Both the position numbers and the translations under genes were made by a program. The notes below the pieces were generated by a model. The model was not told the DNA's origin and did not search any database. It saw nothing but the letters and a program-made list of their open reading frames with translations. Below, one piece after another: positions 1-64,000 of a stretch of DNA of 64,000 bases; position 1 is the stretch's first letter, and every line of letters starts with the position of its first letter. The stretch is from Escherichia phage VEc33, in the sequence record NC_048818.1; one strand, 5' to 3'.

Positions 1-551
1 AGAGCCTTATAACTGTATCCAGCTTGCATCCAGAGATTACGAAGAGATCGAACATTACCCAAATTCCAGAATTTCCACGGAACTACCTCTTCATTGGTTC
101 CAGCATGGAACGTGTTTGCAGAGTAGATAGTCATATCAAACTCTGGGCCATTGCCATAATACAAAGCATTTTCGCCTAGAGCCAACTCCATAATATTTTG
201 AGCCATAGAGAAGGCAGCATAGTTTGAGCCTAATTTATTAGTGCAATGATGTTTACCATTTTGGAAGGCAATCAGTTTTGGATTACGTTCCTTCATAGCT
301 TCCATAATGTGGATAGCAGACGGGCTATTTTTAGCTTGATCCATCCAGAATGCTAGAGTAGATGCTGTAACTTTGGCACCAGAATTAAGCTGATCCTGCA
401 CATCCAAAGTAACAAATACTAGATCAGGGTCTTTATCAACCCCATGCATAGCCACAAAAGCGAAAGAAGGCATTACGATATGAGTAGTACCACAATCTCC
501 TGGAGTTCCTAGAGATTCAATATCTAGCATACCAAATGGTTTTACTTTCAT
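1..551 (-). CDS. Partial DEDD-like 3'-5' exonuclease; N-terminus in window, C-terminus beyond window start
   Basis: Minus-strand ATG at 551-549; translation MKVKPFGMLDIESLG... has a D-x-E exo I-like motif. ORF runs off the window edge. Confidence 0.45.
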   Translation of the reverse strand, partial: MKVKPFGMLDIESLGTPGDCGTTHIVMPSFAFVAMHGVDKDPDLVFVTLDVQDQLNSGAKVTASTLAFWMDQAKNSPSAIHIMEAMKERNPKLIAFQNGKHHCTNKLGSNYAAFSMAQNIMELALGENALYYGNGPEFDMTIYSANTFHAGTNEEVVPWKFWNLGNVRSLRNLWMQAGYSYKA

Positions 552-579
552 AACTTATCCTTTATTGTGTAGAAAACTA

Positions 580-816
580 TTAAAGAGCTGTCTCTTTAAT
601 AGACTCCCACTTCTTGGGGTCTTTAAAACCAGGAAGCATATCCTCACTGACATCCCAGTTCTCCTCCATAGAGAGGTCGGGCCATTCATTCCAGCTACCT
701 TCCAGCTCTTCATAACAGGTATCCATTACCTCATGACTAGAAAGTCGTGTATAATCCCTAGCTGACTTATGGGTGCTAGCACGGTTAAAATCATTCTTTG
801 CTACAAAATTACGCAT
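580..816 (-). CDS. Hypothetical small protein (78 aa)
   Basis: ORF track; GGAG-type SD upstream of ATG at 816. Confidence 0.5.
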   Translation of the reverse strand: MRNFVAKNDFNRASTHKSARDYTRLSSHEVMDTCYEELEGSWNEWPDLSMEENWDVSEDMLPGFKDPKKWESIKETAL

Positions 817-831
817 AGTTTCTCCAAATAA

Positions 832-850
832 GAGGGGCTTTCGCCCCCTG
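832..850 (-). terminator. Short GC hairpin followed by T-rich tract on minus strand
   Basis: GGGGC-GAAA-GCCCC then TCTTATTT read on minus strand, between two minus-strand ORFs. Confidence 0.35.
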
Positions 851-857
851 ATTTAAA

Positions 858-1073
858 TCACTTGCCCAGCAGTTTAAGGATATTTTCCATAATAGTTTGG
901 GCAGATTTTTCACTCTTGTTGGTTTCAGCCAACTTTAAAGCGAGTTCTTCCTGCTGTTTCTGAATATCCGCAGCAATTTTTTGATCAGCCTCAATACGAG
1001 CTTGAAGCTCATCAGTGATAGTGGTAAAGGAAGCAACGATTTCAGTAACAGAACGTGGTTTCTTAGAGAACAT
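858..1073 (-). CDS. Hypothetical small coiled-coil protein (71 aa)
   Basis: ORF track; charged heptad-like composition. Confidence 0.5.
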   Translation of the reverse strand: MFSKKPRSVTEIVASFTTITDELQARIEADQKIAADIQKQQEELALKLAETNKSEKSAQTIMENILKLLGK

Positions 1074-1136
1074 AAAAATATCCTTGATTAGTTAGAGAAT
1101 TAGTAGATTGTAGGGGCAGAAGCCCCTATTTATCTA

Positions 1137-1652
1137 TTACTTCGCTTTACGCTTGCGAGCTGGTTTAGCAGATTTACGAGCAGAATCACCAGTGAACTTA
1201 ATGCCTACACCGTAACACAGAGCACGAACATTATCTTTACTATACTCTACGCCAAAGATATTTGGCTTAACAGAACCAAACTGTCCACGAGTATCACGCA
1301 ATACATCTGCTGTTGGTTTACGCTTCTGGTTAACTGCTTTCTCGTAATCTTTCATGGCCATGCCATTACGAGGGAACAATTCTGCTCCAGCATTGAAACT
1401 CAGTACTACTGGAACAGATTTGTGACCGTAACCCTGTACATAGGTCACAAGGTGGGCTACAGAACGAGTAGCGTTCTTAGCCTTCGGCTTTTGACGAATC
1501 GGAGCCGGATTATTTAGTGCTTGCGCAGCCTGAGTATCGGTAGGATGCTTACGCAGGTGGCGTTCCAGACGAGCTTTACGGTTAGCCTCAGTCTGAGGGA
1601 AAGTTTTAACTGTAGTAGCTGCTTGAGTTTTTGCGTTTTTCTGCTTAGCCAT
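1137..1652 (-). CDS. Hypothetical basic protein (171 aa), Lys/Arg-rich termini
   Basis: ORF track; promoter-like element and AGGAAAAC SD upstream. Confidence 0.55.
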   Translation of the reverse strand: MAKQKNAKTQAATTVKTFPQTEANRKARLERHLRKHPTDTQAAQALNNPAPIRQKPKAKNATRSVAHLVTYVQGYGHKSVPVVLSFNAGAELFPRNGMAMKDYEKAVNQKRKPTADVLRDTRGQFGSVKPNIFGVEYSKDNVRALCYGVGIKFTGDSARKSAKPARKRKAK

Positions 1653-1690
1653 TATTTGTTTTCCTTTTTGTTTATCAATTTATGAAGTAT

Positions 1691-1719
1691 ATTATACGGT
1701 AATTTGAAGCGTTTAGCAA
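1691..1719 (-). promoter_or_regulatory. Sigma70-type promoter, minus strand (-35 TTGCTA, 17 bp spacer, -10 TATAAT)
   Basis: Plus-strand attata at 1691-1696 and tagcaa at 1714-1719; reverse complement gives TTGCTA-N17-TATAAT upstream of the 1137-1652 gene. Confidence 0.6.
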
Positions 1720-1735
1720 ATGAATTTTTTAAAAA

Positions 1736-2014
1736 TTATCTACCAACCATCTTGGCTTGTTCTGCATCGGAAACATATTGATACGCTCCTTTATTATACG
1801 CTGGAGCAGTACACATTTTCTTACGCTCAATCTCTTCTTGGGCTTTTCTTTCGCGTTCAGCTAATTCTTCATCCAGATAAACTAAACGTTGTTCTGGAGG
1901 AGGTGGAAGACGTGTTTCTGGCTCACCAATATTAGCCTTTCTTATTTGACGAGGTGATTGTGCACGTTTTCTCAACGGTTTAAATCCTAATGAATTTGAG
2001 TTATAAATTCGCAT
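1736..2014 (-). CDS. Hypothetical protein (92 aa)
   Basis: ORF track; preceded on minus strand by promoter and GAGGAGG SD. Confidence 0.5.
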   Translation of the reverse strand: MRIYNSNSLGFKPLRKRAQSPRQIRKANIGEPETRLPPPPEQRLVYLDEELAERERKAQEEIERKKMCTAPAYNKGAYQYVSDAEQAKMVGR

Positions 2015-2041
2015 AAAGCCCTCCTCACTTTCAATACGAAT

Positions 2042-2070
2042 ATTATACTAAATTAGAGGGCTTTAAGCAA
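2042..2070 (-). promoter_or_regulatory. Sigma70-type promoter, minus strand (-35 TTGCTT, 17 bp, -10 TATAAT)
   Basis: Plus attata 2042-2047 and aagcaa 2065-2070. Confidence 0.6.
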
Positions 2071-2090
2071 GAAGATTTTTAATTTATTTA

Positions 2091-2567
2091 TTACATCTCA
2101 GCCATTTCAGCTTCAGTAATAACTGTGTTACACAATGCATCTACAGCTTCATTACCACTAATACCAGAATGTCCTTTAACCTTAATAAAGGTAGGATTAG
2201 TATTGTGAAAGTTGATATACTGCTGTGTTAATTTAAATGCTTCCTGCCAAAGTTCTAGATTAAGAGGGACTTCACCATCTGCTTTCTTCCAGCCTTTCCT
2301 TTGCCAAGAAAACATCCAACTTTCCATACCATTTTTGCAATAAGCAGAGTCAGTATAGATAGCAATTGGTCTATTATCTTTTTTAACAGACCAACGTAGG
2401 GCTTCTACGATAGCTGTGAGTTCCATCTCATTATTTGTAGTTTTAGGATTATAACCAGATTTAGAACCTAAACGATCGTCGTTATCATCATAGACAATAA
2501 AACCCCAAGCACCTGGACCTGGATTAGACTTACAAGCACCATCTGTGTAAATGTGGAAAACCGACAT
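2091..2567 (-). CDS. rnh: Ribonuclease H
   Basis: Motifs TDGAC, ELTA, YTDS, KGHSG..NE..D. ATG at 2567 with GGGAGG SD; overlaps upstream stop as TAATG. The ORF-track start at 2579 is a TTG. Confidence 0.85.
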   Translation of the reverse strand: MSVFHIYTDGACKSNPGPGAWGFIVYDDNDDRLGSKSGYNPKTTNNEMELTAIVEALRWSVKKDNRPIAIYTDSAYCKNGMESWMFSWQRKGWKKADGEVPLNLELWQEAFKLTQQYINFHNTNPTFIKVKGHSGISGNEAVDALCNTVITEAEMAEM

Positions 2568-2848
2568 TATACCTCCCAACTAATTTTAAGACCCATGTCT
2601 ACAAAGGTGGCTTCTCGGTAGTATTGTGAGAGATGATACCCCTTATCCGATAAGGTTTTTAGTACCGATTTAGCTGCTCCTGGCATTTCTCTAGGATTAT
2701 ATAGCCACCTAGCGTAAGGATTATCTCGAATAATTACTTCTGTATTTCCAGACTTAGCAGCTTCTACAATCTTTTCTTCTATAAACTTTAGAAATGCGGG
2801 TACTTCTGTTAATCCTGCAAGTTCTTGGGCTTCTTTGGCTGAAATCAT
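2567..2848 (-). CDS. Hypothetical protein (93 aa)
   Basis: ORF track; TGGAGG SD and promoter upstream. Confidence 0.55.
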   Translation of the reverse strand: MISAKEAQELAGLTEVPAFLKFIEEKIVEAAKSGNTEVIIRDNPYARWLYNPREMPGAAKSVLKTLSDKGYHLSQYYREATFVDMGLKISWEV

Positions 2849-2873
2849 TGTATACCTCCAATTTATAAAATAT

Positions 2874-2902
2874 ATTATATTTAAATTTCACTAAATAAGC
2901 AA
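2874..2902 (-). promoter_or_regulatory. Sigma70-type promoter, minus strand (-35 TTGCTT, 17 bp, -10 TATAAT)
   Basis: Plus attata 2874-2879 and aagcaa 2897-2902; downstream region ATAAATTGGAGG resembles the family consensus. Confidence 0.6.
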
Positions 2903-2941
2903 ATGAAATTTAAATATAATAGCCCCGAAGGGCTATTTAAG

Positions 2942-3781
2942 TTAAGAGGACATTTTAGCTTTAAGAGCCGGATGCGGATCATATCCTTCAAGCTGGAAAG
3001 ACCAAGCTGCCGTATTATTTTCTAATAAATCGTAAAGATCTACAAACTCTGGCATTACTAGAGTAGGTAAAGCACGAGGTTTACGTTTTACCTGTTCTTC
3101 TACCTGTTCCATGTGGTCATTATAGATATGAGTATCACCACCACTAAAGATAAGATAACGAGGTTTTAATCCTGTCAGTTTTGCTAATATATGCGTTAAT
3201 AAAGCATAGCTAGCAATATTGAAAGGTAAACCGAGGAAACAATCCACCGAGCGTTGTGTCCATTTAAGATCTAGGTATCCATCGTTACTTACATAGCACT
3301 GGAAGCCATAGTGACAGGGTGGTAATGCCATTTTATCAAGTTCAGCTACATTCCATGCAGATACTAGGTGTCTACGACCATGTGGATTATTCTTGAGACC
3401 CTCAATGAGTTCTAGGATCTGATCTCGTCCACCAAAGTTGCGCCATTGTTTACCATATACTGGCCCTAGATTACCATTGTCATATCCCATACTTATGGCT
3501 TGGTCTTCATAATTTGGAGTCCAGATGGTCCACTGTCCTTCGTCACGCCCAAATGTGAATACTCGCAGATCATGGAGATTTGTAGATCCAGATAAAAACC
3601 ATAAGAGTTCTCCAACTACCGACTTCCAAGCTAGACGTTTAGTGGTTACAGCTGGGAATCCCTCACGTAGATCGAACTTAGCATAGGAATCAAAAATTGA
3701 AACTGTGCCTGTTCCTGTACGATCGTTACGTGGTTCACCTAGTAGAATTACATCTGTTAGAATTTTTAAATATTGTTGCAT
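2942..3781 (-). CDS. thyA: Thymidylate synthase
   Basis: Translated motifs RTGTGT, LPPCH (active-site Cys), DTHIY; 279 aa. Confidence 0.95.
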   Translation of the reverse strand: MQQYLKILTDVILLGEPRNDRTGTGTVSIFDSYAKFDLREGFPAVTTKRLAWKSVVGELLWFLSGSTNLHDLRVFTFGRDEGQWTIWTPNYEDQAISMGYDNGNLGPVYGKQWRNFGGRDQILELIEGLKNNPHGRRHLVSAWNVAELDKMALPPCHYGFQCYVSNDGYLDLKWTQRSVDCFLGLPFNIASYALLTHILAKLTGLKPRYLIFSGGDTHIYNDHMEQVEEQVKRKPRALPTLVMPEFVDLYDLLENNTAAWSFQLEGYDPHPALKAKMSS

Positions 3782-4314
3782 TAATAAGTAACCAATTCCT
3801 GTACAAATCGCAGGCTGTTATCACTGTTTGCGCCAACTGCATAGACTAATCGAGTGGATTCATAGTTATAATCCAGTATCATACTATCTAGGTGTATATC
3901 TGCCTCTAGCTTCTGCTCGCTAAAGATTGTAGATACAAAAGCACTTTCAATATGCCCATGTTGGTACATTTCTAGAAGAAGATTAGCTCCACCTAGAACT
4001 ACTGTTTGCTGATCTTTTAGAAAAGTAGGTAATGTATCACCTATCATTGATATGGGAGTGTAAATATCGTGTGTAATATCATCTGGCAGTGGACGATCAG
4101 CACGAATAAATAGGTCAGAAGCTCCAATCATACGTTCCCTAACGGCGTATGGAAGAGCTAAATAAGTACCTGCCCCAATAATAATATTATCAGGATTTAG
4201 TACATCTAATTGTGAATAAAAAGCATCTAGTTCTTCTTTAAAAGAACCCCAGGGAAGCTTACCTCGGAGGCCGAACTCCCCATTCGGCCCAACTGCATAC
4301 ATTGCTGTAATCAT
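3781..4314 (-). CDS. frd: Dihydrofolate reductase
   Basis: DHFR-like N-terminus (VGPNGEFGLRGKLPW), about 177 aa; translationally coupled to thyA and nrdB. Confidence 0.85.
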   Translation of the reverse strand: MITAMYAVGPNGEFGLRGKLPWGSFKEELDAFYSQLDVLNPDNIIIGAGTYLALPYAVRERMIGASDLFIRADRPLPDDITHDIYTPISMIGDTLPTFLKDQQTVVLGGANLLLEMYQHGHIESAFVSTIFSEQKLEADIHLDSMILDYNYESTRLVYAVGANSDNSLRFVQELVTY

Positions 4315-5456
4315 AGGAAATCTCCAAATTCATTGCCCAGATCTTTCAGAGTATCAGTAGAGGTCTCAGTTACCTGACCTACACGGTAAGCTGCACCAAT
4401 CTGGATTTCTTGTGGAGCAGGCTGTAGAGAAGTAGTATCCAACCAGTTCATGATCCACGGAATAGGGTTTTTGGTGATTACTGGTAAGTGACTAGGCCAT
4501 TCTACACCAATGTGTATAAATGCGTTACGTCCCACAAAGTACAAGTATTCTTCTAGAAGTTCTGCATTCAAACCAATCAGACTACGACCTTTGAAGATGA
4601 AATGACCCCATTCAATTTCAGTTTTCAGAGTTTTCAGGAGCTGTGCTGGTGCTTTAGCCACTGCTTCATCTACCAGATCTTTGTCAAACTGCTGGAACAT
4701 AATCTGGATGATTGTTTTAGACATCTGAGTATGTAGGGCTTCATCTTTAGCAATCAATTGCAGATTTTTAGCAATACCTTGCAGAATATCGTTCTCTGCT
4801 AACGCAAAGGTACATGCAAAGGATGCGTAGAACTGCATTGCTTCCAGACCGTAGATTGCAAAATAAGCATCTAACAGTTTAGCCTGAGTTTCACGCTTAA
4901 CTTCAGGGAACTCAGTTTCTGGATATGTATTGTCACCACGATGATCACGTACTGCAATGAAATACTGACCTAACTGGTACAGTTCATCAAACAGTTCAAC
5001 AGAATCTGCGATACGTGCAAATGCTTCTTGGTTTTTAGTTACAGAATCAATAAATTCTGCCGGATCAGTCAGCACATTACGGATAATGTTGCTATACGCA
5101 CGGCTATGCAGGTCTTCGAAGTAGCTCCACTGTTTTAGCATTCCTTCCAGTTCAGGGCGGCTTACAAGTGGCATAATAGCTGCTTCAGGCGCTCGACTGA
5201 TAAAGGAATCAGTTTGGGTCTGCCATGCTAAGTTCAGGAGTGTAATTTCCTGAATTTCACGTGGGAGGTTGGGCCATTGTTTCTTATCTGCTTCCAGACT
5301 GATTTCAGTTTCAGTCCAAAATTGAGAGCGTTGCAGAAGTGCCAGACGCTCTAATTCTGGATGGGCTACACGCACATAGTCTGCGATACCAAGAGAGTCT
5401 CCCAGGAAAAGATCAGCGTTAGTATGATCCCAGTTCAGGTTTAGTAAAGTAGTCAT
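4311..5456 (-). CDS. nrdB: Ribonucleotide reductase class Ia small (beta) subunit
   Basis: Ferritin-like di-iron/tyrosyl-radical signature regions (e.g. KDEALH), 381 aa, adjacent to nrdA. Confidence 0.9.
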   Translation of the reverse strand: MTTLLNLNWDHTNADLFLGDSLGIADYVRVAHPELERLALLQRSQFWTETEISLEADKKQWPNLPREIQEITLLNLAWQTQTDSFISRAPEAAIMPLVSRPELEGMLKQWSYFEDLHSRAYSNIIRNVLTDPAEFIDSVTKNQEAFARIADSVELFDELYQLGQYFIAVRDHRGDNTYPETEFPEVKRETQAKLLDAYFAIYGLEAMQFYASFACTFALAENDILQGIAKNLQLIAKDEALHTQMSKTIIQIMFQQFDKDLVDEAVAKAPAQLLKTLKTEIEWGHFIFKGRSLIGLNAELLEEYLYFVGRNAFIHIGVEWPSHLPVITKNPIPWIMNWLDTTSLQPAPQEIQIGAAYRVGQVTETSTDTLKDLGNEFGDFL

Positions 5457-5534
5457 TGATTTTCCTCTTTCTCACTATTTCAGGAATATTATAGCAAATC
5501 AGGTAGCGATTAGCAAGTAAAATTTCAAAGAAAA

Positions 5535-5554
5535 AGGAGACCCGAAGATCTCCT
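5535..5554 (-). terminator. Hairpin plus T-tract (minus strand) between nrdA and nrdB
   Basis: AGGAGA-loop-TCTCCT stem; on minus strand followed by TTTTTCTTTG. Confidence 0.45.
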
Positions 5555-5562
5555 TGTTTTTA

Positions 5563-7893
5563 TTATAACTGGCAACCACCAGAAGCACAACCCGCTGCTT
5601 CTTCTCCAGCCCCACCACCATTTGCAGTGTTGAAGTTTGCGTAGTACCAAGTTTTTATACCGTACTTAACAGCAGTCATGAAATCACGAACTACTACTGG
5701 GCCAGGGATGATTTCATTCTCGAATTTAGAGTAATCATAATACATCTGGAAACTTGATGACTGATTCAAGAATTTTTGGTAAACGGCGTTCCACTTGATC
5801 CACTCAGTGCGATCAATATCATAGGCCAGTTTATAGCTCATGAGAGTATCCCAATCGGTTGCACCTGGAGCAATTGCAATTACTTTATTCACTGCACTAC
5901 CTTTGATAGATACAATCTTACGAGGTGGCTCAATTGAGTTGGTAACACCCAATAGTACAGAAGAGCTTTCTCCCGGCATCTGCGCAGTCAGAACAGAGTT
6001 ACGCATACCGTATTTCAGAATATCTGCACGCAGAGATTCCCAGTCCATTTCTAGACCTACGGATACCAGTTCATCAACAGTTTTCTTGTACGTGTCGATT
6101 ACCAGAGTTCCTTTAGATGGTTTAGTACGATCGAACCATTCACATGCACCTTGCTCTTTGGCTAGACGTACAGAGGCTTTATGCAGGAAGTAAGACAGTT
6201 TTTCAGCCTCACGATGAATCCAGTTACGTGCTTCAACACCTTCGTAGGCCAAACCTTCCGCCGCCATTGCACCTGCTGCGTTCATCAGACCAATACCAAC
6301 ATTACGACGTTTCTTAGCCGTATATTCCATAGTTGGGAACGGATAATCCTGAATTTCAATGATGGTATCAACGAATTTCAGAAGAATATAGCAAGTCTTT
6401 TCCCACTCAGCCAGAGATTCCATGCGTCCTAGTACAACACCACCTAAGTTACACAGAGATACTTCCCCAATATCCTCCGGCTTCATTTGATCAAGTTGTT
6501 CTTTTGTTTTATACAGTTCCGTGATATGATGGAACGGGCGTGTAGGCTGAGTAATTTCAACACAAAGGTTTGTCATACGGATTGGATCAAGGAAGTTACC
6601 GTGACGATTAGATTCCCCGATGTGGTGTGCATACATACGTCCTGTTTCCATTCGGATACGTAGCCAAGTATCTAGGATTTCTTTTGCTGAGACTTTAGGA
6701 GCTGCTGGAACTGTTTTTCCTTCGTGGTCGATCTTTGTAAGAGATGCCACACGTTTCTCCGCTGCCACATAGATTTCTTCAAATTTAGCCTCGTCATCAC
6801 TATAAAACGCTTCATGAACTTCTGGAGCATAGAAGTATGACATTAGCGTAATATCTTCATTTTTCAGATAACGTTTTAACAAAAGATTGTTGAAGCTCAG
6901 AGAATAATCCATCTTATCGATTTTATTCTCATCTGTAGCACGTTGTTGCTTAACCTGCATCAATTGAATGATTTCAGGGTCAAAGTATGGATAAGACACT
7001 GTAGCAGAACCACCACGAGTTTGCTGAGTATTGGCCTTTACTGAGCGGTCAATGTGTCGATAATATGGCAGTTTTCCGGAATGCGGGAATGCCCCATTTC
7101 GCACCGGATCAGCAATTGATCGGCTTTCAAGATGATACCCGATTCCAGCTCTGGCTGCGACCATTTTGAAGACGATGTGCTCGGCTGTGTCGATTGAATC
7201 CAACGTGTCAGTGGAATCCACGAGGCAGCAACTAGCAAATCCACGGTCACTAGAACGCAAACCAACCAGTGGCGGCGTAGGAACGTTGATTTTGTGGAGC
7301 GACATTGCATTGTAGAGATCGATTGCATCTAGAATTGTCCAGTTGGGTTGAGATAACATCGCCATTGCCATGCCCATATAGGCAAATTGCGGGGTTTCGT
7401 AAATTTCGCCAGTTGCGATATTACGACGAGAATACTTATCAAAGAATTGTTTCAATCCTCCGCTAGTGAAAAGACGGTCGCGATCATGGTCGATAACCTG
7501 ATTCAGAGCTTCAAATTGCTCATCGGTAATCCATGCACTCATGTCTTCCCATGCACCTACACTAACCATATGATCGTGGAAAAAGCGCAGAGAAGGTGGT
7601 TCGAAGGAATCATAAAGGCGTTTACGCATTTGCGCAAGACGTAATTCCTTTGCTGGCACGTCGTATGCTGGATTATCTTTGATAAGACTTTCAGCAGCCT
7701 TAATTAAAGCATCCATCAGAGTGTCGGAATCTACAATCCCCTTAGGTAGAGTTTTTTGAGCAGCCATAGTAATGGCTGACCAACTTACATCAACTGTTTT
7801 GCAACCATACTCTGCCCAACCATTGAGTTTTTCAGGAGCAAAGTCTTCTACAGTACCGTCACGTTTAATTACTTTTTCGATGCGATGGCTCAT
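5563..7893 (-). CDS. nrdA: Ribonucleotide reductase class Ia large (alpha) subunit
   Basis: N-terminal ATP cone (RIEKVIKRDGTVEDF), C-terminal CASGGCQL Cys pair. Start set at ATG 7893 with AGGAAAAC SD; the ORF-track start at 7998 adds an unlikely 35 aa extension. Confidence 0.93.
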   Translation of the reverse strand: MSHRIEKVIKRDGTVEDFAPEKLNGWAEYGCKTVDVSWSAITMAAQKTLPKGIVDSDTLMDALIKAAESLIKDNPAYDVPAKELRLAQMRKRLYDSFEPPSLRFFHDHMVSVGAWEDMSAWITDEQFEALNQVIDHDRDRLFTSGGLKQFFDKYSRRNIATGEIYETPQFAYMGMAMAMLSQPNWTILDAIDLYNAMSLHKINVPTPPLVGLRSSDRGFASCCLVDSTDTLDSIDTAEHIVFKMVAARAGIGYHLESRSIADPVRNGAFPHSGKLPYYRHIDRSVKANTQQTRGGSATVSYPYFDPEIIQLMQVKQQRATDENKIDKMDYSLSFNNLLLKRYLKNEDITLMSYFYAPEVHEAFYSDDEAKFEEIYVAAEKRVASLTKIDHEGKTVPAAPKVSAKEILDTWLRIRMETGRMYAHHIGESNRHGNFLDPIRMTNLCVEITQPTRPFHHITELYKTKEQLDQMKPEDIGEVSLCNLGGVVLGRMESLAEWEKTCYILLKFVDTIIEIQDYPFPTMEYTAKKRRNVGIGLMNAAGAMAAEGLAYEGVEARNWIHREAEKLSYFLHKASVRLAKEQGACEWFDRTKPSKGTLVIDTYKKTVDELVSVGLEMDWESLRADILKYGMRNSVLTAQMPGESSSVLLGVTNSIEPPRKIVSIKGSAVNKVIAIAPGATDWDTLMSYKLAYDIDRTEWIKWNAVYQKFLNQSSSFQMYYDYSKFENEIIPGPVVVRDFMTAVKYGIKTWYYANFNTANGGGAGEEAAGCASGGCQL

Positions 7894-8236
7894 TTGGTTT
7901 TCCTTTTTATAGTTATCAGGATTTAGGAAATAGTTTACTTTATTCTCAGTCATTTGGCAAATAAAATTTTCTGATAGAAAAGGCCCGAGTATTTTCATAC
8001 CCAGGCCTTCTGTGTTGTCAGTCTAGTTTTTGGCCACTTAAGTTCTCAGCAGAATATCTATTGAGGTACTTAGTTCATTATAATTGAAGGGCCGATTTGG
8101 ATTTGAGGTTACAATTTTCCACGCTAGGGTAGTCTTAGGACTATCTTCCCCTTCCTTACGTGTAATCATATTAGCAGCACTCAGTGAAGTACGATGTATT
8201 TTTGTTTTACGGTGTAGATGTACGACGTTTCCCATA

Positions 8237-8998
8237 TTACACCTTCCCCATGTCTTTAAAAATATCGTAGAATGCTTTAGACTCAGCAGAACGAACGTTA
8301 TCAATCAATTCGATCATTGAGAATGGAGCATTTTCATATTTCTCATAAACTTCCATAAGAAGAGCTAGACCTGAGTCACCTTTAATATCTTTCTGAGCTA
8401 TATCTCCGCAGATAATTAAACGGCAGTCTTGTCCTACACGAGTTAGGAGACAAACCATTGCCTCAACGGAAATATTCTGAGCTTCATCGACAATTACATA
8501 GGAGTTGTTGAAAGTTCTGCCACGAGCATGTTCTATAGCCAAAAATTTAATTTTCTGACGTTCGACATATCCCTTATAGGCATGATCACCGATGGCCCAT
8601 TTCATACCATCAGCTATTGGCTCCAACCAAGGCTCTAGCTTTTCTGCTAGATCACCAGGAAGCATACCAAGAGACTTACCTAGAGGTTCATTAGGACGTA
8701 CGAGGATCACTTGCTCAATATCTGAGTGAATGTCTACGAGTTCCTGAGCTGCAAGAACAGACGGGATAAAGGTTTTACCTGTACCTGGCTCACCGATACC
8801 CACAGTCACTGTGTTGTTCTTGATCATATTGATATATGATTTTTGCTCTCGGTTTTTACCTACTAGGGATTTAGCAACTGGGTTAGCGTAATCATTAGAA
8901 AAATCAGCCTGAATTACGTTATTCTCATATTTGTTGCCACGCTTTCTTGAACCATTGCGGTTCTCTCTTTTTTGACGTGCTTTTCCCATAAATAACAC
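8237..8998 (-). CDS. phoH: PhoH-like ATPase
   Basis: Walker A GEPGTGKT, Walker B VIVDEAQN, typical PhoH length (253 aa). Confidence 0.88.
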   Translation of the reverse strand: MLFMGKARQKRENRNGSRKRGNKYENNVIQADFSNDYANPVAKSLVGKNREQKSYINMIKNNTVTVGIGEPGTGKTFIPSVLAAQELVDIHSDIEQVILVRPNEPLGKSLGMLPGDLAEKLEPWLEPIADGMKWAIGDHAYKGYVERQKIKFLAIEHARGRTFNNSYVIVDEAQNISVEAMVCLLTRVGQDCRLIICGDIAQKDIKGDSGLALLMEVYEKYENAPFSMIELIDNVRSAESKAFYDIFKDMGKV

Positions 8999-9062
8999 TC
9001 CTATAGTGTACTTCGCTAACAGAGGATCAACAAAAAGATCTTGTTTATCAACTTACAAATAT

Positions 9063-9091
9063 ATTATACCAGTATATGCAGTAAAAAGCAA
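9063..9091 (-). promoter_or_regulatory. Sigma70-type promoter, minus strand, for phoH (-35 TTGCTT, 17 bp, -10 TATAAT)
   Basis: Plus attata 9063-9068 and aagcaa 9086-9091; divergent from the nrdD promoter. Confidence 0.6.
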
Positions 9092-9301
9092 CTACAATTT
9101 TAAATAAGCCTATGATATTGCATTTAAATAAAAAATTTGCTTGCTTTTAACTGGAAATGTATGGTATTAGATAATCATTTTATACCGCGTACATAGGCGC
9201 GTGATTATACTATTTTAAGTACAAAATAGCAAATAAATTTTTTAACAATTTGCTAACTTTTTAGCACAGATCAAAATACAATATCTAAGAGAAAAATTAT
9301 A

Positions 9302-9330
9302 TTGACATTTGCCCTTGAATAAGCTATAAT
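9302..9330 (+). promoter_or_regulatory. Consensus sigma70 promoter (TTGACA, 17 bp, TATAAT) for nrdD
   Basis: TTGACA 9302-9307, TATAAT 9325-9330, then AAAAGGAGGG SD and ATG at 9360. Confidence 0.75.
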
Positions 9331-9359
9331 AGTAGTCTTAGTTAGAAAAGGAGGGTATA

Positions 9360-11234
9360 ATGAATCGCAATGATGAACTAAAATACAAGGAAATGCAGTC
9401 CTTGATTAGAAACTGCAAAGAAATTATTGAGGGTTCTGCTGATGAAGAGCTTCTCTTTAATAATGCGAATAAACCCTCTGAGCGTTTCCCTACACAAAGG
9501 GATATGCTCGCAGGGGAATTGAGTAAATATCTGATTCTAGAAGAAATGCCAGTTCAGATTCGAAATGCTCATATGATTGGAGATATTCATTTCCATGATG
9601 CTGATTACGCTGCTTTAGGCATGACTAACTGTTGCCTAGTAGCCCTGGAAGATATGTTGAAAAATGGTATGAAAGTTGGTAATGCTGAAATTAGCACTCC
9701 AAACTCTATCACTACTGCGGCTGCTATTACAGCTCAGATTATCACACAGGTTAGCTCCCATCAGTATGGGGGTACTTCTGTAGACCGATTAGATGAAGTA
9801 TTGGCTCCTTATGTTCGTAAGTCTTATGATAAGAATCATGCGTTTGCAAAACGTTGGACTAAGGATGAAGCCAAAGCATCAGTAATGGCTACGGAGATGA
9901 CTGAAAAAGAAGTCTATGATGCTTGTCAGGGTCTAGAGTATGAAATCAATACGATGTTCAACTCTAATGGTCAGAGTCCATTTATTACCTTTGGTTTTGG
10001 TCTAGGAACTTCTTGGGAAGCACGTCTAGTACAGAAAGCAATACTGAAAGTACGTATGGATGGCTTAGGTATCAATAAACGTACAGCTATCTTTCCGAAA
10101 CTGGTGTTTGTTCTGCGTGATGGCGTAAATATGAAGCCAGGGGATGTTAATTATGACATCAAGAAGTTAGCTATGAAATGTACTGCTGAACGTATGTATC
10201 CAGACTATATCAGCTATGATAAGGTTGTGGAAGTTACTGGTGACTATAAAGTTTCTATGGGCTGCCGTTCATTCCTAGCTGCTGCAGAAGATGGTGAAAC
10301 TGCCGGTCGTAATAACTTAGGTGTTGTTTCTGTAAACTTGCCTAGAATTGCTATCGAAGCTGAAGGGAATATTGATCTATTCTTTGATTTGCTTGAGCTA
10401 CGTGTTGATACAGCGTTAAAAGCGTTGGAGTGGAGAGTTGATCGCTTAAAATACATTCAAGCTAAAGCCGCGCCCATCCTCTATATGTCAGGAGCCTTTG
10501 GGTTACGCTTAGGGCCTGATGAATATGTATTCGATCATTTCTATAACCGTGCTTCTGTATCTCTGGGGTATATTGGTTGCCATGAAATGCTACAGTTCAT
10601 GTTTGGCAAAGATGTAGACACAATGTCCGAGACTTGCATCAAGTTTGTTCAGCGTGTATTGCAGTACATGCGAGATAGAGTCGATCAGAAGAAGGAAGAG
10701 ACTAAGTTAGGTTATAGCCTGTATGCTACACCGTCAGAGTCCCTATGCGATCGGTTTTGTCGTCTAGACCGTGAATATTTCCCGGAGCATGAAGATATTC
10801 TGTCTAAAGGATACTACACTAACTCGCACCACCTTGATGTAGAACGCAAAGTTGCTCCCAATGTGAAATTTGATTATGAATCTAATTTTACTCCGATTGC
10901 TTCTGGTGGGTGCATTTCCTATGTAGAACTACCAGATATGAAACGATTCCCAGATGCACTGGAATGGGTTATTAATTATGCTGCTAGTAAAGTTCATTAC
11001 TTCGGTATTAATACTCCAGTGGATTCTTGTAGTAAATGTGGATTCTTAGGTGAAACAATAGCATCTGAAGATGGATTTAAGTGCCCTATCTGTGGTAATC
11101 ATGACCCCGAAACTCTTGAAGTAACTCGTCGAGTTTGTGGGTATCTTGGAAATCCGGGTGCTCGTCCATTTAACCCCGGCAAACAGCACGAGGTGATGGG
11201 CAGAGTGAAACATCAGGATATTCGAGCTAAATAA
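9360..11234 (+). CDS. nrdD: Anaerobic ribonucleotide reductase (class III), glycyl-radical enzyme
   Basis: C-terminal glycyl radical motif RVCGYLG, Cys cluster CSKCG...CPICG; 624 aa. Confidence 0.9.
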   Translation: MNRNDELKYKEMQSLIRNCKEIIEGSADEELLFNNANKPSERFPTQRDMLAGELSKYLILEEMPVQIRNAHMIGDIHFHDADYAALGMTNCCLVALEDMLKNGMKVGNAEISTPNSITTAAAITAQIITQVSSHQYGGTSVDRLDEVLAPYVRKSYDKNHAFAKRWTKDEAKASVMATEMTEKEVYDACQGLEYEINTMFNSNGQSPFITFGFGLGTSWEARLVQKAILKVRMDGLGINKRTAIFPKLVFVLRDGVNMKPGDVNYDIKKLAMKCTAERMYPDYISYDKVVEVTGDYKVSMGCRSFLAAAEDGETAGRNNLGVVSVNLPRIAIEAEGNIDLFFDLLELRVDTALKALEWRVDRLKYIQAKAAPILYMSGAFGLRLGPDEYVFDHFYNRASVSLGYIGCHEMLQFMFGKDVDTMSETCIKFVQRVLQYMRDRVDQKKEETKLGYSLYATPSESLCDRFCRLDREYFPEHEDILSKGYYTNSHHLDVERKVAPNVKFDYESNFTPIASGGCISYVELPDMKRFPDALEWVINYAASKVHYFGINTPVDSCSKCGFLGETIASEDGFKCPICGNHDPETLEVTRRVCGYLGNPGARPFNPGKQHEVMGRVKHQDIRAK

Positions 11235-11241
11235 GCTAATC

Positions 11242-11275
11242 AGCCGGGTTGCTAGTCGACCTGGCTTTTATTTTA
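11242..11275 (+). terminator. Rho-independent terminator after nrdD
   Basis: 8 bp stem AGCCGGGT/ACCTGGCT (one G-U) followed by TTTTATTTTATTT. Confidence 0.6.
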
Positions 11276-11276
11276 T

Positions 11277-11305
11277 TTGCTTTCAGCCAAAAATTTATAT
11301 ATAAT
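11277..11305 (+). promoter_or_regulatory. T5-type early promoter (TTGCTT, 17 bp, TATAAT, downstream AGATTTATAAATTTGAGAGGAG)
   Basis: TTGCTT 11277-11282, TATAAT 11300-11305; SD then ATG 11334. Confidence 0.7.
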
Positions 11306-11333
11306 AGATTTATAAATTTGAGAGGAGAAAGCT

Positions 11334-11624
11334 ATGAGCGAGTTGCTTCCTAAAGTAGATGTCTCCCATCTTGGGGAGCCTAGTGAAGAACGTAAGGCTC
11401 TAGATTGGTTGGGTGGATTTGATTATCGTCGTGTTGTTGCAACATGGAATGATAAGAATGATAAGAAAGTTAAGAAGTTTCGGGTACATTATGTAGGTAA
11501 AGACAAGTGGCTCTGGATTGATTATGAAGAATCAAAGGGGTCTACTAAGGCTGTGAAAATTTATTGTATGTATGGGTATTATTATGCTCACTGTGATAAG
11601 AATGAATTTACAGTACAGAACTAA
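11334..11624 (+). CDS. Hypothetical protein (96 aa)
   Basis: ORF track; strong promoter and SD GAGAGGAGA upstream. Confidence 0.6.
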   Translation: MSELLPKVDVSHLGEPSEERKALDWLGGFDYRRVVATWNDKNDKKVKKFRVHYVGKDKWLWIDYEESKGSTKAVKIYCMYGYYYAHCDKNEFTVQN

Positions 11625-11633
11625 GGAACAAGA

Positions 11634-11837
11634 ATGAAAAACGTAAAACATCTTAAATATCGCTTAATTTACAACGGACGTATGGAAACAGAAGATCTGG
11701 CCCAATTAGCTATTACTTCTAATGAGGTTACGGTGCGTGCTCTGGCAATTGAAAAGTTGCGTGCCTCTTATGAAAATCGTGTTATGGAACTGGAGGAGAA
11801 ACTTTATGGACTTCTTGAATCAGAATCTAAAAAGTAA
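11634..11837 (+). CDS. Hypothetical protein (67 aa)
   Basis: ORF track; AGGAACAAGA upstream. Confidence 0.5.
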   Translation: MKNVKHLKYRLIYNGRMETEDLAQLAITSNEVTVRALAIEKLRASYENRVMELEEKLYGLLESESKK

Positions 11838-12000
11838 TCCAGAAAACATGCTTATTGAGCAATGGAACTTTGGTTATAATGCTGGTGTAGCTACTTGTAT
11901 TGCTAGATTGGATACGCTTATTAAGCAAGAAAAGGTACGCCCTGAGGAAGCAATTTTACTCCGAAATATTATCGAAGGATTTAAGCAAGGAATCGTATAG
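11806..12000 (+). CDS. Hypothetical small protein (64 aa); internal start of ORF-track 11722..12000
   Basis: ATG at 11806 preceded by GGAGGAGA SD; overlaps the end of the upstream ORF. Confidence 0.4.
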   Translation: MDFLNQNLKSNPENMLIEQWNFGYNAGVATCIARLDTLIKQEKVRPEEAILLRNIIEGFKQGIV

Positions 12001-12836
12001 TGCGTAGATTAATTATTATTAGCGGTGCAGGTTTGAGTGTTGAAAGTGGTGTACGAGCTTTTCGTACTGATACTGCTAGTGGTAAAGCATTGTGGGATGA
12101 TTATGATCTAGAAGAAGTATGTAATATTCATGCCTTTCGTGGTAATTTTTATCATAAAACCCATATGTTTTACAACAAACGTCGTGAAGAGCTAAAAACT
12201 GTTGAACCCAATCTTGCACATTTGCGTATTGGTGAATGGTATAAACAATATCCAGGTCAAGTAGTAAACTTGACTACCAACGTTGATGACCTTATTGAGC
12301 GTGCTGGCGTTCCACATAGTGACATTCTGCACATTCACGGATATTTAAAAGAGGTTGTTGTAGCTGATAGCTACAATAGTAGCAATAAACGGATTATTGA
12401 TGTAGGGTATAATTCTATTGATCCAGATGATTATAAATGGGTTAAACCTAATGTAATCTTCTTTGGAGAACATGCTCCTGCATACGCAGAAATGTATAAT
12501 GTTTTTGATGGTATTACCAGTCAAGATATGATCATTGTGGTTGGTTGCTCTAATCAAGTAATTAACTTCTACTGGGAATTATTTCCTGTTCTTAATTTGA
12601 CTGCTGCCAAACTAATGGTAGTTAACTACTATGATAGTGCCATAGCAGCAGAGCCAGGCTATCAAGGTATGACTCGTAGTGAGATGTACCAACTGGAAGA
12701 TCGTGGTATTCCTTACTGGAGTAATGGTGCGGTAGATGCTTTTAGTGACCCTGATTTTATTGCTCGTGTGGAAGCCCATTTAGAGGGTAGACCTTATGTG
12801 CCGGAGAGAAGGGGAAACAGATATGTCCATAGTTAA
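12000..12836 (+). CDS. Sir2-family (sirtuin-like) NAD-dependent enzyme, no zinc-ribbon cysteines
   Basis: GTG start overlapping upstream stop. Motifs GAGLSVESGVRAFR, NLTTNVDDLIERAG, HIHG, VIFFGE, VVGCSNQV match the Sir2 catalytic core; the CxxC...CxxC Zn module is absent. Confidence 0.75.
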   Translation: MRRLIIISGAGLSVESGVRAFRTDTASGKALWDDYDLEEVCNIHAFRGNFYHKTHMFYNKRREELKTVEPNLAHLRIGEWYKQYPGQVVNLTTNVDDLIERAGVPHSDILHIHGYLKEVVVADSYNSSNKRIIDVGYNSIDPDDYKWVKPNVIFFGEHAPAYAEMYNVFDGITSQDMIIVVGCSNQVINFYWELFPVLNLTAAKLMVVNYYDSAIAAEPGYQGMTRSEMYQLEDRGIPYWSNGAVDAFSDPDFIARVEAHLEGRPYVPERRGNRYVHS

Positions 12837-13005
12837 ATCTGTTTATACACATCCCGATGATATATTTGTATGGGCGGACGGTAGTTGGTGCTATCGCTGT
12901 GAGCTATGGGAAATGGACTATAAATCCGATGATTATGGTGTCATATATGTTGATACGGTTGAGTATGATACGTTCTTAGAAAGGGACAAAAATGGAAATA
13001 AGTAA
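12823..13005 (+). CDS. Hypothetical small protein (60 aa)
   Basis: ATG 12823 with GGGGAAAC SD; in frame with ORF-track start 12796. Confidence 0.4.
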   Translation: MSIVKSVYTHPDDIFVWADGSWCYRCELWEMDYKSDDYGVIYVDTVEYDTFLERDKNGNK

Positions 13006-13498
13006 TACTCCAATTATTTTTCTAGATATTGATGGGGTGCTCAACTCGAGCATCTCCCATCACCATGCACCTGATGATGAAAAGATTTTCTTTGGAAGTG
13101 ACTGGGTTTTTAAACCGCTTCTCAAGGCTTTTCAGGATTTTATTCGTCCTTCTCCAATAATGATTGTTGGGGTATCTTCATGGTTCTCTGTCAGGAATGA
13201 GATGGAGAACGTTCAGATTATGACCGGATTAGATCTTATCGATCGTTTTCTTGGTACAACGGATTTTACTGGTGGTGGATTATCTAGGGGTAATTCTGTT
13301 CTTCGCTTCGTTGAAAAGCATAAGCTCAAACATTGGTGTGTGCTGGATGATGCTGGTGCTATGATGTATCAGTATCCAACGGTTATAGTCAATGGTAGAA
13401 CTGGAATAAATCTTCAAGATTTAAGAGCTGTTAGCTATATGTTAGAATTTAGTCCAGATCTTGAAATGTGTAAAGCCCTGCAACAATTTAAGGTGTAA
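12992..13498 (+). CDS. HAD-superfamily-like hydrolase (putative phosphatase/nucleotidase)
   Basis: N-terminal motif I IIFLDIDGVLNS (hhhhDxDGV) and later WCVLDDAG (hhhDD). Confidence 0.5.
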   Translation: MEISNTPIIFLDIDGVLNSSISHHHAPDDEKIFFGSDWVFKPLLKAFQDFIRPSPIMIVGVSSWFSVRNEMENVQIMTGLDLIDRFLGTTDFTGGGLSRGNSVLRFVEKHKLKHWCVLDDAGAMMYQYPTVIVNGRTGINLQDLRAVSYMLEFSPDLEMCKALQQFKV

Positions 13499-13500
13499 AT

Positions 13501-13929
13501 ATGTTCAATAATGTATTCTCTAAAGAGGCTAACCCGATATTGGTTAATTTTTGGCGTACTCTTCCAGCCAACCTGTACAATGAGGCTATTAATGCTTTGA
13601 AAATATGGTGTGAGAATAATGAAATCTCCTTTGCTTTTAAAGGTGAGATTGAAGAGGCTCCCTGTATTGGTTTAATTGTGCAGGTGGAGGATGGTCTTGA
13701 AGAGATTGTCGGCTGGAAAGAGTTGGATGAAATGGGCTTGGTTTTTGCGTTAAACTATAAGCTGTTTATGCCCAATAAACACCGTATTGTTGTTAACTAT
13801 AAAACCAATGAATCTCCTGGTTTTCAAGTTAATGAACGGTATGGTTGGTCTTACTCACCAGAAGAAGTAAATGATGGTATCCAAAAACTTCGTCGTTTTG
13901 GTTATCAAATTCCGGGTTTAACCGCCTAA
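13501..13929 (+). CDS. Hypothetical protein, paralog A of a tandem pair
   Basis: Shares PCIG, E(L/M)xxMGLxxALN(Y/F)xLF and C-terminal (Q/Y)(I/V)PGL with the next ORF. Confidence 0.6.
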   Translation: MFNNVFSKEANPILVNFWRTLPANLYNEAINALKIWCENNEISFAFKGEIEEAPCIGLIVQVEDGLEEIVGWKELDEMGLVFALNYKLFMPNKHRIVVNYKTNESPGFQVNERYGWSYSPEEVNDGIQKLRRFGYQIPGLTA

Positions 13930-13938
13930 GGGGGCACA

Positions 13939-14331
13939 ATGGAACAAGTATATTGGCGTCAGATCGACCCTAGTTTGGTGAAGCGTGCAGAGAAGCTGCT
14001 ACAACGTTGGTTGGGGGTAAGACAAGCCTCCTTCACTTTTCCGGAGCAGCAAATAGACGATCCCTGTATTGGTGTTTTCCTATCAGGCTACGCTAGGGAA
14101 TGGGAATTGGATTGGAATGAGTTGTCTGCTATGGGTTTAATTGTTGCCCTAAATTTCTCTTTGTTCCATACACGTGGTTTGGCTATATGTCGTGTGCCTG
14201 ATGACGGTTGTTCGCCCCATCTTTTACAGGTGGAAGATGATATTTGGGAGTACACTCCAGATATTCTCAAAGAAGCTAAAGAACAATTAAATCGTGCTGG
14301 GATTTATGTTCCAGGCCTGAACGATGAATGA
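13939..14331 (+). CDS. Hypothetical protein, paralog B of a tandem pair
   Basis: See paralog A; SD GGGGGCACA upstream of ATG. Confidence 0.6.
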   Translation: MEQVYWRQIDPSLVKRAEKLLQRWLGVRQASFTFPEQQIDDPCIGVFLSGYAREWELDWNELSAMGLIVALNFSLFHTRGLAICRVPDDGCSPHLLQVEDDIWEYTPDILKEAKEQLNRAGIYVPGLNDE

Positions 14332-14422
14332 GTTTTATTAGCTGAACTCTGATTACCGAGCCATTTTGACTCGGTTTTCTCTATGTTCAAAGACACTGGT
14401 AGCAGCTCCTGGAAAAATCTAC

Positions 14423-14451
14423 TTGCAGGATGCCCAAAATCTTGATATAAT
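14423..14451 (+). promoter_or_regulatory. Sigma70-type promoter (TTGCAG, 17 bp, TATAAT) opening into a ~500 bp ORF-free region
   Basis: TTGCAG 14423-14428, TATAAT 14446-14451; no SD-supported ORF until GTG 14951. Confidence 0.55.
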
Positions 14452-14950
14452 ATTTATATTGAATTGAGAGACATTAGTAAAAATTGATTTTGCTAATTTT
14501 TCTTGTTTACAATCCGCGATACGGAACAGTTAGGCTGCCCCATTAAGGGTTGTTTTAACTGTTACGTGTTAGTTTTTAAACAAATAGTTAATAGAATACT
14601 TAGCGATCTGCGTCCCGTAGGAACCCTGGTAAGGCCTCGAAGCAACCTAGATAGAGGTGGTTGTGAAGTGAGACGGGAGGAGTGAAAAACTCCGAGACGT
14701 GATTCTGTAAGTTATATTGCATCTAGTATGAGCTAGTATATGAAGCATTAGGTGAGCAAATCTGGCTTAGCGGCCATCCTCAAGGATTTGTGCGGTATAG
14801 CAAAGCAGCAGCGCAGCGTGAAAGTGGAAGTTGCCACCCCACTTCAGTATTTGCGATTAATTTGTTGAGAAATTGACAGTAACAGTTGTTCTATTCTTTC
14901 TGAATAGTCCTAAAGAAAACTTATTTCATTTCCAACACAGGAGTATTGTT

Positions 14951-17740
14951 GTGTTTTCAATCCTACAAGGTCATGCAGGATTTCATCGCGATTTAGCCAC
15001 AGGCAATTGGCGAGAAGTTAAAGCAGAAGATTATCTTTTTGCTAAAAGATTTTCCTCAAAGCATCCTGAAGGTAAACCAGCTTCAATGCCCTTCAAGTTT
15101 GATGTAATTGACGAAGTTGATCCTCAAACCCTAGTAGAAATGCTTCCCATTATGAGACGTTTAACGTCTGACCCTCATATCGTTGCGGTACGAGGTCGAT
15201 GTCTTGCACCTAAAAATAATGTGCGGCGTAAGAAGGGCAACTTTAATGTATCTAACCCAAGTCATATAATCGCAATGGATGTGGATGGTATTGTAGATAC
15301 AGGTGGTTGTAACAAGTTTGATCTTGTTGGCATGGCTCGACATATTATTAGAATGTTAAATAGTATTAGTGAGGATATGTTCCCTCTTGATGCAGGGTTT
15401 ATCGCTCATGCATCATCTTCGGCTGGGCTAAAACCAGGTATCCGAATGCACTTAATACTAGAATCTAATGTTAAAGTAACTCAGGGTCAAATCAAATTCT
15501 TATTTACATCTATCAACGAAAGTAGTAGACAAAAGTATGGCTTTGATATTGCCGACCTAGCTTATTACTCTTCCGTACAGCTTCATTATTTTGCAGATCC
15601 GTTATTTATCGATGGTATAGTAGATCCGTTTAAAGCGGAGGGTGCTTCACGTCTGGTATTTGTTAAGGGTTCTAAAGTAAATTTACCCAATAATCTGGTT
15701 GACTATGAAACAACTAGAGGAGAGTTTAAAGAGGAGTTCTACTCCTTACTCGATCAAATTAAAGGTAAAAAGGCTGCCTCTGATAAAGTAGAAGAAACCA
15801 TCAGCGAGTTAGAAGAAGCCGAGGATGGAGTGTATCTACGTATTATTCCTAAACTCTATCACAGAGCTTTAGAGGATGGTGTTGATTTTGCATGGCTAGA
15901 AAAAGAAATCCGCCCAGCCTTATCAGAATATATTGCAACTAAAGATAATAGTCGTAATATTCAAGACTACTTTAATAACGGTCGTAAACAGGCTCTGAAA
16001 GCGTTTGTTAATAATTCTAAACGCGATATACCTGATGTTTTAAAAGGTATTCCACTTAAAAAGCTAGAAACTAATTCTCTAGAAACTGATAACTTCTTGA
16101 AATTAAACACTGTACCACCAGAAGGTTATATGACTTTTGTAAAAGCAAGTCTAGGTACAGGTAAAACCACGGCAGTTGTGCGTTGGTTAGATTCAGGGGT
16201 TATTAAAGGTAATTTCTTAGCAATTACCAATACTAGAGCACTGGTATCTTCAAATGCTAAGAAATTTAGTGCAGGACAGTATGATAAGTCTGTAGATATG
16301 CTTAATTTTAAGCGTGGTGCTATTGACCGTATGTCCACAACTATTCACTCTTTGCATAAATTCAAGAGTTTTATTGGTCAAATTGACGCAATCTTTATCG
16401 ATGAATGTGATGCAGTAATGAATGACCTATTATTCGCCCCGGTTGTTAAGCAACGTCGAGAGTGTATTCAGGTTCTTCGGGATATTCTTGCAACTGCAAA
16501 AATCATTATATTATCTGATGGGGATATTAGTGCAGAAACAATTGAAGCATATGGTTCTTTGATTGAGTTTGATAAACCGGTTGCATTTTATAATCATCAC
16601 CGTAAAATGCTATCAAAAGCTCATGCTTATGAGTTTCCTGATGAATCCAGTATTTGGGTTGCACTTCAGACTTCCCTGGAGATGGGTGAGAAATCTATCC
16701 TAGTATCTGACTGTGGGCCAGATGAACTGAATGAGAAGGGCATGGCGTTGCGTCGTAATACGGGTGCGTTAGTTAAGGAAATCCATTCAAATTCTACGTC
16801 TGATGTGGATATTAGACGTATCCTGGATTACACAACTAATGAGTTAATTGACCAACAAATTGATTGCTTATTATGTAGTCCATCCGTAACGAGTGGTGTT
16901 GACTTCAACTATTTTGATAACGTATTCGTTATTACTAGAACCTCAAACCAAGCGCCAAACATGCGTTTCCAAGCAATCAGGCGCGACCGTGGTGCTCAGA
17001 ATATCTATTATTTTATTGATAAATCCACTAGTGGATTCTCCGCAGGTTCTGAACAATATAATATTGATGAAGGTTGGCTGGAGTTAGCACAGCAATTATA
17101 TGCACGTCGCAGAGAGCTGGAATCTAGGAACTATACTAGTACTTTACGTTATTACTTGCTTGATCAGGGTGCAACTATTGATATTTTCAGCGAAAGCTGG
17201 GGAACTATTGAAGGTGCTGGTAAAGAGTACACAGAAGAGCGAATCAAAGCTATACTGTATTCAACTCCTGATTATTGTGCTCCACGCCATGCAGATGCGT
17301 ATGAAGCTAAACTACTTCTTGTTCGCTATTATCATCTTGAGTCTATTAAAGATGTAACAGTTGAGCATGTTGAACAATATATCAAGGATAAACCTAATGA
17401 TCGAGCGGCATTCTTCCATAAAATGCACGAGATGTTTTGGGAAGATATTAAGAAGTGTTCAAATGTCACTATCAAACCATTCATAGAAGCTCTGAAAGGT
17501 AAGAAGAAAGATTTCTTCCTTAAAACAGGTCAGAGTGCTAACCCAAAATATGCGAGAATGTATCTTGGTATGATGGGTATTGGTAAGGATATGAACACTG
17601 AAAATATTGTAGACTGGTACAGAACCTATTGTAAAATCGAGTGTATGCCAATCCCGTATAAGTTTATGACTGATGAGGAGAAACATATGCATGATGAAGC
17701 AATGGCAGAGCTAGGTGCTAGAAATGACAGTGAAGAATAA
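14951..17740 (+). CDS. Large replication-associated protein with P-loop NTPase/helicase-like domain
   Basis: GTG start 14951 with AGGAG SD 7 nt upstream (ORF-track TTG at 14873 lacks SD). Walker A ASLGTGKTT, Walker B IFIDECD; ~400 aa N-terminal region unassigned. Confidence 0.7.
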   Translation: MFSILQGHAGFHRDLATGNWREVKAEDYLFAKRFSSKHPEGKPASMPFKFDVIDEVDPQTLVEMLPIMRRLTSDPHIVAVRGRCLAPKNNVRRKKGNFNVSNPSHIIAMDVDGIVDTGGCNKFDLVGMARHIIRMLNSISEDMFPLDAGFIAHASSSAGLKPGIRMHLILESNVKVTQGQIKFLFTSINESSRQKYGFDIADLAYYSSVQLHYFADPLFIDGIVDPFKAEGASRLVFVKGSKVNLPNNLVDYETTRGEFKEEFYSLLDQIKGKKAASDKVEETISELEEAEDGVYLRIIPKLYHRALEDGVDFAWLEKEIRPALSEYIATKDNSRNIQDYFNNGRKQALKAFVNNSKRDIPDVLKGIPLKKLETNSLETDNFLKLNTVPPEGYMTFVKASLGTGKTTAVVRWLDSGVIKGNFLAITNTRALVSSNAKKFSAGQYDKSVDMLNFKRGAIDRMSTTIHSLHKFKSFIGQIDAIFIDECDAVMNDLLFAPVVKQRRECIQVLRDILATAKIIILSDGDISAETIEAYGSLIEFDKPVAFYNHHRKMLSKAHAYEFPDESSIWVALQTSLEMGEKSILVSDCGPDELNEKGMALRRNTGALVKEIHSNSTSDVDIRRILDYTTNELIDQQIDCLLCSPSVTSGVDFNYFDNVFVITRTSNQAPNMRFQAIRRDRGAQNIYYFIDKSTSGFSAGSEQYNIDEGWLELAQQLYARRRELESRNYTSTLRYYLLDQGATIDIFSESWGTIEGAGKEYTEERIKAILYSTPDYCAPRHADAYEAKLLLVRYYHLESIKDVTVEHVEQYIKDKPNDRAAFFHKMHEMFWEDIKKCSNVTIKPFIEALKGKKKDFFLKTGQSANPKYARMYLGMMGIGKDMNTENIVDWYRTYCKIECMPIPYKFMTDEEKHMHDEAMAELGARNDSEE

Positions 17741-17957
17741 AAAATGGGAAACAAGGAAGTTCCCAGTAAAAGAGCGTAAAGTTCCTGTTTACGATACTTC
17801 GGAAAAGCTATGTAGGGTGGTACCGCACAGACTAGCTGGCATCCCTAACATATCCGAGTGGTTACTTAAACAACGGAGGACTAACGTATCTCTTCGCATA
17901 GGGTTTGAATTAGATAAAGTATATGCTGAACTTTCTTCTTTGCTCAAGGAATCGTAA
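17724..17957 (+). CDS. Hypothetical small protein overlapping 3' end of upstream gene
   Basis: ATG 17724 (or GTG 17715) in a different frame from the large gene; weak support. Confidence 0.3.
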   Translation: MTVKNKKWETRKFPVKERKVPVYDTSEKLCRVVPHRLAGIPNISEWLLKQRRTNVSLRIGFELDKVYAELSSLLKES

Positions 17958-17965
17958 AAATTTAT

Positions 17966-17994
17966 TTGCTTTCAGGAAAATTTTTCTGTATAAT
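17966..17994 (+). promoter_or_regulatory. T5 early promoter, PN25-like (TTGCTT, 17 bp, TATAAT, AGATTCATAAATTTGAGAGAGAGGAG)
   Basis: TTGCTT 17966-17971, TATAAT 17989-17994; sequence matches from memory the classical T5 PN25 promoter. Confidence 0.8.
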
Positions 17995-18027
17995 AGATTC
18001 ATAAATTTGAGAGAGAGGAGTTTAAAT

Positions 18028-18732
18028 ATGGCTGGTTCTCGCAGAAAGAAACATATCCATGAAATCCCGGATGAAGTCTTTAAAAAAGTTATAGAGCATC
18101 TGGAGAACGGTGGTACTAAGAAAGCAGCATGTGAAATGCTTGGCGTATCATCCAACCCAACTATGGAAAGGATGATAGAAGAGTGGCAAGATCGCCAAAT
18201 TCAAGTTGCCGAGATGAAGAAAAAGAAACGTGGCACACTCATTGAAGGCATTGAGTTAGCTAACGTTATTGAGCAGTATTTATCTGGTGATTCTTTTGAA
18301 GAAATTGCCGATCGTAATTACCGCTCTGTAGCAATGGTTAAATCTGTTCTGGAACGATATGGTGCTCTACTTCGTTTGAACGATATTGTAGATCCATTGA
18401 ATCCTCCAATTATTCCTGATGATGCTGTAGCAGAAGAATTTGCAGTTGGTGAGCTTGTTTGGGTTCCTGGGTACCAGTGTATCGGTGAAATCAAAAAAGC
18501 AATGGATAACCCTGTTGGTTGTTACCGTGTATGGCTTCTATCAGAAGGCAAACAACAGAACGTTCATTATATGAATTATGAGTTGGCTTCTGTAAAGCAT
18601 TTGGAAAAGCTAGGAGTAGACGTAAAATCTCTGGGGTATAAATGGACTCGGGAAGAAGTCATTACGTTGATTAACGAAGCTGTTAAGGCCGCCTTGAAAC
18701 TTGATAAAGAAAAAGGAAAACGCCGTGAGTAG
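18028..18732 (+). CDS. Putative HTH DNA-binding/regulatory protein
   Basis: ATG 18028 right after the promoter and SD; HTH-like segment GGTKKAACEMLGVSSNPTMERMIEEW. ORF-track start 17923 lies upstream of the promoter. Confidence 0.6.
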   Translation: MAGSRRKKHIHEIPDEVFKKVIEHLENGGTKKAACEMLGVSSNPTMERMIEEWQDRQIQVAEMKKKKRGTLIEGIELANVIEQYLSGDSFEEIADRNYRSVAMVKSVLERYGALLRLNDIVDPLNPPIIPDDAVAEEFAVGELVWVPGYQCIGEIKKAMDNPVGCYRVWLLSEGKQQNVHYMNYELASVKHLEKLGVDVKSLGYKWTREEVITLINEAVKAALKLDKEKGKRRE

Positions 18733-18976
18733 ACTAACTGATTTACTTAAAGATGGGGAAGTAAAAACACTATATCGTAGAAGCTGGGATAACGATAATA
18801 ACGGCTTAGTGTTACTAACTTTAGATGCTGACTCGGATGTAGCTACTCAGCATACCTGGGTAGCCGGTAACTATCCATACAGCGAGGTTGTTTCATTAAC
18901 GGTATGCGAAGCTATTGCTGATGATTGGGAGATTGCCAGCATTGATGATATGCTCGCTGTTGGCCTGGTGGAGTAA
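18701..18976 (+). CDS. Hypothetical protein (about 85-91 aa)
   Basis: ORF track; alternative in-frame GTG near 18725. Confidence 0.45.
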   Translation: MIKKKENAVSRLTDLLKDGEVKTLYRRSWDNDNNGLVLLTLDADSDVATQHTWVAGNYPYSEVVSLTVCEAIADDWEIASIDDMLAVGLVE

Positions 18977-18993
18977 CTACTTAAAAATTTCAG

Positions 18994-19022
18994 TTGCTTA
19001 ATCCTACAATTCTTGATATAAT
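18994..19022 (+). promoter_or_regulatory. Sigma70-type promoter (TTGCTT, 17 bp, TATAAT)
   Basis: TTGCTT 18994-18999, TATAAT 19017-19022; AAGGAAA SD before ATG 19080. Confidence 0.6.
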
Positions 19023-19079
19023 ATTCTCATAGTTTGAAAGAACTATTCTGTTTAATTCTTAATTAAGGAAATATAAAAT

Positions 19080-19490
19080 ATGACTACTCCAACTCAGTGG
19101 ACTGATGAACTGTTTGAAAAAATGTCTTCCGAATATGTTGCTCGTATGGAGCAATTCCCAGAGGATGAACGTCCGGGCGTTAGCATGGAAATTGTTAGTG
19201 AAATTGCCCAGGAAAATGGTGTAACTCCGAACGGTTTTCGTATGAAGCTGACTAAAGCAGGTTTGTATATCAAGAAAGCTGCTGGTTCTACTTCTAAATC
19301 TAGTGCATCTACTGGAGAAAAAGCTTCCGGTGGTTCTCGTACCTCCAAAGCCCAAGCTCATGCTGATCTTCGTTCAGCGTTCTCTGATGCTGGCTTAGCA
19401 CCAGATTTTCTGGATGATGCAATTATCGACAAACTGACCGGTAAAGCGGCTGCTCATCTGGCCGAAGCAATCCGAGCTATCACTAAGTAA
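19080..19490 (+). CDS. Hypothetical protein (136 aa), Ser/Ala/Lys-rich linker
   Basis: ORF track; promoter and SD upstream; GC-rich codon choice. Confidence 0.6.
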   Translation: MTTPTQWTDELFEKMSSEYVARMEQFPEDERPGVSMEIVSEIAQENGVTPNGFRMKLTKAGLYIKKAAGSTSKSSASTGEKASGGSRTSKAQAHADLRSAFSDAGLAPDFLDDAIIDKLTGKAAAHLAEAIRAITK

Positions 19491-19527
19491 TATTTAGATA
19501 AATCCACCAACAAAAGGAACTACAGTT

Positions 19528-19824
19528 ATGACCAAAGCTGAAATTATCGCACAGTGTGAAAAATTTGGTGAGTTTTATCTTCATTACGAGAAACTTCGTC
19601 AGAAAGGAACCACATACCTTCAGGGTACAATGGAATTTGATCCAGCCCAGGATAAATATCTGGCTGAGCGTATTAAACGTGAACGTATTCGTAAAGCGAA
19701 AGATGATGAAATCCTTGTCTTCTCTCGTACTAATGATAGCTTCCGTTTTATTCCTGTCGAGAAAGTTCGTCGTGTGACTAGCCTTCAATCAGAGTTAGAT
19801 CGTGCTTCTCCAGTAGGCCGATAA
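19528..19824 (+). CDS. Hypothetical protein (98 aa)
   Basis: ORF track; AAAGGAACTACAGTT upstream. Confidence 0.55.
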   Translation: MTKAEIIAQCEKFGEFYLHYEKLRQKGTTYLQGTMEFDPAQDKYLAERIKRERIRKAKDDEILVFSRTNDSFRFIPVEKVRRVTSLQSELDRASPVGR

Positions 19825-19834
19825 GAAAACAATT

Positions 19835-19856
19835 AGCCCCTATATGGGGCTTTTTG
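19835..19856 (+). terminator. Rho-independent terminator
   Basis: AGCCCC-TATAT-GGGGCT then TTTTTGTGTATTT. Confidence 0.7.
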
Positions 19857-19874
19857 TGTATTTGGGATACGTAA

Positions 19875-20183
19875 ATGAGCGAACAGGTAAATCAAAACTA
19901 TGAAGGACACGTTGATGACCAGTCCATCATACTTTGGGAGAAGGAGGGAGAACAAGTAAGATTAACAGTATCTGAATTTCGTGGGAATCTATACATGGGT
20001 ATTCGTTACTGGCTTCTTGATATTAATGATGAATGGTTTCCAACGAAATCTGGCTTCTCTTTTCCTTACACCCTAGAAACAACATCACAGCTTTTCTATG
20101 CGTTTACACAGATTCTTAGCGAATCTGAGGTTTTACATGAAGTACAGAAACGAGCTGAAGAACTCAAAGCCAAGAATGCCTAG
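19875..20183 (+). CDS. PC4-like single-stranded DNA-binding protein
   Basis: About 100 aa with RLTVSEFRGNLYMGIRYW...FPTKSGFSF pattern characteristic of the PC4/YdbC ssDNA-binding fold. Confidence 0.6.
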   Translation: MSEQVNQNYEGHVDDQSIILWEKEGEQVRLTVSEFRGNLYMGIRYWLLDINDEWFPTKSGFSFPYTLETTSQLFYAFTQILSESEVLHEVQKRAEELKAKNA

Positions 20184-20200
20184 TTCTTGGCTTTTTCTTT
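20168..20200 (+). terminator. Rho-independent terminator, stop codon inside the loop
   Basis: AGCCAAGAA-TGCCTAG-TTCTTGGCT then TTTTTCTTT. Confidence 0.75.
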
Positions 20201-20210
20201 ATAAATGTAT

Positions 20211-20239
20211 TTGCTTTCAACTCAGTTTTGTTATATAAT
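20211..20239 (+). promoter_or_regulatory. T5-type early promoter (TTGCTT, 17 bp, TATAAT)
   Basis: TTGCTT 20211-20216, TATAAT 20234-20239; downstream ATTTATATAAATTAATGAGAGGA. Confidence 0.7.
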
Positions 20240-20268
20240 ATTTATATAAATTAATGAGAGGATTAATC

Positions 20269-20469
20269 ATGGCAATGACAGTAACACTTCCCAAGATTCA
20301 AGCAAAACTTAATCTACTTTCCACAGCACGCATTAATTATCAGGATAACATAGGCACAGTAAATCAAAAGGTGTACAAAGATGCGTTTCTGAAAGAATCT
20401 GCTGATTTGATGGATATGGTTACACAATATAATAAAGAACTCAAGATGGAAATCGCCGATGATGAATAA
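20269..20469 (+). CDS. Hypothetical small protein (66 aa)
   Basis: ATG 20269 with GAGAGGA SD; ORF-track start 20254 is in frame but lies inside the SD. Confidence 0.5.
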   Translation: MAMTVTLPKIQAKLNLLSTARINYQDNIGTVNQKVYKDAFLKESADLMDMVTQYNKELKMEIADDE

Positions 20470-21433
20470 TATAAAAGACTTTATTAAGCGTTGTCAAGAA
20501 GCATATTATCAAGGCATGTCTTTAATCTCTGACGAAGAATATGATCGTCTGATTAAAAGATTTCCACTAGAAGAAGAGATCGGGCCTAAGGGTGATATTC
20601 CACACCTGTATCGTATGTATTCTTTACAGAAAGTTTATTATAATCGTGGAGATAAACCTCCGTTTAACCCATTAGGTCAGGTAGAAACTGATAAGTTAGA
20701 TGGTTGTGCGATTTCTCTGCTATATATTAATGGCGATTTTGTTCAAGCACTAACTCGTGGTAGCGGTATTTTAGGAAATGATGTCACAAGCAACGTAAGA
20801 TTGCTGAACATCCCCAAAAAGATTTCCCAAAAAGTACCTACTCAAATCACTGGTGAAGTTCTAATTACAAAAGAAGTAGAAAATAAACGTAACTTTGCCT
20901 CTGGTGCTATTAACCTCAAAGATAGCGATGATTTCGTACAACGTATCGGGGAAGGTGGTTTAATCTTCGTTGCATATGGTATCCAGTGTTCTGCTGAATC
21001 TGTAGGTATTACAGAAGCGTATTTAAAAGATATGCTTTGGCTGGAGAATGAGAACTTCTTAACAGTTGTTAATGTGCGTTCCTTCTTTAAATGGATTCCG
21101 ACTGATGGTAAAGTTGTTCGTATTAATGACAACAACAAATTCTTCCGAGAAGGCTGGACTAATAAATTCCCTCGCGGGGCATTCGCTATTAAAGAGGATG
21201 AAGAAGGCGAGATTACAACTCTTACTAAAGTTGAATGGCAGGTAGGGGCTTCTGGTAAAGTAACTCCAGTTGGTTATTTCGAACCGGTAATTATTGATGA
21301 TGCTACAATTGTTAAGGCGACTCTTAATAACGTTGATTATATTAACTCTCTTGATCTAGAGATCGGTTGCCAGATTCGAGTGATTCGTGCTGGTGGTGTA
21401 ATCCCGTGCATAGTAGAGCGAGTATACGATTAA
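20459..21433 (+). CDS. ligA: NAD-dependent DNA ligase, adenylation/OB part (subunit A of a split ligase)
   Basis: KxDG motif (TDKLDGCAISLLY), TRGSG, ligase OB region; C-terminal Zn finger, HhH and BRCT are missing from this ORF. Confidence 0.8.
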   Translation: MMNNIKDFIKRCQEAYYQGMSLISDEEYDRLIKRFPLEEEIGPKGDIPHLYRMYSLQKVYYNRGDKPPFNPLGQVETDKLDGCAISLLYINGDFVQALTRGSGILGNDVTSNVRLLNIPKKISQKVPTQITGEVLITKEVENKRNFASGAINLKDSDDFVQRIGEGGLIFVAYGIQCSAESVGITEAYLKDMLWLENENFLTVVNVRSFFKWIPTDGKVVRINDNNKFFREGWTNKFPRGAFAIKEDEEGEITTLTKVEWQVGASGKVTPVGYFEPVIIDDATIVKATLNNVDYINSLDLEIGCQIRVIRAGGVIPCIVERVYD

Positions 21434-21483
21434 TACATAACCCTTTGCTACCCATCTACCATATCGGAATTATAAAGTGGTTA

Positions 21484-21512
21484 TTGACATTTTCGCCGCT
21501 TAGGTATATACT
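21484..21512 (+). promoter_or_regulatory. Sigma70-type promoter (TTGACA, 17 bp, TATACT) inside the ligA/ligB spacer
   Basis: TTGACA 21484-21489, TATACT 21507-21512. Confidence 0.55.
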
Positions 21513-21576
21513 ATTATCATTCAGTTGAGGGATAGAAAGTTATGGCGAGGGTAAGCAAAGTTAGTTAAAATTGTAG

Positions 21577-21605
21577 TTGCTAAATGCTTAAATACTTGCT
21601 ATAAT
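21577..21605 (+). promoter_or_regulatory. T5-type promoter (TTGCTA, 17 bp, TATAAT) upstream of ligB
   Basis: TTGCTA 21577-21582, TATAAT 21600-21605, then ATTTATATAAATTGATAAGGAAG and ATG 21636. Confidence 0.65.
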
Positions 21606-21635
21606 ATTTATATAAATTGATAAGGAAGAAATTTG

Positions 21636-22415
21636 ATGAAAATCGAAATTCCAACACAATGTCCCTCTTGTGGTTCTAAGCTAGATCTTGTCAACGGACA
21701 ATTATTCTGTCGGAATAAGTCCAACTGCCCAGCGCAATCAAGTAAGTTAATTGAGAACTTCTGTACAAAAATGAAGTTAAAGGGCTTTGGCCCAAAAACT
21801 ATTGAGAAGCTGGAGCTGACGAAGATTTCAGAACTATTTTACCTAACCGAAGAAGATTTGGTTAGAGCCGTGGGTAGCAAGGTTGCCGCTAAGTTAATTA
21901 GCGAATTAAATACTAAAGTTCGCGGAGACATTGACTTTGGTTCAGTTCTCGGTTCTTTAGGAATCCCTCTAATTGGAGAGGTTGCAGCAAAGAAATTATC
22001 CCAAAATTGCACTAGCTTCCATGATGTGAAGGCTGACGGCAAAGCTGGAGAAAATTATAAAGCCTGGCTAAATTCCCCACAAGGCAAGGATGTTATCGAA
22101 TTACCGTGGAAATTCACAACGGGTATTAAAGGTGCTAAAGCTGAGGTCATCATCACTGATGGTCTAGTAGCCCAACCAAACGGAATAACGGTATGTATTA
22201 CCGGATCTTTGCAAGATTTTGCAAATAGAACGGATGCAACAAACTATTTAGAAGGTCTAGGATATACGGTTAAGAAATCCGTTACCAAAGACGTCAAATA
22301 CCTAATCTGTGAGGATGAATCGAAGCGTTCTTCCTCATCTTATAAGAAAGCCGAAACGAATGGGATAGAAATCCTGTCGATTAAAGAACTATTGGAGAAA
22401 AATAATAATGTCTAA
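21636..22415 (+). CDS. ligB: NAD-dependent DNA ligase, Zn-finger/HhH/BRCT part (subunit B of a split ligase)
   Basis: Cys4 cluster CPSCGSKL...CRNKSNC at the N-terminus, C-terminal BRCT-like region (VCITGSL...). ATG 21636 with AAGGAAG SD. Confidence 0.78.
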   Translation: MKIEIPTQCPSCGSKLDLVNGQLFCRNKSNCPAQSSKLIENFCTKMKLKGFGPKTIEKLELTKISELFYLTEEDLVRAVGSKVAAKLISELNTKVRGDIDFGSVLGSLGIPLIGEVAAKKLSQNCTSFHDVKADGKAGENYKAWLNSPQGKDVIELPWKFTTGIKGAKAEVIITDGLVAQPNGITVCITGSLQDFANRTDATNYLEGLGYTVKKSVTKDVKYLICEDESKRSSSSYKKAETNGIEILSIKELLEKNNNV

Positions 22416-23175
22416 ACTGAACTGGAACGTAGAAGGTGTAACCGAGTCTCTGAAAGCAAAAGCCACTGCCCTGGGTGTTGCTGTAATCTCTCAAGAACAA
22501 GTAGCTGCTATTGCTGCTGAACTGGCTGCTGAAACTGGCAAAGACGTTACCGCTCGCTCTGTTGGCTCTAAGCTGCGTAAAGAAGGTTTTGAAGTACAGA
22601 AAGCTAACGAAGTACAGAAATCCCCGTGGACTCCTGAGCAGGAAGCTGAACTGGTTGATTTCCTGAACGCTCATGCTGGTCAGTATACCTATGCTGAAAT
22701 CGCTGCTGCTGTAGCTGGTGGTCAGTTCGGTGCTAAGCAGGTACAGGGTAAGATTCTGAGTCTGGAAATGACCGCTTCTGTTAAACCAACCGAAAAAGCT
22801 GCTGCTGTTCGTTCCTTCACTCCGGATGAAGAAACTGATTTTGTTAATCAGGTTGTTGCTGGTGCTACTATTGAAGCTATCGCTGCTCACTTCGGTCGTA
22901 ATATCAAGCAGATCCGCGGTAAAGCTCTGAGCCTGCTTCGTGAAGGTCGTATCGCCGCTATGCCGGTACAGGAAACCTCAAGTGCTAAAACTCGTGAAGA
23001 TCTGTTAGAAGGTCTGGATCTGGTTAACATGACTGTTGCTGAGATCGCTGAGAAAACTGGTAAATCTGAGCGCGGTGTTAAATCTATGCTGTCTCGTCGT
23101 GGTCTGGTTGCTAAGGACTATGATGGTGCCGCTAAGCGTGCTAAACTGGATGCAAAAGCTGCGGCTGCTGAATAA
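22408..23175 (+). CDS. Putative DNA-binding protein with four internal HTH-like repeats (T5 D5-like by position and size)
   Basis: 255 aa, Ala-rich, repeated (T/S)xAEIAxxxG...K(S/A)(M/L)LS motif; strongly biased GC-rich codons. Confidence 0.5.
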   Translation: MSKLNWNVEGVTESLKAKATALGVAVISQEQVAAIAAELAAETGKDVTARSVGSKLRKEGFEVQKANEVQKSPWTPEQEAELVDFLNAHAGQYTYAEIAAAVAGGQFGAKQVQGKILSLEMTASVKPTEKAAAVRSFTPDEETDFVNQVVAGATIEAIAAHFGRNIKQIRGKALSLLREGRIAAMPVQETSSAKTREDLLEGLDLVNMTVAEIAEKTGKSERGVKSMLSRRGLVAKDYDGAAKRAKLDAKAAAAE

Positions 23176-23192
23176 TCTGGTAAATTAAACCT

Positions 23193-23228
23193 AAGGGGAG
23201 GGGGCTATGCTCCTTCCCCTTTTTGCAT
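23193..23228 (+). terminator. Rho-independent terminator
   Basis: AAGGGGAGGGG-CTATG-CTCCTTCCCCTT then TTTTGCATTT. Confidence 0.6.
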
Positions 23229-23257
23229 TTAGAAGGCACGAAAGCGTGCAAAGGAGA

Positions 23258-24730
23258 ATGACCTTGTTTAACGTGCAAGCTGTAGTGTTGAAGATGCTTC
23301 TAGCTTCCGAACAGAAGCAAATAGCATTGGAAACATTCTCAAAACTGCATAAAGATCATTTTAATGACGCTTTCTCCTCAATTTACCAAGCCGTCCAGAA
23401 TTATTATAAAAAATATAACACAATGCCGTCCATTGACGCACTTATGCTTGAAGCTAATAGGAACGCCCGCCTTTCTCAAGCTCTAGTCGTCTTAGCTAAC
23501 ACTCAAATTCCAGAAGTGAGCATGGAACAGGCACTTGAAGTCCTAGAAGCCGAATATACACAGGATTTATTCCTGAAGCTTCTAGAAACAGACGTGCTTC
23601 AAGATTTAACAATGCTGGATCAGGGAGAAATTCTCAACCGAGTTGCCTCCCTTCACTTAAAATTAGAAGAGAAAGTAACGAATACTGGAAAAGTATTCAA
23701 CGCAGATAACATGCGTATTTTCCAGAGAGAAGAAGATACCAAACTGAACTTAATCGCTCTTGGTATTTGTAATGAGTTCGACGCTCAAATCGGTTTAGCT
23801 CGCACAGAAACGTTACTGCTTGGTGGTTGGCGTGGTACTGGTAAATCCATTATCTGTTCAAACATACAGGTTCAGCAATATTTGAATGGGGATATTGCTC
23901 CATACTTCTCAATTGAGATGAAAGAACATGAAGTATTTAGACGTAATCTAGCCATGTTAGCTGGTGTATCGGCATTAGCAATGCGTAATAATACTCTAGA
24001 AGGTGCAGCTCTGTTGAGATTAGCCAGAACTAGAGCTAGAATGTTTAATGGTGGTGAAGAGCTTTTCGACAACTTCGTTAAACAGTACACAATGGCTAAG
24101 ATGAGTGATTTCTACGATATGGAGAGTAAGCTAATAGAGGGATATGAACTACATACTCCTATGATTATCGTTTATGACCCTGAACTGTCCATTACAACAG
24201 TTGACGTAGAATTAAATAAATTAGTTGCTAGATATGGGGATAAAGTTACAGTAGCTTTACTGGACTATATTAACCAAACCCGACTTCCAGACTCTAAAAC
24301 CATTGATATGTATGACTGGAAAGAACAGATGGTTGTTAGCTCGTCTTTCAAATCTATCTGCCAGAAACATAACGTGGCTGGTGTAGCTCCTTACCAGATT
24401 GATCAAGATGGTAGAACACGTATGTCAAAGGGGATTCTTGATTCCGCAGACATGGCTGCTAATCTTAATGCTGCAAAAGCTGATAATGGTCAAGGTGCTA
24501 TTATGTTTGACTTCGTTAAGACTCGTTCTTCTGATAGCGTGAAGTTTATGCCTAAAATGAACTGGGAAACCCTGCGGATGGATAACACTACCAACCTAGC
24601 AATGGAAGATATATCTCAAATGGAAGCTGAGTTCGTTATCCCTATTGAGAAGGATAAGCCGGCTCAATCTAAACGTGCTAAGAAAGACAAAGCTGAAAAT
24701 TCAACAGGTGAACAGGCCAGCGATATATGA
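23258..24730 (+). CDS. DnaB-like replicative helicase
   Basis: ATG 23258 with AAAGGAGA SD (ORF-track start 23207 is inside the terminator loop). RecA-fold motifs GGWRGTGKS and FSIEM. Confidence 0.75.
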   Translation: MTLFNVQAVVLKMLLASEQKQIALETFSKLHKDHFNDAFSSIYQAVQNYYKKYNTMPSIDALMLEANRNARLSQALVVLANTQIPEVSMEQALEVLEAEYTQDLFLKLLETDVLQDLTMLDQGEILNRVASLHLKLEEKVTNTGKVFNADNMRIFQREEDTKLNLIALGICNEFDAQIGLARTETLLLGGWRGTGKSIICSNIQVQQYLNGDIAPYFSIEMKEHEVFRRNLAMLAGVSALAMRNNTLEGAALLRLARTRARMFNGGEELFDNFVKQYTMAKMSDFYDMESKLIEGYELHTPMIIVYDPELSITTVDVELNKLVARYGDKVTVALLDYINQTRLPDSKTIDMYDWKEQMVVSSSFKSICQKHNVAGVAPYQIDQDGRTRMSKGILDSADMAANLNAAKADNGQGAIMFDFVKTRSSDSVKFMPKMNWETLRMDNTTNLAMEDISQMEAEFVIPIEKDKPAQSKRAKKDKAENSTGEQASDI

Positions 24731-25260
24731 TAACACAGGAAAGGCTAAAAGAGTTATTTGATTACTCCCCAGAAACTGGGGAGTTTACTAGAAAAGTATC
24801 TAGAGGTAATCAGAAAGCTGGTAGTATAATAACCAGAAAAGACTCTAACGGTTATATAATTATTGGTATAGATGGCAAGGATTACAAAGCCCATCGGATG
24901 GCTTTTCTATTTATGGAAAATACATTGCCGAAAAAAGTAGACCATGTAAACAGAATACCTTTTGATAATAGGTGGTGTAATCTAAGAGACGCCACAGCTC
25001 AGGAAAATAGTAGAAATAAAACCGCATGTAGTAAGTCTGGATATTTGGGAGTTGCTTGGGATATCGAAAAACAAAGATGGAGAGTTCAAGTAAGAGACTC
25101 TAATAGCACTCTTAAAAATGGTGGCAGATTTAAGCATGAAGAGCTAGAGCTAGCTGTAAATTCAGCAAATATATTAAGGACTAAGTTACATGGAGAACGT
25201 GCTGTTATAGAAATTTTTGATACATCTAATTATCCTTCACTGGAGGAGTTAAATTCATGA
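24727..25260 (+). CDS. HNH-family homing endonuclease-like protein with AP2-like DNA-binding region
   Basis: HNH-like region KAHRMAFLFMENTLPKKVDHVNRIPFDNRWCNLRDATAQEN, AP2-like YLGVAWDIEKQRWRVQV; paralog of 63453-63950. Confidence 0.7.
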   Translation: MITQERLKELFDYSPETGEFTRKVSRGNQKAGSIITRKDSNGYIIIGIDGKDYKAHRMAFLFMENTLPKKVDHVNRIPFDNRWCNLRDATAQENSRNKTACSKSGYLGVAWDIEKQRWRVQVRDSNSTLKNGGRFKHEELELAVNSANILRTKLHGERAVIEIFDTSNYPSLEELNS

Positions 25261-26147
25261 GTCGAATAACAGAATTACTTGATCTTAAGGGAATTGAGTA
25301 TAAAGATACTGGTGGAGATATTTTAATCTGTTGTCTCAATCCAGATCATGACGATAAACACCCGAGTTTGCGTATTGACCCTGAAACAGGTATTATGCAC
25401 TGCTTGAGTTGTGGCTTCGGTAAAGGTATACCGAGCATTTACCATTATTTTAATGAGACCCAGTACCGACAGTCCCCAAGGCTATCACAAGTACGTAAAA
25501 AAATTTCTGAGATTAGAAATGGATCTACGAATCTTGCAATCCCAGAATCTGCCTTTCTTTTTGAAGGTGATTTCCGAGGTATCAGTTCTAAGACCTTGAA
25601 GAAATATTTTGCTTTCCAACATCAAGAGAACTGGGAAGGCAGAATTGTATTCCCAATCACAGATGCTGTTGGACGCAATATCCTATTTTTGGGTCGTTCT
25701 ATAAACAGTTCTGCCCCTCCTAAATACTTAGTAAAACCAAAACAAGTTTCACCACCGATTTTCCCTGTACGATATAATACTCCAGTTCTTGTTCTAGTTG
25801 AAGGTATCTTTGATATGCTGAACCTAGAGGATAATGGTATAGACTATGCTTCTTGCTGCTTTGGTACACATCAGTTTACCTCGGATAACATTGCAGATAA
25901 GTTCAGTCCTTATATTATTGCTGGTGTTAAAGTTGTTGTTATCTTACTAGATAATGATGCTTCTGGTAATAAGGCCGCACAAGCATTGGCCAAGTTAATT
26001 CGTACAAAAACGCGTTTAACACCTGTAGTTGCTAATTTTCTTCTGCCTGAAGGTAAAGACCCGGGTGACTTAAATAAAGAAGAGATCGATATGTTAGCAA
26101 AACGTATTGAAATTTTAGTTGCTGAATCGCTTAAAGATTTGGTATAA
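25257..26147 (+). CDS. DNA primase (DnaG-like zinc finger plus TOPRIM)
   Basis: Zn-binding CCLNPDHDDKHPS...HCLSCG, TOPRIM-like VLVEGIFD and LLDNDASG. Confidence 0.8.
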   Translation: MSRITELLDLKGIEYKDTGGDILICCLNPDHDDKHPSLRIDPETGIMHCLSCGFGKGIPSIYHYFNETQYRQSPRLSQVRKKISEIRNGSTNLAIPESAFLFEGDFRGISSKTLKKYFAFQHQENWEGRIVFPITDAVGRNILFLGRSINSSAPPKYLVKPKQVSPPIFPVRYNTPVLVLVEGIFDMLNLEDNGIDYASCCFGTHQFTSDNIADKFSPYIIAGVKVVVILLDNDASGNKAAQALAKLIRTKTRLTPVVANFLLPEGKDPGDLNKEEIDMLAKRIEILVAESLKDLV

Positions 26148-26148
26148 T
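26119..26148 (+). promoter_or_regulatory. Sigma70-type promoter with extended -10 (TTGCTG, 18 bp, TGgTATAAT)
   Basis: Lies in the last codons of the primase gene, upstream of the polymerase SD AGAGGAGA. Confidence 0.5.
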
Positions 26149-26209
26149 ATATTGGTAAGTTAGAGAAGAAACACTGAAGTTATACTTACTTACCAAGAGG
26201 AGATTAAAT

Positions 26210-28777
26210 TTGAAAATCGCAGTAGTTGATAAAGCCCTAAATAACACTCGTTATGATAAACATTTCCAGCTATATGGCGAGGAAGTTGATGTATTCCATA
26301 TGTGTAACGAGAAGTTGTCCGGTCGTTTGCTCAAAAAGCATATTACTATCGGGACTCCGGAAAACCCATTTGACCCGAATGATTATGATTTTGTTATACT
26401 GGTAGGTGCCGAACCTTTTCTGTACTTTGCAGGTAAGAAAGGTATTGGTGATTATACCGGTAAACGTGTAGAGTATAATGGATATGCTAACTGGATTGCG
26501 AGTATCAGCCCAGCCCAGCTACACTTTAAACCTGAAATGAAACCAGTTTTTGATGCAACAGTAGAGAATATCCACGATATTATCAATGGTCGTGAGAAGA
26601 TTGCAAAAGCTGGTGATTACCGTCCTATTACTGACCCTGACGAGGCGGAAGAATATATCAAGATGGTGTATAATATGGTTATCGGACCTGTCGCATTCGA
26701 CTCCGAAACCTCAGCACTATACTGTCGAGATGGTTATCTGCTTGGTGTTTCTATATCTCACCAAGAGTATCAGGGTGTGTATATTGATTCTGATTGTCTC
26801 ACAGAGGTTGCAGTATATTATCTCCAGAAAATTCTGGATAGTGAAAACCACACTATTGTTTTTCACAACTTGAAGTTTGATATGCACTTTTATAAGTACC
26901 ATCTGGGACTTACCTTTGATAAAGCACATAAAGAACGCAGGCTCCATGATACCATGTTGCAGCATTATGTTCTAGATGAGCGTCGTGGTACTCATGGCTT
27001 GAAATCTCTAGCAATGAAGTACACCGATATGGGTGACTATGACTTTGAACTAGATAAGTTCAAGGATGATTACTGCAAAGCACATAAAATCAAGAAAGAA
27101 GATTTCACCTATGATTTAATTCCGTTTGATATTATGTGGCCTTACGCTGCAAAAGATACCGATGCAACCATACGTTTGCACAACTTCTTCTTACCAAAAA
27201 TTGAGAAGAATGAAAAACTTTGCAGTCTATACTACGATGTTTTGATGCCTGGTTGTGTGTTCCTGCAACGTGTTGAAGATCGTGGTGTACCAATTTCTAT
27301 TGATCGCTTGAAAGAAGCACAGTACCAGTTAACCCATAACCTGAATAAGGCTCGTGAGAAACTGTATACTTATCCAGAAGTCGTTCAGCTAGAAAAAGAC
27401 CAGAACGAGGCGTTTAACCCAAACTCTGTTAAGCAGCTGCGTGTTCTTCTGTTTGATTATGTTGGCTTAACTCCAACAGGTAAATTGACAGATACGGGAG
27501 CGGACTCTACAGATGCAGAAGCTCTGAACGAACTGTCTACGCAGCATCCAATTGCTAAAACTCTGCTAGAGATTCGTAAGCTGACTAAGCTGATCTCTAC
27601 TTACGTTGAGAAGATTCTTCTGAGCATTGATGCTGATGGTTGCATTCGTACTGGCTTCCACGAACACATGACTACTTCTGGTCGTCTGAGTTCTTCTGGT
27701 AAACTGAACCTTCAACAGTTACCGCGTGATGAATCTATTATCAAGGGTTGTGTAGTAGCTCCTCCCGGGTATCGTGTAATCGCGTGGGACTTAACAACTG
27801 CGGAAGTTTATTATGCTGCTGTTCTATCTGGTGATAGAAATATGCAACAAGTATTTATCAACATGAGAAATGAACCTGATAAATACCCTGACTTCCACTC
27901 TAACATCGCACACATGGTATTTAAGCTCCAATGCGAACCTCGTGATGTTAAAAAGTTATTCCCAGCTCTGCGTCAAGCAGCTAAAGCAATTACCTTTGGT
28001 ATTTTGTACGGTTCTGGCCCAGCTAAAGTAGCTCATTCTGTTAACGAAGCTCTTCTGGAGCAGGCTACTAAGACAGGCGAACCGTTTGTAGAGTGTACTG
28101 TTGCAGATGCTAAAGAGTACATTGAAACTTACTTCGGTCAGTTCCCACAGCTTAAGCGTTGGATTGATAAGTGCCACGATCAGATCAAGAATCATGGATT
28201 TATCTACAGTCACTTTGGTCGTAAACGTCGTCTACATAATATCCACTCCGAAGATCGTGGTGTTCAGGGTGAAGAAATCCGTTCTGGATTTAACGCAATC
28301 ATTCAGTCTGCTTCTTCTGATAGTCTCCTTTTAGGTGCTGTAGATGCAGATAATGAGATCATTTCTCTTGGCCTAGAACAAGAGATGAAGATTGTTATGC
28401 TGGTTCATGACTCCGTAGTTGCTATTGTTCGTGAAGACTTGATCGACCAATACAATGAAATCCTGATTCGTAATATTCAGAAAGACCGTGGTATCAGTAT
28501 TCCTGGTTGTCCGATTGGTATTGATTCTGATTCTGAAGCTGGAGGTTCTCGTGACTACTCTTGTGGTAAGATGAAGAAGCAGCATCCATCAATCGCTTGT
28601 ATTGATGATGATGAATATACTCGTTATGTCAAAGGTGTGTTACTTGACGCAGATTTCGAGTATAAGAAACTAGCTGCAATGGATAAAGAGCATCCAGATC
28701 ATAGCAAATACAAGGATGATAAGTTTATTGCTGTATGTAAAGATTTGGATAACGTGAGAAGGATTCTCGGTGCTTGA
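26210..28777 (+). CDS. DNA polymerase, family A, with 3'-5' exonuclease domain
   Basis: Exo I motif VAFDSETSALY, motif B-like RQAAKAITFGILYGSG, LVHDS; 855 aa. Apparent TTG start with AGAGGAGA SD. Confidence 0.93.
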   Translation: MKIAVVDKALNNTRYDKHFQLYGEEVDVFHMCNEKLSGRLLKKHITIGTPENPFDPNDYDFVILVGAEPFLYFAGKKGIGDYTGKRVEYNGYANWIASISPAQLHFKPEMKPVFDATVENIHDIINGREKIAKAGDYRPITDPDEAEEYIKMVYNMVIGPVAFDSETSALYCRDGYLLGVSISHQEYQGVYIDSDCLTEVAVYYLQKILDSENHTIVFHNLKFDMHFYKYHLGLTFDKAHKERRLHDTMLQHYVLDERRGTHGLKSLAMKYTDMGDYDFELDKFKDDYCKAHKIKKEDFTYDLIPFDIMWPYAAKDTDATIRLHNFFLPKIEKNEKLCSLYYDVLMPGCVFLQRVEDRGVPISIDRLKEAQYQLTHNLNKAREKLYTYPEVVQLEKDQNEAFNPNSVKQLRVLLFDYVGLTPTGKLTDTGADSTDAEALNELSTQHPIAKTLLEIRKLTKLISTYVEKILLSIDADGCIRTGFHEHMTTSGRLSSSGKLNLQQLPRDESIIKGCVVAPPGYRVIAWDLTTAEVYYAAVLSGDRNMQQVFINMRNEPDKYPDFHSNIAHMVFKLQCEPRDVKKLFPALRQAAKAITFGILYGSGPAKVAHSVNEALLEQATKTGEPFVECTVADAKEYIETYFGQFPQLKRWIDKCHDQIKNHGFIYSHFGRKRRLHNIHSEDRGVQGEEIRSGFNAIIQSASSDSLLLGAVDADNEIISLGLEQEMKIVMLVHDSVVAIVREDLIDQYNEILIRNIQKDRGISIPGCPIGIDSDSEAGGSRDYSCGKMKKQHPSIACIDDDEYTRYVKGVLLDADFEYKKLAAMDKEHPDHSKYKDDKFIAVCKDLDNVRRILGA

Positions 28778-29267
28778 TTTCAAATTGCCCGTATATGCTT
28801 TACGGGCGTTTGTATCAATTGAGCAAGAAGGTGATTATTCCGTAATTACAACAAGGTATAATAAATATGTGCTAGATAACAGGAAGTTGCCTGGCACTTT
28901 TTCTCAACGTAGGCTTATTCTATTTGAGAAACGGAAAGAATTACCATACAAGCTCTATCCTATTAGGGGTAGAATATCAATGTTGTCTCAATTAGTTGGG
29001 TCAAAGCGTAACCAATTTATAGATTCTGATGGAAATCTTATTAATTGGAAGAAAACTACGTTCTATGATGTTGTCACCTCTAAAGTTTTGCATTCAGCTA
29101 GAATTTATAATGGAAAATACCAATGCTATGTGGCTAAAGTCCCTTATCCATTTGTATTATCCTATGTTCCAGCATATATAAGCTATATTCTGGTAAATAA
29201 TAGCCCTGTTATTTACCAAGTCCATCAAGAGGAGCCTGAAATTCCTAGACTTAGAATAAAATTATGA
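28770..29267 (+). CDS. Hypothetical protein (165 aa)
   Basis: ORF track; apparent GTG start overlapping the polymerase stop; start uncertain. Confidence 0.45.
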   Translation: MLDFKLPVYALRAFVSIEQEGDYSVITTRYNKYVLDNRKLPGTFSQRRLILFEKRKELPYKLYPIRGRISMLSQLVGSKRNQFIDSDGNLINWKKTTFYDVVTSKVLHSARIYNGKYQCYVAKVPYPFVLSYVPAYISYILVNNSPVIYQVHQEEPEIPRLRIKL

Positions 29268-30616
29268 AGGTTGTTATATCTAATAAAGCCTATTTCAAGC
29301 CCGATGATGAACTTTGGGATTATTGTAGTAAGCAAACCACTTATCACATAGAGACAATGACTAGTAAATACCCTATTATGTATAAGAATAGTGGTGTTGT
29401 TGCCAAAGAGATTAAGTGGATTCCTATTACGCGTCTGGACTTACTGGATGCCAAAGGAGTAAAATACGAATTAGTCGATAAACGCACATTAGCACCGGTA
29501 GATATACCAAAACCGTCGTTTAAACTGCGTGAAGAAGATCAGCTTCCAATATACGAAGAATGCGATGATACCTGTATTATTAATGGTAAGCCTGGATTTG
29601 GTAAAACTATCCTAGCTCTTGCACTTGCGTATAAATTTGGCCAGAAAACTTTGGTAATCTGTACGAATACATCCATCCGTGAAATGTGGGCGGCAGAAGT
29701 TCGTAAATGGTTTGGGTTTGAACCAGGTATCATAGGTTCTGGAAAGTACAATATTGATCCACCAATTGTAGTCAGTAATATTCAAACAGTGAATAAACAT
29801 GCGAATAATCTTTCTAAAGTATTCGGTACTGTTATAGTTGATGAAGTTCACCATTGTGTGGCTACAACTTTCACTAATTTCCTAGAAATATCATGTGCTC
29901 GCTATAAAATTGGACTATCCGGTACACTAAAACGAAAAGATGGTCTACAAGTTATGTTCAAAGACTTCTTTGGATATAAGATCTTTAGCCCACCGGTTAA
30001 TAATACTGTTGCACCTACAATCCATAGGTACTCCGTGCCTGTTGAGCTATCAGGAAACCAAAACGTACCGTGGGCATTACGTGCTAACGATGTGTATAAC
30101 CATCCTGAATATCGAGAGACTATTATAAACCTAGCACATTTATATGTGAATATGGGGCATAAAGTACTCATTGTAAGTGATAGAACAGAGTTAATCCAAA
30201 CAGTACTAGAAGCTCTTGCACAGCGTGGTGTTACAACATATGAAATTATAGGGGCGACCCACTTAGATGACCGATTAAAAATTCAGGAAGATATAGCAAA
30301 AGGTGGACCTTGTGTACTTGCAGCAGCTCAAAGTATATTCTCTGAAGGTATTTCTCTTAATGAGTTGTCTTGTTTAATAATGGGAAGCCTCATTAATAAT
30401 GAATCTCTCATTGAACAGCTTGCAGGACGTGTTCAACGTATTGTCGATGGTAAACTCGATCCTATTGTTGTAGATCTAATTATGAAAGGTGGCACTGGAC
30501 TAAGACAGGCTTCTGGACGTATGGCAGTATATCGTAACAATGGGTGGAAAACTATTACCATGACTCCGGAGAAAGCAGTTCAATTAGCTAAAATTGCATT
30601 TGGCAACAGCTCATAA
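29264..30616 (+). CDS. Superfamily 2 DNA helicase (T5 D10-like)
   Basis: Walker A GKPGFGKT, DEVH box VIVDEVHH, C-terminal helicase motifs; 450 aa. Confidence 0.85.
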   Translation: MKVVISNKAYFKPDDELWDYCSKQTTYHIETMTSKYPIMYKNSGVVAKEIKWIPITRLDLLDAKGVKYELVDKRTLAPVDIPKPSFKLREEDQLPIYEECDDTCIINGKPGFGKTILALALAYKFGQKTLVICTNTSIREMWAAEVRKWFGFEPGIIGSGKYNIDPPIVVSNIQTVNKHANNLSKVFGTVIVDEVHHCVATTFTNFLEISCARYKIGLSGTLKRKDGLQVMFKDFFGYKIFSPPVNNTVAPTIHRYSVPVELSGNQNVPWALRANDVYNHPEYRETIINLAHLYVNMGHKVLIVSDRTELIQTVLEALAQRGVTTYEIIGATHLDDRLKIQEDIAKGGPCVLAAAQSIFSEGISLNELSCLIMGSLINNESLIEQLAGRVQRIVDGKLDPIVVDLIMKGGTGLRQASGRMAVYRNNGWKTITMTPEKAVQLAKIAFGNSS

Positions 30617-30628
30617 ATGATGTATAAT
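30600..30628 (+). promoter_or_regulatory. Sigma70-type promoter (TTGGCA, 17 bp, TATAAT), first of a tandem pair
   Basis: TTGGCA 30600-30605, TATAAT 30623-30628, downstream ATATACATAAATTTGAGAGAG. Confidence 0.6.
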
Positions 30629-30699
30629 ATATACATAAATTTGAGAGAGAAAGTTTCGGATTGATAAGGAAGTCCGAAGCAGAAAAATAAAAATTTTAG

Positions 30700-30729
30700 T
30701 TGCTAAATTCTCTCGAAATCTAGTATAAT
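30700..30729 (+). promoter_or_regulatory. Sigma70-type promoter (TTGCTA, 18 bp, TATAAT), second of a tandem pair
   Basis: TTGCTA 30700-30705, TATAAT 30724-30729, downstream ATATACATAAATTCGAGGAG. Confidence 0.6.
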
Positions 30730-30836
30730 ATATACATAAATTCGAGGAGAAAACAAAAATTAAATTCTTCGATTATGAAAAGCTATACTTACTAGCTAGA
30801 GGAAATTCCGACCTAATTATTAAGCTATTCAAAAGA

Positions 30837-31121
30837 ATGATTGCAGAGCCTGATGCTCACCAATTATTGGTCGGTTCCTCATTCATTTTGAATGAATCAA
30901 CAATAGTTGATAATCCAAATAAATTGTCTAATAGACAACTGGCAGAATATCTAGGAATTTTAAGTCTACGAAATTATGCCGAATACAAGTTTACAAACGA
31001 TCCTAGTTTGGACATACAATATGTTCCAGTATGGATACCACGTTTAGTAATCGACACTAACCCACTAATCGCAATTAACAAATCGAAATTAATCTTTAAA
31101 GAGGAAATAAAATATGGCTAA
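30837..31121 (+). CDS. Hypothetical protein (94 aa)
   Basis: ORF track; weak SD. Confidence 0.4.
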   Translation: MIAEPDAHQLLVGSSFILNESTIVDNPNKLSNRQLAEYLGILSLRNYAEYKFTNDPSLDIQYVPVWIPRLVIDTNPLIAINKSKLIFKEEIKYG

Positions 31122-31887
31122 GTCTTGGGGCGAAACTACTGGCGGTTCTAACGATAAAATCGAATTCCTGAAGTTCAACAACGGTATCACTCGTGTTCGT
31201 ATCGTTTCTGGTGTTCTTCCACGTTATGTCTATTGGCTGACTAATAAAGAGGGTAGCGTAGCTCCTTTCGAATGTCTTCGTTTCAACCGTGACAAAGAGA
31301 GCTTTGTTCGTGGTAAAGCTGATCCGGTTCATGAGATGGGCTTCTTTGAGAAAGAGCTGGATAAAGATGGTAATCGCGTTCCGCTGAAACCGAAGAAAAA
31401 CTATATCGCTTTTGTTATCGACCGTTCTGATAACAAACTGAAAGTAATGGAAGTCAAAGCTACTATTCTGAAAGGCATCCAATCTATTATGAAGCAGTTG
31501 AATCTGGCAACTCCATTTGATATTGATATTTCTATCGAGAAAAAAGGCAAAGGTTTCGATACTGAGTATGATGTACAGCAGATTGCTGCTATGCAGTTCC
31601 AGATTAAGCTGCAAGATCCTAACAGTGCAGAATCTAAGCAATATGCTGCGGATGTAGATCTGATTGGTGAAGCTATGTGTGATGAAGATGGCGACATCAT
31701 TAAGTTCGAAAAAGTTCCTTCTCTGGAACAAACCTATCCGGTTCCTACCTATGAAGAGCAGAAAGAAGCAATTCTAGCCTTCATGGAAGGTCGTGAGAAT
31801 AAAGATGATGATGCCAAATCTGGTAATAGCAATGCAGGTTCCCAGAAAGGTATTGACTCAGAAGCTGCAAGCGATCTGGACGACTAA
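31114..31887 (+). CDS. Hypothetical protein with strongly acidic C-terminal tail (T5 D11-like by position)
   Basis: 257 aa; C-terminus NKDDDAKSGNSNAGSQKGIDSEAASDLDD; GC-rich codon choice; SD AAAGAGGAAATAAAAT. Confidence 0.5.
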   Translation: MAKSWGETTGGSNDKIEFLKFNNGITRVRIVSGVLPRYVYWLTNKEGSVAPFECLRFNRDKESFVRGKADPVHEMGFFEKELDKDGNRVPLKPKKNYIAFVIDRSDNKLKVMEVKATILKGIQSIMKQLNLATPFDIDISIEKKGKGFDTEYDVQQIAAMQFQIKLQDPNSAESKQYAADVDLIGEAMCDEDGDIIKFEKVPSLEQTYPVPTYEEQKEAILAFMEGRENKDDDAKSGNSNAGSQKGIDSEAASDLDD

Positions 31888-31893
31888 TAAATA

Positions 31894-31918
31894 GAGGGGC
31901 TTCGGCCCCTTTCTTTTT
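31894..31918 (+). terminator. Rho-independent terminator
   Basis: AGGGGC-TTCG-GCCCCT then TTCTTTTT. Confidence 0.75.
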
Positions 31919-31923
31919 AACCA

Positions 31924-32901
31924 ATGAGAATATTATTTAGTGCTGATCATCATATCAAACTAGGACAAGATAAAGTTCCAAAGGAATGGCAGAAGCGTCG
32001 TTTCCTGATGCTAGGAGAACGGTTAAATGATATATTCCATAATCATAACTGTGATCTTCATATTGCTGGTGGTGATATTCTTGATGTTGCCGACCCGTCG
32101 TCAGAAGAAATAGAACTGCTTGAACAGTTCATGTCAAGACTTGACCACCCAGGTAAAATCTTTACTGGAAATCATGAAATGTTAACTAAAACGATTTCAT
32201 GTCTATATCATTATGCAGGAGTTATTAATAAGGTAACGAGTGGTAAGTGGGAAGTAATTACCAAACCATATCGTTCCCCTGAATTTGATATTGTTCCGTA
32301 TGATGAGATCCATAAATCCAAATGGAAACCGTCTGAATCAAAACTATGTTTCACGCATGTTCGTGGTGAAATCCCTCCACATGTAAAACCAGAAATTGAT
32401 CTAACTAAGTATAACTGTTATGATACTGTAATTGCTGGCGATTTACATTCTTATACTAATAGCCAGACTATCGGATCTACTAGACTTCTCTACCCAGGGT
32501 CTCCATTAACTACATCGTTCCATAGAGAACGCACAAAAGGTACAAATGGTTGCTTTATCGTTGATACCGACACATTAAAAGTAGAATGGATTGAACTAGG
32601 TGATTTACCACAACTGATTCGTAAAACAATCGGAGCCGGTGAAGAGATGGAACCTAGTGATTATGATCGTGTAGTCTATGAAGTTACTGGTGACGTTGTT
32701 CAATTAAAGTCTATCAAAGACTCTGATTTATTAGATAAGAAGATTAACCATCGAGTTACTAAAGACGCTAAGTTAAATCTTGTTGATCTTGATATGTTAG
32801 GTGAACTTGAACTTTACTTCCGTGAAGTCGAGAAGCTATCTCAAGGCGACATTGATAGAATCTTGGCTAGAGCTGCGAAATATGTCAAAGATTACAATTA
32901 A
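31924..32901 (+). CDS. SbcD/Mre11-like nuclease (T5 D12-like)
   Basis: Calcineurin-like phosphoesterase motifs ADHH, GGDILD, GNHE. Confidence 0.85.
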   Translation: MRILFSADHHIKLGQDKVPKEWQKRRFLMLGERLNDIFHNHNCDLHIAGGDILDVADPSSEEIELLEQFMSRLDHPGKIFTGNHEMLTKTISCLYHYAGVINKVTSGKWEVITKPYRSPEFDIVPYDEIHKSKWKPSESKLCFTHVRGEIPPHVKPEIDLTKYNCYDTVIAGDLHSYTNSQTIGSTRLLYPGSPLTTSFHRERTKGTNGCFIVDTDTLKVEWIELGDLPQLIRKTIGAGEEMEPSDYDRVVYEVTGDVVQLKSIKDSDLLDKKINHRVTKDAKLNLVDLDMLGELELYFREVEKLSQGDIDRILARAAKYVKDYN

Positions 32902-34720
32902 GACACTAAAATTTAGTAACGTTATGTCTTACGGTAAGGACATCGTAATTCATTTCGATAAGAATCCAGTTACTCAACTAATTGGTGGCAATGGGCTAGG
33001 GAAATCCACCATCGCTACGGTTATCGAGGAATTGTTTTATAACAAGAACTCACGTGGTATTAAGAAGGATGCTCTGTTCTCCTGGTCTACTCCGAAAAAA
33101 GAGTATGATATGCACGCTTACTTCTCAAAAGATGAAGATGAGTATGAATTGCATAAAGTAGTTAAATCCACTGCTAAAGTAACCCTTATTAAGAATGGAG
33201 AGGATATTAGTGGACACACGGCAACCCAAACATACAAGATGATTGAAGAGATTATGGGTGGTGACTTCCAAACATTCACCAAACTGATCTATCAATCGGT
33301 GGGTTCCAATCTAGATTTTCTAAAGGCAACGGATGCAACACGTAAGGCTTTTCTTGTTAACTTGTTCAATCAAGAACAGTACAAAGAAATGTCAGAAACT
33401 ATTAAGGCTGATCGTAAAGAAATAGCAAATACCTTAAATAATTTGCAGGGCCAAATGGCTGTAATTACGAAAATTCTTAATGGAAAGAATAATCTGGGAA
33501 CTTTGCAGGAACCTGTAGAAGTACCGGAGTTTGATGAAGAGCCATTAGCACAAGAACTTACTGAATCGAAAATTAAGGCGGCATTAGCCAAGTCTCAAGA
33601 GGCTAATATTACTAAATTGCGTAATTTGGACAAAGCTGTACAAGTTGCCGAACAATCTTTCGAACCTTTCAAAAATTTACCCGCGCCCACCGACCAAAAT
33701 GAAGAGATCTCGAGTGTTACGCGTGACCTAACGATTGTGACCTCACGTGCGGGCGAAGTTAAGAAACGTTATCAGAAGTTCAAGCAAGAGGCTTCAAATA
33801 CTGAATGTCCTACTTGTGGTACTCATCTGGATACAACTGCTGCTCAAAAAGCAATGGATATGGCTAGAGTAGAATATGATCCTCTGTTCAAAGAGAAGCA
33901 ATCTCTTGAAGCTAAGCTAGAACAGTTGAAGAAAGAACAACTTGAGTACGTTGCGTATACTAGAGCAAAGGATGCTTTGGATAAAGCAGTGGTAGCTAGA
34001 GACGAGTTCAAAAATTCAATGAGTGATGCTTCTTTTGAAGAACTCAATGTGCAAATCCTACAGGTGCAAATCCGACAATTAGAACAGGAAATCGCTGATG
34101 GCCGTTCTAAGGTTGCAATTGCCAAAGAGCATAATGCAAATGTCGAATTAGCCAATGCAAAATATAAAGCAAAGCTAGAACAGATTGAGAAAGCAGAAGC
34201 AGAAATGACTGAGATTACTTCCAAACTGGATGGAGTATCAGAAGCTGTTGCTGATCTCGATATTCTAATTGCTGCATTGAAAAATCTGGTTGGATATAAA
34301 CTAGAGCATAGTGTGAAAGTATTTGAAGAGCTAATTAATAAATATCTTTCTATTATGACTGGTGGTAAATTCGCACTTGGATTTGAACTAGATGAAACTA
34401 AATTACAAGTAGTAATCTTCAATGATGGAAACCGTACCAGTATGGAAAACTGCTCTACTGGTCAGCAAAGTCGAATTAATCTAGCAACCCTGTTAGCTAT
34501 TCGGATGCTGTTAACATCTATTAGTAAAGTTAATATTAATCTTCTATTCCTTGATGAAGTAATTAGCTTTATTGATACGAAGGGACTTGATACTCTCGTT
34601 GAGCTATTAAATGAGGAAGAAAGTCTAAATTCTATCATTGTTTCTCATGGGCATACGCATCCATTAGCTCATAAGATTACTGTCAAAAAAGATGCAGAAG
34701 GATTTTCCTACTTAGAATAA
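32882..34720 (+). CDS. SbcC/Rad50-like ATPase with coiled coil (T5 D13-like)
   Basis: N-terminal Walker A GGNGLGKST, long coiled-coil middle, C-terminal LFLDEVISFID (Walker B/D-loop); start at 32882 is tentative. Confidence 0.82.
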   Translation: MSKITIKTLKFSNVMSYGKDIVIHFDKNPVTQLIGGNGLGKSTIATVIEELFYNKNSRGIKKDALFSWSTPKKEYDMHAYFSKDEDEYELHKVVKSTAKVTLIKNGEDISGHTATQTYKMIEEIMGGDFQTFTKLIYQSVGSNLDFLKATDATRKAFLVNLFNQEQYKEMSETIKADRKEIANTLNNLQGQMAVITKILNGKNNLGTLQEPVEVPEFDEEPLAQELTESKIKAALAKSQEANITKLRNLDKAVQVAEQSFEPFKNLPAPTDQNEEISSVTRDLTIVTSRAGEVKKRYQKFKQEASNTECPTCGTHLDTTAAQKAMDMARVEYDPLFKEKQSLEAKLEQLKKEQLEYVAYTRAKDALDKAVVARDEFKNSMSDASFEELNVQILQVQIRQLEQEIADGRSKVAIAKEHNANVELANAKYKAKLEQIEKAEAEMTEITSKLDGVSEAVADLDILIAALKNLVGYKLEHSVKVFEELINKYLSIMTGGKFALGFELDETKLQVVIFNDGNRTSMENCSTGQQSRINLATLLAIRMLLTSISKVNINLLFLDEVISFIDTKGLDTLVELLNEEESLNSIIVSHGHTHPLAHKITVKKDAEGFSYLE

Positions 34721-34723
34721 AAC

Positions 34724-35206
34724 ATGGCTGTAGATAGTAGAGAGAAAGGTAAACGTGGTGAATATCAGGTAAGAGATATTCTACGTGAGCGTACAGGTCT
34801 TGAGTGGGAACGTGTTCCAGGCTCTGGTGCTTTTGGCCAGAGTCATGGACTAAAGGGTGATATCTACCTTCCCCCACAAAGTGGACATATTAGTAAATAC
34901 TGCTTCGAAGTTAAGTGGTATAAAGATGATAATATTTCAAGCAATTTATTTAATGTTGGTGAATCCACTCTAGAGAAATGGTGGCAGCAATGCTCGCGTG
35001 AAGGTGAGCAAATGAACTCTAAACCAGCATTAATATTCAAAAAAGACAGAGGACAGTGGCTAATTGCTTTAGATAGTTCTGACCCAATGGTGGATAACCT
35101 AATGAGTCGTACACATATGGTGTTAAATAAGAAAGATATGGAAATTGTAATAGGGTTGTTTGAGCCGTGGCTACATCATGCATCTGTTGAGGACTTAATT
35201 AAATAA
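34724..35206 (+). CDS. Putative nuclease-fold protein (T5 D14-like by position)
   Basis: 160 aa; possible PD-(D/E)xK-like pattern GDIYLP...FEVKW; weak. Confidence 0.45.
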   Translation: MAVDSREKGKRGEYQVRDILRERTGLEWERVPGSGAFGQSHGLKGDIYLPPQSGHISKYCFEVKWYKDDNISSNLFNVGESTLEKWWQQCSREGEQMNSKPALIFKKDRGQWLIALDSSDPMVDNLMSRTHMVLNKKDMEIVIGLFEPWLHHASVEDLIK

Positions 35207-36081
35207 TGAGCAAATCCTGGGGAAAATTTATTGAAGAGGAAGAGGCTGAAATGGCCTCTCGTCGTAATCTAATGATCGTTGACGGAACTAACTTAGGTTT
35301 TCGATTCAAACATAATAATAGTAAGAAACCCTTTGCCTCAAGTTATGTTTCAACTATTCAATCTCTGGCAAAATCCTACTCCGCAAGAACTACGATTGTT
35401 TTAGGCGATAAAGGTAAATCTGTATTTCGTCTAGAACATCTACCAGAGTATAAAGGTAATCGTGATGAAAAATACTCACAACGTACAGAGGAAGAGAAAG
35501 CACTGGATGGACAGTTCTTTGAGTACCTGCGTGATGCTTTCGAGTTGTGTGAAACTACATTCCCAACTTTCACTATTCGTGGTGTAGAAGCAGATGATAT
35601 GGCGGCTTATATTGTTAAACTCATTGGGCATCTATATGATCATGTTTGGTTAATCTCTACAGATGGTGACTGGGATACTTTATTAACAGATAAAGTTTCT
35701 CGTTTTTCTTTCACAACACGTCGTGAATACCATCTTCGTGATATGTATGAGCATCATAATGTTGACGATGTAGAGCAGTTTATCTCTCTAAAAGCAATTA
35801 TGGGTGATTTAGGGGATAATATCCGTGGTGTTGAAGGTATTGGGGCAAAACGCGGGTATAACATTATTCGTGAATTCGGTAACGTTCTGGATATTATTGA
35901 TCAGCTTCCACTACCTGGAAAACAGAAATATATACAGAATTTAAATGCTTCGGAAGAATTGCTTTACCGAAACCTAATTCTGGTTGATTTACCTACCTAC
36001 TGTGTAGACGCTATTGCTGCGGTAGGTCAAGACGTATTAGATAAGTTTACAAAAGATATTTTGGAGATTGCAGAACAATGA
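35206..36081 (+). CDS. Flap endonuclease / 5'-3' exonuclease (T5 D15 type)
   Basis: 291 aa; N-terminal NLMIVDGTNLGFRF, FEN-family acidic clusters (ISTDGDWDTLL, GDLGDNIRGVEGIGAKRG). Confidence 0.93.
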   Translation: MSKSWGKFIEEEEAEMASRRNLMIVDGTNLGFRFKHNNSKKPFASSYVSTIQSLAKSYSARTTIVLGDKGKSVFRLEHLPEYKGNRDEKYSQRTEEEKALDGQFFEYLRDAFELCETTFPTFTIRGVEADDMAAYIVKLIGHLYDHVWLISTDGDWDTLLTDKVSRFSFTTRREYHLRDMYEHHNVDDVEQFISLKAIMGDLGDNIRGVEGIGAKRGYNIIREFGNVLDIIDQLPLPGKQKYIQNLNASEELLYRNLILVDLPTYCVDAIAAVGQDVLDKFTKDILEIAEQ

Positions 36082-36524
36082 TTAAAATTAAATTAACTCA
36101 TCCAGATTGTATGCCTAAGATTGGTTCCGAAGATGCCGCAGGTATGGATCTACGAGCATTCTTTGGTACTAATCCTGCCGCAGACTTACGCGCTATTGCA
36201 CCAGGCAAATCCCTAATGATTGACACCGGTGTCGCGGTAGAAATTCCGCGAGGTTGGTTTGGTTTGGTGGTTCCTCGTAGTTCTTTAGGAAAGCGTCATC
36301 TGATGATTGCAAACACCGCAGGAGTGATCGACTCAGATTATCGTGGCACTATTAAGATGAACCTCTATAATTACGGTTCTGAAATGCAAACTCTGGAGAA
36401 TTTCGAGAGACTTTGTCAACTAGTGGTACTCCCACATTATTCAACCCATAACTTTAAAATCGTTGACGAACTAGAGGAGACTATTCGTGGAGAAGGTGGA
36501 TTTGGAAGCTCAGGAAGCAAGTAA
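36078..36524 (+). CDS. dut: dUTPase
   Basis: Motifs AGMDLRA, PRSSL, GVIDSDYRG, RGEGGFGSSG. Confidence 0.93.
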   Translation: MIKIKLTHPDCMPKIGSEDAAGMDLRAFFGTNPAADLRAIAPGKSLMIDTGVAVEIPRGWFGLVVPRSSLGKRHLMIANTAGVIDSDYRGTIKMNLYNYGSEMQTLENFERLCQLVVLPHYSTHNFKIVDELEETIRGEGGFGSSGSK

Positions 36525-36744
36525 TTTTGTTCATCATAATATGGTAGGTATTGATACTAATATGTCAACTTATCAGATTAAAACTACTGAACCAGAAAAG
36601 ATTGTATTAAAAATAGATAAAGAAGGTAACGTTATTTTCTGGGATCCTGAAGGTTTTGTAGAGCTTTGTACTAATACAGATAATGAGCAGTTAAAATTAC
36701 TATTAATTATTTATAATCTTGGTATTATAGAAGGCAGTAAATAA
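36487..36744 (+). CDS. Hypothetical small protein (about 68-85 aa)
   Basis: ORF track; start uncertain (GTG 36487 or ATG 36541). Confidence 0.4.
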   Translation: MEKVDLEAQEASNFVHHNMVGIDTNMSTYQIKTTEPEKIVLKIDKEGNVIFWDPEGFVELCTNTDNEQLKLLLIIYNLGIIEGSK

Positions 36745-36753
36745 ATAGTAAAA

Positions 36754-36786
36754 CCCCAGTGGATTTTGTCCACTGGGGTTTCTTTT
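36754..36786. terminator. Bidirectional rho-independent terminator at the convergence of early (+) and late (-) units
   Basis: 10 bp perfect stem CCCCAGTGGA/TCCACTGGGG, A-tract upstream and T-tract downstream. Confidence 0.75.
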
Positions 36787-36799
36787 TACTATGTATACA

Positions 36800-39622
36800 T
36801 TATGAGTTATTTGGCTTAATGAGCTCGCTCACAAGTTTTTTCAGTTCAGTTAATTCTTGCTCAAGTTTGTTAACTTTGTCAGCTTGATAACGAAATGCAC
36901 AAGCTAAATCAGCCATAATTACGTTATTATCAAGAGCTAATGTATCGTCCGCTTTATCAACAACAATTTGACGGTCTACATATTCTTCACCTTCTTCATT
37001 AACACCTATAACGTCTGCAAAGATGTCCCCGCCAGGAATTAATTTTACATATTCCGGGTCTATTTTTAGTAGGTCTTGGGCTATTAAACCAAATCGCTGG
37101 ATGTTGCTTCCATTGTACTTAAACATTGTAGGCAGCCACTGCATAACGCGATCATAGCTTTCTTTTCCATCTGTATAGATGATATCGTGCTTTAAATCTC
37201 TGTCAGAGTTAGCGGCCTTTTGAAAAATGAAATTTCCACTTGATGACCATGTAGTTATATCATTTGATGCTGGCTGGAACTGGAAGTTACAGAAAAAATT
37301 ACCATCACCACGAAGCCTTAACGAGCAAAAAGGCCATGCATTATTTCCCTGTGGAATAAGACCCCAAGTTGCGCGAATAGGATAGCCACCGGTGGACTGG
37401 GTTCCCCATGAAAGACCCGGTGCCCAACCACCGTCATTGTTAGCAATAATCTCACCCCAAACAAGAGCATTACCCCAATAGTTAGGATCGTCCCAGCCCA
37501 TCTGTTGTGTCTTCCCTGTGTATTGGGCAGAATGCGTTCTGCCGTCCGGGTAAAACTTGTGCATATAGGCCTGTATCCCTGCTTGATACAATTCTATTCC
37601 AAAAGATTCAACGTGTGTATCGCCTCTTCTGATTAAACCAGCGATAGCGTAATCGTCATACCAGTTGTAACGACTTACACCAGTCCATGTGTTGATTGGT
37701 GGATTCATAATTGAAAACAATTGCGACGCATTTCGCTCATTTCCGTCTACATAAATACCAGCCCCAGGAGCTAAGGAAATACTTTTCGCTCCTGAAAAAG
37801 TACCATTTTCATTAAACTGATAATAGTGAGACAAGTTATTATGAAATACACCTATAGTATGTTTTCCTACGCCAAGTTGAGTTTCAAAGTAAGACTGAGA
37901 AGAACCAATATCCTCGCCTTGTGTATTCTTTAATTTTGAATGGTATATACCTGCGTTTGCAGTAGTTGCATTTTCAGTTTCATTTTCAACAGTAAGACTT
38001 AGGAACTTTGGCGCATGTTTTTCCCCGAGTCCTATATTATTTCTAATACCATTCGCATCCTTAGCACCCGTACCACCAAATTGAATACCTAGGGGTAGCC
38101 ATTGCTCGGTTGTAGCATCATAAACGCCCCAATGATCCCCACCATCTGGAATGGTTAGATACTTGTTTTTATTTGGGGAATATAAAACTGTTTCACCAGA
38201 ATTCTGAAACAGCCTATCAACTCCTAAATTATATCTAGCACCTTCAAGTGTATCCGCTCCAGTACCACCAGCAATAATTGATAATGGAAGAGATTCCCAT
38301 GAGATACCATCACCATTTATGTTTTTCTGGAGTACAATAAGCCCATCATCTCTCATAACAAATCTATATAATCTATTATGCGAGTATAAAAAAGTATGAG
38401 CCCCATCCTGCACAAGTGAGTCTATAAGGAGCGTCTGACGAGAAGCATTAATATCCGACAGATCTGAAAGATTATTTTCTTTTAGTAACGATTTACCAAT
38501 AATACCTTCAGCTTTTCCAGCAGCCACTTCTGCACGTCCAGCGTCGGTAGATGCGCTTTGTGCGCTACTAGCAGCATTACTAGCTTGTTGCCCAGCCTCA
38601 ACAGCACTGTTACCCGCTTGTGTAGCGGAAATAGCAGCGGCGTCTTTTAGCACGGTAGTTTCGGACACAGCGGCATCCTTAATTGCTTGCGTCTCGCTTA
38701 CTGCACTATCCTTAATAGTCTGTGTATCAGACTTTAATTTTTCAACATCTGCTTTTAAAGCTGTTGTTTCACCTACAGCGCTATCTTTAATTAGTTGAGT
38801 ATCTGATTTTAGTTGCTCAACATCTGATTTTAAGCCTTGAATAGTGGTTACTGACTGACTAGCTGAGGTTGCAGAACTAGCTGCGTTAGTCTCACTATCT
38901 TTGGCTTTAGTCTCACTAGTTTTAGCATTTGTTTCACTAGTTTTAGCATTTGTTTCACTAGTTTTAGCATTTGTTTCAGAGGTTTTTGCAGCAGACGCTG
39001 ATGTAGCAGCTTGTGTAGAGAATGTTTCCGCCTCATTCCTAAAACCACTGGAATCCGCAGCGGAAGCGGCAGCATTAGTCTCACTGATTTTTGCTTTATC
39101 TTCACTAATTTTTGCAGCAGCAGCAGATGCAGCAGCATTAGTCTCACTGATTTTTGCTTTATCTTCACTAGCCTTTGCATTAATTTCGCTAGTTTTAGCT
39201 TTATCTTCACTAGCCTTTGCATTAATTTCGCTAGTTTTAGCTTTATCTTCACTAGTCTTTGCATTAGTTTCGGATATTTTAGCTGCTGCAGCGGATTCTG
39301 CAGATCTATCCGCTGATGCAGCAGATTGAGTAGCAGATGTAGCGGACTGAGCGGCAGAGGCTTCAGAAGCTCCAGCAGAAATAGCAGCTTCCTGTTCAGA
39401 GTTCTTAGCGTTAAGTTCTGAAGTCTTAGCAGCTATTTCAGAATCTTTTGCAGCCGCAGCAGATTTAGCAGCGGCCTCTATAGAAGATACTAACTCATTA
39501 GCAGTAATAGAGCTAATAGAATTTCCAAGAGTTACTGTGTATCTAGGAAATTTACTAGCAGTAGCTTTAGTATCATCAATATTTAATATTTGTTGTACAA
39601 TAATCTTAGTAGTTATTGCCAT
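36800..39622 (-). CDS. ltf: L-shaped tail fibre protein (pb1-like) with C-terminal intramolecular chaperone-like domain
   Basis: 940 aa; N-terminal collar-attachment region, long Ala/Ser/Thr/Lys heptad-repeat shaft, Gly-rich distal domain, coiled-coil C-terminus; last gene of the late operon as in T5. Confidence 0.75.
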   Translation of the reverse strand: MAITTKIIVQQILNIDDTKATASKFPRYTVTLGNSISSITANELVSSIEAAAKSAAAAKDSEIAAKTSELNAKNSEQEAAISAGASEASAAQSATSATQSAASADRSAESAAAAKISETNAKTSEDKAKTSEINAKASEDKAKTSEINAKASEDKAKISETNAAASAAAAKISEDKAKISETNAAASAADSSGFRNEAETFSTQAATSASAAKTSETNAKTSETNAKTSETNAKTSETKAKDSETNAASSATSASQSVTTIQGLKSDVEQLKSDTQLIKDSAVGETTALKADVEKLKSDTQTIKDSAVSETQAIKDAAVSETTVLKDAAAISATQAGNSAVEAGQQASNAASSAQSASTDAGRAEVAAGKAEGIIGKSLLKENNLSDLSDINASRQTLLIDSLVQDGAHTFLYSHNRLYRFVMRDDGLIVLQKNINGDGISWESLPLSIIAGGTGADTLEGARYNLGVDRLFQNSGETVLYSPNKNKYLTIPDGGDHWGVYDATTEQWLPLGIQFGGTGAKDANGIRNNIGLGEKHAPKFLSLTVENETENATTANAGIYHSKLKNTQGEDIGSSQSYFETQLGVGKHTIGVFHNNLSHYYQFNENGTFSGAKSISLAPGAGIYVDGNERNASQLFSIMNPPINTWTGVSRYNWYDDYAIAGLIRRGDTHVESFGIELYQAGIQAYMHKFYPDGRTHSAQYTGKTQQMGWDDPNYWGNALVWGEIIANNDGGWAPGLSWGTQSTGGYPIRATWGLIPQGNNAWPFCSLRLRGDGNFFCNFQFQPASNDITTWSSSGNFIFQKAANSDRDLKHDIIYTDGKESYDRVMQWLPTMFKYNGSNIQRFGLIAQDLLKIDPEYVKLIPGGDIFADVIGVNEEGEEYVDRQIVVDKADDTLALDNNVIMADLACAFRYQADKVNKLEQELTELKKLVSELIKPNNS
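38890..39300 (-). repeat. Tandem 21 bp (heptad-coding) repeats inside the tail fibre gene
   Basis: Near-identical 21 bp units (e.g. 38920-38940, 38941-38961, 38962-38982) and 42 bp units further on, encoding (A/S)KTSE(T/I)N-type heptads. Confidence 0.85.
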
Positions 39623-40044
39623 TATCTAGTTACCCCATCACTGATAAATACTTTACCCTCCATTATACGAAAAGAACTAATAGCTGATCCTATGACGTCT
39701 CGTGTCATAATTATATCATAGTATCCTGCAAAACGTTGGCGAGGGTTATACTTATCTCTCTCTTTGGTAGCTTTTTCGCCAATATTATCTACTGCCTCTA
39801 CAGGTAAACTTATAGCTATAGCACCTTGAGCAGCATCAATAATTTTAGTAGTAAAAGATGCCAAAGTTTCCGCATTCTCATCAAGCCCGGCCTTTATAGT
39901 ACCCCTTAGGGAATACCCTGTTAAGTTAACAGGGGTATTTGTAGGTGGATAAGTACTATCATCAACATCTAAGAATTGCATCATTAGACCATAAGGTACT
40001 TTCTCATCTATCACTAAGTCTATAACTCTATTTTCAGTACTCAT
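39622..40044 (-). CDS. Tail collar protein (T5 p132-like)
   Basis: 140 aa, between pb4-like and tail fibre genes, same size and position as T5 p132; Ig-like composition. Confidence 0.55.
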
Positions 40045-40050
40045 TATTTA

Positions 40051-42123
40051 TTACCTTATATGGATATACCCACTATTTAGGTCTATCTTCATCTTGTAGT
40101 ATGCCTCAGGATTTCCTGATAACGCAGCGTTCCTATCATAAATGATGTTAACACCGATCTGAGATAAGAAAGCATTTCCTGCTACAATTTTATCTGCCGT
40201 CACCGTCCCGTTAACAATCATGTTTCCGTGGAGAACCATTGCAGGGTTAACCCAACCAGACCCGTTCCATTGCCTTGTAAATGCTGATTGTGGGGCATTA
40301 CTGTTAAATTCAGTTAATACATCATATTTAACTGGGGGAGAACCGAAGTTACTTTGAAAGAAGGAATTAGCTTGTCCATCATCCCAATCACCTAAACCTG
40401 CTATACCTACAGAGTACATCCCAGGACCACGTTGTCCATCATGCCCTATAGTACCTTCAGTACCACTCCACTGAACCACATCTGACCAGCTAGTACCCTC
40501 TAATAACCTATTAGTAACTGGATCAAGTGTACCCGTAGTCGCATAGATATTTTGTGTCATATCTGTACGGTTAGGTGGAGTTTTTGACCAACCAGGAGGT
40601 GGATAATCTTGTTCTAGTGGTTTAGCAGGTAGAGATGTTGCTAACTTATAAACAAATACTGTCTGTTTACCTTGTAAACCAGTTTCAATATCTACGTCAC
40701 CATTTGGTGTCCCAATTACTACACCACTAGAGATACGCAAGGTAGTACCATCATAACGTATCCATTGTGTAGCGTTACCAATGTCTAATTTAGCTTTGGC
40801 AGAGGTATTATCCATACCCATCCAAATACCGGAGTTATTATCCCCCCAAGATTTACCTTGAGTGTAAATTGCTGGGTTATCCTTACCAGATAAGTTAGTC
40901 ATGATAAAGTTCGCAGCATTAATATCTCTAGTAATTACTTTACCATCAACGTTAACAACACGGTTTATAGGGTCGAAAGAAATAGGTGCTTTTCCTTCTT
41001 CATCCAGTAGACCAATGTTAATAGCACCAGTAGCTGCGTCGATTAAGAATGTCTGTCTCCAGATTTCTCCATCTTTCATGCTACCCTTAATAAAGGCATA
41101 ATTAACGTCAATACCTGTCTCATTGACAAAGCTATTGTCTAGAGGAGTATCTTCATTCAATATAAATGTTACAGGAGCTGATTCTGTTATATCTTGCTTA
41201 TTTGGTCCCCAGGCAATTGATGATACCTTAAAAGTATGCTCAACTTTCCATGGGAATGATATAATCGTTGCAGCTCTAGCAGCCCCAACGTTTATCTTTT
41301 GAGCTTTATCCCAGCCAGTCTTAGCGTATTCTTCAGAGTTTATATAAGTAACCAGAAATTCACGGACATTAGCACCCGCACCACGTTCCCAGTCCCACTC
41401 TATTCTGACATCATATCGTTCCTTACCATCTGCAATTCGTGCAGCTTTAAAGGCAATGTTAGTAGGTGCAGTAGGTGGTACAAAATTATAAGCTACAGTG
41501 AAAACGCTAGGATATTCATAATAACCAGATGAGTCAACTGTAACACCATCTGGCATCGTAACTTGACCAGATATTCTGATCTTATAGTCGCCAACGGGAA
41601 CACCACCAAATTTGATAGTAGGTCCCAGCGCGCCTATATAGTATTTAACCCATTCACTATCTTCTGATGCAGTACTTTTTAATTCAATAGTGCAGTAACT
41701 AGCTTCACCAGTAGTCTCTACAACAACTATTGGAGCACCAACACCAACGTCAACGGGTTCTGATTCAGATCTTGCTGCAGTAATTATTGGCTTTTCCTTT
41801 GTTCTAAAGTTAGTTTCATTAGAGAGGTTTATACCAATTTTTGCATTTAAAAGTTCTGAGTCGATAATTGAATCATAGAAAGCCCCCTGAACCTGGTAGG
41901 TGGTTGAGGGGGTTAAATTATTAATCATTACGAAGAAAGTATCTATACCGGTATAATCACGTCTATCTATACTTTCTCCTATTTTTAACCAAAAAGATCT
42001 ACCAATAACATCATAATCAGTATAAATGGAGTGCTGGACATAAGCCAAAGTATATCCAGTCATTATACTATTTAAGACCATTTTGGCTGGTGCATTATTT
42101 GAAATCATTAAATGGATGCCCAC
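40051..42123 (-). CDS. Tail tip/baseplate protein (T5 pb4-like)
   Basis: 690 aa, position and size match T5 pb4. Confidence 0.65.
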   Translation of the reverse strand: MGIHLMISNNAPAKMVLNSIMTGYTLAYVQHSIYTDYDVIGRSFWLKIGESIDRRDYTGIDTFFVMINNLTPSTTYQVQGAFYDSIIDSELLNAKIGINLSNETNFRTKEKPIITAARSESEPVDVGVGAPIVVVETTGEASYCTIELKSTASEDSEWVKYYIGALGPTIKFGGVPVGDYKIRISGQVTMPDGVTVDSSGYYEYPSVFTVAYNFVPPTAPTNIAFKAARIADGKERYDVRIEWDWERGAGANVREFLVTYINSEEYAKTGWDKAQKINVGAARAATIISFPWKVEHTFKVSSIAWGPNKQDITESAPVTFILNEDTPLDNSFVNETGIDVNYAFIKGSMKDGEIWRQTFLIDAATGAINIGLLDEEGKAPISFDPINRVVNVDGKVITRDINAANFIMTNLSGKDNPAIYTQGKSWGDNNSGIWMGMDNTSAKAKLDIGNATQWIRYDGTTLRISSGVVIGTPNGDVDIETGLQGKQTVFVYKLATSLPAKPLEQDYPPPGWSKTPPNRTDMTQNIYATTGTLDPVTNRLLEGTSWSDVVQWSGTEGTIGHDGQRGPGMYSVGIAGLGDWDDGQANSFFQSNFGSPPVKYDVLTEFNSNAPQSAFTRQWNGSGWVNPAMVLHGNMIVNGTVTADKIVAGNAFLSQIGVNIIYDRNAALSGNPEAYYKMKIDLNSGYIHIR

Positions 42124-44957
42124 TCCACAGACTGTTCTCCATCATCCCCTTCTGCCCTAATACGAAAATACAATTTTCTATTTATACCTAGAGCACCGCT
42201 GTTCTGGAGAGCAAAGTCTGCCTTATTATATGTTAATAAATAGTCATAAGTATACTGATTTTCAATACGTACACTTCTTAACATCCTATTTTGCGAATCG
42301 TGTATTTCAAGTGTATAAAATATACTCTCTATTATATCTTCTTCAGGTATTCTATCCCAAGCTAGTTTTACATCTGGGCCAACAAACTCAGTTACATCTC
42401 CAGAAGCAGTATTAGTTACCCTAAAATTAGATACTACACTAAGGTTTTTAGCAGAGTTAAGTTCTATAGACAGAGTCACCGGGGAACTTCTTCTACCATT
42501 AATATCTACTGCTCTTATCTCAAATATAGCCAGACCTGCTGGTTCCCCAATTATTTCTTGGATCATACGTTCGTTAGGATTGGTCTCTAACTGTTGTACT
42601 ATGTAAGGTTCGGCATGGCCTGAGTGCACAATAGAGTAATAAACTACATTATTGGTTAGACTCGGAAGCCAGGATAACTCACCATTTTTACCTATAGAGC
42701 CTACTAAACCGCCAGGAGTAGGGGTATACTTAAAGTCCCTAGGAGGAAGGACATTATTACTAATATCGGGAATATCATTACCGCTATTATCAACCTGCTC
42801 AGAGTTGATGAATACATCTTCTCCATACTCCTGTAAGGTAACATTTATCTTACCCTCTCTAGAGTTTTCAACCTCATCAACTAGGAAATACTTTTTGTTC
42901 CACCCGTAACGGTCATACGTGAATGCAATAGCATCATTGGGTTCAATCCCTATGAACTGGTATGGTAATGAGAATGAAAGTGTTCTTGAGTATCTGGATT
43001 TCTTAAGTTCTCTATCCGCAAAACTTCTTGCAGTATAGTAGTTAGTAATATTAGCAAAAGATAGTTGTAATTTTTTATCTAGGTTCTTGTCCTGTTCCTT
43101 ATACTTGGAATTATAGAATGTAATAGAATTAGTTTTCCAGCTAAGGGCGGGATCTACGATAGATGCTTGAACTGAGTTGAATTTATTTCTACCAGTAGTA
43201 TCTGATAGCTCCAAATCACCGTAAGTATCTAGAAAATTAATCTCTAAGGGAGTATTAGAGTATTTTTCTACAGTAACCCTATACTGGCCAGATAAATTGT
43301 TAATAGCCCCACCATAGGACTCTAACAAACCTTGCACATTTTTAAATACTGATTCAGATGTATCCAAAATAGTATTCATTTGTACTATTTGTCTATTTTC
43401 TGCTAGTGGATCAGTCCACCCAACGTATCTCCAATATGGCTGCCAAGATACCTGATAGGATTCATCTATAATATCTAAAATAGCTGCCTCCTGTATTAAT
43501 TGCTGAAGAGGGAACTGATCAATGGTAATATTAGCGCCATATCTATCAGAGGTTAAGTAATCAAGTGTTTGCCAAATACCATTTAAACTAGTACTATTAG
43601 CAGTTACTCTACCATCAGAATGATAGACTTTTACTTTTTTACCTTGAATTTCAGCACTAACTTCTGGAATCTCAGTCCTATTTTCATTAATAGTGAAGCG
43701 CACCACTGCGTATGCAGTATCTAGTAGCTTATATCTAGCATCCCAGTACTCCGGCCCATTGCCATTCATATTCTGAAGGTAGAATCCACGTTCTTTAGCT
43801 ATATCTACTAGTACTTCAGAGGCTGTTTGATCAGATTTTCCGTGATAAGTCCAAATCCTTATGTCACCATTTCCATCATTATACTTATACTCTTGACCAT
43901 GGACGGATGGACTACTAGAAGAGGTTCCAGATGCTATCCTCTGCATTGTATCTCCTGCTATTTTTTTAGTACCAAAGCAGGTTCTAGCGGAGCTGTCATT
44001 AGCATCTACGCAGATCATAGGGTTATCACCAAAGGAGAAATCAAGAAAACCATCAATCTCCCCCTCAGCAAAGGCGTATACGACATAAACTATGTTGGGA
44101 TTGTGTAGTTCTGTATCAGCAAAAATGGGTATTCCAGGAATTTTTTGAACTCCATAAACCACCGGTATGTATTTAGCAGCAAGGTTAAAATCTATATCCA
44201 CTTCCTTAGTGACAGTTTCATAGTATTTTTTAAGGCTGTAGCTTCTAGATAAACCAAATAATTTTTTCTTTGATTTTAGCTTGTATCTTTCTTCTTGAAC
44301 CTGATATTTTGCTAGGATAGAGATACTTTTATTAGAGTGGAAGAACCCATAGTCTTCTTGGTACTCAGGTCTTTTAGCCCCGTTAGATGGAACTAATTGT
44401 CCTGCTACAACTTCAAGCCCCCTATGGGAAGCGTCATCAGTATATCTACCATTAACTCTATCAAAGTCATAGAATTGGTTAGAACAATTCCAGGTAATTG
44501 TAGAGGTTCCTACTCCAGAGGTACTAATGTTATCTTTAATACCCCCTCCAGTAATCCTCCCCCTAAAGTATAGTAAAGGACCATTTGTATCTGGGTCTAC
44601 TGGCAGAATAGAACCATCTTCAGTAATAATTGCTTGATGAATTGATACGGTTCTATCTAAGAAGGATACACCATTTTGTACTAGTTTTAGTACTTCATCC
44701 TGTGCTGTACCAGTAATAGTAAAAGATAGACTACCAATAGATAAATCTCTATTTTGTTTATGTGAGCTAATAGACTTAACTTTACCCGCCTGGTATAAGA
44801 TGCCATTATATAGTACATCTCTAAAATAATCAGTTAAATAGATAAAAGCAGTACTAGTACCAGTAGAGCCAGGTAATTCTAGGGAAATTAGACTAGCAGT
44901 TTTTATTCTGCTATTATTTTTTAAGTAGTTTCTAGCACTATCTAGTATTTTCTTCAT
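42108..44957 (-). CDS. Baseplate hub protein (T5 pb3-like)
   Basis: 949 aa, position and size as T5 pb3. Confidence 0.7.
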   Translation of the reverse strand: MKKILDSARNYLKNNSRIKTASLISLELPGSTGTSTAFIYLTDYFRDVLYNGILYQAGKVKSISSHKQNRDLSIGSLSFTITGTAQDEVLKLVQNGVSFLDRTVSIHQAIITEDGSILPVDPDTNGPLLYFRGRITGGGIKDNISTSGVGTSTITWNCSNQFYDFDRVNGRYTDDASHRGLEVVAGQLVPSNGAKRPEYQEDYGFFHSNKSISILAKYQVQEERYKLKSKKKLFGLSRSYSLKKYYETVTKEVDIDFNLAAKYIPVVYGVQKIPGIPIFADTELHNPNIVYVVYAFAEGEIDGFLDFSFGDNPMICVDANDSSARTCFGTKKIAGDTMQRIASGTSSSSPSVHGQEYKYNDGNGDIRIWTYHGKSDQTASEVLVDIAKERGFYLQNMNGNGPEYWDARYKLLDTAYAVVRFTINENRTEIPEVSAEIQGKKVKVYHSDGRVTANSTSLNGIWQTLDYLTSDRYGANITIDQFPLQQLIQEAAILDIIDESYQVSWQPYWRYVGWTDPLAENRQIVQMNTILDTSESVFKNVQGLLESYGGAINNLSGQYRVTVEKYSNTPLEINFLDTYGDLELSDTTGRNKFNSVQASIVDPALSWKTNSITFYNSKYKEQDKNLDKKLQLSFANITNYYTARSFADRELKKSRYSRTLSFSLPYQFIGIEPNDAIAFTYDRYGWNKKYFLVDEVENSREGKINVTLQEYGEDVFINSEQVDNSGNDIPDISNNVLPPRDFKYTPTPGGLVGSIGKNGELSWLPSLTNNVVYYSIVHSGHAEPYIVQQLETNPNERMIQEIIGEPAGLAIFEIRAVDINGRRSSPVTLSIELNSAKNLSVVSNFRVTNTASGDVTEFVGPDVKLAWDRIPEEDIIESIFYTLEIHDSQNRMLRSVRIENQYTYDYLLTYNKADFALQNSGALGINRKLYFRIRAEGDDGEQSVEWASI

Positions 44958-45568
44958 AAACTTTCCCGTAAATTTAATGAGATGCCGGAATATGTTCCGT
45001 TATTATTTAGTGTAGATCCGAAAGCATCACCATTCATGAGTTTTGTTCTAAATAGTATTCCGTTAAACACTGGTTTCTCAGCCCCAGTAGTAGTTATAAA
45101 TAAATCAGGATATAAGTTTATAGACCACGTATTGCCTGATTTATTGAATGATGTTATTTTATATACTTTTGGGTGGTTAGATAGCTTAAATAGATCCCCA
45201 GGTTTTGGAGTACCTGTTAGGAGCCCTTTTGTATCCATAGTTATAGTAGAACCCTTCTGCCCCGCAGGTATGTTTACTAGACTAGTATTACCTCTAACCC
45301 TGAAGGCCTCATATTGTGGTAGTATAACATCTATATAACCACCGGTCCTTTTGTACTCTAGAATAAAAGCATCTAGAACACTATATTCATCTGGAAATAA
45401 TTCTGGGTAGGAAATATTTATACCCCAGTACTGAGCAGATACCTTAACTTCGTTAACTTTACCATTAGGTAACTCATCACGAATTACTGGGTCATTATCA
45501 ATCAGGTTAACACTTTCGAATCCTAATCCTGAAAGTTCTGGATTCGTGTATGGGTCTGGTAGTCTCAT
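44954..45568 (-). CDS. Distal tail protein (T5 pb9-like)
   Basis: 204 aa, directly downstream of the tape measure gene; strong SD AAGAGGAGAAATTAACT. Confidence 0.7.
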   Translation of the reverse strand: MRLPDPYTNPELSGLGFESVNLIDNDPVIRDELPNGKVNEVKVSAQYWGINISYPELFPDEYSVLDAFILEYKRTGGYIDVILPQYEAFRVRGNTSLVNIPAGQKGSTITMDTKGLLTGTPKPGDLFKLSNHPKVYKITSFNKSGNTWSINLYPDLFITTTGAEKPVFNGILFRTKLMNGDAFGSTLNNNGTYSGISLNLRESL

Positions 45569-45595
45569 AGTTAATTTCTCCTCTTAGATACAATT

Positions 45596-45624
45596 ATTAT
45601 AATAGTATTAGAAAATTTTATCAA
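45596..45624 (-). promoter_or_regulatory. Sigma70-type promoter, minus strand (TTGATA, 17 bp, TATAAT), upstream of pb9-like gene
   Basis: Reverse complement of 45596-45624 reads TTGATA-N17-TATAAT. Confidence 0.55.
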
Positions 45625-45644
45625 GAAATTTTTATTTTTCCATA

Positions 45645-45671
45645 AAGAAAAGGAGGACTCAAAGTCCTCCT
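45645..45671 (-). terminator. Rho-independent terminator (minus strand) after tape measure gene
   Basis: GGAGGAC-loop-GTCCTCC; on minus strand followed by TTTTCTTTATGG. Confidence 0.6.
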
Positions 45672-45677
45672 CCAGTT

Positions 45678-48600
45678 TTAAGAATTTCCTAGTGTTTTTA
45701 GGCTAGCACCATTCTCATTCAGAGCTAATTCTACTGCATCCCTCAGAGCACCGCTATTACTAGAGGCGAACTCTCTAAAACTAGCAGCATCCATAGCACT
45801 AATATTCAGGATGATAGGTCTTCCTGAGGTTGAATTAGAGGAATTTTTTAACTCATCATTAGGTGTAGCTTTCATAGGAATCATAGGTGTAATTACTTCT
45901 GTACCATGTTCTCCCATCTGATAGCTAACCCCTGGGTACATATTACCACCTTCGGCACGCGGCACAAATGAATTAGCATTACCAATACCTTGATCACCAC
46001 GTACATAGGATAGTTCCCCAGCATTAGCAGACATAGATACATCAATGTTCTTCTGACGCTCTCCAAGAGTTAAATAACTAGTAGTATCCGCTCCAGAATC
46101 TGCAATACTTGACATACTAGAGGCAGAGGATGCCTGCGCTAATGCCAGAGCACCTGCTAATCCTGCCGCTACCATCAGAGGGATAGAGAACGGGTATGGT
46201 ACAGCTGTTGCTGCCTGCATAACTGCTACTGCAGTTTGGATGATAATCTGCTTCTTAGCTGCATCTTGTTGAATCTTCAGCTTTTCAGCTTCTAGCTTCT
46301 TCAATTTAGCTTTAGATGCTTCTGATTTACCATCACGTTTCTGCTCCGCTGCGATAGCTGCATCAATAGCACTAACCTGTTGACTAGTACTATACTGAAT
46401 CATAGAAGATACAGTTTGCATGCCAGAAGCAATCAAGGAGGTAGTATCTAGGGATCCCTGAGAGAACTGAATCATGGCGTTAGTTAAGTTACCCATACTT
46501 TGAGCCACAGCGGTTGCTTCAGAATTTAATTCAGATAGCTTAGAGATTGCCTGATCATAAGAAGCCATTCTATTTTGCATATCTGCAAAATCTTTGTCTT
46601 CCCCAGATAGTCCAGTTGTAGGAGTGTACACAGCACCCACAGAAGACCCTACCTGTTGCTGCATTTGGCCTTCTCTTTGCTTTCTAAGTTGCTCTAGAGC
46701 AGCAGCAGTTTTATAGATCTCATTACGATATTTGATCTCTTCTTCGGTATTGCCCTTAGATAGTTCTAGCTGTTCTTGCAAAACAGATAATCTTTCTGTA
46801 AGAATCTGGGCTTGGCCAGTAACATTTCTTTGTGTTTGGCTGACTTCTAATGCATCCATAAGAGCTGATACATGTGATGCAGTTGCCTGCTTCTCAGCCT
46901 CCCATAACTCCCGGCTTATTTGTGCTTGCGCACGTCTAGACTGTTCCGCCTCTTTCTGTTTGTCCGCTTGTTTTGTATACCATTCGTACTTCTCTTTCTC
47001 TACAGTTAGTTCTAGTTTTAGCTGAGCTAATCTATATTGAGTAGTAGTCATAGTACGGTCATTCAGAAGAGCTATCTCACGATCTACACCAAGAATTTTA
47101 TCTGTGTAATCCTTGACCTTCTTCTGAGCTTCCATACCCTGATTGGTAAGTTTAAGTTTCTCCAGCTGAATTTTTTCAATTTCTTTTTCAACAGCTTTAT
47201 TCCCCTGGTTTGTTTGAAGAACACGGCGTAAAGCAGCTTCTTGCTCTTCTAACTGTTGCAACTCTAAACGTCTACCAGCTTCCTGAGCCTTTTCCTTATC
47301 CTTAGTTTGATTATACACATCAGCTATTTTCTGTTGAACTGCTAATTGATTTTTAGTTTCATTACCAGTTAGTTTAACATACTCAGATAGAGCCTGAGAT
47401 GCAGTTTTCATTTCAGACAGGGTGTTATAGCCCAGGTTAAGGTTTTTAACATACTCATCGGCACTCTTACCAGTGCCTAAGGATAGAGATTCTATGTTTT
47501 TTATAGCATCTGCTAAAGTAGCACTAGTTTTAGCAGCAGTATCTGTATTCTGAGCAACGTTCTGTATATCATTAGCTAAGTCACTAGCAGTTTTCTTAGT
47601 TTGATTATATGCTTTCTGTTGTTCAGTTAGTCCTTTTAATACTGTGGAGTTAAAGTCATATACAGCACCAGGATCAGTAGTATCCCTCTGTAGATTAATC
47701 TGTTTTTGGAATTCTGGATTAGCTTTTGCAGCAGCAGCACCCGCAGCTTGATAGGCTGACTTCCAAGCATTAAGGTTTTCAGTAGAATCTTCTACTTCCT
47801 TACCTAGTCTGGTTACTTGTAGACCCATAGCCGCAGTTTCTTCTACGAACTTTTTATTAGCTTCGGAAGCACCAGCAGCAGCAAGACCAACAGGAATACC
47901 TTCACCAACTTGACGTATGGCTAATCTTGTATAGAAATCCGCTTGCTCCATTCGTTTATCGAATTCGGATTTTAGCTTATTACGCTTATCAAGAGATTCC
48001 TTATACATATCTAGAGCTTTATTATAACCTTCTTCAGAAGCGGCCAAACTTAAAGCAACAGCACCAACGTTGGTAGGATCTATCTGTCTATTGGTTTTTT
48101 CTTGAGCTCTAGCTGCTTCAGCAGATACAGAAGCCTGAGAAGTATAAAATACTGTGTTGATAGCATCAATTACCGGCCCTAAATACTTAGCAGCAGCCTG
48201 CTGAATCTTTCTCAGCGCGGCATCAGCATTAGCGGCAAATTGCTCCCATGGAGTAGCACGTAAAACTTCATCTAAGTAACCAAAACGTTTAGTAGACTCT
48301 GCTATAACAGCATTAGCATACGCTTGCTGTTTCTGGAAGGTAGTAAGGCTATTAATATTATACGTTATACCTGTGTTTGCAGCATTTAACTGTTTAACGT
48401 AATCAGCATAAGCATCATTAAGACGAATAGTAACACCAAGTTCATCCAGAAGTTCGATTTCCTGTTTAGATACACCCTTAATTACACGGTTAAGTGCATC
48501 AGTCATATCAACGCCAAGAACAGCAGCAGCACGACGAGCTACTAGACCAAATTTATTAAGTTGTTCAGCATCAAAACCGTATGCAGAAGCAGAGGATGCT

Positions 48601-49358
48601 TGTCTCATAGCTTCTTCAAAGGAAATAGCGTACCCGGCTGCTTCTTGTAGGGATCTAGCAAGGGACTGAACAGGAGTACCTGTCTGAGTACCTACTATAA
48701 CACCAAATTTTTCTAGACGATTTAGCTGATCACCTAACTTAAGTTGTTCGAATGCAGATTGCAAAACGAAGATGTTGGAAGCAAGAGCTGCATACATAAT
48801 AGGTAAACTACCACCTATCTTAGCCATTGCCGCAAAATCACGAGTTGCACCACGTGCTGAACCAGAAGTATTACCAATAGCTCTAGAAGCTCTGCCAGCA
48901 GCACCAGTAGTATCATTAAAGCCCTTAGTTGTACCACCTAAAGCTCTATTAGTATCGTATAACCTATCTTGAACTTTCTCTGTTGCAGCTGCAACATCAT
49001 TGCCCATTGTTTTAACAGATCTAGAAACTCCATCAAATCCAACTTCTAGTTTATCTGCTACTTCAATCATTGTAATAGCTAGGTCATCCAGCTTAGTCCC
49101 TATATCATTAATAGATTTAGTAATACCAAGCATGCCCCTACTAGCCTGCATTTTAGTAAGACTTTTTGCTGCTCTATCTGCTGCCCTCTCAATGGAGTAT
49201 AGAGTTTTGGGCATTTTACCTAACTGTTCATTCGTTAGCTCAGAAGCCGCAGCAGCATTCTCTAATGCATCAGATACGTTTTCAATAGACTTTGCAGTAC
49301 GAGTTGCCCCCTTCTGTTTAACGTCTATCAGTAATTCTCGTATTAGCTTATCAGTCAT
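45678..49358 (-). CDS. Tail tape measure protein (T5 pb2-like)
   Basis: 1226 aa, long coiled-coil, Ala/Gln-rich, hydrophobic segments near C-terminus; position between assembly chaperones and distal tail protein. Confidence 0.9.
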   Translation of the reverse strand: MTDKLIRELLIDVKQKGATRTAKSIENVSDALENAAAASELTNEQLGKMPKTLYSIERAADRAAKSLTKMQASRGMLGITKSINDIGTKLDDLAITMIEVADKLEVGFDGVSRSVKTMGNDVAAATEKVQDRLYDTNRALGGTTKGFNDTTGAAGRASRAIGNTSGSARGATRDFAAMAKIGGSLPIMYAALASNIFVLQSAFEQLKLGDQLNRLEKFGVIVGTQTGTPVQSLARSLQEAAGYAISFEEAMRQASSASAYGFDAEQLNKFGLVARRAAAVLGVDMTDALNRVIKGVSKQEIELLDELGVTIRLNDAYADYVKQLNAANTGITYNINSLTTFQKQQAYANAVIAESTKRFGYLDEVLRATPWEQFAANADAALRKIQQAAAKYLGPVIDAINTVFYTSQASVSAEAARAQEKTNRQIDPTNVGAVALSLAASEEGYNKALDMYKESLDKRNKLKSEFDKRMEQADFYTRLAIRQVGEGIPVGLAAAGASEANKKFVEETAAMGLQVTRLGKEVEDSTENLNAWKSAYQAAGAAAAKANPEFQKQINLQRDTTDPGAVYDFNSTVLKGLTEQQKAYNQTKKTASDLANDIQNVAQNTDTAAKTSATLADAIKNIESLSLGTGKSADEYVKNLNLGYNTLSEMKTASQALSEYVKLTGNETKNQLAVQQKIADVYNQTKDKEKAQEAGRRLELQQLEEQEAALRRVLQTNQGNKAVEKEIEKIQLEKLKLTNQGMEAQKKVKDYTDKILGVDREIALLNDRTMTTTQYRLAQLKLELTVEKEKYEWYTKQADKQKEAEQSRRAQAQISRELWEAEKQATASHVSALMDALEVSQTQRNVTGQAQILTERLSVLQEQLELSKGNTEEEIKYRNEIYKTAAALEQLRKQREGQMQQQVGSSVGAVYTPTTGLSGEDKDFADMQNRMASYDQAISKLSELNSEATAVAQSMGNLTNAMIQFSQGSLDTTSLIASGMQTVSSMIQYSTSQQVSAIDAAIAAEQKRDGKSEASKAKLKKLEAEKLKIQQDAAKKQIIIQTAVAVMQAATAVPYPFSIPLMVAAGLAGALALAQASSASSMSSIADSGADTTSYLTLGERQKNIDVSMSANAGELSYVRGDQGIGNANSFVPRAEGGNMYPGVSYQMGEHGTEVITPMIPMKATPNDELKNSSNSTSGRPIILNISAMDAASFREFASSNSGALRDAVELALNENGASLKTLGNS

Positions 49359-49381
49359 ATTTTATTTTTCCCAATAAAAAA

Positions 49382-49406
49382 GGCTCTGGGCAAATCACCC
49401 AGAGCC
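49382..49406 (-). terminator. Hairpin plus T-tract immediately upstream of the tape measure start codon
   Basis: GGCTCTGGG-loop-CCCAGAGCC; on minus strand followed by TTTTTTATTGGGAAAAATAAAATATG. Confidence 0.55.
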
Positions 49407-49441
49407 AAGCCTCATCGTGGAACGCCCATTGGAGGAAACTT

Positions 49442-49810
49442 TTATCGTGCACGAGATCTAGCATGTGGCTTAACGTTAGGAATCCTTCCGTTTTGCGGTT
49501 TATGCTTCTCAGCACGTTTACGTGCAGCATCTACAGCTTTAGCATCAAATATATTGATAATGTGTAGAACAAATTCTTTCTCTATAGGATCAGTAATCCC
49601 ATAAATATCAAATAAAACACCTAGAGCAGCCTTATCTTTACCTATAAAGATAGGAAAGTCACCTGGTATGAAGCAGTCAATTAGACTGTTATAAATATTC
49701 ATACTAATAGATACAATAGGTGGAAAATCTTCGAGTTCAACAGGCATAGCCTTAGGATCAGGTTCTATACCCATTGACTCACAAAGTATTAAATATTGTT
49801 GTTTGGTCAT
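49442..49810 (-). CDS. Putative tail assembly chaperone (downstream ORF of a possible chaperone pair)
   Basis: 122 aa, directly upstream of tape measure; its frame stays open upstream into the 3' end of the preceding ORF. Confidence 0.4.
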   Translation of the reverse strand: MTKQQYLILCESMGIEPDPKAMPVELEDFPPIVSISMNIYNSLIDCFIPGDFPIFIGKDKAALGVLFDIYGITDPIEKEFVLHIINIFDAKAVDAARKRAEKHKPQNGRIPNVKPHARSRAR

Positions 49811-49871
49811 TTTAGATGCTGAGCTTTTAATACATTTATCTGCAAAATCAGCAACAGCATCTAGGAGTTCT

Positions 49872-50276
49872 TTACGCTTTTGGGCTACGAAAAGTGTCTA
49901 AGTGGAACACTGTCTGGTTGATCCAAGAATCAAACGCAGCAGAGTTCTGCATGAGCATTACAGCATTATCGCGGCTAAAAGGAACTTCAGTAGCAGGATC
50001 AGCATCTGTTTCAATCAGCATCAGTTTTTCAACGTCACCTACAGTCAAACCGGTCCAACCTTTAATAGCTGCGTCAACGAAGGCTTCAATGAACTTATCA
50101 TCATCCTGTACCTGAATCAAAGTACCATTAACCCATTCATCGCGTTTAGCAGAAGAAATAACACGTTTAGAGGTAGCACGAGACATATAGTTAAGTTCTA
50201 GTTTAAAGTTCGGCATACCCGGGTAGGAAAGAGTAATAGTACGAGTATCGAGAGTAATATCTTTTAAATTAATCAT
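49872..50276 (-). CDS. Putative tail assembly chaperone (upstream ORF)
   Basis: 134 aa, between a tail structural gene and the tape measure gene; acidic. Confidence 0.4.
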   Translation of the reverse strand: MINLKDITLDTRTITLSYPGMPNFKLELNYMSRATSKRVISSAKRDEWVNGTLIQVQDDDKFIEAFVDAAIKGWTGLTVGDVEKLMLIETDADPATEVPFSRDNAVMLMQNSAAFDSWINQTVFHLDTFRSPKA

Positions 50277-51172
50277 TTTTTAATTTCTCCAAAGAAATCT
50301 ATTCTCACTGGGTCTGAAGAAGCAGTAGGTATAATATCCCACTCAACTCTATACACATCTGAGAAATCTAGGCGTTTTGTAATACGTGCTGAAGGAAAAT
50401 CTATAGAAATATTATTATTTCTTATCATTAAAGGTACATCTGTCTCCGGTTCTATATTATAAACCATATCTCCTGCAAAACGTTTTAAGTAGTATAGAGA
50501 AATGGTTGCCGAAGCATTCATTTCAGTTACATAGGCTCTTTTATTATTATAAATTTTATTTATATCAAAAACACTCTTATCTTCTCTCCAAGAGCACTGC
50601 TGCTGGAAGGATAAAGAGGCAGAAATAAGACCAGGTAAGATACTACCATTAGTAGAAGCTATTACTGGGCTATAAGACATAACTTCACCCTGTATAATAG
50701 AAGCTGCTTCTCTATATGTAGATACTTCGGAGAATTTCCCTGACTCAATACCAACGTTAAGAATTGGTATATTCTTATCTAAAGAAAAATCTACCGTAGA
50801 TACATAACAGTTTTCAAAATATACACAGTTGTTATCTTTATTTACTATATAGATATTAAACATAGTAGGTTCAATATTGTTACTATATAGTGGTAGTAAG
50901 AAAGTATTACCTTTTCTGTCAAAACCTAGCCATTCAAAAAAGTTAGCTTCAGTAAGTGTATTACTAAAATTTATTGCTAATGATATAGAAGAAGGGGTTT
51001 GAGCATTTATAATAGAGTCTGCATAGTTAGTTCTACGATGAATAGTCCTACGAAGGGTCTTAAATTCTTCGTAGGAGGTTTGTACATCATAGTTTGATAG
51101 GGCATCAAAATGAAATGCCCTACCATCATACTCAACTATAACTTTTGACTCTCGCATTAGAGAGTAGTACAT
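50273..51172 (-). CDS. Tail-associated structural protein (T5 p140-like by position)
   Basis: 299 aa, downstream of the tail tube gene. Confidence 0.45.
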   Translation of the reverse strand: MYYSLMRESKVIVEYDGRAFHFDALSNYDVQTSYEEFKTLRRTIHRRTNYADSIINAQTPSSISLAINFSNTLTEANFFEWLGFDRKGNTFLLPLYSNNIEPTMFNIYIVNKDNNCVYFENCYVSTVDFSLDKNIPILNVGIESGKFSEVSTYREAASIIQGEVMSYSPVIASTNGSILPGLISASLSFQQQCSWREDKSVFDINKIYNNKRAYVTEMNASATISLYYLKRFAGDMVYNIEPETDVPLMIRNNNISIDFPSARITKRLDFSDVYRVEWDIIPTASSDPVRIDFFGEIKK

Positions 51173-51176
51173 TTAT

Positions 51177-52583
51177 TTAACCACCAGCACTAACTGTGAT
51201 AGTTTTAGTACCTTCTACACCAGAACCGTCTTTAGCTACAGCCTTCACAGTAACTGCACCAGTTTTAGAAGCATCAGCTGTTAATAACCCAGATTCTGCA
51301 TCAATCGTAGCTGCGTTACCACTAGAAATAGACCAAGTTACAGCCTTATTAGTAGCTTCTGGAGGTGTTACCTCAACAGACATCTGTAAAGTATTACTAT
51401 TTGTTACAGAAACAGCCTCACCTGCCGATTTAACTGTAATGGATTTAACGGGAACTGGAGGAGTTTTAGCACCATCTCCGGTAGCAATTAGATTCGCTAT
51501 TGTAGTTTTGGTATACTTGTTAGAGAAGCCTAAGTATCCTTCGTCACCAGTATCCAAATCAGTAGGAATAGCTTTAAACTCTACTGAAGTACCAAGTACA
51601 TCATCAGTCTCAATAGTAGGGATGTTAACATGCGCCTGTTTAGCAACTAACACAGCTGCCGGTCGCTCATCATCGTATTCACCACCCAAAATAAGTGCAA
51701 TTTCAAAACGGTTAACTACCTTAAGGGTTTTGACAAGATCTTTGTACAGTTCCATAGAACCAAGAGACTTATCATTAAGGTATGCTGTCAAAGAACCCGT
51801 TAACTCAAACGCACCAGTAAATGAACCGATAGGAATATTTACACGTGACATAATATTCGGGGTTAGGTACGTGATGTTGTTATTAATGGTAAAAGTACCA
51901 CCAGTAATAGGAATATCATATGCCTTATCAGAATCCATATCCTTAATTTTTAGGATAGTTAACTTGTTCTTTATATAAGAACTCTGAATAGTCATATAGG
52001 TTTCATCATCAATACCTAATGCATCTGGATCAAATGGTTGGCTATCTAACGGGATGAGCTGATTACCATTACCAGACCAAGTTACACGACCAATATCCTC
52101 AATATCAACGTTAACTTCTGCCTGGTTGATCTGGCAAGAGTCAATATAGCTCCATGCTTTGTCAGTAAGAATGTAGATGTGCAGCATAGCCAACTCATGA
52201 TAAGAGTTATCTTTAAAGTTAACCATGAAATTAGCTTCATTATTATGCGCACCTGTGTCTCCCTCAAGGTTTAACGCTTTACCACTAGAAAGAGCATGCC
52301 ATAACATGTAGTCGGGAACAATCTGTTTATTAGAGGTTTTATCCTTGTATGGCAGGATATAAGTAGAAAAACTCCACTCAGCCGCATTCAAGGAATCGTT
52401 AAAACGTTTAGAACCACGAGTAGGACGCGGACCAGCTTCGTTAACAGTAATATCTGTTGAGTTACTGTCCTGACCCCAAGAAATATCATCCTGAACTAGA
52501 ATCTCTTGCGTGTTGGTCTTATCGTGACCAGTCTTAACCGTAGACACGAAGATTCGAGTATTACGTAATAGTTGTAAAGACAT
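51177..52583 (-). CDS. Major tail tube protein (T5 pb6-like) with C-terminal Ig-like domain
   Basis: 468 aa; C-terminal Big_2-like segment (KAVTWSISSGNAATIDAESGLLTA...VTVKAVAKDGSG). Confidence 0.75.
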   Translation of the reverse strand: MSLQLLRNTRIFVSTVKTGHDKTNTQEILVQDDISWGQDSNSTDITVNEAGPRPTRGSKRFNDSLNAAEWSFSTYILPYKDKTSNKQIVPDYMLWHALSSGKALNLEGDTGAHNNEANFMVNFKDNSYHELAMLHIYILTDKAWSYIDSCQINQAEVNVDIEDIGRVTWSGNGNQLIPLDSQPFDPDALGIDDETYMTIQSSYIKNKLTILKIKDMDSDKAYDIPITGGTFTINNNITYLTPNIMSRVNIPIGSFTGAFELTGSLTAYLNDKSLGSMELYKDLVKTLKVVNRFEIALILGGEYDDERPAAVLVAKQAHVNIPTIETDDVLGTSVEFKAIPTDLDTGDEGYLGFSNKYTKTTIANLIATGDGAKTPPVPVKSITVKSAGEAVSVTNSNTLQMSVEVTPPEATNKAVTWSISSGNAATIDAESGLLTADASKTGAVTVKAVAKDGSGVEGTKTITVSAGG

Positions 52584-52609
52584 TTAATTATTTTCTCCTA
52601 ATCTGTAAC

Positions 52610-53095
52610 TTATCTGCGAAGTGACCTACGTGGAGGCTGATACCTCACTGTTACATTTATTTCTGCTAAACCATATGGGGCCAGTAGACCCTCATCTGTA
52701 CTAACTGATGTAATGCTCATATCAGTCGCCTCACATGGGAAGGTCGATCCATTAGGTTTACTAACAGTATATTCTAAATTTCCACCCGTGTCAATAACGG
52801 TTTTTATATCCGCTACGAGTTTTTCAAGTTGCTCTTGAATGTCTGTTTTCTCTTTATCGTACACCAGGATTGGAAGTTCTAAAAACATCCACTGTTGGCC
52901 TGAAGGAAGATACTGCCCAGTTTCAGTTCCGATATGAACTGCAACATAAGGAAACTCTCGTATCTCCTCAAACTTATAAGTTTGACGTGAGACGTTTCCG
53001 TACAAGTTATTAAAATATTCATCTGGTTGAGAGCCATCCATTTGTTTGGCTATTCGGTCAACCAGAGCTTGTGCTATACTTGTTCTGTGATCCAT
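52610..53095 (-). CDS. Putative tail terminator protein
   Basis: 161 aa, position between head completion genes and the tail tube gene. Confidence 0.45.
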   Translation of the reverse strand: MDHRTSIAQALVDRIAKQMDGSQPDEYFNNLYGNVSRQTYKFEEIREFPYVAVHIGTETGQYLPSGQQWMFLELPILVYDKEKTDIQEQLEKLVADIKTVIDTGGNLEYTVSKPNGSTFPCEATDMSITSVSTDEGLLAPYGLAEINVTVRYQPPRRSLRR

Positions 53096-53098
53096 TTA

Positions 53099-53866
53099 TT
53101 AGGTTCCTTGATTAACCTTAATTTTGTATCTGGAGTGAATTAAGTCTCTTGCAGCTTTAGCTATCGCCTCTCCAATTAATCTTTGAGGGTTTCTAGCACC
53201 TGGGTAGGGTCGTAATGACAATCTTCGATATGTAGATACTGCAGGGTTAAATACGGAATATGGACGTACCATATAATTATATGTAACATTTAATTCAGGA
53301 GCACCTTTGCTAGTTCCAGCATCTCTAAGCATAACATCTTTAACTTTTAGGGAATTTGCAAAACGACCTGTTCTAAATTTAAGTGGAGCTCCTGCTTTTT
53401 TCATATCCTTTATTAAGTATTCTTTGGCAACCAACTCCAGAATAACCTTCATATTACTATTTGATACAAAACGACCAGAAGCACCTGTTACTGCACCAGA
53501 ATATCCATCTTCTACGTCTCTAGGATCACCAAAGTTTACCTGTACCCTACCAGTAGAACGTTTTTTACCTACGGAGGATTTTTTACCGGCAGTTGCCTGT
53601 ATGAGACTTTCTAAAGCCCCTAAATCTCCAGAAAGATCCAAGCTAGAGGATACAGCTTTTAGAATAGAGGCTGTCCTAACACTAAGGAGATCCTGTGATA
53701 CCGGTTTTGAGAATTTAAAAGATACTTGAGCAACAGTACCATCTCTAGTGGGATCTTTTAATCCTGTTTCAACAGAATATACAACAGTATTCTTATTATT
53801 CTCGGAACGCCCAACATTATCTAGCTGCTCCTTAATAATTTGTGTAGCTAAATCAGAAAGAGACAT
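53099..53866 (-). CDS. Hypothetical structural protein (head or tail completion)
   Basis: 255 aa, in the late operon between capsid and tail genes. Confidence 0.45.
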   Translation of the reverse strand: MSLSDLATQIIKEQLDNVGRSENNKNTVVYSVETGLKDPTRDGTVAQVSFKFSKPVSQDLLSVRTASILKAVSSSLDLSGDLGALESLIQATAGKKSSVGKKRSTGRVQVNFGDPRDVEDGYSGAVTGASGRFVSNSNMKVILELVAKEYLIKDMKKAGAPLKFRTGRFANSLKVKDVMLRDAGTSKGAPELNVTYNYMVRPYSVFNPAVSTYRRLSLRPYPGARNPQRLIGEAIAKAARDLIHSRYKIKVNQGT

Positions 53867-54378
53867 TATACTCTCCTGTAAACTTCAATAATAGTACGAA
53901 TATGCTCTGGAATACCAGACTTAGTATTATTAAAAGTAACTGTTTCTCCGCCAATTGTTTTAGCTTGACGGTAATCCTGTTTATGCCAATGATCTACTAG
54001 CATACATGCTGCAAGTTTGAGATCTTCAGGAATTGGGTTAAATCCACCTTGTGTGTACTCTACATCCATATAACCTTCTGGAGGATTAAATTTAAGAAGT
54101 ATAACCCCATCAGAGTACAACTTATACTGTTCGGGATCTATCTCCTTATCATTAATAGTCATTTTGGTTACTGAAGTAGCTGAGGGAGAACTTAAAAAGT
54201 ATTTTTTACGAGTAGGTTTTGTATTGATTAACTGGTCTACCGCATCAGCATCATCCATACCTAAAAGGCTAGTAATCAGCGCATTGGCAGCAGTAATCAT
54301 CATCTCTACTCCAGATTCTAGTTCCGGTCGTTTTAACCCGCCGTATAATCTATAGTCTTCAGCTGTGATTATTTGCAT
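53866..54378 (-). CDS. Putative head completion / head-tail adaptor protein
   Basis: 170 aa, immediately downstream of the major capsid gene. Confidence 0.45.
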   Translation of the reverse strand: MQIITAEDYRLYGGLKRPELESGVEMMITAANALITSLLGMDDADAVDQLINTKPTRKKYFLSSPSATSVTKMTINDKEIDPEQYKLYSDGVILLKFNPPEGYMDVEYTQGGFNPIPEDLKLAACMLVDHWHKQDYRQAKTIGGETVTFNNTKSGIPEHIRTIIEVYRRV

Positions 54379-54396
54379 TTATTTTTCCCAATAAAA

Positions 54397-54418
54397 AAGG
54401 AGAGCCGAAGCTCTCCTT
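54397..54418 (-). terminator. Hairpin plus T-tract just downstream of the major capsid gene
   Basis: AAGGAGAGC-TTCG-GCTCTCCTT; on minus strand followed by TTTTTTATTGGGAAAAATAAATG. Confidence 0.6.
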
Positions 54419-54437
54419 ATCGGCTGAAAAGCCTGTA

Positions 54438-55814
54438 TTAAGCGGTAGCGTAAGCACCGGATACAACACCATTACTAAAGTAACGTTGCAGGTTAACACG
54501 CTGAGTAACGTAGTATGCATCACGCTGTTTACCAGCTTGGCGCTCACGTTCAACAGTAACAGCACGCTGGCGTGGCATTACGAAGTTATCTTTATAAACA
54601 ATAACTGCGAACTCTTTCTCAGCTGCTTTAGCTGGGAAGTACTCAGAAACTACAACCGGCAGACCATAAATACGACCAACCTGACCTTGCAGTTTAACAG
54701 CATCGTTACCAACCTGTGCAACATCCTGCCATTCTTCATCTTCCAGAAGATCATAGTAAGCATCCATAGATACGATAAGTACCAGTTTGCTCAGTTTCAG
54801 ACCATGACGGCCCAGTTTACGACGCAGTTTAGAGATAGTTTTAGCAGTTACCAGAACAGAACCATCAGCTTTAGCTTCAGTAGTAACTTTAGCACCATCA
54901 TCTTCAGCCAGTTTCAACAGACCTTTCGGCTTACCAGTACCATCACCAGTCATAAAAGCTTCTTCGATAGAAACAGCGTGTGCTTCAATCAGACGCTTAC
55001 GCAGCAGCGGTAGCAGGGAGAAGATTGCATCTTCTTCAGTTTCATCAGTAATGAAGGACTTAGCAGCTAGTTTGTAGGTTTTAAAACTAATTTCAGTTAA
55101 TGTACCTTTAACTTCGTTACCAACAGTAGCATCAGTACCGTAGGAACCAGCATCTACCCAAGTAGCTTTTCCAGCTTCAGGCTCAACCAGCATAGTAAGA
55201 ATTTTGCTGGACATCGGCAGTTCATCAAACAGTGCACCAACTACTAACTCTTTCTGCAGGTCACGAAGGATACGGGTAGAGAAAATAGTTTCGTAGTTTT
55301 CACTGGAAACCTGTACAGAGGAAGAAGTATTAACAGCTTTAACGTGGGCTTTACCATGTTCAGTTTCAAATACATCCTTCTCCATCATATAAGACAGGAG
55401 AACTAGTTTTTCAACTTCATCTTCAAAAGCTTCCTGAGTACCATACAGTGCTTTAGCTACGCTATCACCGACGAAGGAACGACCTTCACGAGCTGCTAGC
55501 AGAGATTTAATTTCATCCTGAAGACCAACAATGGTTTCCTGCTGCTTTTCTACAGTCTGTGCGAACAGTTCTGCGCTCTTTTTAGATTTTTCATCCAGGG
55601 ACTTAACCAGTTCCAGAGCTTGTTCCAGTTTCTGACGATCTTCGCCAACTGCTTTAGAAACCAGGTCATTCATACGAGCCAGTTCTTTTTCTTCCTGCTC
55701 TTTACGCATACGTTCAGCTTCCTGAGCTTTCTGAGCAGCGGTCAGACCTTCCAGAGATTTAGCCAGATCACCCAGACCAAGTTCTTCTTTCAGCTTATTA
55801 ATATCAATAGTCAT
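54438..55814 (-). CDS. Major capsid protein, HK97 fold, with N-terminal scaffolding (delta) domain
   Basis: 458 aa; N-terminal ~150 aa charged coiled coil, then HK97-like body; follows the prohead protease gene. Confidence 0.88.
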   Translation of the reverse strand: MTIDINKLKEELGLGDLAKSLEGLTAAQKAQEAERMRKEQEEKELARMNDLVSKAVGEDRQKLEQALELVKSLDEKSKKSAELFAQTVEKQQETIVGLQDEIKSLLAAREGRSFVGDSVAKALYGTQEAFEDEVEKLVLLSYMMEKDVFETEHGKAHVKAVNTSSSVQVSSENYETIFSTRILRDLQKELVVGALFDELPMSSKILTMLVEPEAGKATWVDAGSYGTDATVGNEVKGTLTEISFKTYKLAAKSFITDETEEDAIFSLLPLLRKRLIEAHAVSIEEAFMTGDGTGKPKGLLKLAEDDGAKVTTEAKADGSVLVTAKTISKLRRKLGRHGLKLSKLVLIVSMDAYYDLLEDEEWQDVAQVGNDAVKLQGQVGRIYGLPVVVSEYFPAKAAEKEFAVIVYKDNFVMPRQRAVTVERERQAGKQRDAYYVTQRVNLQRYFSNGVVSGAYATA

Positions 55815-55831
55815 TTTTAAATAATTCTCCG

Positions 55832-56464
55832 TTATTCTTTAACGTAGCCTAAAGCTATCGCAAGTTTTTCTAGTTCAGAAAGATTACGTTCTTGAGCTGG
55901 GACAGCTTTAGAACTTATTGCAGTAAAAGATTTACGCCATTCAGTATAATCATGACCATTCATGCTCTTAGCGAGATTGAATGTTGAGTCCTGATTACAA
56001 GGTACAGAAACTACCGAGACTTCGTATAGTTCTAAATCTTTAATAATAAATATATCAGTAGCTTCATCCCACTCTGCATCTAGGCAGCGGAATCCGATAC
56101 TAAAAGTTTTCAGTACACCGTTTTTAATTAGTGAAAAGATAGCCGGGTCAGAACTTTCATAGATCTCACATTCGATTTCGAGACCCATTTCAGTAGGGTT
56201 AAGATCAATACACTTACCGATTGGACGACGATGATCGTGTCCGAAAAGAATAATCGGGTTTTTCATATAGTTAGTAAGTGCATTAGATGTTTTCCACGCA
56301 GAAGCAGGAATTACATCACCAGCGCGATCTTTACTAATTGTATTAGCGAATCCACGGATTTTTACAACGCCCTCTTTGGATTCGCTATCAATAGATTTAA
56401 TATAAGCATCTAAATGAACGGGTGCTGATTTTAACTTGTTATAGTCAATAGCAGCTTGTGTCAT
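55832..56464 (-). CDS. Prohead protease
   Basis: 210 aa; HK97-type protease features (GHDH..., EVSVVSVPCN), between decoration and capsid genes. Confidence 0.75.
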   Translation of the reverse strand: MTQAAIDYNKLKSAPVHLDAYIKSIDSESKEGVVKIRGFANTISKDRAGDVIPASAWKTSNALTNYMKNPIILFGHDHRRPIGKCIDLNPTEMGLEIECEIYESSDPAIFSLIKNGVLKTFSIGFRCLDAEWDEATDIFIIKDLELYEVSVVSVPCNQDSTFNLAKSMNGHDYTEWRKSFTAISSKAVPAQERNLSELEKLAIALGYVKE

Positions 56465-56467
56465 TTA

Positions 56468-56962
56468 TTAGCCTCCAGGAACAGTAGGATTAACTGTCAC
56501 AGCACATGCAGTAGAATCCTTACTTACTTGCTTACTATCTGTTACAGTTACTTTATAAGAGCCGGCATCCTCCGTAGCTGCTGCAGGCTTAGTATAGGTA
56601 GCTCCTGAAGCACCAGGAATAGGAGAACCATCTTTAGTCCATGCATAAGTATATGGACCAGTACCACCAGTTGCAGTAACAGAAAGTGTTAATGCTGCTC
56701 CCTCTTCAACTGACATGCTAGCAGTTAAATCTCTAGAAAGAGTTAATGGTGGAGCCGGTGGAGCAGGAGGAACTGCTTTACCATAGGCCTCTACAAATTT
56801 CTTCCATACTTTACGGTTAGTATGCGCAGATGAAAGCCCTAGTTCTCTACGCAGAAAAGCATAGCTAGGAACATATTTATGCGCAGCAACCGTAGCAAAG
56901 AAGATATGAGATTCTGGCAGTTTTTCACCAAAAATGGTCTTTAGACCATTATAATCAATCAT
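56468..56962 (-). CDS. Capsid decoration protein with C-terminal Ig-like domain (T5 pb10-like)
   Basis: 164 aa; Pro-rich linker PPAPPAPP and Ig-like segment GGTGPYTYAWTKDGSPIPGASGATY. Confidence 0.65.
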   Translation of the reverse strand: MIDYNGLKTIFGEKLPESHIFFATVAAHKYVPSYAFLRRELGLSSAHTNRKVWKKFVEAYGKAVPPAPPAPPLTLSRDLTASMSVEEGAALTLSVTATGGTGPYTYAWTKDGSPIPGASGATYTKPAAATEDAGSYKVTVTDSKQVSKDSTACAVTVNPTVPGG

Positions 56963-58176
56963 TCTTTATCTCCCTCGGTGGAACCTTGAGGTCTACCACC
57001 TTCTTGACCAGATACACCTGTTGCAGAACCAGCAACGTTAGCAGGAATACGAATCCTATCCATCTGCTCATCATCTAAAGGTTCAAGGTTCAGCTCTAAA
57101 CGAGCTTCGTTACCAGTCATAATACCATTATTAACCAATGAGGTTAAATGTTTAGCCTCAGCTTCTTTATCTGGTGTTAATGCAGCTACTTCCTTAGTAT
57201 TAGGAGTAATCTTATAACCAAAAAAGAAAGTAAGAGAACTAGTCAGTTTGTTCAGCATAGGAATGATAGTCATATAATAGAACAATTCGATGTTTGGTCG
57301 AATATTCGCATTATTACCACCATCAAGCAGTACTTGCGGAACTCCAAAGGCTAGACAAATAGATTTATTAAATCCTTCGATGTCTTCCTTAAAGTCTAGA
57401 TCTTTAAAAGAGGATATTTGGGAGTACGGTTTAGCTTTCATACCACCATCTAGAATCAGGACAGAAGACTGACCAGTACTAGGATTATAATCGAGTTGTA
57501 ATTCTTCTTGTTTACGCTCACGCAATTTCTTGTTCAGGATTTCATCCGTCTCAAGAATAAGACCAATCACGGTTCCGTTATCTAGGAATTTCTCTTTAAA
57601 GTTAAGCATTTTAGAACGCTTTTCAAGAGAGTCAATAACAGTAGCAACACGAGATTGTCCAGAAATTTGAGAATTTGTGCCACACACGTAACTGTTATCC
57701 TTTATAAAGATAATCTCATCTACGCGATAGTTTATCTGATTATTAAATATAAATTTTTTGATAAACTTATTGGCATCTGCCTCGACCTGCATAAGAGCAG
57801 CCGGGACATGGTAAAGCGATGTGCCATCCCAATAGATGTATGCACAACCTTCAAAAAGTAGGTCAGTGACTACAAGCCTACGGAATGTGCTTATATCCAT
57901 GAATGGATTAGGTCGTACATTTAAGAGAGTGTCTAGAGTCTTTGTTTTGACGCCATTAGCGTACGTAACAATATTATATTTATCTCCGACAGTATAAGAA
58001 CACTCCGCCGCACTATCTATAACCATATTGGCAGTTCGATTGAGAATCTCAATCTTGCTATAGGCTTGTCCAGTGGTAAAAGGCTTACGGTTAGTGCGAT
58101 GACTAACTGGTTCCATGTCTCTTATAATACGTTGACCCGGATTTAGCTTTTCAGTAATCCAGCTTTTAAAACCCAT
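56959..58176 (-). CDS. Portal protein
   Basis: 405 aa, between terminase-side genes and protease, matching T5 portal size and order. Confidence 0.75.
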   Translation of the reverse strand: MGFKSWITEKLNPGQRIIRDMEPVSHRTNRKPFTTGQAYSKIEILNRTANMVIDSAAECSYTVGDKYNIVTYANGVKTKTLDTLLNVRPNPFMDISTFRRLVVTDLLFEGCAYIYWDGTSLYHVPAALMQVEADANKFIKKFIFNNQINYRVDEIIFIKDNSYVCGTNSQISGQSRVATVIDSLEKRSKMLNFKEKFLDNGTVIGLILETDEILNKKLRERKQEELQLDYNPSTGQSSVLILDGGMKAKPYSQISSFKDLDFKEDIEGFNKSICLAFGVPQVLLDGGNNANIRPNIELFYYMTIIPMLNKLTSSLTFFFGYKITPNTKEVAALTPDKEAEAKHLTSLVNNGIMTGNEARLELNLEPLDDEQMDRIRIPANVAGSATGVSGQEGGRPQGSTEGDKE

Positions 58177-58613
58177 TATAAGAACCTTGCGAATCCTGAT
58201 TTTATTTCAGTCTTGACTTGTGTCTTTTCTTGAGGATTCTGTAATTTGTCTTTCTGCTTTTGAACCCACACTTTTTGCTTATTAGCAGAAAATAAAGGAG
58301 GTTCTTTTGTGTAAACCTTATGTAATAGTTGGTGATGGTGTACACAAAGGGTAACAGTGTCTTCTACTAGCTCATACCTATATCGATCATAGAATGCCGT
58401 CCTATTTGAAAGGACTGTTTCTTCGTCAGTGAAATCCAATTGGAGTTCTTTAGCAAATTTTTTAACTAGTAGAGACACCGTATGGTAATGATGAAGCTCT
58501 AATTCTTCAGCACAACCGCAGATAGCACATTGAGAGTCTTTTTTATATTGACTTTTTATTCCGTCTCTCATAAGGGATATAGCATCGCGTCTATATTTTA
58601 TATTGCTTGCCAT
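58176..58613 (-). CDS. HNH endonuclease next to the terminase genes
   Basis: ATG 58613 with GGAGAA SD; His/Cys cluster CAICGC...LHHYH...CVHHH typical of HNH. Confidence 0.65.
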   Translation of the reverse strand: MASNIKYRRDAISLMRDGIKSQYKKDSQCAICGCAEELELHHYHTVSLLVKKFAKELQLDFTDEETVLSNRTAFYDRYRYELVEDTVTLCVHHHQLLHKVYTKEPPLFSANKQKVWVQKQKDKLQNPQEKTQVKTEIKSGFARFL

Positions 58614-58727
58614 AGTGTTCTCCTCAACTGTATGAATATAGTATACATAATCGTATCGAATTTGTAAAGGGGATTTTAAAATGCAGGAATGGGATACCAA
58701 CTGAGTAGTATCCCATCCTATACTTAT

Positions 58728-60044
58728 TTATTTACCACGGGAAATAGAGTAAATTCCATAGCGCAGAGCATCACAGAGGTGAGAGTTAGCATCATGACGT
58801 GGTTTTTCACGCGATAATTTCTCTTCGCCTTCTTGGAAGTCCCACTTATAGTTCTGCAATGCATGAATTAAGGAGGAACATGAGGCATCTACAATAATCT
58901 TACCCTGTTGGAATAGTGCCTGCAAACATGCTAGGCCATCTAGGACAGATTTTTTAGCTGGAGCTGATGCAATTTCATGCTCGTAAGCTAAATCCTGGCG
59001 GAACTGAGCGGCGGCAGAGTCAACAAAAATACGATCAACTTTATAACGATCTATACAATGCTGAATATAAGCAGCGTGCTGGGCTGTAGTTTTTTCAGCC
59101 TGCTGGTACTCTTCTAATACATAGTAAGTATCCGTATCGTAATGATATTTAATAGTAAGAACTGCTGTAGGATCACGATAACCAACGTCAATGCCAAGCA
59201 ACGTTTCGAATGCTTCATCATCTTTAAAGAAGTGACGCATACCTTTGAGGTCTTTAACATGATCTATAGCATTGAAGGTATCAAATATCTGGCCTTCGAA
59301 TACAGAGAAGTCAGCCTCATATTCTTGGCGGAAATAGTTTTTACTAACTGTACGACGTGCTTCCTCAATATCATTCAAGTCGGCACGTGGGTTATCACGA
59401 TATGTACCATGAATAGATACCCAGTTAGGCAACGTATCATCAAATCCGTAGGCGTAAAACTCTTTAAACCAGTTACCCCCACGAGGGGTGGAAATAAATA
59501 GAGCCTTAGAATTAGGCTTATCTAGAGTAGGACGCAGCTGAACCCTGAAGGCATCACCACCCACATCGGAAATTGCCGCCTCATCAAAGATGATAAAATC
59601 ATATGAACGTCCAACTGCGGAGTCAGCCTGAGCCGCGGAAGCTAGTTTAAATAGAGAACCATTAGCTAACTCAATCTCTTTATCTTTAGCGTTTTCACGT
59701 TCGGTTTGTAGGCCATACTTCTTAATAAGACCACGAATCTGAGACCATCCAATATTAGCCAGTGAATAGTTAGGTGCAACAACAAGCACTTTTACATTGG
59801 GTTCTAGCAACTTTAGGAACCCAAGTGTATATGCTATAAAGGACTTGCCTACACGGCGTGATACACACGCCGTTACAAAACGATGTCTAGGGTCTTCTAG
59901 GGCATTGATAATTGCTATTTGAGGGCCGTTAGGTGTAATACCCTCTTGTGCTAATATTCCAGAAACAGGTAGACGGAAGAAACGTTTGTCTATTCCGAAA
60001 TCAATAACATCTACTGTGTTAACATAGGGTCTTGACACTTCCAT
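58728..60044 (-). CDS. Terminase large subunit
   Basis: 438 aa; Walker A-like RRVGKS, Walker B DFIIFDEAA, C-terminal nuclease-like acidic residues. Confidence 0.88.
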   Translation of the reverse strand: MEVSRPYVNTVDVIDFGIDKRFFRLPVSGILAQEGITPNGPQIAIINALEDPRHRFVTACVSRRVGKSFIAYTLGFLKLLEPNVKVLVVAPNYSLANIGWSQIRGLIKKYGLQTERENAKDKEIELANGSLFKLASAAQADSAVGRSYDFIIFDEAAISDVGGDAFRVQLRPTLDKPNSKALFISTPRGGNWFKEFYAYGFDDTLPNWVSIHGTYRDNPRADLNDIEEARRTVSKNYFRQEYEADFSVFEGQIFDTFNAIDHVKDLKGMRHFFKDDEAFETLLGIDVGYRDPTAVLTIKYHYDTDTYYVLEEYQQAEKTTAQHAAYIQHCIDRYKVDRIFVDSAAAQFRQDLAYEHEIASAPAKKSVLDGLACLQALFQQGKIIVDASCSSLIHALQNYKWDFQEGEEKLSREKPRHDANSHLCDALRYGIYSISRGK

Positions 60045-60526
60045 TACTTCTTACCTCCAGTAGCTAGAGAAGTAATTAAATCCATGTAGTTTTGATCCCC
60101 AGCTCCAGCAATAATGTTATTCTGGATATTAGTCTGATTAGCAGGAGCTCGAACGGCAGCTTTAGCTTTTTCTAACTCCACCATCATTTTCATCTCTTCC
60201 ATCTTCATCTTATGTGCTTTCCAGAGAATATCCATAATATCCTGGTCAGAGCCCATGCCAGTTTCTTCTAGCTCTTCTAGCTTACGTTTAATAACTTCGT
60301 CTAGAACACCAAATAAACGATCTCTATTACGGAATCCACTCTCCATAAAAATATCATTTAAGTAGTTCTTAACTTCACTACGATTCATAATATCTCGGAA
60401 AGCAATTTCAGACATTCCAAGACTACGTGCTGCGGCAGGGACATCACTACCGCATTGCAGATACGCTTCAATCACATCCATCCCTTCAGGGGACATAAGA
60501 TCTGGTACTAGTACATCATTTGCCAT
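60044..60526 (-). CDS. Putative terminase small subunit
   Basis: 160 aa, HTH-like N-terminus, directly upstream of and overlapping terL. Confidence 0.55.
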
Positions 60527-60536
60527 ATTTCCTCCT

Positions 60537-62294
60537 TTAGGTAAGGCGTTGAACTGTTACTCTTAATCTAGGTAGGAAAACTGCGCTACCCAAACTCACG
60601 TGCATAACTACTCCTAACTCTACGTTTCCGTTTCCTAGATTTTTAACAGTATATATAAAACTGTTTCTACTTAGAGCATTGTTAGGTGTATATCTAAAAG
60701 CAGATGTAGTATGAAAAGGTACTAGATAGCCCACAGGTAGCGTTAAAATCTGGTGGAATATTGCATCCCCGCCGCTATAGCTATATGCTCTTCTTCCTTG
60801 AACTTGGAACACACCATTATTCCATGTATTAGCGGGAACACCCGCACAATTAAGATTACCTGATATAACTTCAGTAGTAAGAATTACTGTAGCATTTCCG
60901 CCTGGTATACCTAGCCCAATAGTTGATAGACCAACGTATCTATCACCCGTTCCTGGGTAGCTGGGAGTAATATCATCCCCCATATAAGAACTACCTACAT
61001 TTCCACCAAAAAGTCGCAGTGGAACTGCTGATGGTCCCCAAACAACCCCATGCTCGTTACCAATAGTATTATCATTAGAGTTTACATACCACTGTTTACC
61101 TACTCCGAACCTATAAATGCTAATCTGTGATTTAGCCCCCCCATAATCTACAGGAGACCATAATCCTCCATTACTAGACCCTACAAGTTCACACCTTGCC
61201 GTGGTATCACCAAAAACTCCGGTATACGCTGCGTTATTCCCTATATACTCCATATCAGGACGGTAACCTAGGTTACCAAAAGCATTCTGATTTATAAATT
61301 TATACCCGGTATTAGGGAGACTTACCCCTTTAATTATGAAGTTAGAAGGAGATATAAGAATATCAGAACCAGTAAAGGGGTTGCCTGAAATACTCATTCC
61401 ACCATTCGAGTACCTTAAATTAAGAACATACCAAATAACCTTAGTAGGAGTTATATTATACCAGTCCTGTAGTATTGTAGAGTCACCCGACTGGTTGGCC
61501 AGATTAGTAGTAGATCCCCTACAAACAAATCTATTACCGCCGTCGTGGTACATAGTATTTACATTACCTGGGAGCCCTTGTCTAACTCCACCATATCCAC
61601 GTATATTAGAATTACAAACATAAAACCAATCATGCCCTCTATGTGCTGCTCCTAGGGGCGACATCCATCCAGGATCCCAATAGTACGGGTTATTGCCATC
61701 TACAGGTACTGTGCTACTATTAGTAGGAAAACCTAATTGTGCAAAGGCTTCTGCAACAGTAACACCTACAGGAGCTCCCGCACCGGGCCTAACTATCCCA
61801 TGATAGGTACTATGTAACGTAGTACCCCCTGTACCACTCCTAGAGATAGATTCTTCATGCCCTAGAGAGGGATTATAATTATAAGTGCCAGATGCTAGAC
61901 TATTACCAAATGCAAATCCACTGGTTTGAGAAACACTAGCAAAAGATCTAAAGGGATCAGCTTGAGTGGCAACTATAGTTTGACCAACTTGAGATTGAGT
62001 ACCATTAAGAAAAGCCCTATGAGTACCATTAATTTCAACAGCAGTTAGTATAACTCTACCGGGATCGTTAGATTTAATATTTATTATGTCAGAGGGCATC
62101 TGACATACAAAAAACCCATTTCCGGCATTACCTAACCCAGCCTCGTAAGTACCATCAACTAGGACAAATGGCATATCACTATGAAAAATACTATTATTAT
62201 TTGGACTATAGTGACGATTAATGTCACCCCCAGATTCAGTATTTAAAGATAGTACGGTCTTACCATCGCTATACTTTCCAGCGAAAAAACCCAT
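60537..62294 (-). CDS. Putative receptor-binding protein (pb5-like tail tip adhesin)
   Basis: 585 aa, Gly/Asn/Ser/Thr-rich; divergently paired with a lipoprotein gene as in the T5 oad-llp arrangement. Confidence 0.55.
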
Positions 62295-62319
62295 ATAATC
62301 TCCTATTATAAAAATGTAT

Positions 62320-62348
62320 TTGCTTTCATCCCTCTATTTTGCTATAAT
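62320..62348 (+). promoter_or_regulatory. T5-type early promoter (TTGCTT, 17 bp, TATAAT, AGATTCATAAATT) for the lipoprotein gene
   Basis: TTGCTT 62320-62325, TATAAT 62343-62348; near-identical to the promoter at 17966-17994; GGAGAG SD then ATG 62380. Confidence 0.75.
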
Positions 62349-62379
62349 AGATTCATAAATTAGAAATGGAGAGATAAAT

Positions 62380-62652
62380 ATGAAAAAGTTTGTGATTGCA
62401 CTAGTTGCCGCAGTTATGTTATCTGGTTGTGCACCTGCACCTGCTCCCAAACCATTTTGTACGGGATTTGTAAAATCTTTTGGGGGTGCGGGAGAAGAAC
62501 ATTACGGTCTCAAGGTTCAAAAAGTTCGTATTAAGGGAGATCGCTTTCCAGTAGTACAGCTCCGTACTAAGTTTGGATGGTGGGATCTCAGTCAGTTCGA
62601 TCTTAAATATGGTGATTGTAAATTTAAACTAGAGCAATCTAATTACCTGTAA
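62380..62652 (+). CDS. llp: Lipoprotein, likely Llp-type receptor-blocking protein
   Basis: Signal peptide with lipobox LSGC, Pro/Ala linker; expressed from an early promoter next to the RBP gene. Confidence 0.6.
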   Translation: MKKFVIALVAAVMLSGCAPAPAPKPFCTGFVKSFGGAGEEHYGLKVQKVRIKGDRFPVVQLRTKFGWWDLSQFDLKYGDCKFKLEQSNYL

Positions 62653-62828
62653 TTAGTATAAAGCAAAAAGACATCCAAGTAAACTAAATTTTTTATTTCT
62701 TGGATGGTGTACTGGCAGAAACCACTATATGAGAAAAGTTGAAGTCCTTCTAGGAGTTCACAGGCACGGTTGGTTGCGCACAAATTGTAGAATATTTTAA
62801 ATACCACACTTATAGGAGCATGAAAGAT

Positions 62829-62957
62829 ATGTCGAACAAAAGAAAGAGCAGACGTGGAGAAGTGTATGAGAGTTGGATAAATAGTTTTGGGTTCGGAACT
62901 ATCCTATTCTTTATTTTCGTAGGTTTTTGGTTAGCAGCTATGGCGGGGTGGATTTAA
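62829..62957 (+). CDS. Small membrane protein (42 aa), not in ORF track
   Basis: ATG 62829 with AGGAG SD at 10 nt; one hydrophobic helix GFGTILFFIFVGFWLAAMAGWI; stop overlaps next start (TAATG). Confidence 0.4.
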   Translation: MSNKRKSRRGEVYESWINSFGFGTILFFIFVGFWLAAMAGWI

Positions 62958-63064
62958 TGGGATGGATAATTATTGCGTTGCTAGGGATTGTGATTATCGG
63001 GCAATGTATTTTAGATAATCACTTAGCTAGAATTGAAACTTTACTAACGGAGAAACGTAAATGA
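62957..63064 (+). CDS. Small membrane protein (35 aa), not in ORF track
   Basis: ATG 62957; hydrophobic GWIIIALLGIVIIG; stop overlaps next start (ATGA). Confidence 0.4.
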   Translation: MGWIIIALLGIVIIGQCILDNHLARIETLLTEKRK

Positions 63065-63255
63065 TGGAAGTAGTAGCTACACTAATAGTAATACTAGTCT
63101 GGGCAACTTTCATTGTTTCTTATAACGCGTATATTCGCCTAAAAACCCTAGAGGCTCAGGTAAACCAGCAACAATTTGCCATAGAAAAATTAGTAGAGCT
63201 GCAACGTTGTGATAGCACTCGTATTCTGCAAATTGAGAGGGAATTAGATGTTTAG
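63061..63255 (+). CDS. Small membrane protein (64 aa) with N-terminal TM helix and coiled-coil tail
   Basis: ORF track; TM VVATLIVILVWATFIV then charged helix. Confidence 0.45.
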   Translation: MMEVVATLIVILVWATFIVSYNAYIRLKTLEAQVNQQQFAIEKLVELQRCDSTRILQIERELDV

Positions 63256-63466
63256 TATTATAATTACTTTTATTATCGGGATACTCGCGGGAGTTTTCGG
63301 GACGACTGCGGCAATCAATAAGCATCGTAAATATATTGCGGAAGTATCGCGGGAGATTGCGGAAAGGGAGCGGAAGTTTGACGAGAAACGTGCGGAGTTT
63401 GAGCGGGAGTGGAATGATGGTTCAAGAAGTTCTAGGAGGAGATTCAAGATAAATGGCAAGTCATAA
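63248..63466 (+). CDS. Small membrane protein (72 aa) with N-terminal TM helix and Arg/Glu-rich tail
   Basis: ORF track; TM IIITFIIGILAGVFGTTAAI. Confidence 0.45.
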   Translation: MFSIIITFIIGILAGVFGTTAAINKHRKYIAEVSREIAERERKFDEKRAEFEREWNDGSRSSRRRFKINGKS

Positions 63467-63950
63467 ACCTCTACTTCCCTTAGTCGAATACCAGAAGAAA
63501 TTTGATTATGATCCTGAAACCGGTATGTTTACCTGGAACTCAGGAAGTCGTAAAGGTAAGCCGGCAGGCGGTAGAGAGAAAGATGGTATAACTCTTTACA
63601 TGGGCAAACTCGGGAGATTTAAGGCACATCGTGTAGCATGGCTCTACATTACGGGAGAAGATCCAGGAGATTCTCTCATTGATCATAAAGACCAAGATCC
63701 CTTCAATAATAAGTGGGAGAATCTTCGTAAAGCTTCACACGCAGAGAATGGTAAAAACTCCTCGGGGTGGAAGAATGAGTCTACAGGGGTCAAGGGAATA
63801 ACTCTTACAAGCTCGGGAAAATATCGGGCAAGAATCAGAGTCGATGGCAATATGGTAAATATAGGAACTTTCGGAAGTCTTGAAGAAGCTATTTCAGAAC
63901 TCAGTGCAGCTCGTGAGATTCTCCACGGTGAGTTCGCTAATACCGTTTAA
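63453..63950 (+). CDS. HNH-family homing endonuclease-like protein with AP2-like domain
   Basis: KAHRVAWLYITGEDPGDSLIDHKDQDPFNNKWENLR (HNH-like) plus GVKGITLTSSGKYRARIRVDG...FGSLEEA (AP2-like); paralog of 24727-25260. Confidence 0.7.
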   Translation: MASHKPLLPLVEYQKKFDYDPETGMFTWNSGSRKGKPAGGREKDGITLYMGKLGRFKAHRVAWLYITGEDPGDSLIDHKDQDPFNNKWENLRKASHAENGKNSSGWKNESTGVKGITLTSSGKYRARIRVDGNMVNIGTFGSLEEAISELSAAREILHGEFANTV

Positions 63951-64000
63951 TAGCGCTAATTGACTTTTGCCAAATTCTTTGGATTACGTACGCGTGGGTG

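Follow-up and report, generated by a model that had tools for sequence, protein, structure and literature searches.

Among the closest known relatives of the locus analysed here are the tail fibre proteins pb1 of phage T5 and LtfA of phage DT57C. T5 pb1 is 1396 aa long and its cleavage motif contains the serine S1264 (PMC4690869); residues 1-40 form the anchoring domain and residues 41-218 a coiled-coil domain that is separate from the beta-rich 'fiber domain' (PMC12750041). The long helix of DT57C LtfA begins at T40; three such helices make up a coiled-coil bundle that projects from the LtfC collar (PMC10713586). We analysed a 64,000-nucleotide stretch of Escherichia phage VEc33 (NC_048818.1; 'the window'), in which a first-pass annotation had placed tandem heptad-coding repeats in an L-shaped tail fibre gene.

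The phage is a Tequintavirus (T5-like), and the gene at 36800-39622, which encodes 940 aa, is ltf, the L-shaped (lateral) tail fibre gene orthologous to those of T5 pb1 and DT57C LtfA (ltf, all of its features given below and ltfC lie on the minus strand). Synteny, LtfA and PHROG matches and a Peptidase_S74 domain all bore out the initial gene assignment. PDB 8HQZ chain d (DT57C LtfA) matches aa 1-212 with E = 4e-35, and phrog_24369, a profile of T5-pb1 length (1396), matches aa 3-198 with E = 1e-56; this family and the two others matched, phrog_5481 and phrog_14572, are each labelled 'tail fiber protein'. The gene lies directly downstream of the ltfC, pb4 and pb3 genes and is convergent with the dUTPase and flap endonuclease genes, with Pfam matches for LtfC at 39622-40044 (the collar protein gene; PF23926, E = 8.4e-15), PB4 at 40051-42123 and dUTPase at 36078-36524. 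The ltfC stop codon and the ltf start codon overlap by one base, the gene order of the region is the same in T5 and OSYSP, and the tail genes beside ltf are closest to those of T5_ev219 (96.6%). The window shares with T5 pb1 the gene position, a homologous anchoring N-terminus and a C-terminal S74 chaperone with the cleavage motif SDxxLKxD[IV]. The first ~100 aa are nearly identical to those of DT57C LtfA, including the anchoring domain (39503-39622, aa 1-40), which is near-identical to LtfA residues 1-40, is predicted to insert under the LtfC collar and has no helix before aa 41 in the AF2 model. DT57C has branched fibres (LtfA and LtfB), whereas the window holds a single ltf gene.

Beyond the anchor, translation of the minus strand gives heptads of the (A/S)KTSE(T/I)N type, as the first-pass annotation had read them. 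One stretch reads AAKTSET NAKTSET NAKTSET NAKTSET KAKDSET and another NAKTSED KAKTSEI NAKASED KAKTSEI NAKASED KAKISET, and the consensus of the repeats is xAKxSEx with Ala and Ser at the core positions. A core of Ala and Ser is unusual among canonical coiled coils. A first coiled-coil segment (39050-39502, aa 41-191), delimited by the heptad listing and by an AF2 helix over the same residues, contains 20 in-register heptads (aa 50-189), in which position 2 is Ala in 16 of 20 and Ser in the rest and position 5 is Ser in all 20; the block-mean pLDDT is ~74-91 over aa 41-180. The coil is then broken by a hinge (39017-39049, aa 192-202, within DSSGFRNEAETFST), for which AF2 predicts no helix and around which pLDDT falls below 50 (aa 190-205). 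A second segment (38477-39016, aa 203-382; AF2 helix with pLDDT up to 96, supported by the heptad listing) carries Ala/Ser heptads until aa 256; beyond them the coil has a hydrophobic core and contains a diverged 25-aa repeat. At 0.148 nm per residue, the predicted rods are ~22 nm (aa 41-191) and ~27 nm (aa 203-382) long. AF2 modelled a single chain (pTM 0.28), and trimeric coiled-coil packing through the arrays is predicted by homology to DT57C LtfA and T5 pb1. The 'fibre shaft' of the first-pass annotation is right in that the repeats encode a heptad-built arm of the fibre, but this arm is the proximal coiled-coil arm and not the distal rod.

T5 pb1 has AKTSETN heptads at aa 50-210, in the same register and within its coiled-coil domain. 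However, no hinge is predicted inside its coil, which spans 178 aa, compared with ~342 aa in two rods here. DT57C LtfA shares the GFRD hinge motif, but its hinge lies at aa 123, ten heptads closer to the N-terminus than at aa 193 here, and it lacks AKxSExN arrays before the hinge. The motif GF[RK][DN] is conserved among related proteins, of which 29 have it at aa 193, 18 at aa 196 and 33 at aa 123.

At the DNA level, Tandem Repeats Finder (TRF) on the window returned three arrays, with periods of 21, 42 and 63, confirming the tandem near-identical 21- and 42-bp units of the first-pass annotation. The 21-bp array (38892-38978, aa 215-244) consists of NAKTSET units (4.1 copies, 90%, score 132) and includes an exactly periodic tract of 65 nt (38913-38977); the three consecutive copies first seen at 38920-38982 are ttttagcatttgtttcactag twice, followed by ttttagcatttgtttcagagg. 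The 42-bp array (39151-39284, aa 113-157) has two heptads per unit, KAKTSEI NAKASED (3.2 copies, 93%, score 224), and the 63-bp repeat (39057-39179, aa 148-189) has three, [NA]AK[AI]SED KAKISET NAAASAA (2.0 copies, 90%, score 204), and ends at the hinge. The 42- and 63-bp units therefore stand just before the hinge and the 21-bp units just after it. A diverged 75-bp (25-aa) direct repeat with 75% identity was found further along segment 2 (38691-38833), a region for which TRF gives a period of 75 in relatives. The DNA repeats of T5 pb1 are weak (TRF scores 53-59), in contrast to the near-perfect units here, and a search of the literature brought up nothing relevant on tandem repeats in the tail fibres of Tequintavirus.

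The units are more alike than the protein demands. In the 21-bp array, heptad units 24 and 25 are identical at 21/21 nt and unit 26 matches at 19/21; in the 42-bp array two units are identical at 42/42 nt (units 11 and 13, and 12 and 14, each 21/21); and in the 63-bp repeat units 15 and 18 are identical at 21/21 nt. Exact direct repeats reach 58 nt (at an offset of 42 nt), compared with ≤17 nt in codon shuffles and ≤21 nt in shuffles that preserve the heptad motif column by column. Where units encode the same peptide, 41 of 49 codons are identical; random synonymous codon choice would give 21.2 ± 3.5, and 0 of 20000 simulations reached 41, which contradicts codon bias alone as the cause of the identity. 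This excess suggests that the units arose recently, and we infer intragenic duplication, gene conversion or unequal recombination as their source. Turnover of units is evident in a stretch of 11 heptads whose length does not vary, in which each lineage carries its own set of identical paralogous units while orthologous units are only 9-21/21 nt identical, compared with 91-96% in the flank.

The same repeats create three long overlapping reading frames, on the plus strand at 38901-39329 (antisense, 142 aa) and 39011-39316 and on the minus strand at 38848-39264. These had been suspected to be spurious and we judge them so as well: a PHROG search with the three gave no match, they lie wholly inside a well-supported gene, and they are open because the repeated codon set leaves alternative frames free of stops, so that the arrays account for spurious ORF calls inside ltf. 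That these ORFs (101-142 aa) are real genes, or that the region is a disordered or beta linker and not a coiled coil, is highly improbable. The low-complexity Ala/Ser/Lys/Thr/Glu composition would suit a linker, and in T5 a hypothetical ORF, T5.134, is annotated inside ltf on the opposite strand. On the other hand, AF2 predicts a continuous helix through the arrays (block-mean pLDDT 86-91 for the first arrays, aa 101-180, and 66-82 for the second, aa 211-250), the 28 Ala/Ser heptads keep a strict 7-residue register, and published accounts treat the homologous regions of DT57C and T5 as coiled coil (PMC10713586, PMC12750041). The repeats very probably encode the Ala/Ser heptads of a coiled coil that forms the proximal arm of a T5-like L-shaped tail fibre.

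In the assembly that we propose, aa 1-40 would hold the fibre under the LtfC collar, and from aa 41 three chains would form a helical bundle with a small-residue core of Ala (position 2) and Ser (position 5). The bundle would comprise one rod of aa 41-191 and another of aa 203-382, with the short hinge DSSGFRN between them, and the arm would bear a distal receptor-binding module (aa 383-805) followed by a self-cleaving S74 chaperone (aa 806-940). Duplication, gene conversion and unequal recombination may turn the units over, so that lineages end with different sets of identical units, and occasionally whole heptads would be gained or lost with the coiled-coil register kept.

We then compared fibre lengths across related phages, and the repeat-linked length variation that the first-pass annotation had predicted is indeed seen among them: copy number is not invariant among isolates. 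A first homologue query with aa 1-398 missed the full-length relatives (696 aa was the longest among the matches listed) and brought in many autotransporter adhesin look-alikes; the homologues of the fibre were collected with the full-length protein as query. In 66 related fibres, a landmark at the end of the arm falls at aa 142, 149, 156, 170, 205, 219, 240, 247, 250, 254, 256 or 257; these positions differ mostly by multiples of 7 aa, with a few variants by 2-4 aa. The window adds a thirteenth value, 261, found in none of the 66. The commonest landmark is 254 (25 proteins), followed by 257 (17 proteins), and these two dominant lengths imply that arm length is under constraint and not freely variable. 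Among individual alleles, OSYSP (+108 bp) has a 108-bp duplication beside the 25-aa repeat (TRF period 108, 97%); VSe12 lacks 294 bp, or 14 heptads (98 aa), with the two arrays fused and the hinge removed; contigs L011-L013 and L015 are 7 aa shorter; and the Logan contig L035 is 49 aa shorter through a 147-bp deletion. Further length alleles occur in mar004NP2, NG_A1 and FFH1-type phages. Unit lengths are all divisible by 3, and every variant observed stays in frame.

A near-identical relative is contig L034, which is 99.93% identical over 10 kb (~7 substitutions) and in which the sole indel in a 22.8-kb alignment is one 21-bp unit, present in the window (38913-38933, one heptad; it could be placed equally well elsewhere in the periodic tract). 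This unit is also missing in OSYSP, MET_P1_179_112, Elw, T5_ev212, IrisVonRoten and L6jm, more than 20 phage records have a corresponding span that is shorter by 21 nt, and each of the relatives examined has one heptad fewer here than the window. An exact look-up of the 940-aa product in the assembly collection returned nothing, and hence no independent assembly with the +1 allele, while the exact 38-nt pattern of two units occurred in viral contigs in OSYSP only and in none of the metagenome contigs, which yielded no additional alleles. In a rival reading the repeats would be real but static, with the extra unit (or its absence elsewhere) a product of mis-assembly. Assemblies do suffer here because of the arrays, and published T5-like genomes are broken or frameshifted at this place: the phiLLS 'complete genome' lacks ~980 bp of ltf including the repeat region, the ltf of SA001 is frameshifted into three ORFs, and some IMG/VR contigs are affected, one of which (L028) stops 327 nt into ltf. 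The deletion in L035 lies between 32-nt perfect repeats, about the size of a k-mer, and part of the allelic series may be artefactual because some alleles are known from short-read assemblies (Logan, SKESA-type), in which periodic tracts can be collapsed. As a general account of the copy-number differences, however, mis-assembly is unlikely. Artefacts usually collapse repeats and the window has the longer form, the 65-nt tract is shorter than an ordinary read, every length variant keeps the reading frame, and variants are found in many independently finished genomes (OSYSP, VSe12, mar004NP2, NG_A1, FFH1-type).

Genuine variation could also be fast, with the arrays acting as a contingency locus at which slipped-strand mispairing occurs at high frequency within one phage population and offers mixed arm lengths to selection. 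As at such loci, the tandem units are near-identical and their number differs between near-identical genomes, and the periodic tract, the 58-nt exact repeat, the one-unit difference from L034 and the broad allelic series among relatives all fit this scenario. Yet it seems to us quite improbable. The units are few (2-4 near-identical) and long (21-63 bp), for which the slippage rate is expected to be far below that of classical contingency tracts; more than 20 independent isolates have exactly equal length in this region; and one indel against ~7 substitutions in 10 kb implies a modest rate. Moreover, with every change in frame there is no on/off switch, and a change in copy number switches neither expression nor reading frame. 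One unit amounts to only ~1 nm of arm length.

Occasional gain and loss of whole heptads in the proximal arm may have an effect on adsorption. A further idea, which we put forward tentatively and regard as rather doubtful, is that the Ala/Ser arrays flanking the hinge form an evolvable module of length and hinge that both tunes reach and serves in module crossover. Recombination between the arrays would then tune the distance between tail tip and receptor-binding domain, or remove the hinge, of which the VSe12-, NG_A1- and mar004NP2-type alleles are examples. Reach could be matched to the depth of O-antigen or capsule, and the shared heptad DNA could serve as a crossover point for distal modules among T5-like, lambda-Stf-like and T7-like fibres. 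The relatives provide a natural allelic series of arm lengths, with and without the hinge (landmark aa 142-261, a range of ~18 nm), that could be used to relate fibre reach to adsorption to O-antigen-bearing hosts, and it shows heptad-quantised indels together with concerted evolution shaping phage fibres.

The distal part of the protein departs from T5. The distal fibre/receptor-binding module (37208-38476, aa 383-805; phrog_5481 and phrog_14572) is 99.7% identical to phiLLS in nucleotide sequence; fibres of ~50-kb siphophages reach 86-91% and, at the amino acid level, lambda-Stf-type fibres 72-83%. That the window could be phiLLS itself was considered on this account and rejected, since T5_ev219 is closest for the adjacent tail genes and the repeat region is missing from the phiLLS record. 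The module is 423 aa long and of another family, whereas the distal domain of T5 pb1 is 1045 aa and polymannose-binding; similarity of the distal part to the T5-type polymannose-binding domain (pb1 970-1263) was undetectable, and the T5 pb1 C-terminal structure was absent among PDB sequence matches at E ≤ 0.01. By its sequence, we regard the protein as an Ltf orthologue whose receptor-binding module has been swapped. The chain ends in an intramolecular chaperone (Peptidase_S74; 36803-37207, aa 806-940), matched by PF13884 over aa 806-860 (E = 5.8e-8; 33.3 bits, cut-off 22), and the predicted autocleavage serine is S806, as SDRDLKHDI aligns with the T5 motif SDARLKNDV that contains S1264. The fibre had been called shorter than T5 pb1, taken as about 1400 aa, and the ORF of 940 aa is so against 1396 aa. 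A low number of repeats as the cause was rejected by the longer coil here (~342 against 178 aa); the difference arises because the distal module is shorter and of a different type.

Segmented heptad fibres are found outside the T5-like phages as well. The T4-type fibritin (gpwac), as described by Letarov et al. in 2005 (cited in PMC10713586), is reportedly a trimeric heptad-segment fibre in which the number and length of the segments differ among related phages. It differs from the fibre here in its hydrophobic a/d core and in a C-terminal foldon in place of S74, and the two have no sequence relationship. Heptad gain and loss is an ordinary property of fibrous phage proteins, and none of what we see is unexpected for coiled-coil fibres. 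The same heptad motif recurs in long tandem runs in a metagenomic YadA-type trimeric autotransporter adhesin (P0021), as ~30 NAKTSET units in a T7-type fibre (P0046), and in a long tandem run in the N-terminus of the RAD2 depolymerase; all three have other anchors and distal domains, and the likeness of the heptads to YadA-type stalks and other fibres may be compositional or convergent and not homologous. The RAD2 N-terminus forms an extended triple-helical bundle by cryo-EM (PMC8552709).

The repeats noticed in the first-pass annotation lie in the L-shaped tail fibre gene ltf (36800-39622, minus strand, 940 aa), the sole long ORF here with homology support. The observation and its interpretation stand with three corrections: the repeats are assigned to the arm of the fibre rather than its shaft, the shortness of the fibre has another cause than repeat number, and the effect of each unit is modest. 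The neighbouring genes, LtfC collar protein (39622-40044, PF23926), straight fibre pb4 (40051-42123) and a tail protein in the pb3 position (42108-44957), with dUTPase and flap endonuclease genes convergent to them, identify a T5-like tail-tip cluster; the gene order around ltf matches that of phage T5, and the phage is a Tequintavirus. The Ltf N-terminus matches DT57C LtfA (PDB 8HQZ, E = 4e-35) and phrog_24369, a family of tail fibres whose profile spans 1396 positions, and the C-terminus carries a Peptidase_S74 chaperone domain (aa 806-860), in which SDRDLKHDI aligns with T5 SDARLKNDV, the segment containing the catalytic S1264 of T5 (PMC4690869). ltf is 95% identical to that of the related phage OSYSP and 99.7% identical to that of phiLLS across the distal 1843 bp, and the adjoining tail genes are closest to T5_ev219 (96.6%). 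A hairpin with a 14 bp stem and T runs on both strands (36750-36782) separates the convergent ORFs ltf and DUF7369 and corresponds to the bidirectional rho-independent terminator annotated in T5.

Read in the ltf frame, the repeat region keeps a strict seven-residue register across 28 heptads, as the heptad-coding claim had it: 20 heptads (aa 50-189), a 14-residue interruption, DSSGFRNEAETFST, and eight more (aa 204-259). The fifth position is Ser in 28/28 heptads and the second is Ala in 24, with Ser in the remaining four. In DT57C LtfA, a long helix starts at T40 and three copies leave the collar as a three-helix coiled coil (PMC10713586), and AKTSETN heptads also occur in register in T5 pb1 (aa 50-210). 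In an AlphaFold2 model of Ltf aa 1-420, built with 22 sequences, residues 1-40 are non-helical and two helices follow, 41-191 and 203-382, separated by a break of low confidence (192-202); the block-mean pLDDT is 86-91 across the first arrays (aa 101-180), and lower, 66-82, across the second array just past the hinge (aa 211-250). The homologous coiled coil and the modeled helices together indicate that the repeats code for the proximal coiled-coil arm and not, as "fibre shaft" had suggested, for the distal rod. From the homologues, we infer that the arrays would pack as trimers. Taking 0.148 nm per residue, the rods come to ~22 nm and ~27 nm, compared with ~26 nm for the entire T5 coiled coil, and each heptad adds ~1 nm of arm. 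Coiled coils of heptad repeats are already known from phage fibres, and this one is an ordinary member of the kind.

The hinge motif GF[RK][DN] (39017-39049, aa 192-202) is conserved among T5-like Ltf proteins. DT57C-type proteins have it at aa 123 and window-type proteins at 193 or 196 (123 to 193 is exactly 10 heptads); several of the short natural alleles, such as VSe12 and NG_A1, lack it. The heptad AK[AT]SETN recurs widely as a building block of stalks: among the proteins P0021, P0046, P0149 and P0209 are a YadA-type trimeric autotransporter adhesin with long tandem runs, a T7-type fibre with ~30 NAKTSET units in tandem, and Ltf proteins of Epseptimavirus that have >30 heptads in tandem.

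The fibre is shorter than T5 pb1, as had been noted (940 vs 1396 aa), but repeat number is ruled out as the cause because the coiled coil, ~342 aa, is nearly double that of T5. The difference is due to module exchange: the distal part (aa 383-805) has 423 aa compared with 1045 aa in T5 and is assigned to other families (phrog_5481, phrog_14572). From SQSVTTIQGLKSD onwards (36803-38860, aa 254-940), fibres of other phage types share the second coiled-coil half, the distal domain and the chaperone: amino acid identity is 72-83% to fibres of ~60 kb siphophages having a lambda-Stf-type N-terminus (PF08400); aa 515-908 share 86-91% nucleotide identity with fibres of ~50 kb phages such as slyngel, G29-2 and atuna. 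The fibre is a mosaic, joined where the second heptad array ends. The ~60 kb group includes 'Aeromonas phage SD04', and the nucleotide matches include unannotated 'Campylobacter phage' records, apparently mislabelled coliphages.

At the DNA level, Tandem Repeats Finder, run over 36000-42000, reported three arrays, of period 21 (38892-38978; 4.1 copies, 90% matches, score 132), 42 (39151-39284; 3.2 copies, 93%, score 224) and 63 (39057-39179; 2.0 copies, 90%, score 204), and the three near-identical copies claimed at 38920-38982 are all visible in the raw sequence. The arrays of period 42 and 63 run up to the hinge, and that of period 21 begins just past it. The repetition exceeds both chance and what the protein demands: exact direct repeats reach 58 nt, against ≤17 nt in codon shuffles and ≤21 nt in shuffles preserving every heptad column, and unit pairs with the same peptide share 41/49 codons, where 21.2 ± 3.5 are expected from the synonymous codon usage of ltf itself (41 was reached in 0/20000 simulations). 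The long ORFs suspected to be spurious are present at 38848-39264 (minus), 38901-39329 (plus) and 39011-39316 (plus); all lie within the well-supported ltf gene, none had a PHROG family match, and they are spurious since the repeated codons keep two antisense frames free of stops.

The predicted length variation is seen among relatives, with a near-isogenic pair that differs, unusually clearly, by a single unit, and with natural alleles that form a series. The nearest relative, contig L034, from E. coli assembly GCA_012558145.2 (AASSYD020000038.1; ltf product 933 aa), is 97.9% identical to the window across 22.8 kb, and the sole indel in the whole alignment is 21 bp at 38913-38933, present in the window. 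Across 36800-46800 there are only ~7 substitutions (99.93% identity); this block holds ltf, ltfC, pb4, pb3, pb9 and part of the tape measure gene, and its flanks carry 19-93 mismatches per kb, which suggests that a module of tail tip and fibre was exchanged recently. OSYSP, MET_P1_179_112, Elw, T5_ev212, IrisVonRoten and L6jm all lack the 21 bp unit, and >20 further phage records have spans 21 nt shorter than the window query. Periodic tracts are prone to mis-assembly, and collapse may account for some of the short alleles in k-mer assemblies; an artefactual expansion in the window is unlikely because it is the longer form and the periodic tract is only 65 nt. Several records are visibly broken in this region. 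One IMG/VR contig stops 327 nt into the gene. SA001 ltf (Salmonella phage vB_SalS_SA001, MN445182; L006) is annotated as three separate ORFs, and its translated homologous span has 47 stops, which fits frameshift errors in the early part of the gene, before the repeats. The phiLLS 'complete genome' (KY677846; L003, L005) opens inside ltf (~38642) and closes at the ltfC stop, so that it is without the 5' ~980 bp (38642-39622) and any heptad array; the ORF annotated as its 'tail tip protein' is truncated, at 575 aa.

Other relatives carry further changes in copy number, which varies in heptad quanta. OSYSP has a 108 bp tandem duplication (copies 97% identical), four related records (L011-L013, L015) have one heptad fewer, the Logan contig L035 has a deletion of 147 bp flanked by perfect repeats of 32 nt, and VSe12 lacks 294 bp (14 heptads), with the start of array 1 fused to that of array 2 and the hinge gone. 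In a survey of 117 T5-like Ltf N-termini from protein searches, the end-of-arm landmark IQGLK, present in 66, occupies 12 positions: residue 254 in 25 proteins, 257 in 17, 247 in 9, and otherwise 142, 149, 156, 170, 205, 219, 240, 250 or 256. Eight of the eleven offsets from 254 are multiples of 7, and the window's position, 261, occurs in none of the 66. A stretch of 11 heptads before the hinge is common to eleven phages; its orthologous units are identical at 9-21 of 21 nt, against 91-96% in the flank, and the sets of identical paralogous units differ by lineage, a case of concerted evolution under a length constraint.

Follow-up and report, generated by a model that had tools for sequence, protein, structure and literature searches.

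What two nearly identical short sequences do between a hairpin and a start codon is the question raised by two junctions in the late region of a T5-like phage, one before the tape measure gene (site 1) and the other after the major capsid gene (site 2). The stretch analysed here, referred to as the window, comprises 64,000 nucleotides of Escherichia phage VEc33 (NC_048818.1). Its minus strand carries the late structural genes (T5-like, Tequintavirus), and this late region shares 85-98% identity with that of hundreds of T5-like phages (Tequintavirus and Epseptimavirus; Demerecviridae). The best explanation for the two junctions, with a probability of roughly 0.7, is partial termination combined with weak initiation at two intrinsic terminators of the late operon.

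The late genes follow the order capsid, head-completion/adaptor, tail completion, tail terminator, tail tube, minor tail, two tail-assembly-chaperone ORFs and tape measure; all features described below lie on the minus strand. The major capsid gene (54438-55814) encodes a 458-aa homologue of pb8 (phrog_10, E 6e-51) and ends with a TAA stop codon at 54440-54438. It is followed by the gene for the head-completion or head-tail adaptor protein (53866-54378), a 170-aa homologue of T5.148 (phrog_442, E 5e-50). The tail tube gene lies at 51177-52583 and the first chaperone ORF, which matches the phrog_313 profile, at 49872-50276. The second chaperone ORF (49442-49810), a 122-aa homologue of T5.142, matches phrog_3914 as well as positions 170-258 of phrog_313, and its stop codon lies 35 nt upstream of the site-1 hairpin. 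The tape measure gene (45678-49358; ATG at 49358-49356) encodes a 1226-aa homologue of the pore-forming tail tip protein pb2. Within the tail-terminator gene, 183 nt upstream of the start of the tail tube gene, a sigma-70-type promoter (TTGACA-17-TATACT, 52766-52794) is the counterpart of the annotated T5 promoter P-J5, and a transcript from it would traverse the tail tube, minor tail and chaperone genes to reach site 1. Downstream of the tape measure gene, a third terminator-like hairpin (45673-45649), annotated as a terminator in HASG4, and an AT-rich stretch are followed by a strong near-consensus promoter (TTGATA-17-TATAAT, 45624-45596). The likely transcription units are thus one running from the head genes through the capsid gene to the site-2 terminator, one that starts at the P-J5 counterpart, covers the tail tube, minor tail and chaperone genes and stops at the site-1 terminator, and the tape measure gene up to the third terminator.

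The sequence common to the two junctions is a 21-mer, TTTTTTATTGGGAAAAATAAA, present in exactly two copies at 49361-49381 and 54378-54398. Allowing up to three mismatches still yields just these two matches in 64 kb, against an expectation of 0.01, and two or more matches appeared in 0 of 100 shuffles; the pair is therefore not a product of chance. Looser versions of the motif revealed no further copies over the 64-kb window, and exact matches to the 21-mer in a public viral collection come from T5-like genomes only, with at most two copies per genome, located about 5 kb apart. At site 1, the hairpin GGCTCTGGGT-GATTT-GCCCAGAGCC (49406-49382) is followed by the 21-mer, the dinucleotide AT and the tape measure ATG. 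At site 2, the capsid TAA is followed by 19 nt, the hairpin AAGGAGAGC-TTCG-GCTCTCCTT (54418-54397) and the second copy, whose first two T residues also close the stem and whose last A is the A of the head-completion ATG. The stems differ between the sites, and the common part is restricted to the T-run and the next 14 bases; the ATG lies 14 nt from the T-run at site 1 and 12 nt at site 2. This minus-strand reading, together with the exact two-copy 21-mer, confirms the preliminary description of the window, which had noticed nearly the same hairpin-then-ATG sequence at two late junctions. The immediate succession of shared sequence and ATG that it also described holds as an order at both sites but not as direct abutment, given the overlap at site 2 and the extra AT at site 1. 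The presence of AAGGAGAG within the second stem, likewise described, is borne out, this sequence being the 5' arm of the site-2 stem. A ribosome-binding role for AAGGAGAG was rejected, since no start codon lies at a usable distance and a natural variant alters it together with its pairing partner. A promoter reading of GGGAAAAATAAA was also discarded, as it has no usable -35/-10 arrangement downstream and a transcript starting there would miss the ATG.

Both hairpins have the form of textbook intrinsic terminators. In RNA, the site-1 hairpin GGCUCUGGGU/GAUUU/GCCCAGAGCC (49382-49406) consists of 10 bp with a 5-nt loop, and the site-2 hairpin AAGGAGAGC/UUCG/GCUCUCCUU (54397-54418) of 9 bp closing on a C(UUCG)G tetraloop; the U-run UUUUUUAUU lies directly 3' of the stem at both sites. 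A scan of 20 kb for terminator-like structures ranked site 1 first and site 2 fourth. The predicted folding energies are -19.1 kcal/mol for site 1 (z -5.4 relative to shuffles) and -14.7 kcal/mol for site 2 (z -4.4), the d'Aubenton-Carafa-type d-scores are positive (43 at site 1; 15-34 at site 2), and the T-run scores range from 3.8 to 4.8. Across an alignment of nine genera or lineages, the site-1 stem shows compensatory changes in 5 of its 10 pairs with 96.7% of cells paired, a level reached by 0 of 500 shuffles and by no slid control. At site 2, the stem and loop are identical except for the outermost pairs in Tequintavirus, Epseptimavirus, Sugarlandvirus and the Serratia, Proteus, Providencia and Pectobacterium phages, and a natural variant in close relatives (AAAGAGAGC/GCTCTCTTT) changes both sides of one pair. 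The evidence for structural selection at site 2 is thin, as its stem barely varies among enterobacterial phages; in Vibrio phages, unrelated hairpins with U-runs occupy the same junction. Taken together, the two sites possess the stem, the U-run and, most clearly at site 1, the conservation of structure over sequence that characterize intrinsic terminators. Public annotations agree: site 1 is annotated as a putative rho-independent terminator in the T5 RefSeq record, HASG4, Spivey and Slocum, and site 2 as a terminator in the T5 RefSeq record, HASG4 and Spivey. The earlier terminator call is thereby upheld as a prediction by anatomy, scan ranks, energies, scores, annotation and site-1 covariation, for hairpins of a known kind already annotated in T5 and its relatives. 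A bidirectional terminator was excluded, because the plus strand has no T-run at either site. A literature search returned no transcript 3'-end mapping, RNA-seq coverage step or reporter data for T5-like phages.

The region between U-run and ATG appears to constitute a weak translation start. At site 1, the 21-mer (49361-49381) comprises the U-run, a weak Shine-Dalgarno sequence GGG(A) and an A-rich spacer, and the copy at 54378-54398 has the same composition up to the A of the head-completion ATG. Both sites have in common the 14 nt that follow the U-run, AUUGGGAAAAAUAA, and AUU, GGG and AAAAAUAA are parts of this shared start region. Within it, the Shine-Dalgarno core of UUGGGAAAAAUAA is limited to three bases, GGG (in some genera GGA), and the spacer is A-rich and 8-11 nt long. 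Most neighbouring late genes carry GGAG or GGAGG about 7-10 nt before their ATG, and UUGGGAAAAAUAA precedes only the tape measure and head-completion genes; such a weak shared Shine-Dalgarno sequence fits the low copy number of their products. Predicted folding of the start regions is weak (-2.7 and -1.5 kcal/mol) and does not surpass that of shuffles. An AU hairpin that would place the Shine-Dalgarno sequence in its loop (UUUAUU-GGGAAA-AAUAAA) was rejected, its energy of -1.5 kcal/mol not exceeding that of shuffles in stability and the pairing not being kept in other genera.

Relatives were sampled in two ways, by homology to the head-completion protein, which introduces no motif bias, and from annotated records of other genera; Aeromonas phage AhP_Mru1 was left out owing to its fragmented gene calls. 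Of the close relatives picked by protein homology, 23 of 28 carry the exact 20-mer at the capsid junction and 22 of 27 at the tape measure junction, and the non-exact versions mostly involve changes in T-run or A-run length. The arrangement of a hairpin, TTTTTTATTGG(G/A)(A/T)AAAAT and ATG is found at both junctions in Sugarlandvirus, two Serratia phages, Proteus Novosibvirus and Providencia Priunavirus, with further deviation in the Proteus phage at site 1 and in the Pectobacterium phage at site 2. The site-1 copy persists with minor alterations in Sugarlandvirus and in the Serratia, Proteus, Providencia and Pectobacterium phages. Site 2 of Providencia phage PSTCR5 carries an identical 40-nt sequence, AAGGAGAGCTTCGGCTCTCCTTTTTTATTGGGAAAAATAA, spanning hairpin and 20-mer, next to a head-completion protein of only about 30% identity. 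When the window is compared with Spivey, Kamaji, Proteus M4H10_20 and PSTCR5, the intergenic modules are 73-83% identical and 150-nt stretches of the adjoining coding sequence 49-71%; among enterobacterial Demerecviridae genera, the modules of both junctions are thus better conserved than the genes beside them. A perfect, uninterrupted U6 follows each stem in all enterobacterial-host genera. Vibrio phages keep only the generic plan of hairpin, U-run, ordinary Shine-Dalgarno sequence and ATG, which they also have at a third junction; these extra junctions of hairpin, U-run and ribosome site before the tape measure gene show a recurring design of the family. Homopolymer length appears to be the main form of natural variation at both modules. 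As separate observations, one relative has a site-2 T-run of 13 T, and ATTATTAGG replaces ATTGGG in two others.

Partial termination followed by weak initiation would account for this arrangement as follows. Terminators for the host RNA polymerase would act within the late operon after the capsid gene and again after the block of tail tube and chaperone genes, each joined directly to the translation start region of the gene behind it, whose protein is made in low copy. Most transcripts would end at the U-run, giving abundant capsid and tail tube messages protected by the hairpin, and the few polymerases that read through would provide the only route to the head-completion and tape measure genes. 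On the read-through RNA, AUUGGGAAAAAUAA would serve as an unstructured ribosome-binding region with a weak Shine-Dalgarno sequence, so that output would be lowered a second time in translation. The geometry supports the read-through step: the 12-14 nt between U-run and ATG leave no room for a separate promoter, and thus the downstream genes must be reached by read-through. Consistently, a 20-kb scan detected no promoter-like site between U-run and ATG at either site, and the tape measure and head-completion genes, which we take to be essential, lie downstream in the same orientation without their own promoter, as expected of an attenuating terminator within an operon. From the anatomy, covariation, conservation and geometry of the sites, we infer that termination takes place, that it is incomplete and that translation from the shared start is weak. 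In the virion, the capsid protein is present in hundreds of copies and the head-completion protein in about a dozen, the tail tube protein in about 120 and the tape measure protein in a few; expression would therefore step down exactly at the two places where virion copy number falls sharply. The ratio-setting attenuation proposed in the preliminary description would in this manner separate abundant from scarce proteins. The likeliest reason for the close resemblance of the two copies is tight packing, with U-run, Shine-Dalgarno core and A-rich spacer accommodated in about 20 nt, so that almost every base would be constrained and both sites would settle near one optimum.

Four features sit less easily with partial termination and weak initiation. 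T5 late transcription relies on a host polymerase modified by the phage (PMC10644984), which may behave differently at terminators. Terminators usually drift in sequence, and the 40-nt identity of site 2 in PSTCR5, at about 30% identity of the flanking protein, would seem to exceed the obvious needs of packing and counts against that part of the model. The attenuation model does not account for a conserved 35-nt element before site 1, described below. Furthermore, in T5 the endonuclease gene T5.141 is inserted at site 1 right after TTTTTTATT, and the tape measure gene starts behind ACAGGAAAACATTAG. T5 is viable without the site-1 14-mer; the exact sequence is therefore dispensable at that site, and its loss would count against a need for precisely these bases.

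An alternative, considered unlikely, is that the hairpins mainly protect mRNA 3' ends or mark sites of processing. Read-through would then be nearly complete, cleavage would occur in the AU-rich stretch behind the hairpin (for example by RNase E), the hairpin would guard the capsid and tail tube messages against 3' exonucleases, and differential RNA stability would set the ratio of products. The stems are indeed very stable, one of them with a C(UUCG)G tetraloop, and stable hairpins of this type are common between T4 cistrons. A second small hairpin upstream of each terminator and the AU-rich single-stranded stretch directly downstream of the hairpin would also suit protection and processing, as would the dependence of T5 late transcription on a phage-modified host polymerase to which phage factors are bound (PMC10644984). 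The conserved U6 after each stem speaks against this interpretation, since it is the defining feature of a terminator and would be superfluous for a stability hairpin; in addition, cutting inside the ribosome-binding region would inactivate the downstream message. The small stem-loop at site 2, GGCU-UUUC-AGCC (54422-54433), is located between the capsid stop and the terminator hairpin. Its GGC...GCC pairing is kept in Spivey, Kamaji, PSTCR5, DU_PP_V and the L069 variant, with the fourth pair being U-A or A-U, an observation made by eye that constitutes weak evidence.

A small probability is also retained for a sequence-specific factor or RNA function, on account of the unexplained 35-nt element and the 40-nt identity at site 2. 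The roughly 85-nt tape measure junction would then be a family-wide cis-regulatory RNA device rather than a plain terminator, with site 2 as a second sequence-specific instance. It would be made up of UUUCCUCCA after the stop codon, GGGCGUUCCACGA, a small hairpin that may form, the terminator and, last, the weak ribosome site. The element in question (49407-49441) is non-coding and extends from the chaperone stop to the site-1 hairpin, with UUUCCUCCA at 49438-49430 and GGGCGUUCCACGA at 49427-49415, followed by UGAGGCUU ((U)GAGG). It occurs once per genome, is nearly invariant in the enterobacterial-host genera except for the Pectobacterium phage, in which GGGCGUUCCACGA is much diverged, and remains recognisable as far as the Vibrio phages Thalassa and PVo5. 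A coding interpretation, based on a 59-codon ORF (49351-49530; FLQWAFHDEAW) whose TGA overlaps the tape measure ATG, was rejected: a GGG/GGGG indel separates close relatives, 1-nt indels separate genera, and these length changes are not offset in any consistent way. A small hairpin is possible (CCUC...GAGG with UGG...CCA). This upstream hairpin (P1) was dismissed as a significant structure, as it is predicted in most genera but has z values of only -0.8 to +0.4 relative to shuffles.

Several forms of regulation through this element were considered and discarded. Masking of the tape measure ribosome site by an anti-Shine-Dalgarno sequence was rejected, since the UCCA:UGGG pairs proposed by RNAalifold are invariant or changed on one side only; the cognate masking duplexes (-3 to -7 kcal/mol) are no better than non-cognate ones (permutation p = 0.99). 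An antiterminator formed by UGGGC (5 nt) with the 3' arm of site 1 is not kept when that arm changes in Spivey, as judged by eye. Folding of the junctions yielded no helix competing with the terminator, and an Rfam search of the module returned only a noise match (E 1.7, far below the gathering score). A regulated attenuator or riboswitch was rejected on these two results, and nothing in the sequences of the two junctions indicates regulated rather than constitutive read-through at either terminator.

One version of the RNA device would draw on the chaperone ORFs. The second ORF lies in the +1 frame of the first in all ten Demerecviridae genomes checked, and its reading frame continues upstream without a stop into the last part of the first ORF, with an overlap of 23-119 nt that always includes UUU-CG(U/A) in these ten genomes (49872-49897 in the window). 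The second ORF has no Shine-Dalgarno sequence, and in the 258-position phrog_313 chaperone profile the first ORF corresponds to positions 12-139 and the second to positions 170-258. These features suggest a conserved candidate +1 programmed frameshift (UUU to UUC slip) that would yield a G-T-type fusion; a genome announcement reported that no frameshift signal was predicted in T5 or Sugarland (PMC6256483). The second ORF, which directly precedes site 1, may encode the T part, produced only rarely, of a G/GT-type pair. If the frameshift is correct, this ORF is rarely translated, which weakens the earlier premise of an abundant chaperone before site 1, already doubtful for an ORF that has no Shine-Dalgarno sequence, lies in the +1 frame in 10 of 10 genomes and matches only the C-terminal part of the profile. 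Under the device interpretation, tape measure synthesis may be tied to the rare ribosomes that finish the +1-frameshifted chaperone fusion, in which case the numbers of tape measure and chaperone would be matched. Alternatively, the terminated 3' end may be released as a small RNA with a CCUCC seed.

It is improbable that the shared sequence serves as a recognition site that co-regulates both genes, whether for a translational repressor, the loading of an antiterminator or an endoribonuclease. Such a role could explain 14 identical bases past the U-run at two sites only, conservation above that of coding DNA across genera, and the identical module in PSTCR5, but it is difficult to reconcile with T5, in which the endonuclease gene splits the site-1 copy and tape measure translation begins from another start region. 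Moreover, altered A-run and T-run lengths are tolerated in relatives, as are GGA for GGG and T for A; the corresponding places in more distant family members hold ordinary Shine-Dalgarno sequences of dissimilar make-up, and no Rfam family matches.

Origin as a duplication relic or maintenance by recombination or gene conversion, with the 14-mer a functionless linker, is very improbable: both junctions are indeed module boundaries (head/connector; tail tube plus chaperones/tape measure) that accept free-standing endonuclease genes in some relatives, but variants are not shared between sites in Spivey, Kamaji, Proteus, PSTCR5 and DU_PP_V, indicating no concerted evolution, neutral sequence would not outlast coding DNA in conservation, and a crossover between direct repeats 5 kb apart would cost the phage essential genes. 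Spivey, for example, differs between its two sites, one having GGGTAAAAT and the other GGAAAAAAT, a pattern that is reversed in Kamaji; such independence within a genome indicates that the copies are not homogenised by gene conversion and share a common constraint. The data already point to purifying selection acting on each site independently.

The closest known counterparts are the terminators of T5 itself (NC_005859) at 101563-101586, after D20-21/pb8, and 96553-96587, after T5.142, which are orthologous, occupy the same positions and have the same or nearly the same sequences; T5 differs in that its site-1 module is interrupted by T5.141. The annotations in T5, HASG4, Spivey and Slocum are predictions and mention neither the common start region nor its conservation across genera; the shared weak start region and its family-wide conservation, as read from the sequences, are modest new details. 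Partial termination behind the major capsid gene has a precedent in T7, in which incomplete termination at T-phi after gene 10 (major capsid) feeds the less abundant structural genes. A strong terminator right after the major capsid gene has likewise been described in LUZ100 (PMC10134795). The resemblance lies in the position immediately behind the capsid gene, whereas the T7 and LUZ100 terminators act on phage single-subunit polymerases, are not fused to the next ribosome site and have no duplicate with a common start region; those of the window have the form recognized by the host multisubunit polymerase.

C(UUCG)G hairpins were reportedly described in T4 intercistronic regions by Tuerk et al. 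in 1988, and the site-2 stem is similar in ending on C(UUCG)G and in its position between two cistrons of a lytic coliphage; in contrast, site 1 has an ordinary 5-nt loop, and both window hairpins carry a full U-run. T4-type phages are also said to contain promoter-stem-loop cassettes (PeSL; Arbiol et al., 2010), which resemble the present module in that one phage genome employs a regulatory sequence repeatedly, at several of its gene junctions. PeSLs, however, occur in many copies with a promoter, variable flanking genes and shuffling. A PeSL-like mobile cassette was therefore rejected for the module, which has only two copies in the window and no more than two in any related genome, no promoter, and core structural genes at its flanks. 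Leader-peptide attenuators, riboswitches and the lambda N/Q systems also let read-through of an intrinsic terminator decide downstream expression; the window junctions share this logic but showed no conserved antiterminator pairing, leader peptide or known RNA family.

Attenuation as a principle is textbook knowledge and both terminators had been annotated before, which limits the advance to matters of detail. Nevertheless, attenuation stacked on a weak ribosome site offers a testable picture of how late-operon expression could step down in T5-like phages, and the compact, unusually conserved 45-nt module of terminator and start could serve as an attenuator part in the engineering of T5-like phages or E. 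coli.

A look-alike exists outside the family. In the unrelated Pseudomonas phage EM (Pakpunavirus), a stop codon is followed by GGGAGC-UUCG-GCUCCC, a T-run, CATTGGAGATAAAAA (including CATTGGAG) and ATG, which suggests that the compact design of terminator plus ribosome site can arise convergently.

Both junctions are insertion sites of free-standing endonuclease-like genes in some relatives. In T5, such a gene lies between the site-1 T-run and the tape measure ATG, and in NR01, SP3 and a metagenome phage, the insertion falls between the capsid stop and the site-2 hairpin and consists of a gene of about 200 aa that brings hairpins of its own.

Behind the tape measure gene (45596-45673), the third hairpin, GGAGGAGGAC-UUU-GAGUCCUCCUU, is followed by an interrupted T-run, TTATGGAAAAATAAAAATTTC and the TTGATA-17-TATAAT promoter. 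The A-rich stretch there resembles the shared 14-mer but is placed where an upstream promoter element would be.

Follow-up and report, generated by a model that had tools for sequence, protein, structure and literature searches.

T5-like phages are known with receptor-binding proteins (RBPs) for FhuA, BtuB and FepA (PMC8594841), and the biology of the modules that pair an RBP gene of the hrs type with llp has been covered by Mondigler et al. 2006 (as cited in PMC4728585), Golomidova et al. 2016 (PMC4728585) and Maffei 2021 (PMC8594841). The oad (pb5)-llp module of T5, which uses FhuA, is represented by structures of pb5-FhuA (8B14/8A8C) and Llp-FhuA (8A60), and mature T5 Llp carries a Cys11-Cys58 disulfide (PMC9586334). 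The receptor of BF23 and DT57C is BtuB, and a receptor-blocking function has been reported for BF23 Llp (PMC4728585). For DT57C, Golomidova et al. 2016 (PMC4728585) described and tested a mixed pattern in which the body of the RBP diverges and the adjacent llp is nearly identical; BtuB dependence and Llp cross-exclusion were shown there experimentally for DT57C and DT571/2. In that work DT57C Llp, which matches BF23 Llp at all but one residue, cut the plating of DT57C-type phages and of BF23 more than 100-fold and left T5 unaffected, and resistant host mutants carried btuB lesions (PMC4728585). BtuB is also named as the receptor of phiR2-01 in PMC8624392, and the BASEL S5 Table gives it as the terminal receptor of IrisVonRoten (Bas32) and DaisyDussoix (Bas31) from receptor knock-out assays (PMC8594841). 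According to the S3B legend of the same paper, the receptor can be predicted from the RBP cluster.

Here, we compare these systems with an RBP-llp pair in phage VEc33, located near one end of the 64,000-nt stretch of DNA that was analyzed (the window). The module very probably consists of a BtuB-binding RBP and a BtuB-blocking Llp of Tequintavirus. Its features are:

60537-62294, minus strand: RBP gene (hrs/oad-type), a 585-aa open reading frame starting MGFFAGK and ending QRLT
60580-62260, minus strand: RBP gene body, an exchanged cassette and the defining part of the 585-aa subtype, from sliding nucleotide identity
62295-62379, 85 bp: control region between the divergent genes, where the ribosome-binding sites of the RBP gene and llp are read from the sequence
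62320-62348, plus strand: predicted promoter of llp, T5 early type (PN25 class), with -35 and -10 annotated in BF23 record DQ097178
62380-62652, plus strand: llp, an open reading frame for a 90-aa precursor with the N-terminus MKKFVIALVAAVMLSGC
62431-62442, plus strand: tandem GCACCT GCACCT, one copy more than in BF23 and DT57C
62653-62795, plus strand: BF23-type spacer completing the exchangeable module, from sliding nucleotide identity

An earlier note on this DNA had described a 585-aa reading frame head-to-head with a small lipoprotein gene in an arrangement like T5 oad-llp, and both points hold: the two genes diverge from the 85-bp spacer with its T5 early-type promoter, and the RBP gene lies directly upstream of terS-terL on the same strand, in the order annotated in T5, BF23 and DT57C. 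The RBP gene is the first in the late rbp-terS-terL transcription direction. The intergenic region matches BF23 and DT57C at about 97-100% identity, is recognizably conserved with T5, and holds the Shine-Dalgarno sequences of the RBP gene (AGGAG, seen as ctcct at 62300-62304) and of llp (GGAGAG, 62368-62373). From first to last residue, the two proteins are exact matches to VEc33 QFG06221.1 / YP_009853082.1, "receptor-binding tail protein" (585 aa), and QFG06222.1 / YP_009853083.1, "receptor-blocking protein" (90 aa). The pair forms a Tequintavirus module for host recognition and lytic conversion; it has already been sequenced, annotated and published on, and no new biology is implied.

Judged by its sequence, the llp promoter belongs to the PN25 class, as had been proposed. 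A -35 of TTGCTT (62320-62325) and a -10 of TATAAT (62343-62348) are separated by a 17-nt spacer that ends in TGC, with TG at 62340-62341, and A+T upstream of the promoter is 80%. The combination TTGCTT-N17-TATAAT occurs at 8 sites in the window versus 0.02 expected, and the site at 17966-17994 among them matches the PN25 core exactly. The 13 nt that follow the -10, AGATTCATAAATT, are the same at every position in the llp promoter and in this PN25 orthologue, and the two also share both hexamers and the 80% A+T upstream. What we take to be the PN25 sequence is found at 100% identity at T5 63048-63117, where T5 records annotate a promoter. In BF23 (GenBank DQ097178), the same hexamers are annotated as the -35 and -10 of llp. 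The llp promoter escaped a generic sigma-70 promoter scan, since its -35, TTGCTT, shares just 3 of 6 positions with TTGACA; the matches of that scan inside the RBP gene were ignored, their number being at or below the shuffled expectation.

The 585-aa protein is a full-length pb5/Hrs homologue, and its model predicts the pb5 fold. It had been noted as Gly/Asn/Ser/Thr-rich, and G+N+S+T indeed make up 39.5% of its residues (Gly alone 14%). T5 pb5 is longer, at 640 aa (given correctly in the earlier note as about 640). BLASTP aligns the two from end to end (1-585 versus 1-640) at 30% identity (E 5e-56), with conserved termini (M-x-FFAGK ... LP...QRLT), and phmmer finds the PDB chains 8b14_B and 8a8c_B at E of about 5e-51. 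The protein falls into phrog_4815 (E 2.9e-275), the PHROG family that T5 pb5 also matches. A Pfam scan found no family for it in a Pfam copy older than PF26860, which its homologues carry in precomputed annotation. An AlphaFold2 model (pLDDT 84, pTM 0.87) was matched by Foldseek to 8b14_B (E 5.1e-30, TM 0.64/0.68) and 8a8c_B (E 2.9e-27); these pb5-FhuA complexes were the only significant high-probability PDB matches, and the next ones reached TM ≤0.11. VEc33 resembles T5 in architecture, terS adjacency, promoter class and RBP fold (TM 0.64-0.68).

The comparison with pb5 of T5, BF23 and other phages that the earlier note had proposed places the protein among the BtuB binders. Identity to the RBPs is 67% for BF23 (Hrs), 74% for DT57C (Hrs), 55% for phiR2-01 and 98.8% for IrisVonRoten, and the DaisyDussoix RBP is in the same 90% cluster; IrisVonRoten and DaisyDussoix are different isolates from VEc33. 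The best RBP match in the phage DNA collection, which does not include VEc33 itself, is VSe12 (99.1%). Across the collection, identities are bimodal, at least 55% to known BtuB binders and their relatives and at most 30.5% to the rest, the low mode including the FhuA-type T5 and S131. By sequence the RBP is in the BtuB-binding group, apart from the FhuA group, in a comparison whose named phages were BtuB and FhuA binders. The receptor is most likely the vitamin B12 transporter BtuB, by analogy with BF23, DT57C, phiR2-01, IrisVonRoten and DaisyDussoix. The suggestion that the receptor would be one other than FhuA is supported and narrowed to BtuB by the 67-99% identity to BtuB binders versus about 30% to T5 and S131.

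BF23 hrs-llp (DQ097178; Mondigler et al. 2006, as cited in PMC4728585) is like VEc33 in gene order, orientation, promoter hexamers and BtuB as receptor, whereas BF23 Hrs has 595 aa, with low identity or indels at 91-120, 151-270 and 530-545. Like VEc33, DT57C and DT571/2 (PMC4728585) combine a BF23-type llp with an hrs that diverges, the breakpoint lying at the hrs start and intergenic region, but the RBP of DT57C, with 586 aa, represents a third subtype. Sliding nucleotide identity to BF23 and DT57C is 0.42-0.83 per 100 nt in the RBP gene body, versus 0.9-1.0 in both flanks, and the nearest relatives in the phage collection have flanking DNA about 93-96% identical. From about 60560 to 62795, the module cannot be aligned to T5 at the DNA level. 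The last part of the module, the spacer at 62653-62795, stays about 0.9 identical to BF23 over its whole length; the values for T5 lie at 0.15-0.5 as far as 62780 and reach 1.0 from 62800, with similarity back at about 62795-62800. A generic terminator scan found no terminator near llp, and a weak hairpin at 62672-62706 was rejected as an llp terminator, with a z-score of only about -2 and a U-tract that follows the stem on the minus strand, not the llp strand.

The VEc33 RBP and BF23 Hrs are least alike at residues 151-210 (identity 0.33), 241-270 (0.47) and 91-120 (0.57); indels fall at about 115, 172 and 537. When aligned to the pb5 loop positions taken from PMC9586334, these divergent segments and indels coincide with two loop tips (Gln115, Phe170) and with residues 570-590, loop L4. 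The 585-aa subtype is unlike BF23 Hrs at every segment aligned with a receptor-contact loop of pb5, and the BtuB contacts therefore cannot be borrowed from BF23. That the subtype has swapped all of its receptor-contact loops to engage BtuB in a manner unlike BF23 Hrs is improbable. If true, other extracellular loops, a Salmonella/E. coli dual range or an Llp-jammed conformation of BtuB might be used, the subtype could partly escape exclusion by resident BF23-type phages with its own Llp unchanged, and the extension of the Llp tether by Ala-Pro could be a linked adjustment.

The same divergence bears on a second reading, in which the receptor is FepA or a further TonB-dependent transporter and the likeness of the RBP to the BtuB group reflects descent only. 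T5-like RBPs for FepA do exist (PMC8594841), and the segments aligned with the pb5 contact loops are the ones most divergent from BF23. However, FepA as the receptor is unlikely because the cognate llp is BF23-type: over the 273-nt gene, llp differs from that of BF23 by only 7 single-nucleotide differences and an in-frame 6-nt insertion. The gene has been held near-identical to a BtuB blocker under obvious constraint, which would be senseless had the receptor changed. RBP relatives at 98.8% identity use BtuB, and, as far as the S3B legend of PMC8594841 states it, RBP clusters predict the receptor. Overall, from a comparison with named BtuB and FhuA binders, we regard a switch to FepA or a similar transporter as very unlikely.

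Binding to FhuA in the manner of T5 pb5, with a lipoprotein that blocks FhuA, is extremely unlikely. The RBP is a pb5 homologue, and a published docking places fp01 gp108, an RBP of the same 90% cluster, on FhuA. Against this, identity is 30% to the FhuA-binding pb5 versus 67-99% to BtuB binders, the cognate Llp is of the BF23 type that blocked BtuB-dependent phages and not T5 (PMC4728585), and a near-identical RBP comes from IrisVonRoten, for which BtuB is the listed terminal receptor. The fp01 docking was in silico only, in a paper that makes no mention of BtuB and did not consider it. The published FhuA assignment of the fp01 RBP is doubtful, since it is contradicted by the BtuB-group evidence, and it is probably wrong.

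For the small protein, the evidence supports assignment to the Llp/Cor family of superinfection-exclusion lipoproteins, a conclusion drawn from its sequence. Its predicted signal peptide spans residues 1-16 (MKKFVIALVAAVM-LSGC), and the lipobox L-S-G-C seen in the earlier note is confirmed, the predicted mature protein starting at Cys17 (62428) and the match to Pfam LPAM_1 scoring 23.9 bits (cut-off 20). Both elements of that note's reading, pb5 homology in the large protein and LSGC in the small one, were found. Residue +2 is Ala rather than Asp, which would fit outer-membrane sorting. The protein falls into phrog_1119 (Llp/Cor; E 1.5e-26) together with T5 Llp (E 1.1e-19), both at full length, such that the RBPs and Llps of T5 and VEc33 occupy the same two PHROG families. 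It equals BF23 Llp at 88 of 88 aligned residues, the sole difference being a 2-aa Ala-Pro insertion that BF23 Llp lacks; DT57C Llp has 88 aa and one substitution. By analogy with the BF23 and DT57C proteins, it would block the receptor.

The extra GCACCT lengthens the tether of mature Llp by Ala-Pro, giving CAPAPAPKP versus CAPAPKP. At ≥99% identity, VEc33 Llp was found in 0 of 396 phage records, and the other Llp cluster members among those listed all have 88 aa. As a side observation, the Ala-Pro duplication appears to be specific to VEc33.

T5 Llp is more distant, with 77 aa and a mature part without significant sequence similarity to VEc33 Llp: an alignment of nine Llp sequences, shallow at Neff 1.6, gave a non-significant E of 0.2 against mature T5 Llp in hhalign. 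Cys11 and Cys64 of the mature protein are invariant in 9 of 9 cluster representatives, the first of them occupies the same position as T5 Llp Cys11, and a Cys pair is common to both Llps. The predicted fold is closest to T5 Llp, with modest similarity. A sequence search of the PDB with VEc33 Llp returned signal-peptide-level matches only, such as 9rps_D ("Phage lipoprotein", E of about 1), and these were rejected as evidence. Another envelope role, such as an outer-membrane spanin component or an unrelated moron, could be imagined for a small outer-membrane lipoprotein that has no enzymatic motif and only a modest fold likeness to T5 Llp, but it can practically be dismissed given its identity, bar Ala-Pro, to the reported blocker of BF23, the PHROG family common to T5 Llp and Cor, and an early-type promoter and constant pairing with the RBP gene, neither of which fits a lysis gene.

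The preferred reading, a BtuB-binding RBP paired with a BtuB-blocking Llp, draws on the gene structure, homology, fold, promoter class and BtuB-cluster membership observed here and takes the functions from relatives. The RBP would be present as a single copy at the tip of the straight tail fiber (pb4 in T5-like phages), where its distal loops would enter the extracellular lumen of BtuB, a TonB-dependent transporter, and commit the phage to DNA ejection. Host RNA polymerase would transcribe llp from its strong PN25-class early promoter, and Llp, after export, would receive its lipid at Cys17 and be delivered to the outer membrane, in its inner leaflet. From the periplasmic side, it may then bind BtuB and hold it in a conformation closed to the RBP, a periplasmic jamming that is extrapolated from the T5 Llp-FhuA structure. 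Blocking BtuB in this way would exclude superinfecting BtuB-dependent phages and spare progeny from adsorbing to cell debris.

The rbp-llp cassette of T5-like phages can reveal their receptor specificity, and the in-silico FhuA assignment of fp01 is flagged for the same RBP cluster. VEc33 is to be treated as BtuB-dependent, a result whose value is mainly bookkeeping. For phage cocktails, loss of btuB would bring cross-resistance with many other BtuB-dependent T5-like phages.

The large and small proteins that an earlier note had placed head to head are indeed encoded by divergent ORFs, seen directly in both the ORF list and the raw sequence, with 85 bp between them and a good Shine-Dalgarno sequence ahead of each.

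60537..62294, minus strand: 585-aa ORF of the receptor-binding protein (RBP), beginning MGFFAGK and ending QRLT
62380..62652, plus strand: 90-aa ORF of the lipoprotein (Llp), beginning MKKFVIALVAAVMLSGC

Exact-sequence look-ups return the large protein as QFG06221.1/YP_009853082.1, “receptor-binding tail protein [Escherichia phage VEc33]”, in a 90%-identity cluster of 231 members, and the small protein as QFG06222.1/YP_009853083.1, “receptor-blocking protein [Escherichia phage VEc33]”, in a cluster of 124. The best RBP matches in the phage collection are VSe12 (99.1%), then phiAPCEc03 and IrisVonRoten (98.8%), and the flanking DNA is 93–96% identical to several Tequintavirus genomes. The large protein is rich in Gly, Asn, Ser and Thr, as described before (39.5% of residues together), and the proposed lipobox LSGC of the small protein is recognized by Pfam LPAM_1 (23.9 bits; cut-off, 20), with Ala as the predicted +2 residue. 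The RBP gene is followed immediately, on its own strand, by the two terminase genes (small subunit, then large), a short HNH-motif ORF and the portal gene. This arrangement recurs in T5 and DT57C, which bears out the suggested likeness to T5 oad–llp.

The large protein belongs to the pb5 family of RBPs and, within it, to the BtuB group. T5 pb5 has 640 aa, in line with the size of about 640 aa given earlier, and the two proteins align end to end at 30% identity (E 5e-56); two solved pb5 chains match at E of about 5e-51, and phrog_4815 holds both proteins. The fold agrees: with 28 homologues as input, AlphaFold2 gave a model (pLDDT 84, pTM 0.87) that matches 8b14_B (E 5e-30) and 8a8c_B (E 3e-27), both pb5 bound to FhuA, at TM 0.62–0.68, and all of its other matches have TM ≤0.11. 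Identity across the family is bimodal, at 55–99% to one large group and ≤30.5% to the rest, including T5 and S131. The high-identity group contains BF23 Hrs (67%), DT57C Hrs (74%), the RBP of Yersinia phage phiR2-01 (55%) and those of IrisVonRoten and DaisyDussoix. BtuB dependence has been published for BF23, DT57C and phiR2-01 (PMC4728585; PMC8624392), and the S5 Table of the BASEL phage collection gives BtuB as the terminal receptor of IrisVonRoten and DaisyDussoix, based on top-agar assays with receptor knock-outs, a purpose-built btuB mutant among them; IrisVonRoten is called BtuB-dependent in PMC10373560 too. The earlier guess of a non-FhuA receptor is thus supported and narrowed to BtuB.

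Published support exists for one alternative only, FhuA: in Vasquez et al. 2023 (PMC9961651), gp108 of phage fp01, which shares its 90% cluster with the window RBP, was docked onto FhuA, which was chosen by the pb5-likeness of gp108 in a paper that nowhere mentions BtuB. Given the BF23 type of the cognate llp, the BASEL listing of BtuB for phages of the same group and an identity to pb5 of only 30%, FhuA is probably the wrong receptor, for fp01 gp108 as for the window RBP. The receptor-assigned RBPs compared were BtuB and FhuA binders; FepA or another transporter is an unlikely receptor, since it would fit poorly with an llp that has stayed the same as the BtuB blocker. Some short records under the name Listeria phage (OR846838.1, OR849067.1 and others) carry this Tequintavirus RBP/llp at ~97% identity, and organism-name counts of RBP/llp records also include Campylobacter; wrong labels or contaminating contigs almost certainly account for these, which are not host evidence.

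The small protein is BF23 Llp. All 88 aligned residues are the same, and the sole difference is an Ala-Pro inserted in the window (CAPAPAPKP versus CAPAPKP) through a 6-nt tandem duplication of GCACCT (62431-62442, plus strand), which lengthens the predicted tether of mature Llp (90 aa versus 88). Other cluster members listed have 88 aa, and identity stays below 99% in all 396 phage records that carry this Llp; the duplication, seen in none of these records or listed members, is the only VEc33-specific detail, and its effect is probably slight. A role for the lipoprotein other than exclusion is contradicted by this identity with BF23 Llp. The family is narrow (eight 90% clusters), with Cys17, the predicted lipidated residue, Cys27 and Cys80 invariant. 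T5 Llp and BF23 Llp are described as non-homologous (PMC4728585, PMC10644984), and direct sequence evidence linking T5 Llp with the BF23 type is weak. Both fall at full length into phrog_1119 and have their first internal Cys at mature position 11, which in T5 Llp forms the Cys11–Cys58 disulphide. The common phrog and Cys position point to a common origin, or at least a common fold and mode of action; identity of fold is suggestive, not proven.

Nucleotide identity to T5 is 0.85–1.0 until ~60560, including the last RBP codons, ~0.5 (background) over RBP, llp and the spacer after llp, and 1.0 again from ~62800. This divergent stretch (~60560–62800) corresponds to the exchangeable cassette already reported for BF23 in comparison with T5. 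When BF23 and DT57C are the references, divergence is confined to the RBP body (~60580–62260, 0.42–0.83 per 100 nt); at the start of the RBP gene (a dozen or so codons), between the genes, in llp and in the spacer, identity is 0.9–1.0. Hence, at least three RBP subtypes (585, 586 and 595 aa) share one llp. Golomidova et al. 2016 (PMC4728585) reported exactly such a pattern in DT57C and put the site of recombination between hrs and llp; there, DT57C Llp lowers plating >100-fold for DT57C-type phages and BF23 with T5 unaffected, and hosts turned resistant carry btuB lesions. In a four-way protein alignment, the window RBP is least conserved relative to BF23 Hrs at residues 91–120, 151–210, 241–270 and ~530–545, with indels. 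These segments align with the pb5 loop tips Gln115 (L1) and Phe170 (L2) and with L4 (residues 570–590), loops that insert into FhuA (PMC9586334), and the N-terminal 90 residues, residues 271–450 and the C-terminal strand are conserved. This alignment leads us to infer that the RBP subtypes keep virion attachment and core fold constant and differ in the putative receptor-contact loops. The BF23-type spacer past llp also holds a hairpin (62672..62706, CATCCAAG ... CTTGGATG, z about -2 on both strands); as an llp terminator it is unconvincing, with its U-rich tract following on the minus strand, not the llp strand.

The class of the llp promoter (-35 TTGCTT, 62320-62325; 17 nt ending TGC; -10 TATAAT, 62343-62348) can be read directly, and in the BF23 GenBank entry these hexamers carry the -35 and -10 labels of llp. 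A generic sigma-70 scan did not pick it up because TTGCTT agrees with TTGACA at only three of six positions. The window has eight exact copies of TTGCTT-N17-TATAAT, where 0.02 would be expected by chance.

2042-2070, minus strand: exact site
2874-2902, minus strand: exact site
9063-9091, minus strand: exact site
11277-11305, plus strand: exact site
17966-17994, plus strand: exact site, PN25 orthologue
18994-19022, plus strand: exact site
20211-20239, plus strand: exact site
62320-62348, plus strand: exact site, llp promoter

Most have an A+T-rich block upstream and a Shine-Dalgarno sequence and ATG 20–35 nt downstream. The PN25 sequence has a 100% match at T5 63048-63117, a position annotated as a promoter in T5 records, and the orthologous window site is its exact core. 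The llp promoter shares with that site the hexamers, the A+T-rich upstream block and 13/13 nt after the -10 (AGATTCATAAATT), so “PN25-like” was a fair description. The eight sites provide a ready map of predicted strong early promoters across the window.

At the right edge, a 165-aa HNH endonuclease gene (63453..63950, plus strand; Pfam HNH_3 E 7e-12, phrog_99 E 6e-55) comes after four small membrane-protein genes, with a 14-nt overlap with the last. Similarity to T5, BF23 and DT57C ends at ~63420, where those phages enter the terminal repeat, and an alignment that continues to 64000 is seen only with certain relatives (VAH1, PH204, SSP1). The gene thus resembles a variable insertion of a homing endonuclease, bordering the right terminal repeat. 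Separating the portal gene from terL is a small ORF (58176..58700, minus strand; likely true start an internal ATG, MASNIKY...) that has an HNH-like Cys/His motif, CAICG...HHY...HHHQLLH, and sits where T5 has T5.153 and DT57C annotates the sciA nicking endonuclease. The window lacks both the additional 834-bp endonuclease gene (T5.154) that T5 has between T5.153 and terL and the 519-bp unannotated gap before terL in DT57C, making the 58700/58728 junction another variable endonuclease site.

The gene pair is therefore confirmed as observed, and its interpretation is supported and sharpened to BtuB. Earlier work already covers it in three respects: VEc33 has the exact sequence, the BF23-type hrs–llp pairs represent the family, and DT57C shows the mixed RBP/llp pattern. 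The present analysis establishes gene anatomy, promoter class, homology and fold, and cluster membership. Judging from close relatives, the RBP would bind BtuB irreversibly, triggering ejection, and Llp would be made early, lipidated and anchored in the inner leaflet of the outer membrane, where it would stop further RBP binding. In the T5 system, Llp binds the periplasmic face and plug, a mechanism that the authors propose extends to other TonB-dependent transporters (PMC9586334). Going by the T5 structures only, Llp here would likewise contact the transporter at its periplasmic face and plug, allosterically closing its extracellular loops.

Follow-up and report, generated by a model that had tools for sequence, protein, structure and literature searches.

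Downstream of a lipoprotein gene near one end of the genome of Escherichia phage VEc33 (NC_048818.1) lie four very small, overlapping open reading frames (ORFs), each with a hydrophobic stretch. Are they genuine genes? If so, why are they kept together, and what might they do at the membrane of the infected cell? To answer these questions we analysed a window of 64,000 nucleotides. It covers the right end of the T5-like genome, with the genes for the terminase, a receptor-binding protein of 585 aa and an Llp of the BF23 type. The original prediction, made from the letters of this window, had proposed four translationally coupled membrane-protein ORFs of 42, 35, 64 and 72 aa downstream of a lipoprotein gene. 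All four were recovered with these lengths, and the lipoprotein gene is present upstream of them. The features of the locus are as follows.

llp: 62380..62652, plus strand, receptor-blocking (lytic conversion) lipoprotein of the BF23/DT57C (BtuB) type; precursor of 90 aa with lipobox LSGC
llp-ORF1 spacer: 62653..62828, plus strand, with a conserved -10-like box and a Shine-Dalgarno sequence
ORF1: 62829..62957, plus strand, 42 aa, orthologue of T5.159; phrog_8596, E 3.9e-32, coverage 1-42/42
ORF2: 62957..63064, plus strand, 35 aa, orthologue of T5.160; phrog_6369, E 3.6e-24, coverage 1-35/35
ORF3: 63061..63255, plus strand, 64 aa, orthologue of T5.161; phrog_5851, E 1.6e-34, coverage 1-64/64
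ORF4: 63248..63466, plus strand, 72 aa, orthologue of T5.162; phrog_6447, E 3e-43, coverage 1-71/81
HNH homing endonuclease gene: 63453..63950, plus strand; Pfam HNH_3, E 7.4e-12; phrog_99, E 5.9e-55

Coding status and coupling of the four ORFs

Small ORFs may arise by chance, and conservation of the frames in relatives had been set beforehand as a test that could refute the prediction. Across 25 related loci the reading frames, start codons and stops are maintained. The dN/dS ratio is 0.11 for ORF1, 0.13 for ORF2, 0.29 for ORF3 and 0.19 for ORF4 in the annotated frames; when the same DNA is read in its two shifted frames, the ratio is 0.38-2.5. Judged by these substitution patterns, ORF1-4 are genuine genes under purifying selection. 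The start of ORF1 is the ATG at 62829; a longer version from the in-frame ATG at 62820 was rejected because relatives have ACG or ATT at this codon. Two ORFs on the minus strand were also considered. The one at 63110-63325, a candidate antisense gene, is disrupted in 14 of 16 relatives. The other, at 63244-63459, stays open, with a ratio of only 0.43 compared with 0.19 for ORF4, and we take it to be a by-product of the ER-rich coding strand.

How are the four genes joined? TAATG or ATGA junctions had been predicted throughout. This holds for ORF1/ORF2 (TAATG) and ORF2/ORF3 (ATGA), but ORF3 and ORF4 share an 8-nt overlap, ATGTTTAG, which is neither. The junctions are kept in 24 of 26 loci for ORF1/ORF2, in 19 of 21 for ORF2/ORF3 and in 20 of 21 for ORF3/ORF4. 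In loci without ORF3, the overlap is re-formed as TAATG in five cases out of five, and where a paralogue of ORF2 is inserted, a TAATG junction stands on both of its flanks. Whichever of the genes are present, their stop-start overlaps are retained, which suggests that ORF1-4 are made together. Together with the hydrophobic segments described below, the best explanation at the sequence level is a translationally coupled accessory cluster of four single-pass inner-membrane proteins.

Orthologues, neighbours and distribution among T5-like phages

By profile match and gene order, ORF1-4 are full-length orthologues of T5.159, T5.160, T5.161 and T5.162. The genes are thus already known. The T5 record NC_005859 carries them at 110826-111490, each annotated "contains single transmembrane domain", and as hypothetical proteins they have PHROG families of their own. 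No function is assigned to any of PHROGs 8596, 6369, 5851 and 6447, and one of the options first offered for the cluster, an uncharacterised small-protein system, was correct. Synteny was compared among T5, NBEco001, SSP1 and 22 further IMG/VR loci, and the position, order and strand of the cluster are shared with T5 and its relatives. In T5, too, the genes lie 3' of llp and 5' of the terminal repeat (dmp, A1), in identical order and on the same strand. The proteins are 83-95% identical to those of T5, with equal lengths for ORF1-3, equal junction overlaps and one helix each. T5.162 differs in being 81 aa long, while ORF4 has 72 aa with its last residues replaced where the HNH gene overlaps.

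A second difference from T5 lies in the neighbourhood: llp and the receptor-binding protein are of the FhuA type in T5 and of the BF23/BtuB type here. Cluster DNA identity is 88-94% across T5-like loci. The cluster of T5 is 91% identical, while the T5 llp and the greater part of its spacer are unrelated to those here, and in the alignment of FhuA-type with BtuB-type phages homology restarts about 46 nt 5' of ORF1. In these comparisons the cluster is unchanged whichever outer-membrane receptor type the phage uses.

The lipoprotein itself was identified by a match to phrog_1119 (E 1.5e-26), with its lipobox also matched by Pfam LPAM_1. It shares 99% identity with the Llp of the BtuB-type relatives NBEco001 and phiAPCEc03, and 26% with that of T5. 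The start region of llp matches the primer sequences used for cloning BF23 llp (PMC4728585). In that work llp was cloned alone, with a reverse primer whose end lies in the opening codons of the ORF1 homologue, and blocked infection; Llp is described as an outer-membrane lipoprotein that is specific to one receptor and sufficient alone (PMC4728585). The gene is neighbouring context and lies outside the four-ORF module.

Is the cluster transcribed from a start of its own? An extended -10 promoter, TGcTATAAT, is readable 5' of llp. Within the spacer, the alignment of relatives shows a conserved -10-like box, TAGAAT, at 62788-62793, and a Shine-Dalgarno sequence, AGGAG, lies at 62814-62818, 10 nt 5' of the ORF1 ATG. 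The T5 version of the box scores as TTTACA-17-TAGAGT with a TG upstream. This conserved box suggests a separate promoter 5' of ORF1, of unassigned class. No plus-strand terminator was detected within the window, including between llp and the cluster. An RNA element in the spacer was considered and rejected: there is no Rfam match and no tRNA, the fold is no more stable than that of shuffled sequence (z +0.75 on the plus strand, -1.16 on the minus strand), and the hairpin variants of relatives are not compensatory.

On the other side, ORF4 shares its last 14 nt with the HNH gene, which is missing from the same site in T5 and variably present among the loci; the HNH gene is an insertion and lies outside the module. 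The last 6-15 residues or so of ORF4 vary, and the tail variants correlate with the downstream sequence. The adjacency of llp to the cluster may simply reflect a hot spot for accessory genes at the genome end, where HNH genes insert too.

How widely is the cluster distributed? ORF1 is found by tblastn in 446 phage records; ORF3 is found in 313, ORF4 in 442 and ORF2 in at least 186, the last count being a lower bound with a query of 35 aa. For comparison, TerL at 90% identity or more is found in 442 records. None of the 27 loci examined, TrudiGerster among them, lacks ORF1. ORF1 and ORF4 thus form a universal core of essentially all E. coli/Salmonella T5-like phages (about 445 records), while ORF2 and ORF3 are optional, having been gained, duplicated or lost. 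Some phages (L005, L020) carry an inserted 51-aa paralogue of ORF2, the sole clear paralogue within the cluster; TrudiGerster has lost ORF2. ORF3 is deleted in 5 of 25 loci and also in TrudiGerster, so that natural variants without ORF3, or without both ORF2 and ORF3, occur. Truncated natural alleles of ORF4, of 35 and 55 aa, occur as well. For ORF2 and ORF3 a common origin is not demonstrable by hhalign (2.4% probability).

As far as the searches reach, the family is restricted to the E. coli/Salmonella T5-like phages. An exhaustive HMM search with the ORF4 profile against 1.84 billion representatives returned five clusters, all of the same family, and when ORF4 and ORF3 were compared with 5.8 billion proteins in a word-indexed search, only close T5-like relatives came back. 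A profile search against the PDB gave only coiled-coil noise, and PADLOC and NCBIfam searches gave nothing relevant. The Klebsiella T5-like phage IME260 (Sugarlandvirus) has ORFs of 74 and 151 aa at the equivalent genome position and on the same strand; the gene for the receptor-binding protein lies on one side of them and the terminal repeat on the other, and an HNH gene follows. In both, a membrane helix at the N-terminus leads into a helical tail. However, IME260 has no ORF1-like gene and no annotated llp, and homology is not demonstrable: against ORF3, BLASTP gives an E of 0.018 for the first 30 residues, and against ORF4 the hhalign probability is 1.3%.

Predicted membrane topology and helical tails

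Each of the four proteins has one stretch of 17-19 residues with a mean Kyte-Doolittle hydropathy of 2.2-2.7, and none has a lipobox. A leading helix had been claimed for every ORF. One helix each is indeed found, and it is N-terminal in ORF2-4, but in ORF1 it occupies the C-terminal half (about residues 20-41), where small-residue motifs are seen, after a basic N-terminus, MSNKRKSRRGEVYESW, that contains KRKSRR. ORF2 begins with its membrane helix and ends in a short tail, DNHLARIETLL..KRK. In ORF3 the N-terminal helix is of variable sequence while the heptad-patterned tail, RLKTLEAQVKQQQ...QRCDSTRILQIERELDV, is strongly conserved. In the N-terminal helix of ORF4, G11, G15 and G18 are invariant; a basic cluster, NKHRK, and then a charged ER/K-type helix, REIAERERKFDEKRAEFEREW, follow it. 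For both ORF3 and ORF4 the alignments show tails far better conserved than the membrane helices. AF2 monomer models give one continuous helix for each, residues 2-63 in ORF3 (pLDDT 86.6) and residues 2-69 in ORF4 (pLDDT 72). The coiled-coil tails of the original prediction are borne out to the extent of the heptad pattern, the ER/K-type helix and these single-helix models, but not beyond.

On which side of the membrane would the tails lie? ORF1 has six K/R residues ahead of its helix and none behind, and it is predicted to be N-in and tail-anchored-like. In ORF2-4 the N-flank has no K/R, and the first 15 residues past the helix have 2.5-3.4. The ORF3 and ORF4 tails (42-50 aa) are predicted to be cytoplasmic by the positive-inside rule, which is a rule of thumb and can mislead for short signal-anchor proteins. 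The sequence of lambda Rz would likewise give an ambiguous positive-inside score.

Possible roles at the inner membrane

What could such a cluster do? The best explanation as a whole, to which we give a probability of roughly 0.5, is that the orthologues of T5.159-T5.162 form a coupled inner-membrane accessory cluster. From its strand and position, the cluster would be expressed early, with llp or just after it. From the K/R distribution, ORF1 would insert N-in and ORF2-4 N-out/C-in, which would place all soluble parts on the cytoplasmic face: the basic head of ORF1, the zipper-like helix of ORF3 and the ER/K helix of ORF4. The membrane helices, with their small-residue motifs, may pack into a small hetero-oligomer, and the conserved helices on the cytoplasmic side would serve to bind a partner from host or phage. 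The complex would then act at the infected cell's inner membrane as a non-essential accessory of "lytic conversion". As a second layer, independent of the receptor, it would condition this membrane or close it, for instance to keep out the DNA of secondary phages or to prevent leakage. This conditioning or closing mechanism is speculative, and we regard it as possible rather than probable. In an unlikely but more specific form, ORF1 and ORF4 would be the core and ORF2 and ORF3 optional subunits of a complex of the T5 clade, which would act beside Llp as the receptor-independent arm of lytic conversion, for example by blocking the DNA of any superinfecting phage at the inner membrane or by re-sealing that membrane after the two-step DNA transfer of T5 itself.

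Known systems offer partial parallels. Like the receptor-blocking lipoproteins of the Llp/Cor type (T5, BF23), ORF1-4 are proposed to have an accessory function at the infected-cell envelope, and llp adjoins the cluster on the same strand and is probably of the same temporal class. However, Llp is a receptor-specific lipoprotein of the outer membrane, while ORF1-4 are predicted to lie in the inner membrane and are common to phages with different receptors. The exclusion proteins Imm and Sp of T4, SieA of P22 and gp15 of HK97 are also small membrane proteins, non-essential and made by the infecting or resident phage, and ORF1-4 adjoin an exclusion gene. These examples are single genes, whereas here there is a coupled set of two to five, and they have no detected sequence similarity to ORF1-4. 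More generally, no homologues of ORF1-4 among known exclusion, defence or anti-defence proteins were found in Pfam, PHROGs, NCBIfam, PADLOC or PDB profiles. Superinfection exclusion or membrane remodelling, both named in the original prediction, is a possible role. All four genes were scored "Not Fit" in a CRISPRi-ART screen of T5 (PMC11879866, supplementary file 16), which is weak evidence, the portal gene T5.152 having been scored Not Fit too (PMC11879866). On that weak evidence, T5.159-T5.162 appear dispensable in the laboratory.

Could the target be the host rather than a second phage? In a host-takeover role, the anchored cytoplasmic helices might attach to a machine of the host envelope or of cell division and inhibit it; SPO1 gp56, lambda Kil and lambda cIII would be comparable small phage proteins. 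Candidate targets are the divisome, FtsH/HflKC and the partners of YhcB (ZapG) or LapA. ZapG/YhcB, LapA and FtsL are likewise built of an N-terminal anchor and a cytoplasmic helix. ORF4, predicted to share this layout, gives sub-threshold matches to all three families: LapA_dom (22.3 bits, curated cut-off 28), ZapG-like (15.0, cut-off 33.5) and FtsL (14.5, cut-off 50). The better conservation of tails than of helices is what binding surfaces would show, and dispensability in the CRISPRi-ART screen also agrees with such a role. However, every one of these matches is below threshold and is driven by the composition of a hydrophobic helix and a charged helix; ORF4 scores far under the cut-offs and is not a member of these families. 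We give host takeover a real but minor chance.

An anti-defence function is improbable. Here the cluster would neutralise a membrane-bound effector of abortive infection or defence and would matter only in hosts carrying that system, which would agree with dispensability in E. coli K-12-type laboratory hosts. Rapid gain and loss of genes in the cluster and a clade-restricted orphan family are typical of arms-race genes, but ORF1 and ORF4 are near-universal and 70-95% conserved across two genera, which better fits a housekeeping-like accessory role. Nor is there similarity to known systems, in a search that covered defence proteins only.

Another reading with little chance of being right, which leans on analogy with T4 RI and RIII, makes the proteins antiholin-like regulators of lysis timing that would bind the T4-T-like holin T5.041 and put off or adjust its hole formation. 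T4 controls its class III holin through small partners. A class III holin is reported for Sepoy, a T5-like phage, the annotation of the T5 spanins notes similarity to T4 PseT.2, and ORF2-4 consist of an N-terminal hydrophobic helix and a helical tail. Against this, about 90 kb separate the genes from the lysis cassette, they have no RI or RIII family similarity in Pfam or PHROGs, and the tails are predicted to be cytoplasmic whereas RI works in the periplasm. Lysis inhibition is not known for T5, which also counts against it.

The weakest reading, hardly credible, takes up the analogy of the original prediction and makes ORF3, ORF4 or both i-spanins or holin components, with the upstream lipoprotein as an o-spanin-like partner. 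Like lambda Rz/Rz1, T4 PseT.3/PseT.2 and T5.044/T5.045, ORF3 and ORF4 have an N-terminal helix and then a charged helical segment, and a lipoprotein gene is close by, but the likeness is superficial. The periplasmic part of i-spanins is roughly 100 aa or more, whereas these tails have just 42-50 aa; i-spanins have type II topology (N-in, C-out) with a long periplasmic coiled coil, whereas the K/R distribution, with none in the N-flank and 2.5-2.8 in the C-flank, favours cytoplasmic tails, the opposite orientation. The only lipoprotein is the upstream Llp, which blocks the receptor by itself, and the ORF list has no lipobox ORF within or after ORF3/ORF4 that could be an o-spanin gene. Neither a spanin nor a holin family match was found for ORF1-4 in Pfam or PHROGs, and no endolysin gene is adjacent. 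Viable phages naturally lack ORF3, and all four genes were dispensable in the CRISPRi-ART screen. The T5 endolysin T5.040, holin T5.041 and Rz-like spanins T5.044/T5.045 are annotated about 90 kb away, the holin and endolysin mapping at 20-21 kb of T5, and a T5-like lysis cassette is likewise described in CPT announcements (PMC4342426, PMC6658699). ORF1-4 are thus very unlikely to be the lysis genes of T5-like phages.

We return to the coupled inner-membrane accessory cluster. A literature search found no paper that names T5.159-T5.162 in its main text or gives them a role, and the downstream genes are unmentioned in the reviews and Llp structure papers checked. The cluster neighbours the one exclusion gene that has been characterised in this classic model phage. 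If it serves inner-membrane exclusion, re-sealing or host takeover, a small-protein mechanism would be added to T5 biology. If the receptor-independent arm is real, genes would be assigned to membrane phenomena of T5 infection that have long been described and have had no genes. For therapeutic T5-like phages, mislabelled or unannotated genes of the cluster are a practical point. Many of their records label these genes "tail assembly" or "tail fiber", or leave ORF1 unannotated.

Gene setting and coding evidence

The window comes from a T5-like phage (Markadamsvirinae), and its final 5 kb, where the unique region ends on the right, carry the following features.

58728-60044, minus strand: large terminase (TerL)
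60044-60526, minus strand: small terminase
60537-62294, minus strand: receptor-binding tail protein, 585 aa
62380-62652, plus strand: lipoprotein gene (llp)
62829-63466, plus strand: ORF1-4, small ORFs
63453-63950, plus strand: HNH endonuclease gene

We are highly confident that ORF1-4 are the orthologues of phage T5 genes T5.159-T5.162 and form an accessory, co-translated set with two core genes, each member encoding an inner-membrane protein that crosses the membrane once. The T5 annotation places these genes at 110826-111490, with 42 nt between their end and the right terminal repeat, and notes 'contains single transmembrane domain' for each. The next genes rightward, seen in relatives with permuted or complete sequences, are dmp and A1, pre-early genes of the terminal repeat. 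The HNH homing endonuclease gene overlaps the 3' end of ORF4 by 14 nt; the corresponding site in T5 holds no gene. The 1.7 kb around ORF1-4 match 246 phage records, and the best of these, Salmonella phages Stp1 and PH204 and Escherichia phage VAH1, are 88-89% identical over the whole 1.7 kb.

Are such small ORFs genes at all? ORF1-4 are real genes, not chance ORFs. Homologous ORFs were taken from 25 related loci, across which the frames are kept, lengths are almost unchanged and selection is purifying, with pooled pairwise dN/dS of 0.11, 0.13, 0.29 and 0.19 for ORF1 to ORF4; the shifted-frame control, using both frames of the same DNA, gave 0.38-2.5, and the positive control Llp 0.04. Variable sites are enriched at third codon positions. 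The start codon is ATG in all loci for ORF1, ORF2 and ORF4 and in 19 of 21 for ORF3, the other two having ATG one codon downstream. Full-length matches were found to PHROG families 8596, 6369, 5851 and 6447 respectively, which have no known function, while searches of Pfam, NCBIfam and PADLOC gave no match above threshold. There are also two long antisense ORFs, one of them broken in 14 of 16 relatives. The other, a minus-strand ORF of 71 aa opposite ORF4 (63244-63459), is uninterrupted in 15 of 16 relatives. Its dN/dS-like ratio of 0.43 is a weaker signal than that of ORF4, and the ORF probably arises from the Glu/Arg-rich composition of the coding strand.

The coordinates and lengths in the original prediction, 62829-62957 (42 aa), 62957-63064 (35 aa), 63061-63255 (64 aa) and 63248-63466 (72 aa), are correct. 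ATG 62829 stands as the start of ORF1; the in-frame ATG at 62820 is ruled out because it reads ACG or ATT in relatives. The proposed TAATG and ATGA junctions are present at ORF1/ORF2 and ORF2/ORF3, while ORF3 and ORF4 are joined by an 8-nt overlap, ATGTTTAG. A purine-rich Shine-Dalgarno-like motif lies 7-10 nt 5' of every start.

Topology and distribution

Each ORF has one strongly hydrophobic membrane stretch, as predicted (mean hydropathy 2.2-2.7 over 17-19 residues). The helix is N-terminal, as had been described for all four, in ORF2-4; in ORF1 a basic segment (MSNKRKSRRGEVY...) comes first and the helix makes up the C-terminal half. ORF2-4 have no Lys/Arg ahead of the helix and 2.5-3.4 within 15 residues past it, and ORF1 has six basic residues ahead and nothing past. 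By the positive-inside rule, a rule of thumb, this distribution would place every soluble segment in the cytoplasm. AlphaFold2 gave a single continuous helix for ORF3 (residues 2-63, pLDDT 87) and for ORF4 (residues 2-69, pLDDT 72). The tail of ORF3 (RLKTLEAQVKQQQ...QRCDSTRILQIERELDV) is almost invariant and its membrane helix variable. ORF4 is conserved in the glycines of its helix (G18 is invariant, and at least 90% of sequences have G11 and G15), in the basic cluster NKHRK and in an ER/K-rich helix. With moderate confidence we predict that the conserved helices face the cytoplasm and that the membrane helices pack in a small hetero-oligomer. Past position 66, ORF4 residues vary with the downstream sequence, which is the HNH gene in the window and others in T5 and Epseptimavirus: the end (63445-63466) is KINGKS here, EFRPEHRFDDPSMR in T5 and MSESGDKPVDRRSS or AKVSDEE elsewhere. 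Thus the HNH insertion apparently replaced the old ORF4 C-terminus, a dispensable one.

By tblastn against 50,697 phage records, ORF1 was found in 446, ORF4 in 442, ORF3 in 313 and ORF2 in at least 186. TerL is at least 90% identical in 442 records, so the ORF1 and ORF4 pair is present in essentially every T5-like phage of E. coli and Salmonella (Tequintavirus, Epseptimavirus). The pair was undetectable by tblastn in Proteus and Vibrio relatives and in most Klebsiella T5-like phages (81 records with TerL at 80-90% identity); three Klebsiella-named records match both. An exhaustive profile search with the ORF4 alignment against 1.84 billion representative proteins returned five clusters only, all of the ORF4 family, which by this search is a clade-restricted orphan.

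Gene content varies within this range. ORF3 is absent from five loci, and TrudiGerster retains ORF1 and ORF4 alone. In two related loci (L005 and L020, 2555-2707) ORF2 is preceded by a tandem paralogue of 51 aa, inserted after ORF1, with TAATG at both junctions. Stop-to-start overlap between neighbours is preserved in every arrangement seen, a pattern that points to selection for coupled translation. Epseptimavirus atrejo carries the complete set (ORF1 unannotated) and an acidic 88-aa gene after llp. In Epseptimavirus phages (L026, 2323-2589; L027, 2209-2487) an extra acidic ORF of 88-92 aa lies between llp and the ORF1 homologue and overlaps the upstream extension of ORF1. The ORF1 homologue is unannotated in a number of relatives' records, and ORF2 and ORF3 homologues are widely called 'tail assembly protein' or 'tail fiber protein' in GenBank and UniRef, apparently a propagated annotation with no visible basis.

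In the T5-like Klebsiella phage vB_Kpn_IME260 (L029, 3991-4674), the place of the cluster is taken, on the same strand, by two ORFs of 74 and 151 aa. Like ORF2-4, each has a membrane helix at its N-terminus and a helical tail after it, and as in the window an HNH gene comes next. Homology to ORF3 and ORF4 was not demonstrable, and the pair gives a hint of positional conservation. The 151-aa ORF is unannotated, and the record has no annotated llp. Vibrio phage Cody yielded no counterpart of the cluster.

Llp and the upstream region

The upstream lipoprotein is Llp (phrog_1119 match), which blocks the receptor in lytic conversion; it is 99% identical to that of BtuB-type relatives and 26% to the FhuA-specific Llp of T5. 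Both Llp and the 585-aa receptor-binding protein (together 60537-62652) belong to the BF23/DT57C type, so BtuB is the implied receptor. A 6-nt repeat expansion gives the window Llp an extra Ala-Pro past the lipobox cysteine (CAPAPAPKP, against CAPAPKP in relatives). The primers published for DT57C to clone BF23 llp (PMC4728585) match the window llp start and the first ORF1 codons. That clone, lacking ORF1-4, was enough to block infection (PMC4728585); therefore Llp is independent of all four ORFs and is not an o-spanin.

Between T5 (FhuA type) and the window phage (BtuB type) the llp genes are unrelated and the spacers mostly so. Homology restarts about 46 nt 5' of ORF1 and runs at about 91% identity through ORF4, so the cluster is a module of its own, whose variation does not follow receptor specificity. 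The shared upstream segment holds a -10-like box, TAGAAT (62788-62793), whose T5 counterpart scores as TTTACA-17-TAGAGT with TG upstream. The window has no good -35 with this box and no plus-strand terminator between llp and ORF1, so transcription of ORF1-4 may start at the strong llp promoter, at the box, or at both. Spacer hairpins at 62672-62706 and 62741-62759 are followed by T-rich runs on the minus strand only and would look like terminators for transcripts that leave the terminal repeat leftward and run antisense to ORF4-ORF1; overall, the region folds no better than shuffled sequence.

Possible roles

Which role might ORF1 and ORF4 play, two tiny membrane proteins that are near-universal among T5-like phages? 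This is the point of interest, as the genes themselves are already known, annotated in the model phage T5 and catalogued as families of unknown function. Our favoured function is a guess, with a probability of roughly 0.3: ORF1-4 would be non-essential and act at the infected cell's inner membrane as a receptor-independent companion to Llp. Their action could be secondary DNA entry exclusion or membrane conditioning. Host takeover, with the envelope or division machine as target, is possible but doubtful; an anti-defence role is unlikely, and so, to the same degree, is one in lysis timing. The originally suggested spanin or holin role is not supported and highly improbable: the upstream lipoprotein is Llp, the tails are short and probably cytoplasmic, ORF3 is naturally lost, and T5 has its endolysin (T5.040), holin (T5.041) and two Rz-like spanins (T5.044/045) about 90 kb from T5.159-162, the same lysis cassette being reported in genome announcements of T5-like phages.

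A literature search found no paper naming T5.159-162 in its text. In a transcriptome-wide CRISPRi-ART knock-down of T5 (PMC11879866, supplementary file 16) they are listed as 'unknown' and all four as 'Not Fit', meaning that their knock-down did not detectably lower fitness in the laboratory host. The portal gene T5.152 is also 'Not Fit' in that table, which makes these calls weak evidence. They do fit the deletions and truncations that occur naturally.
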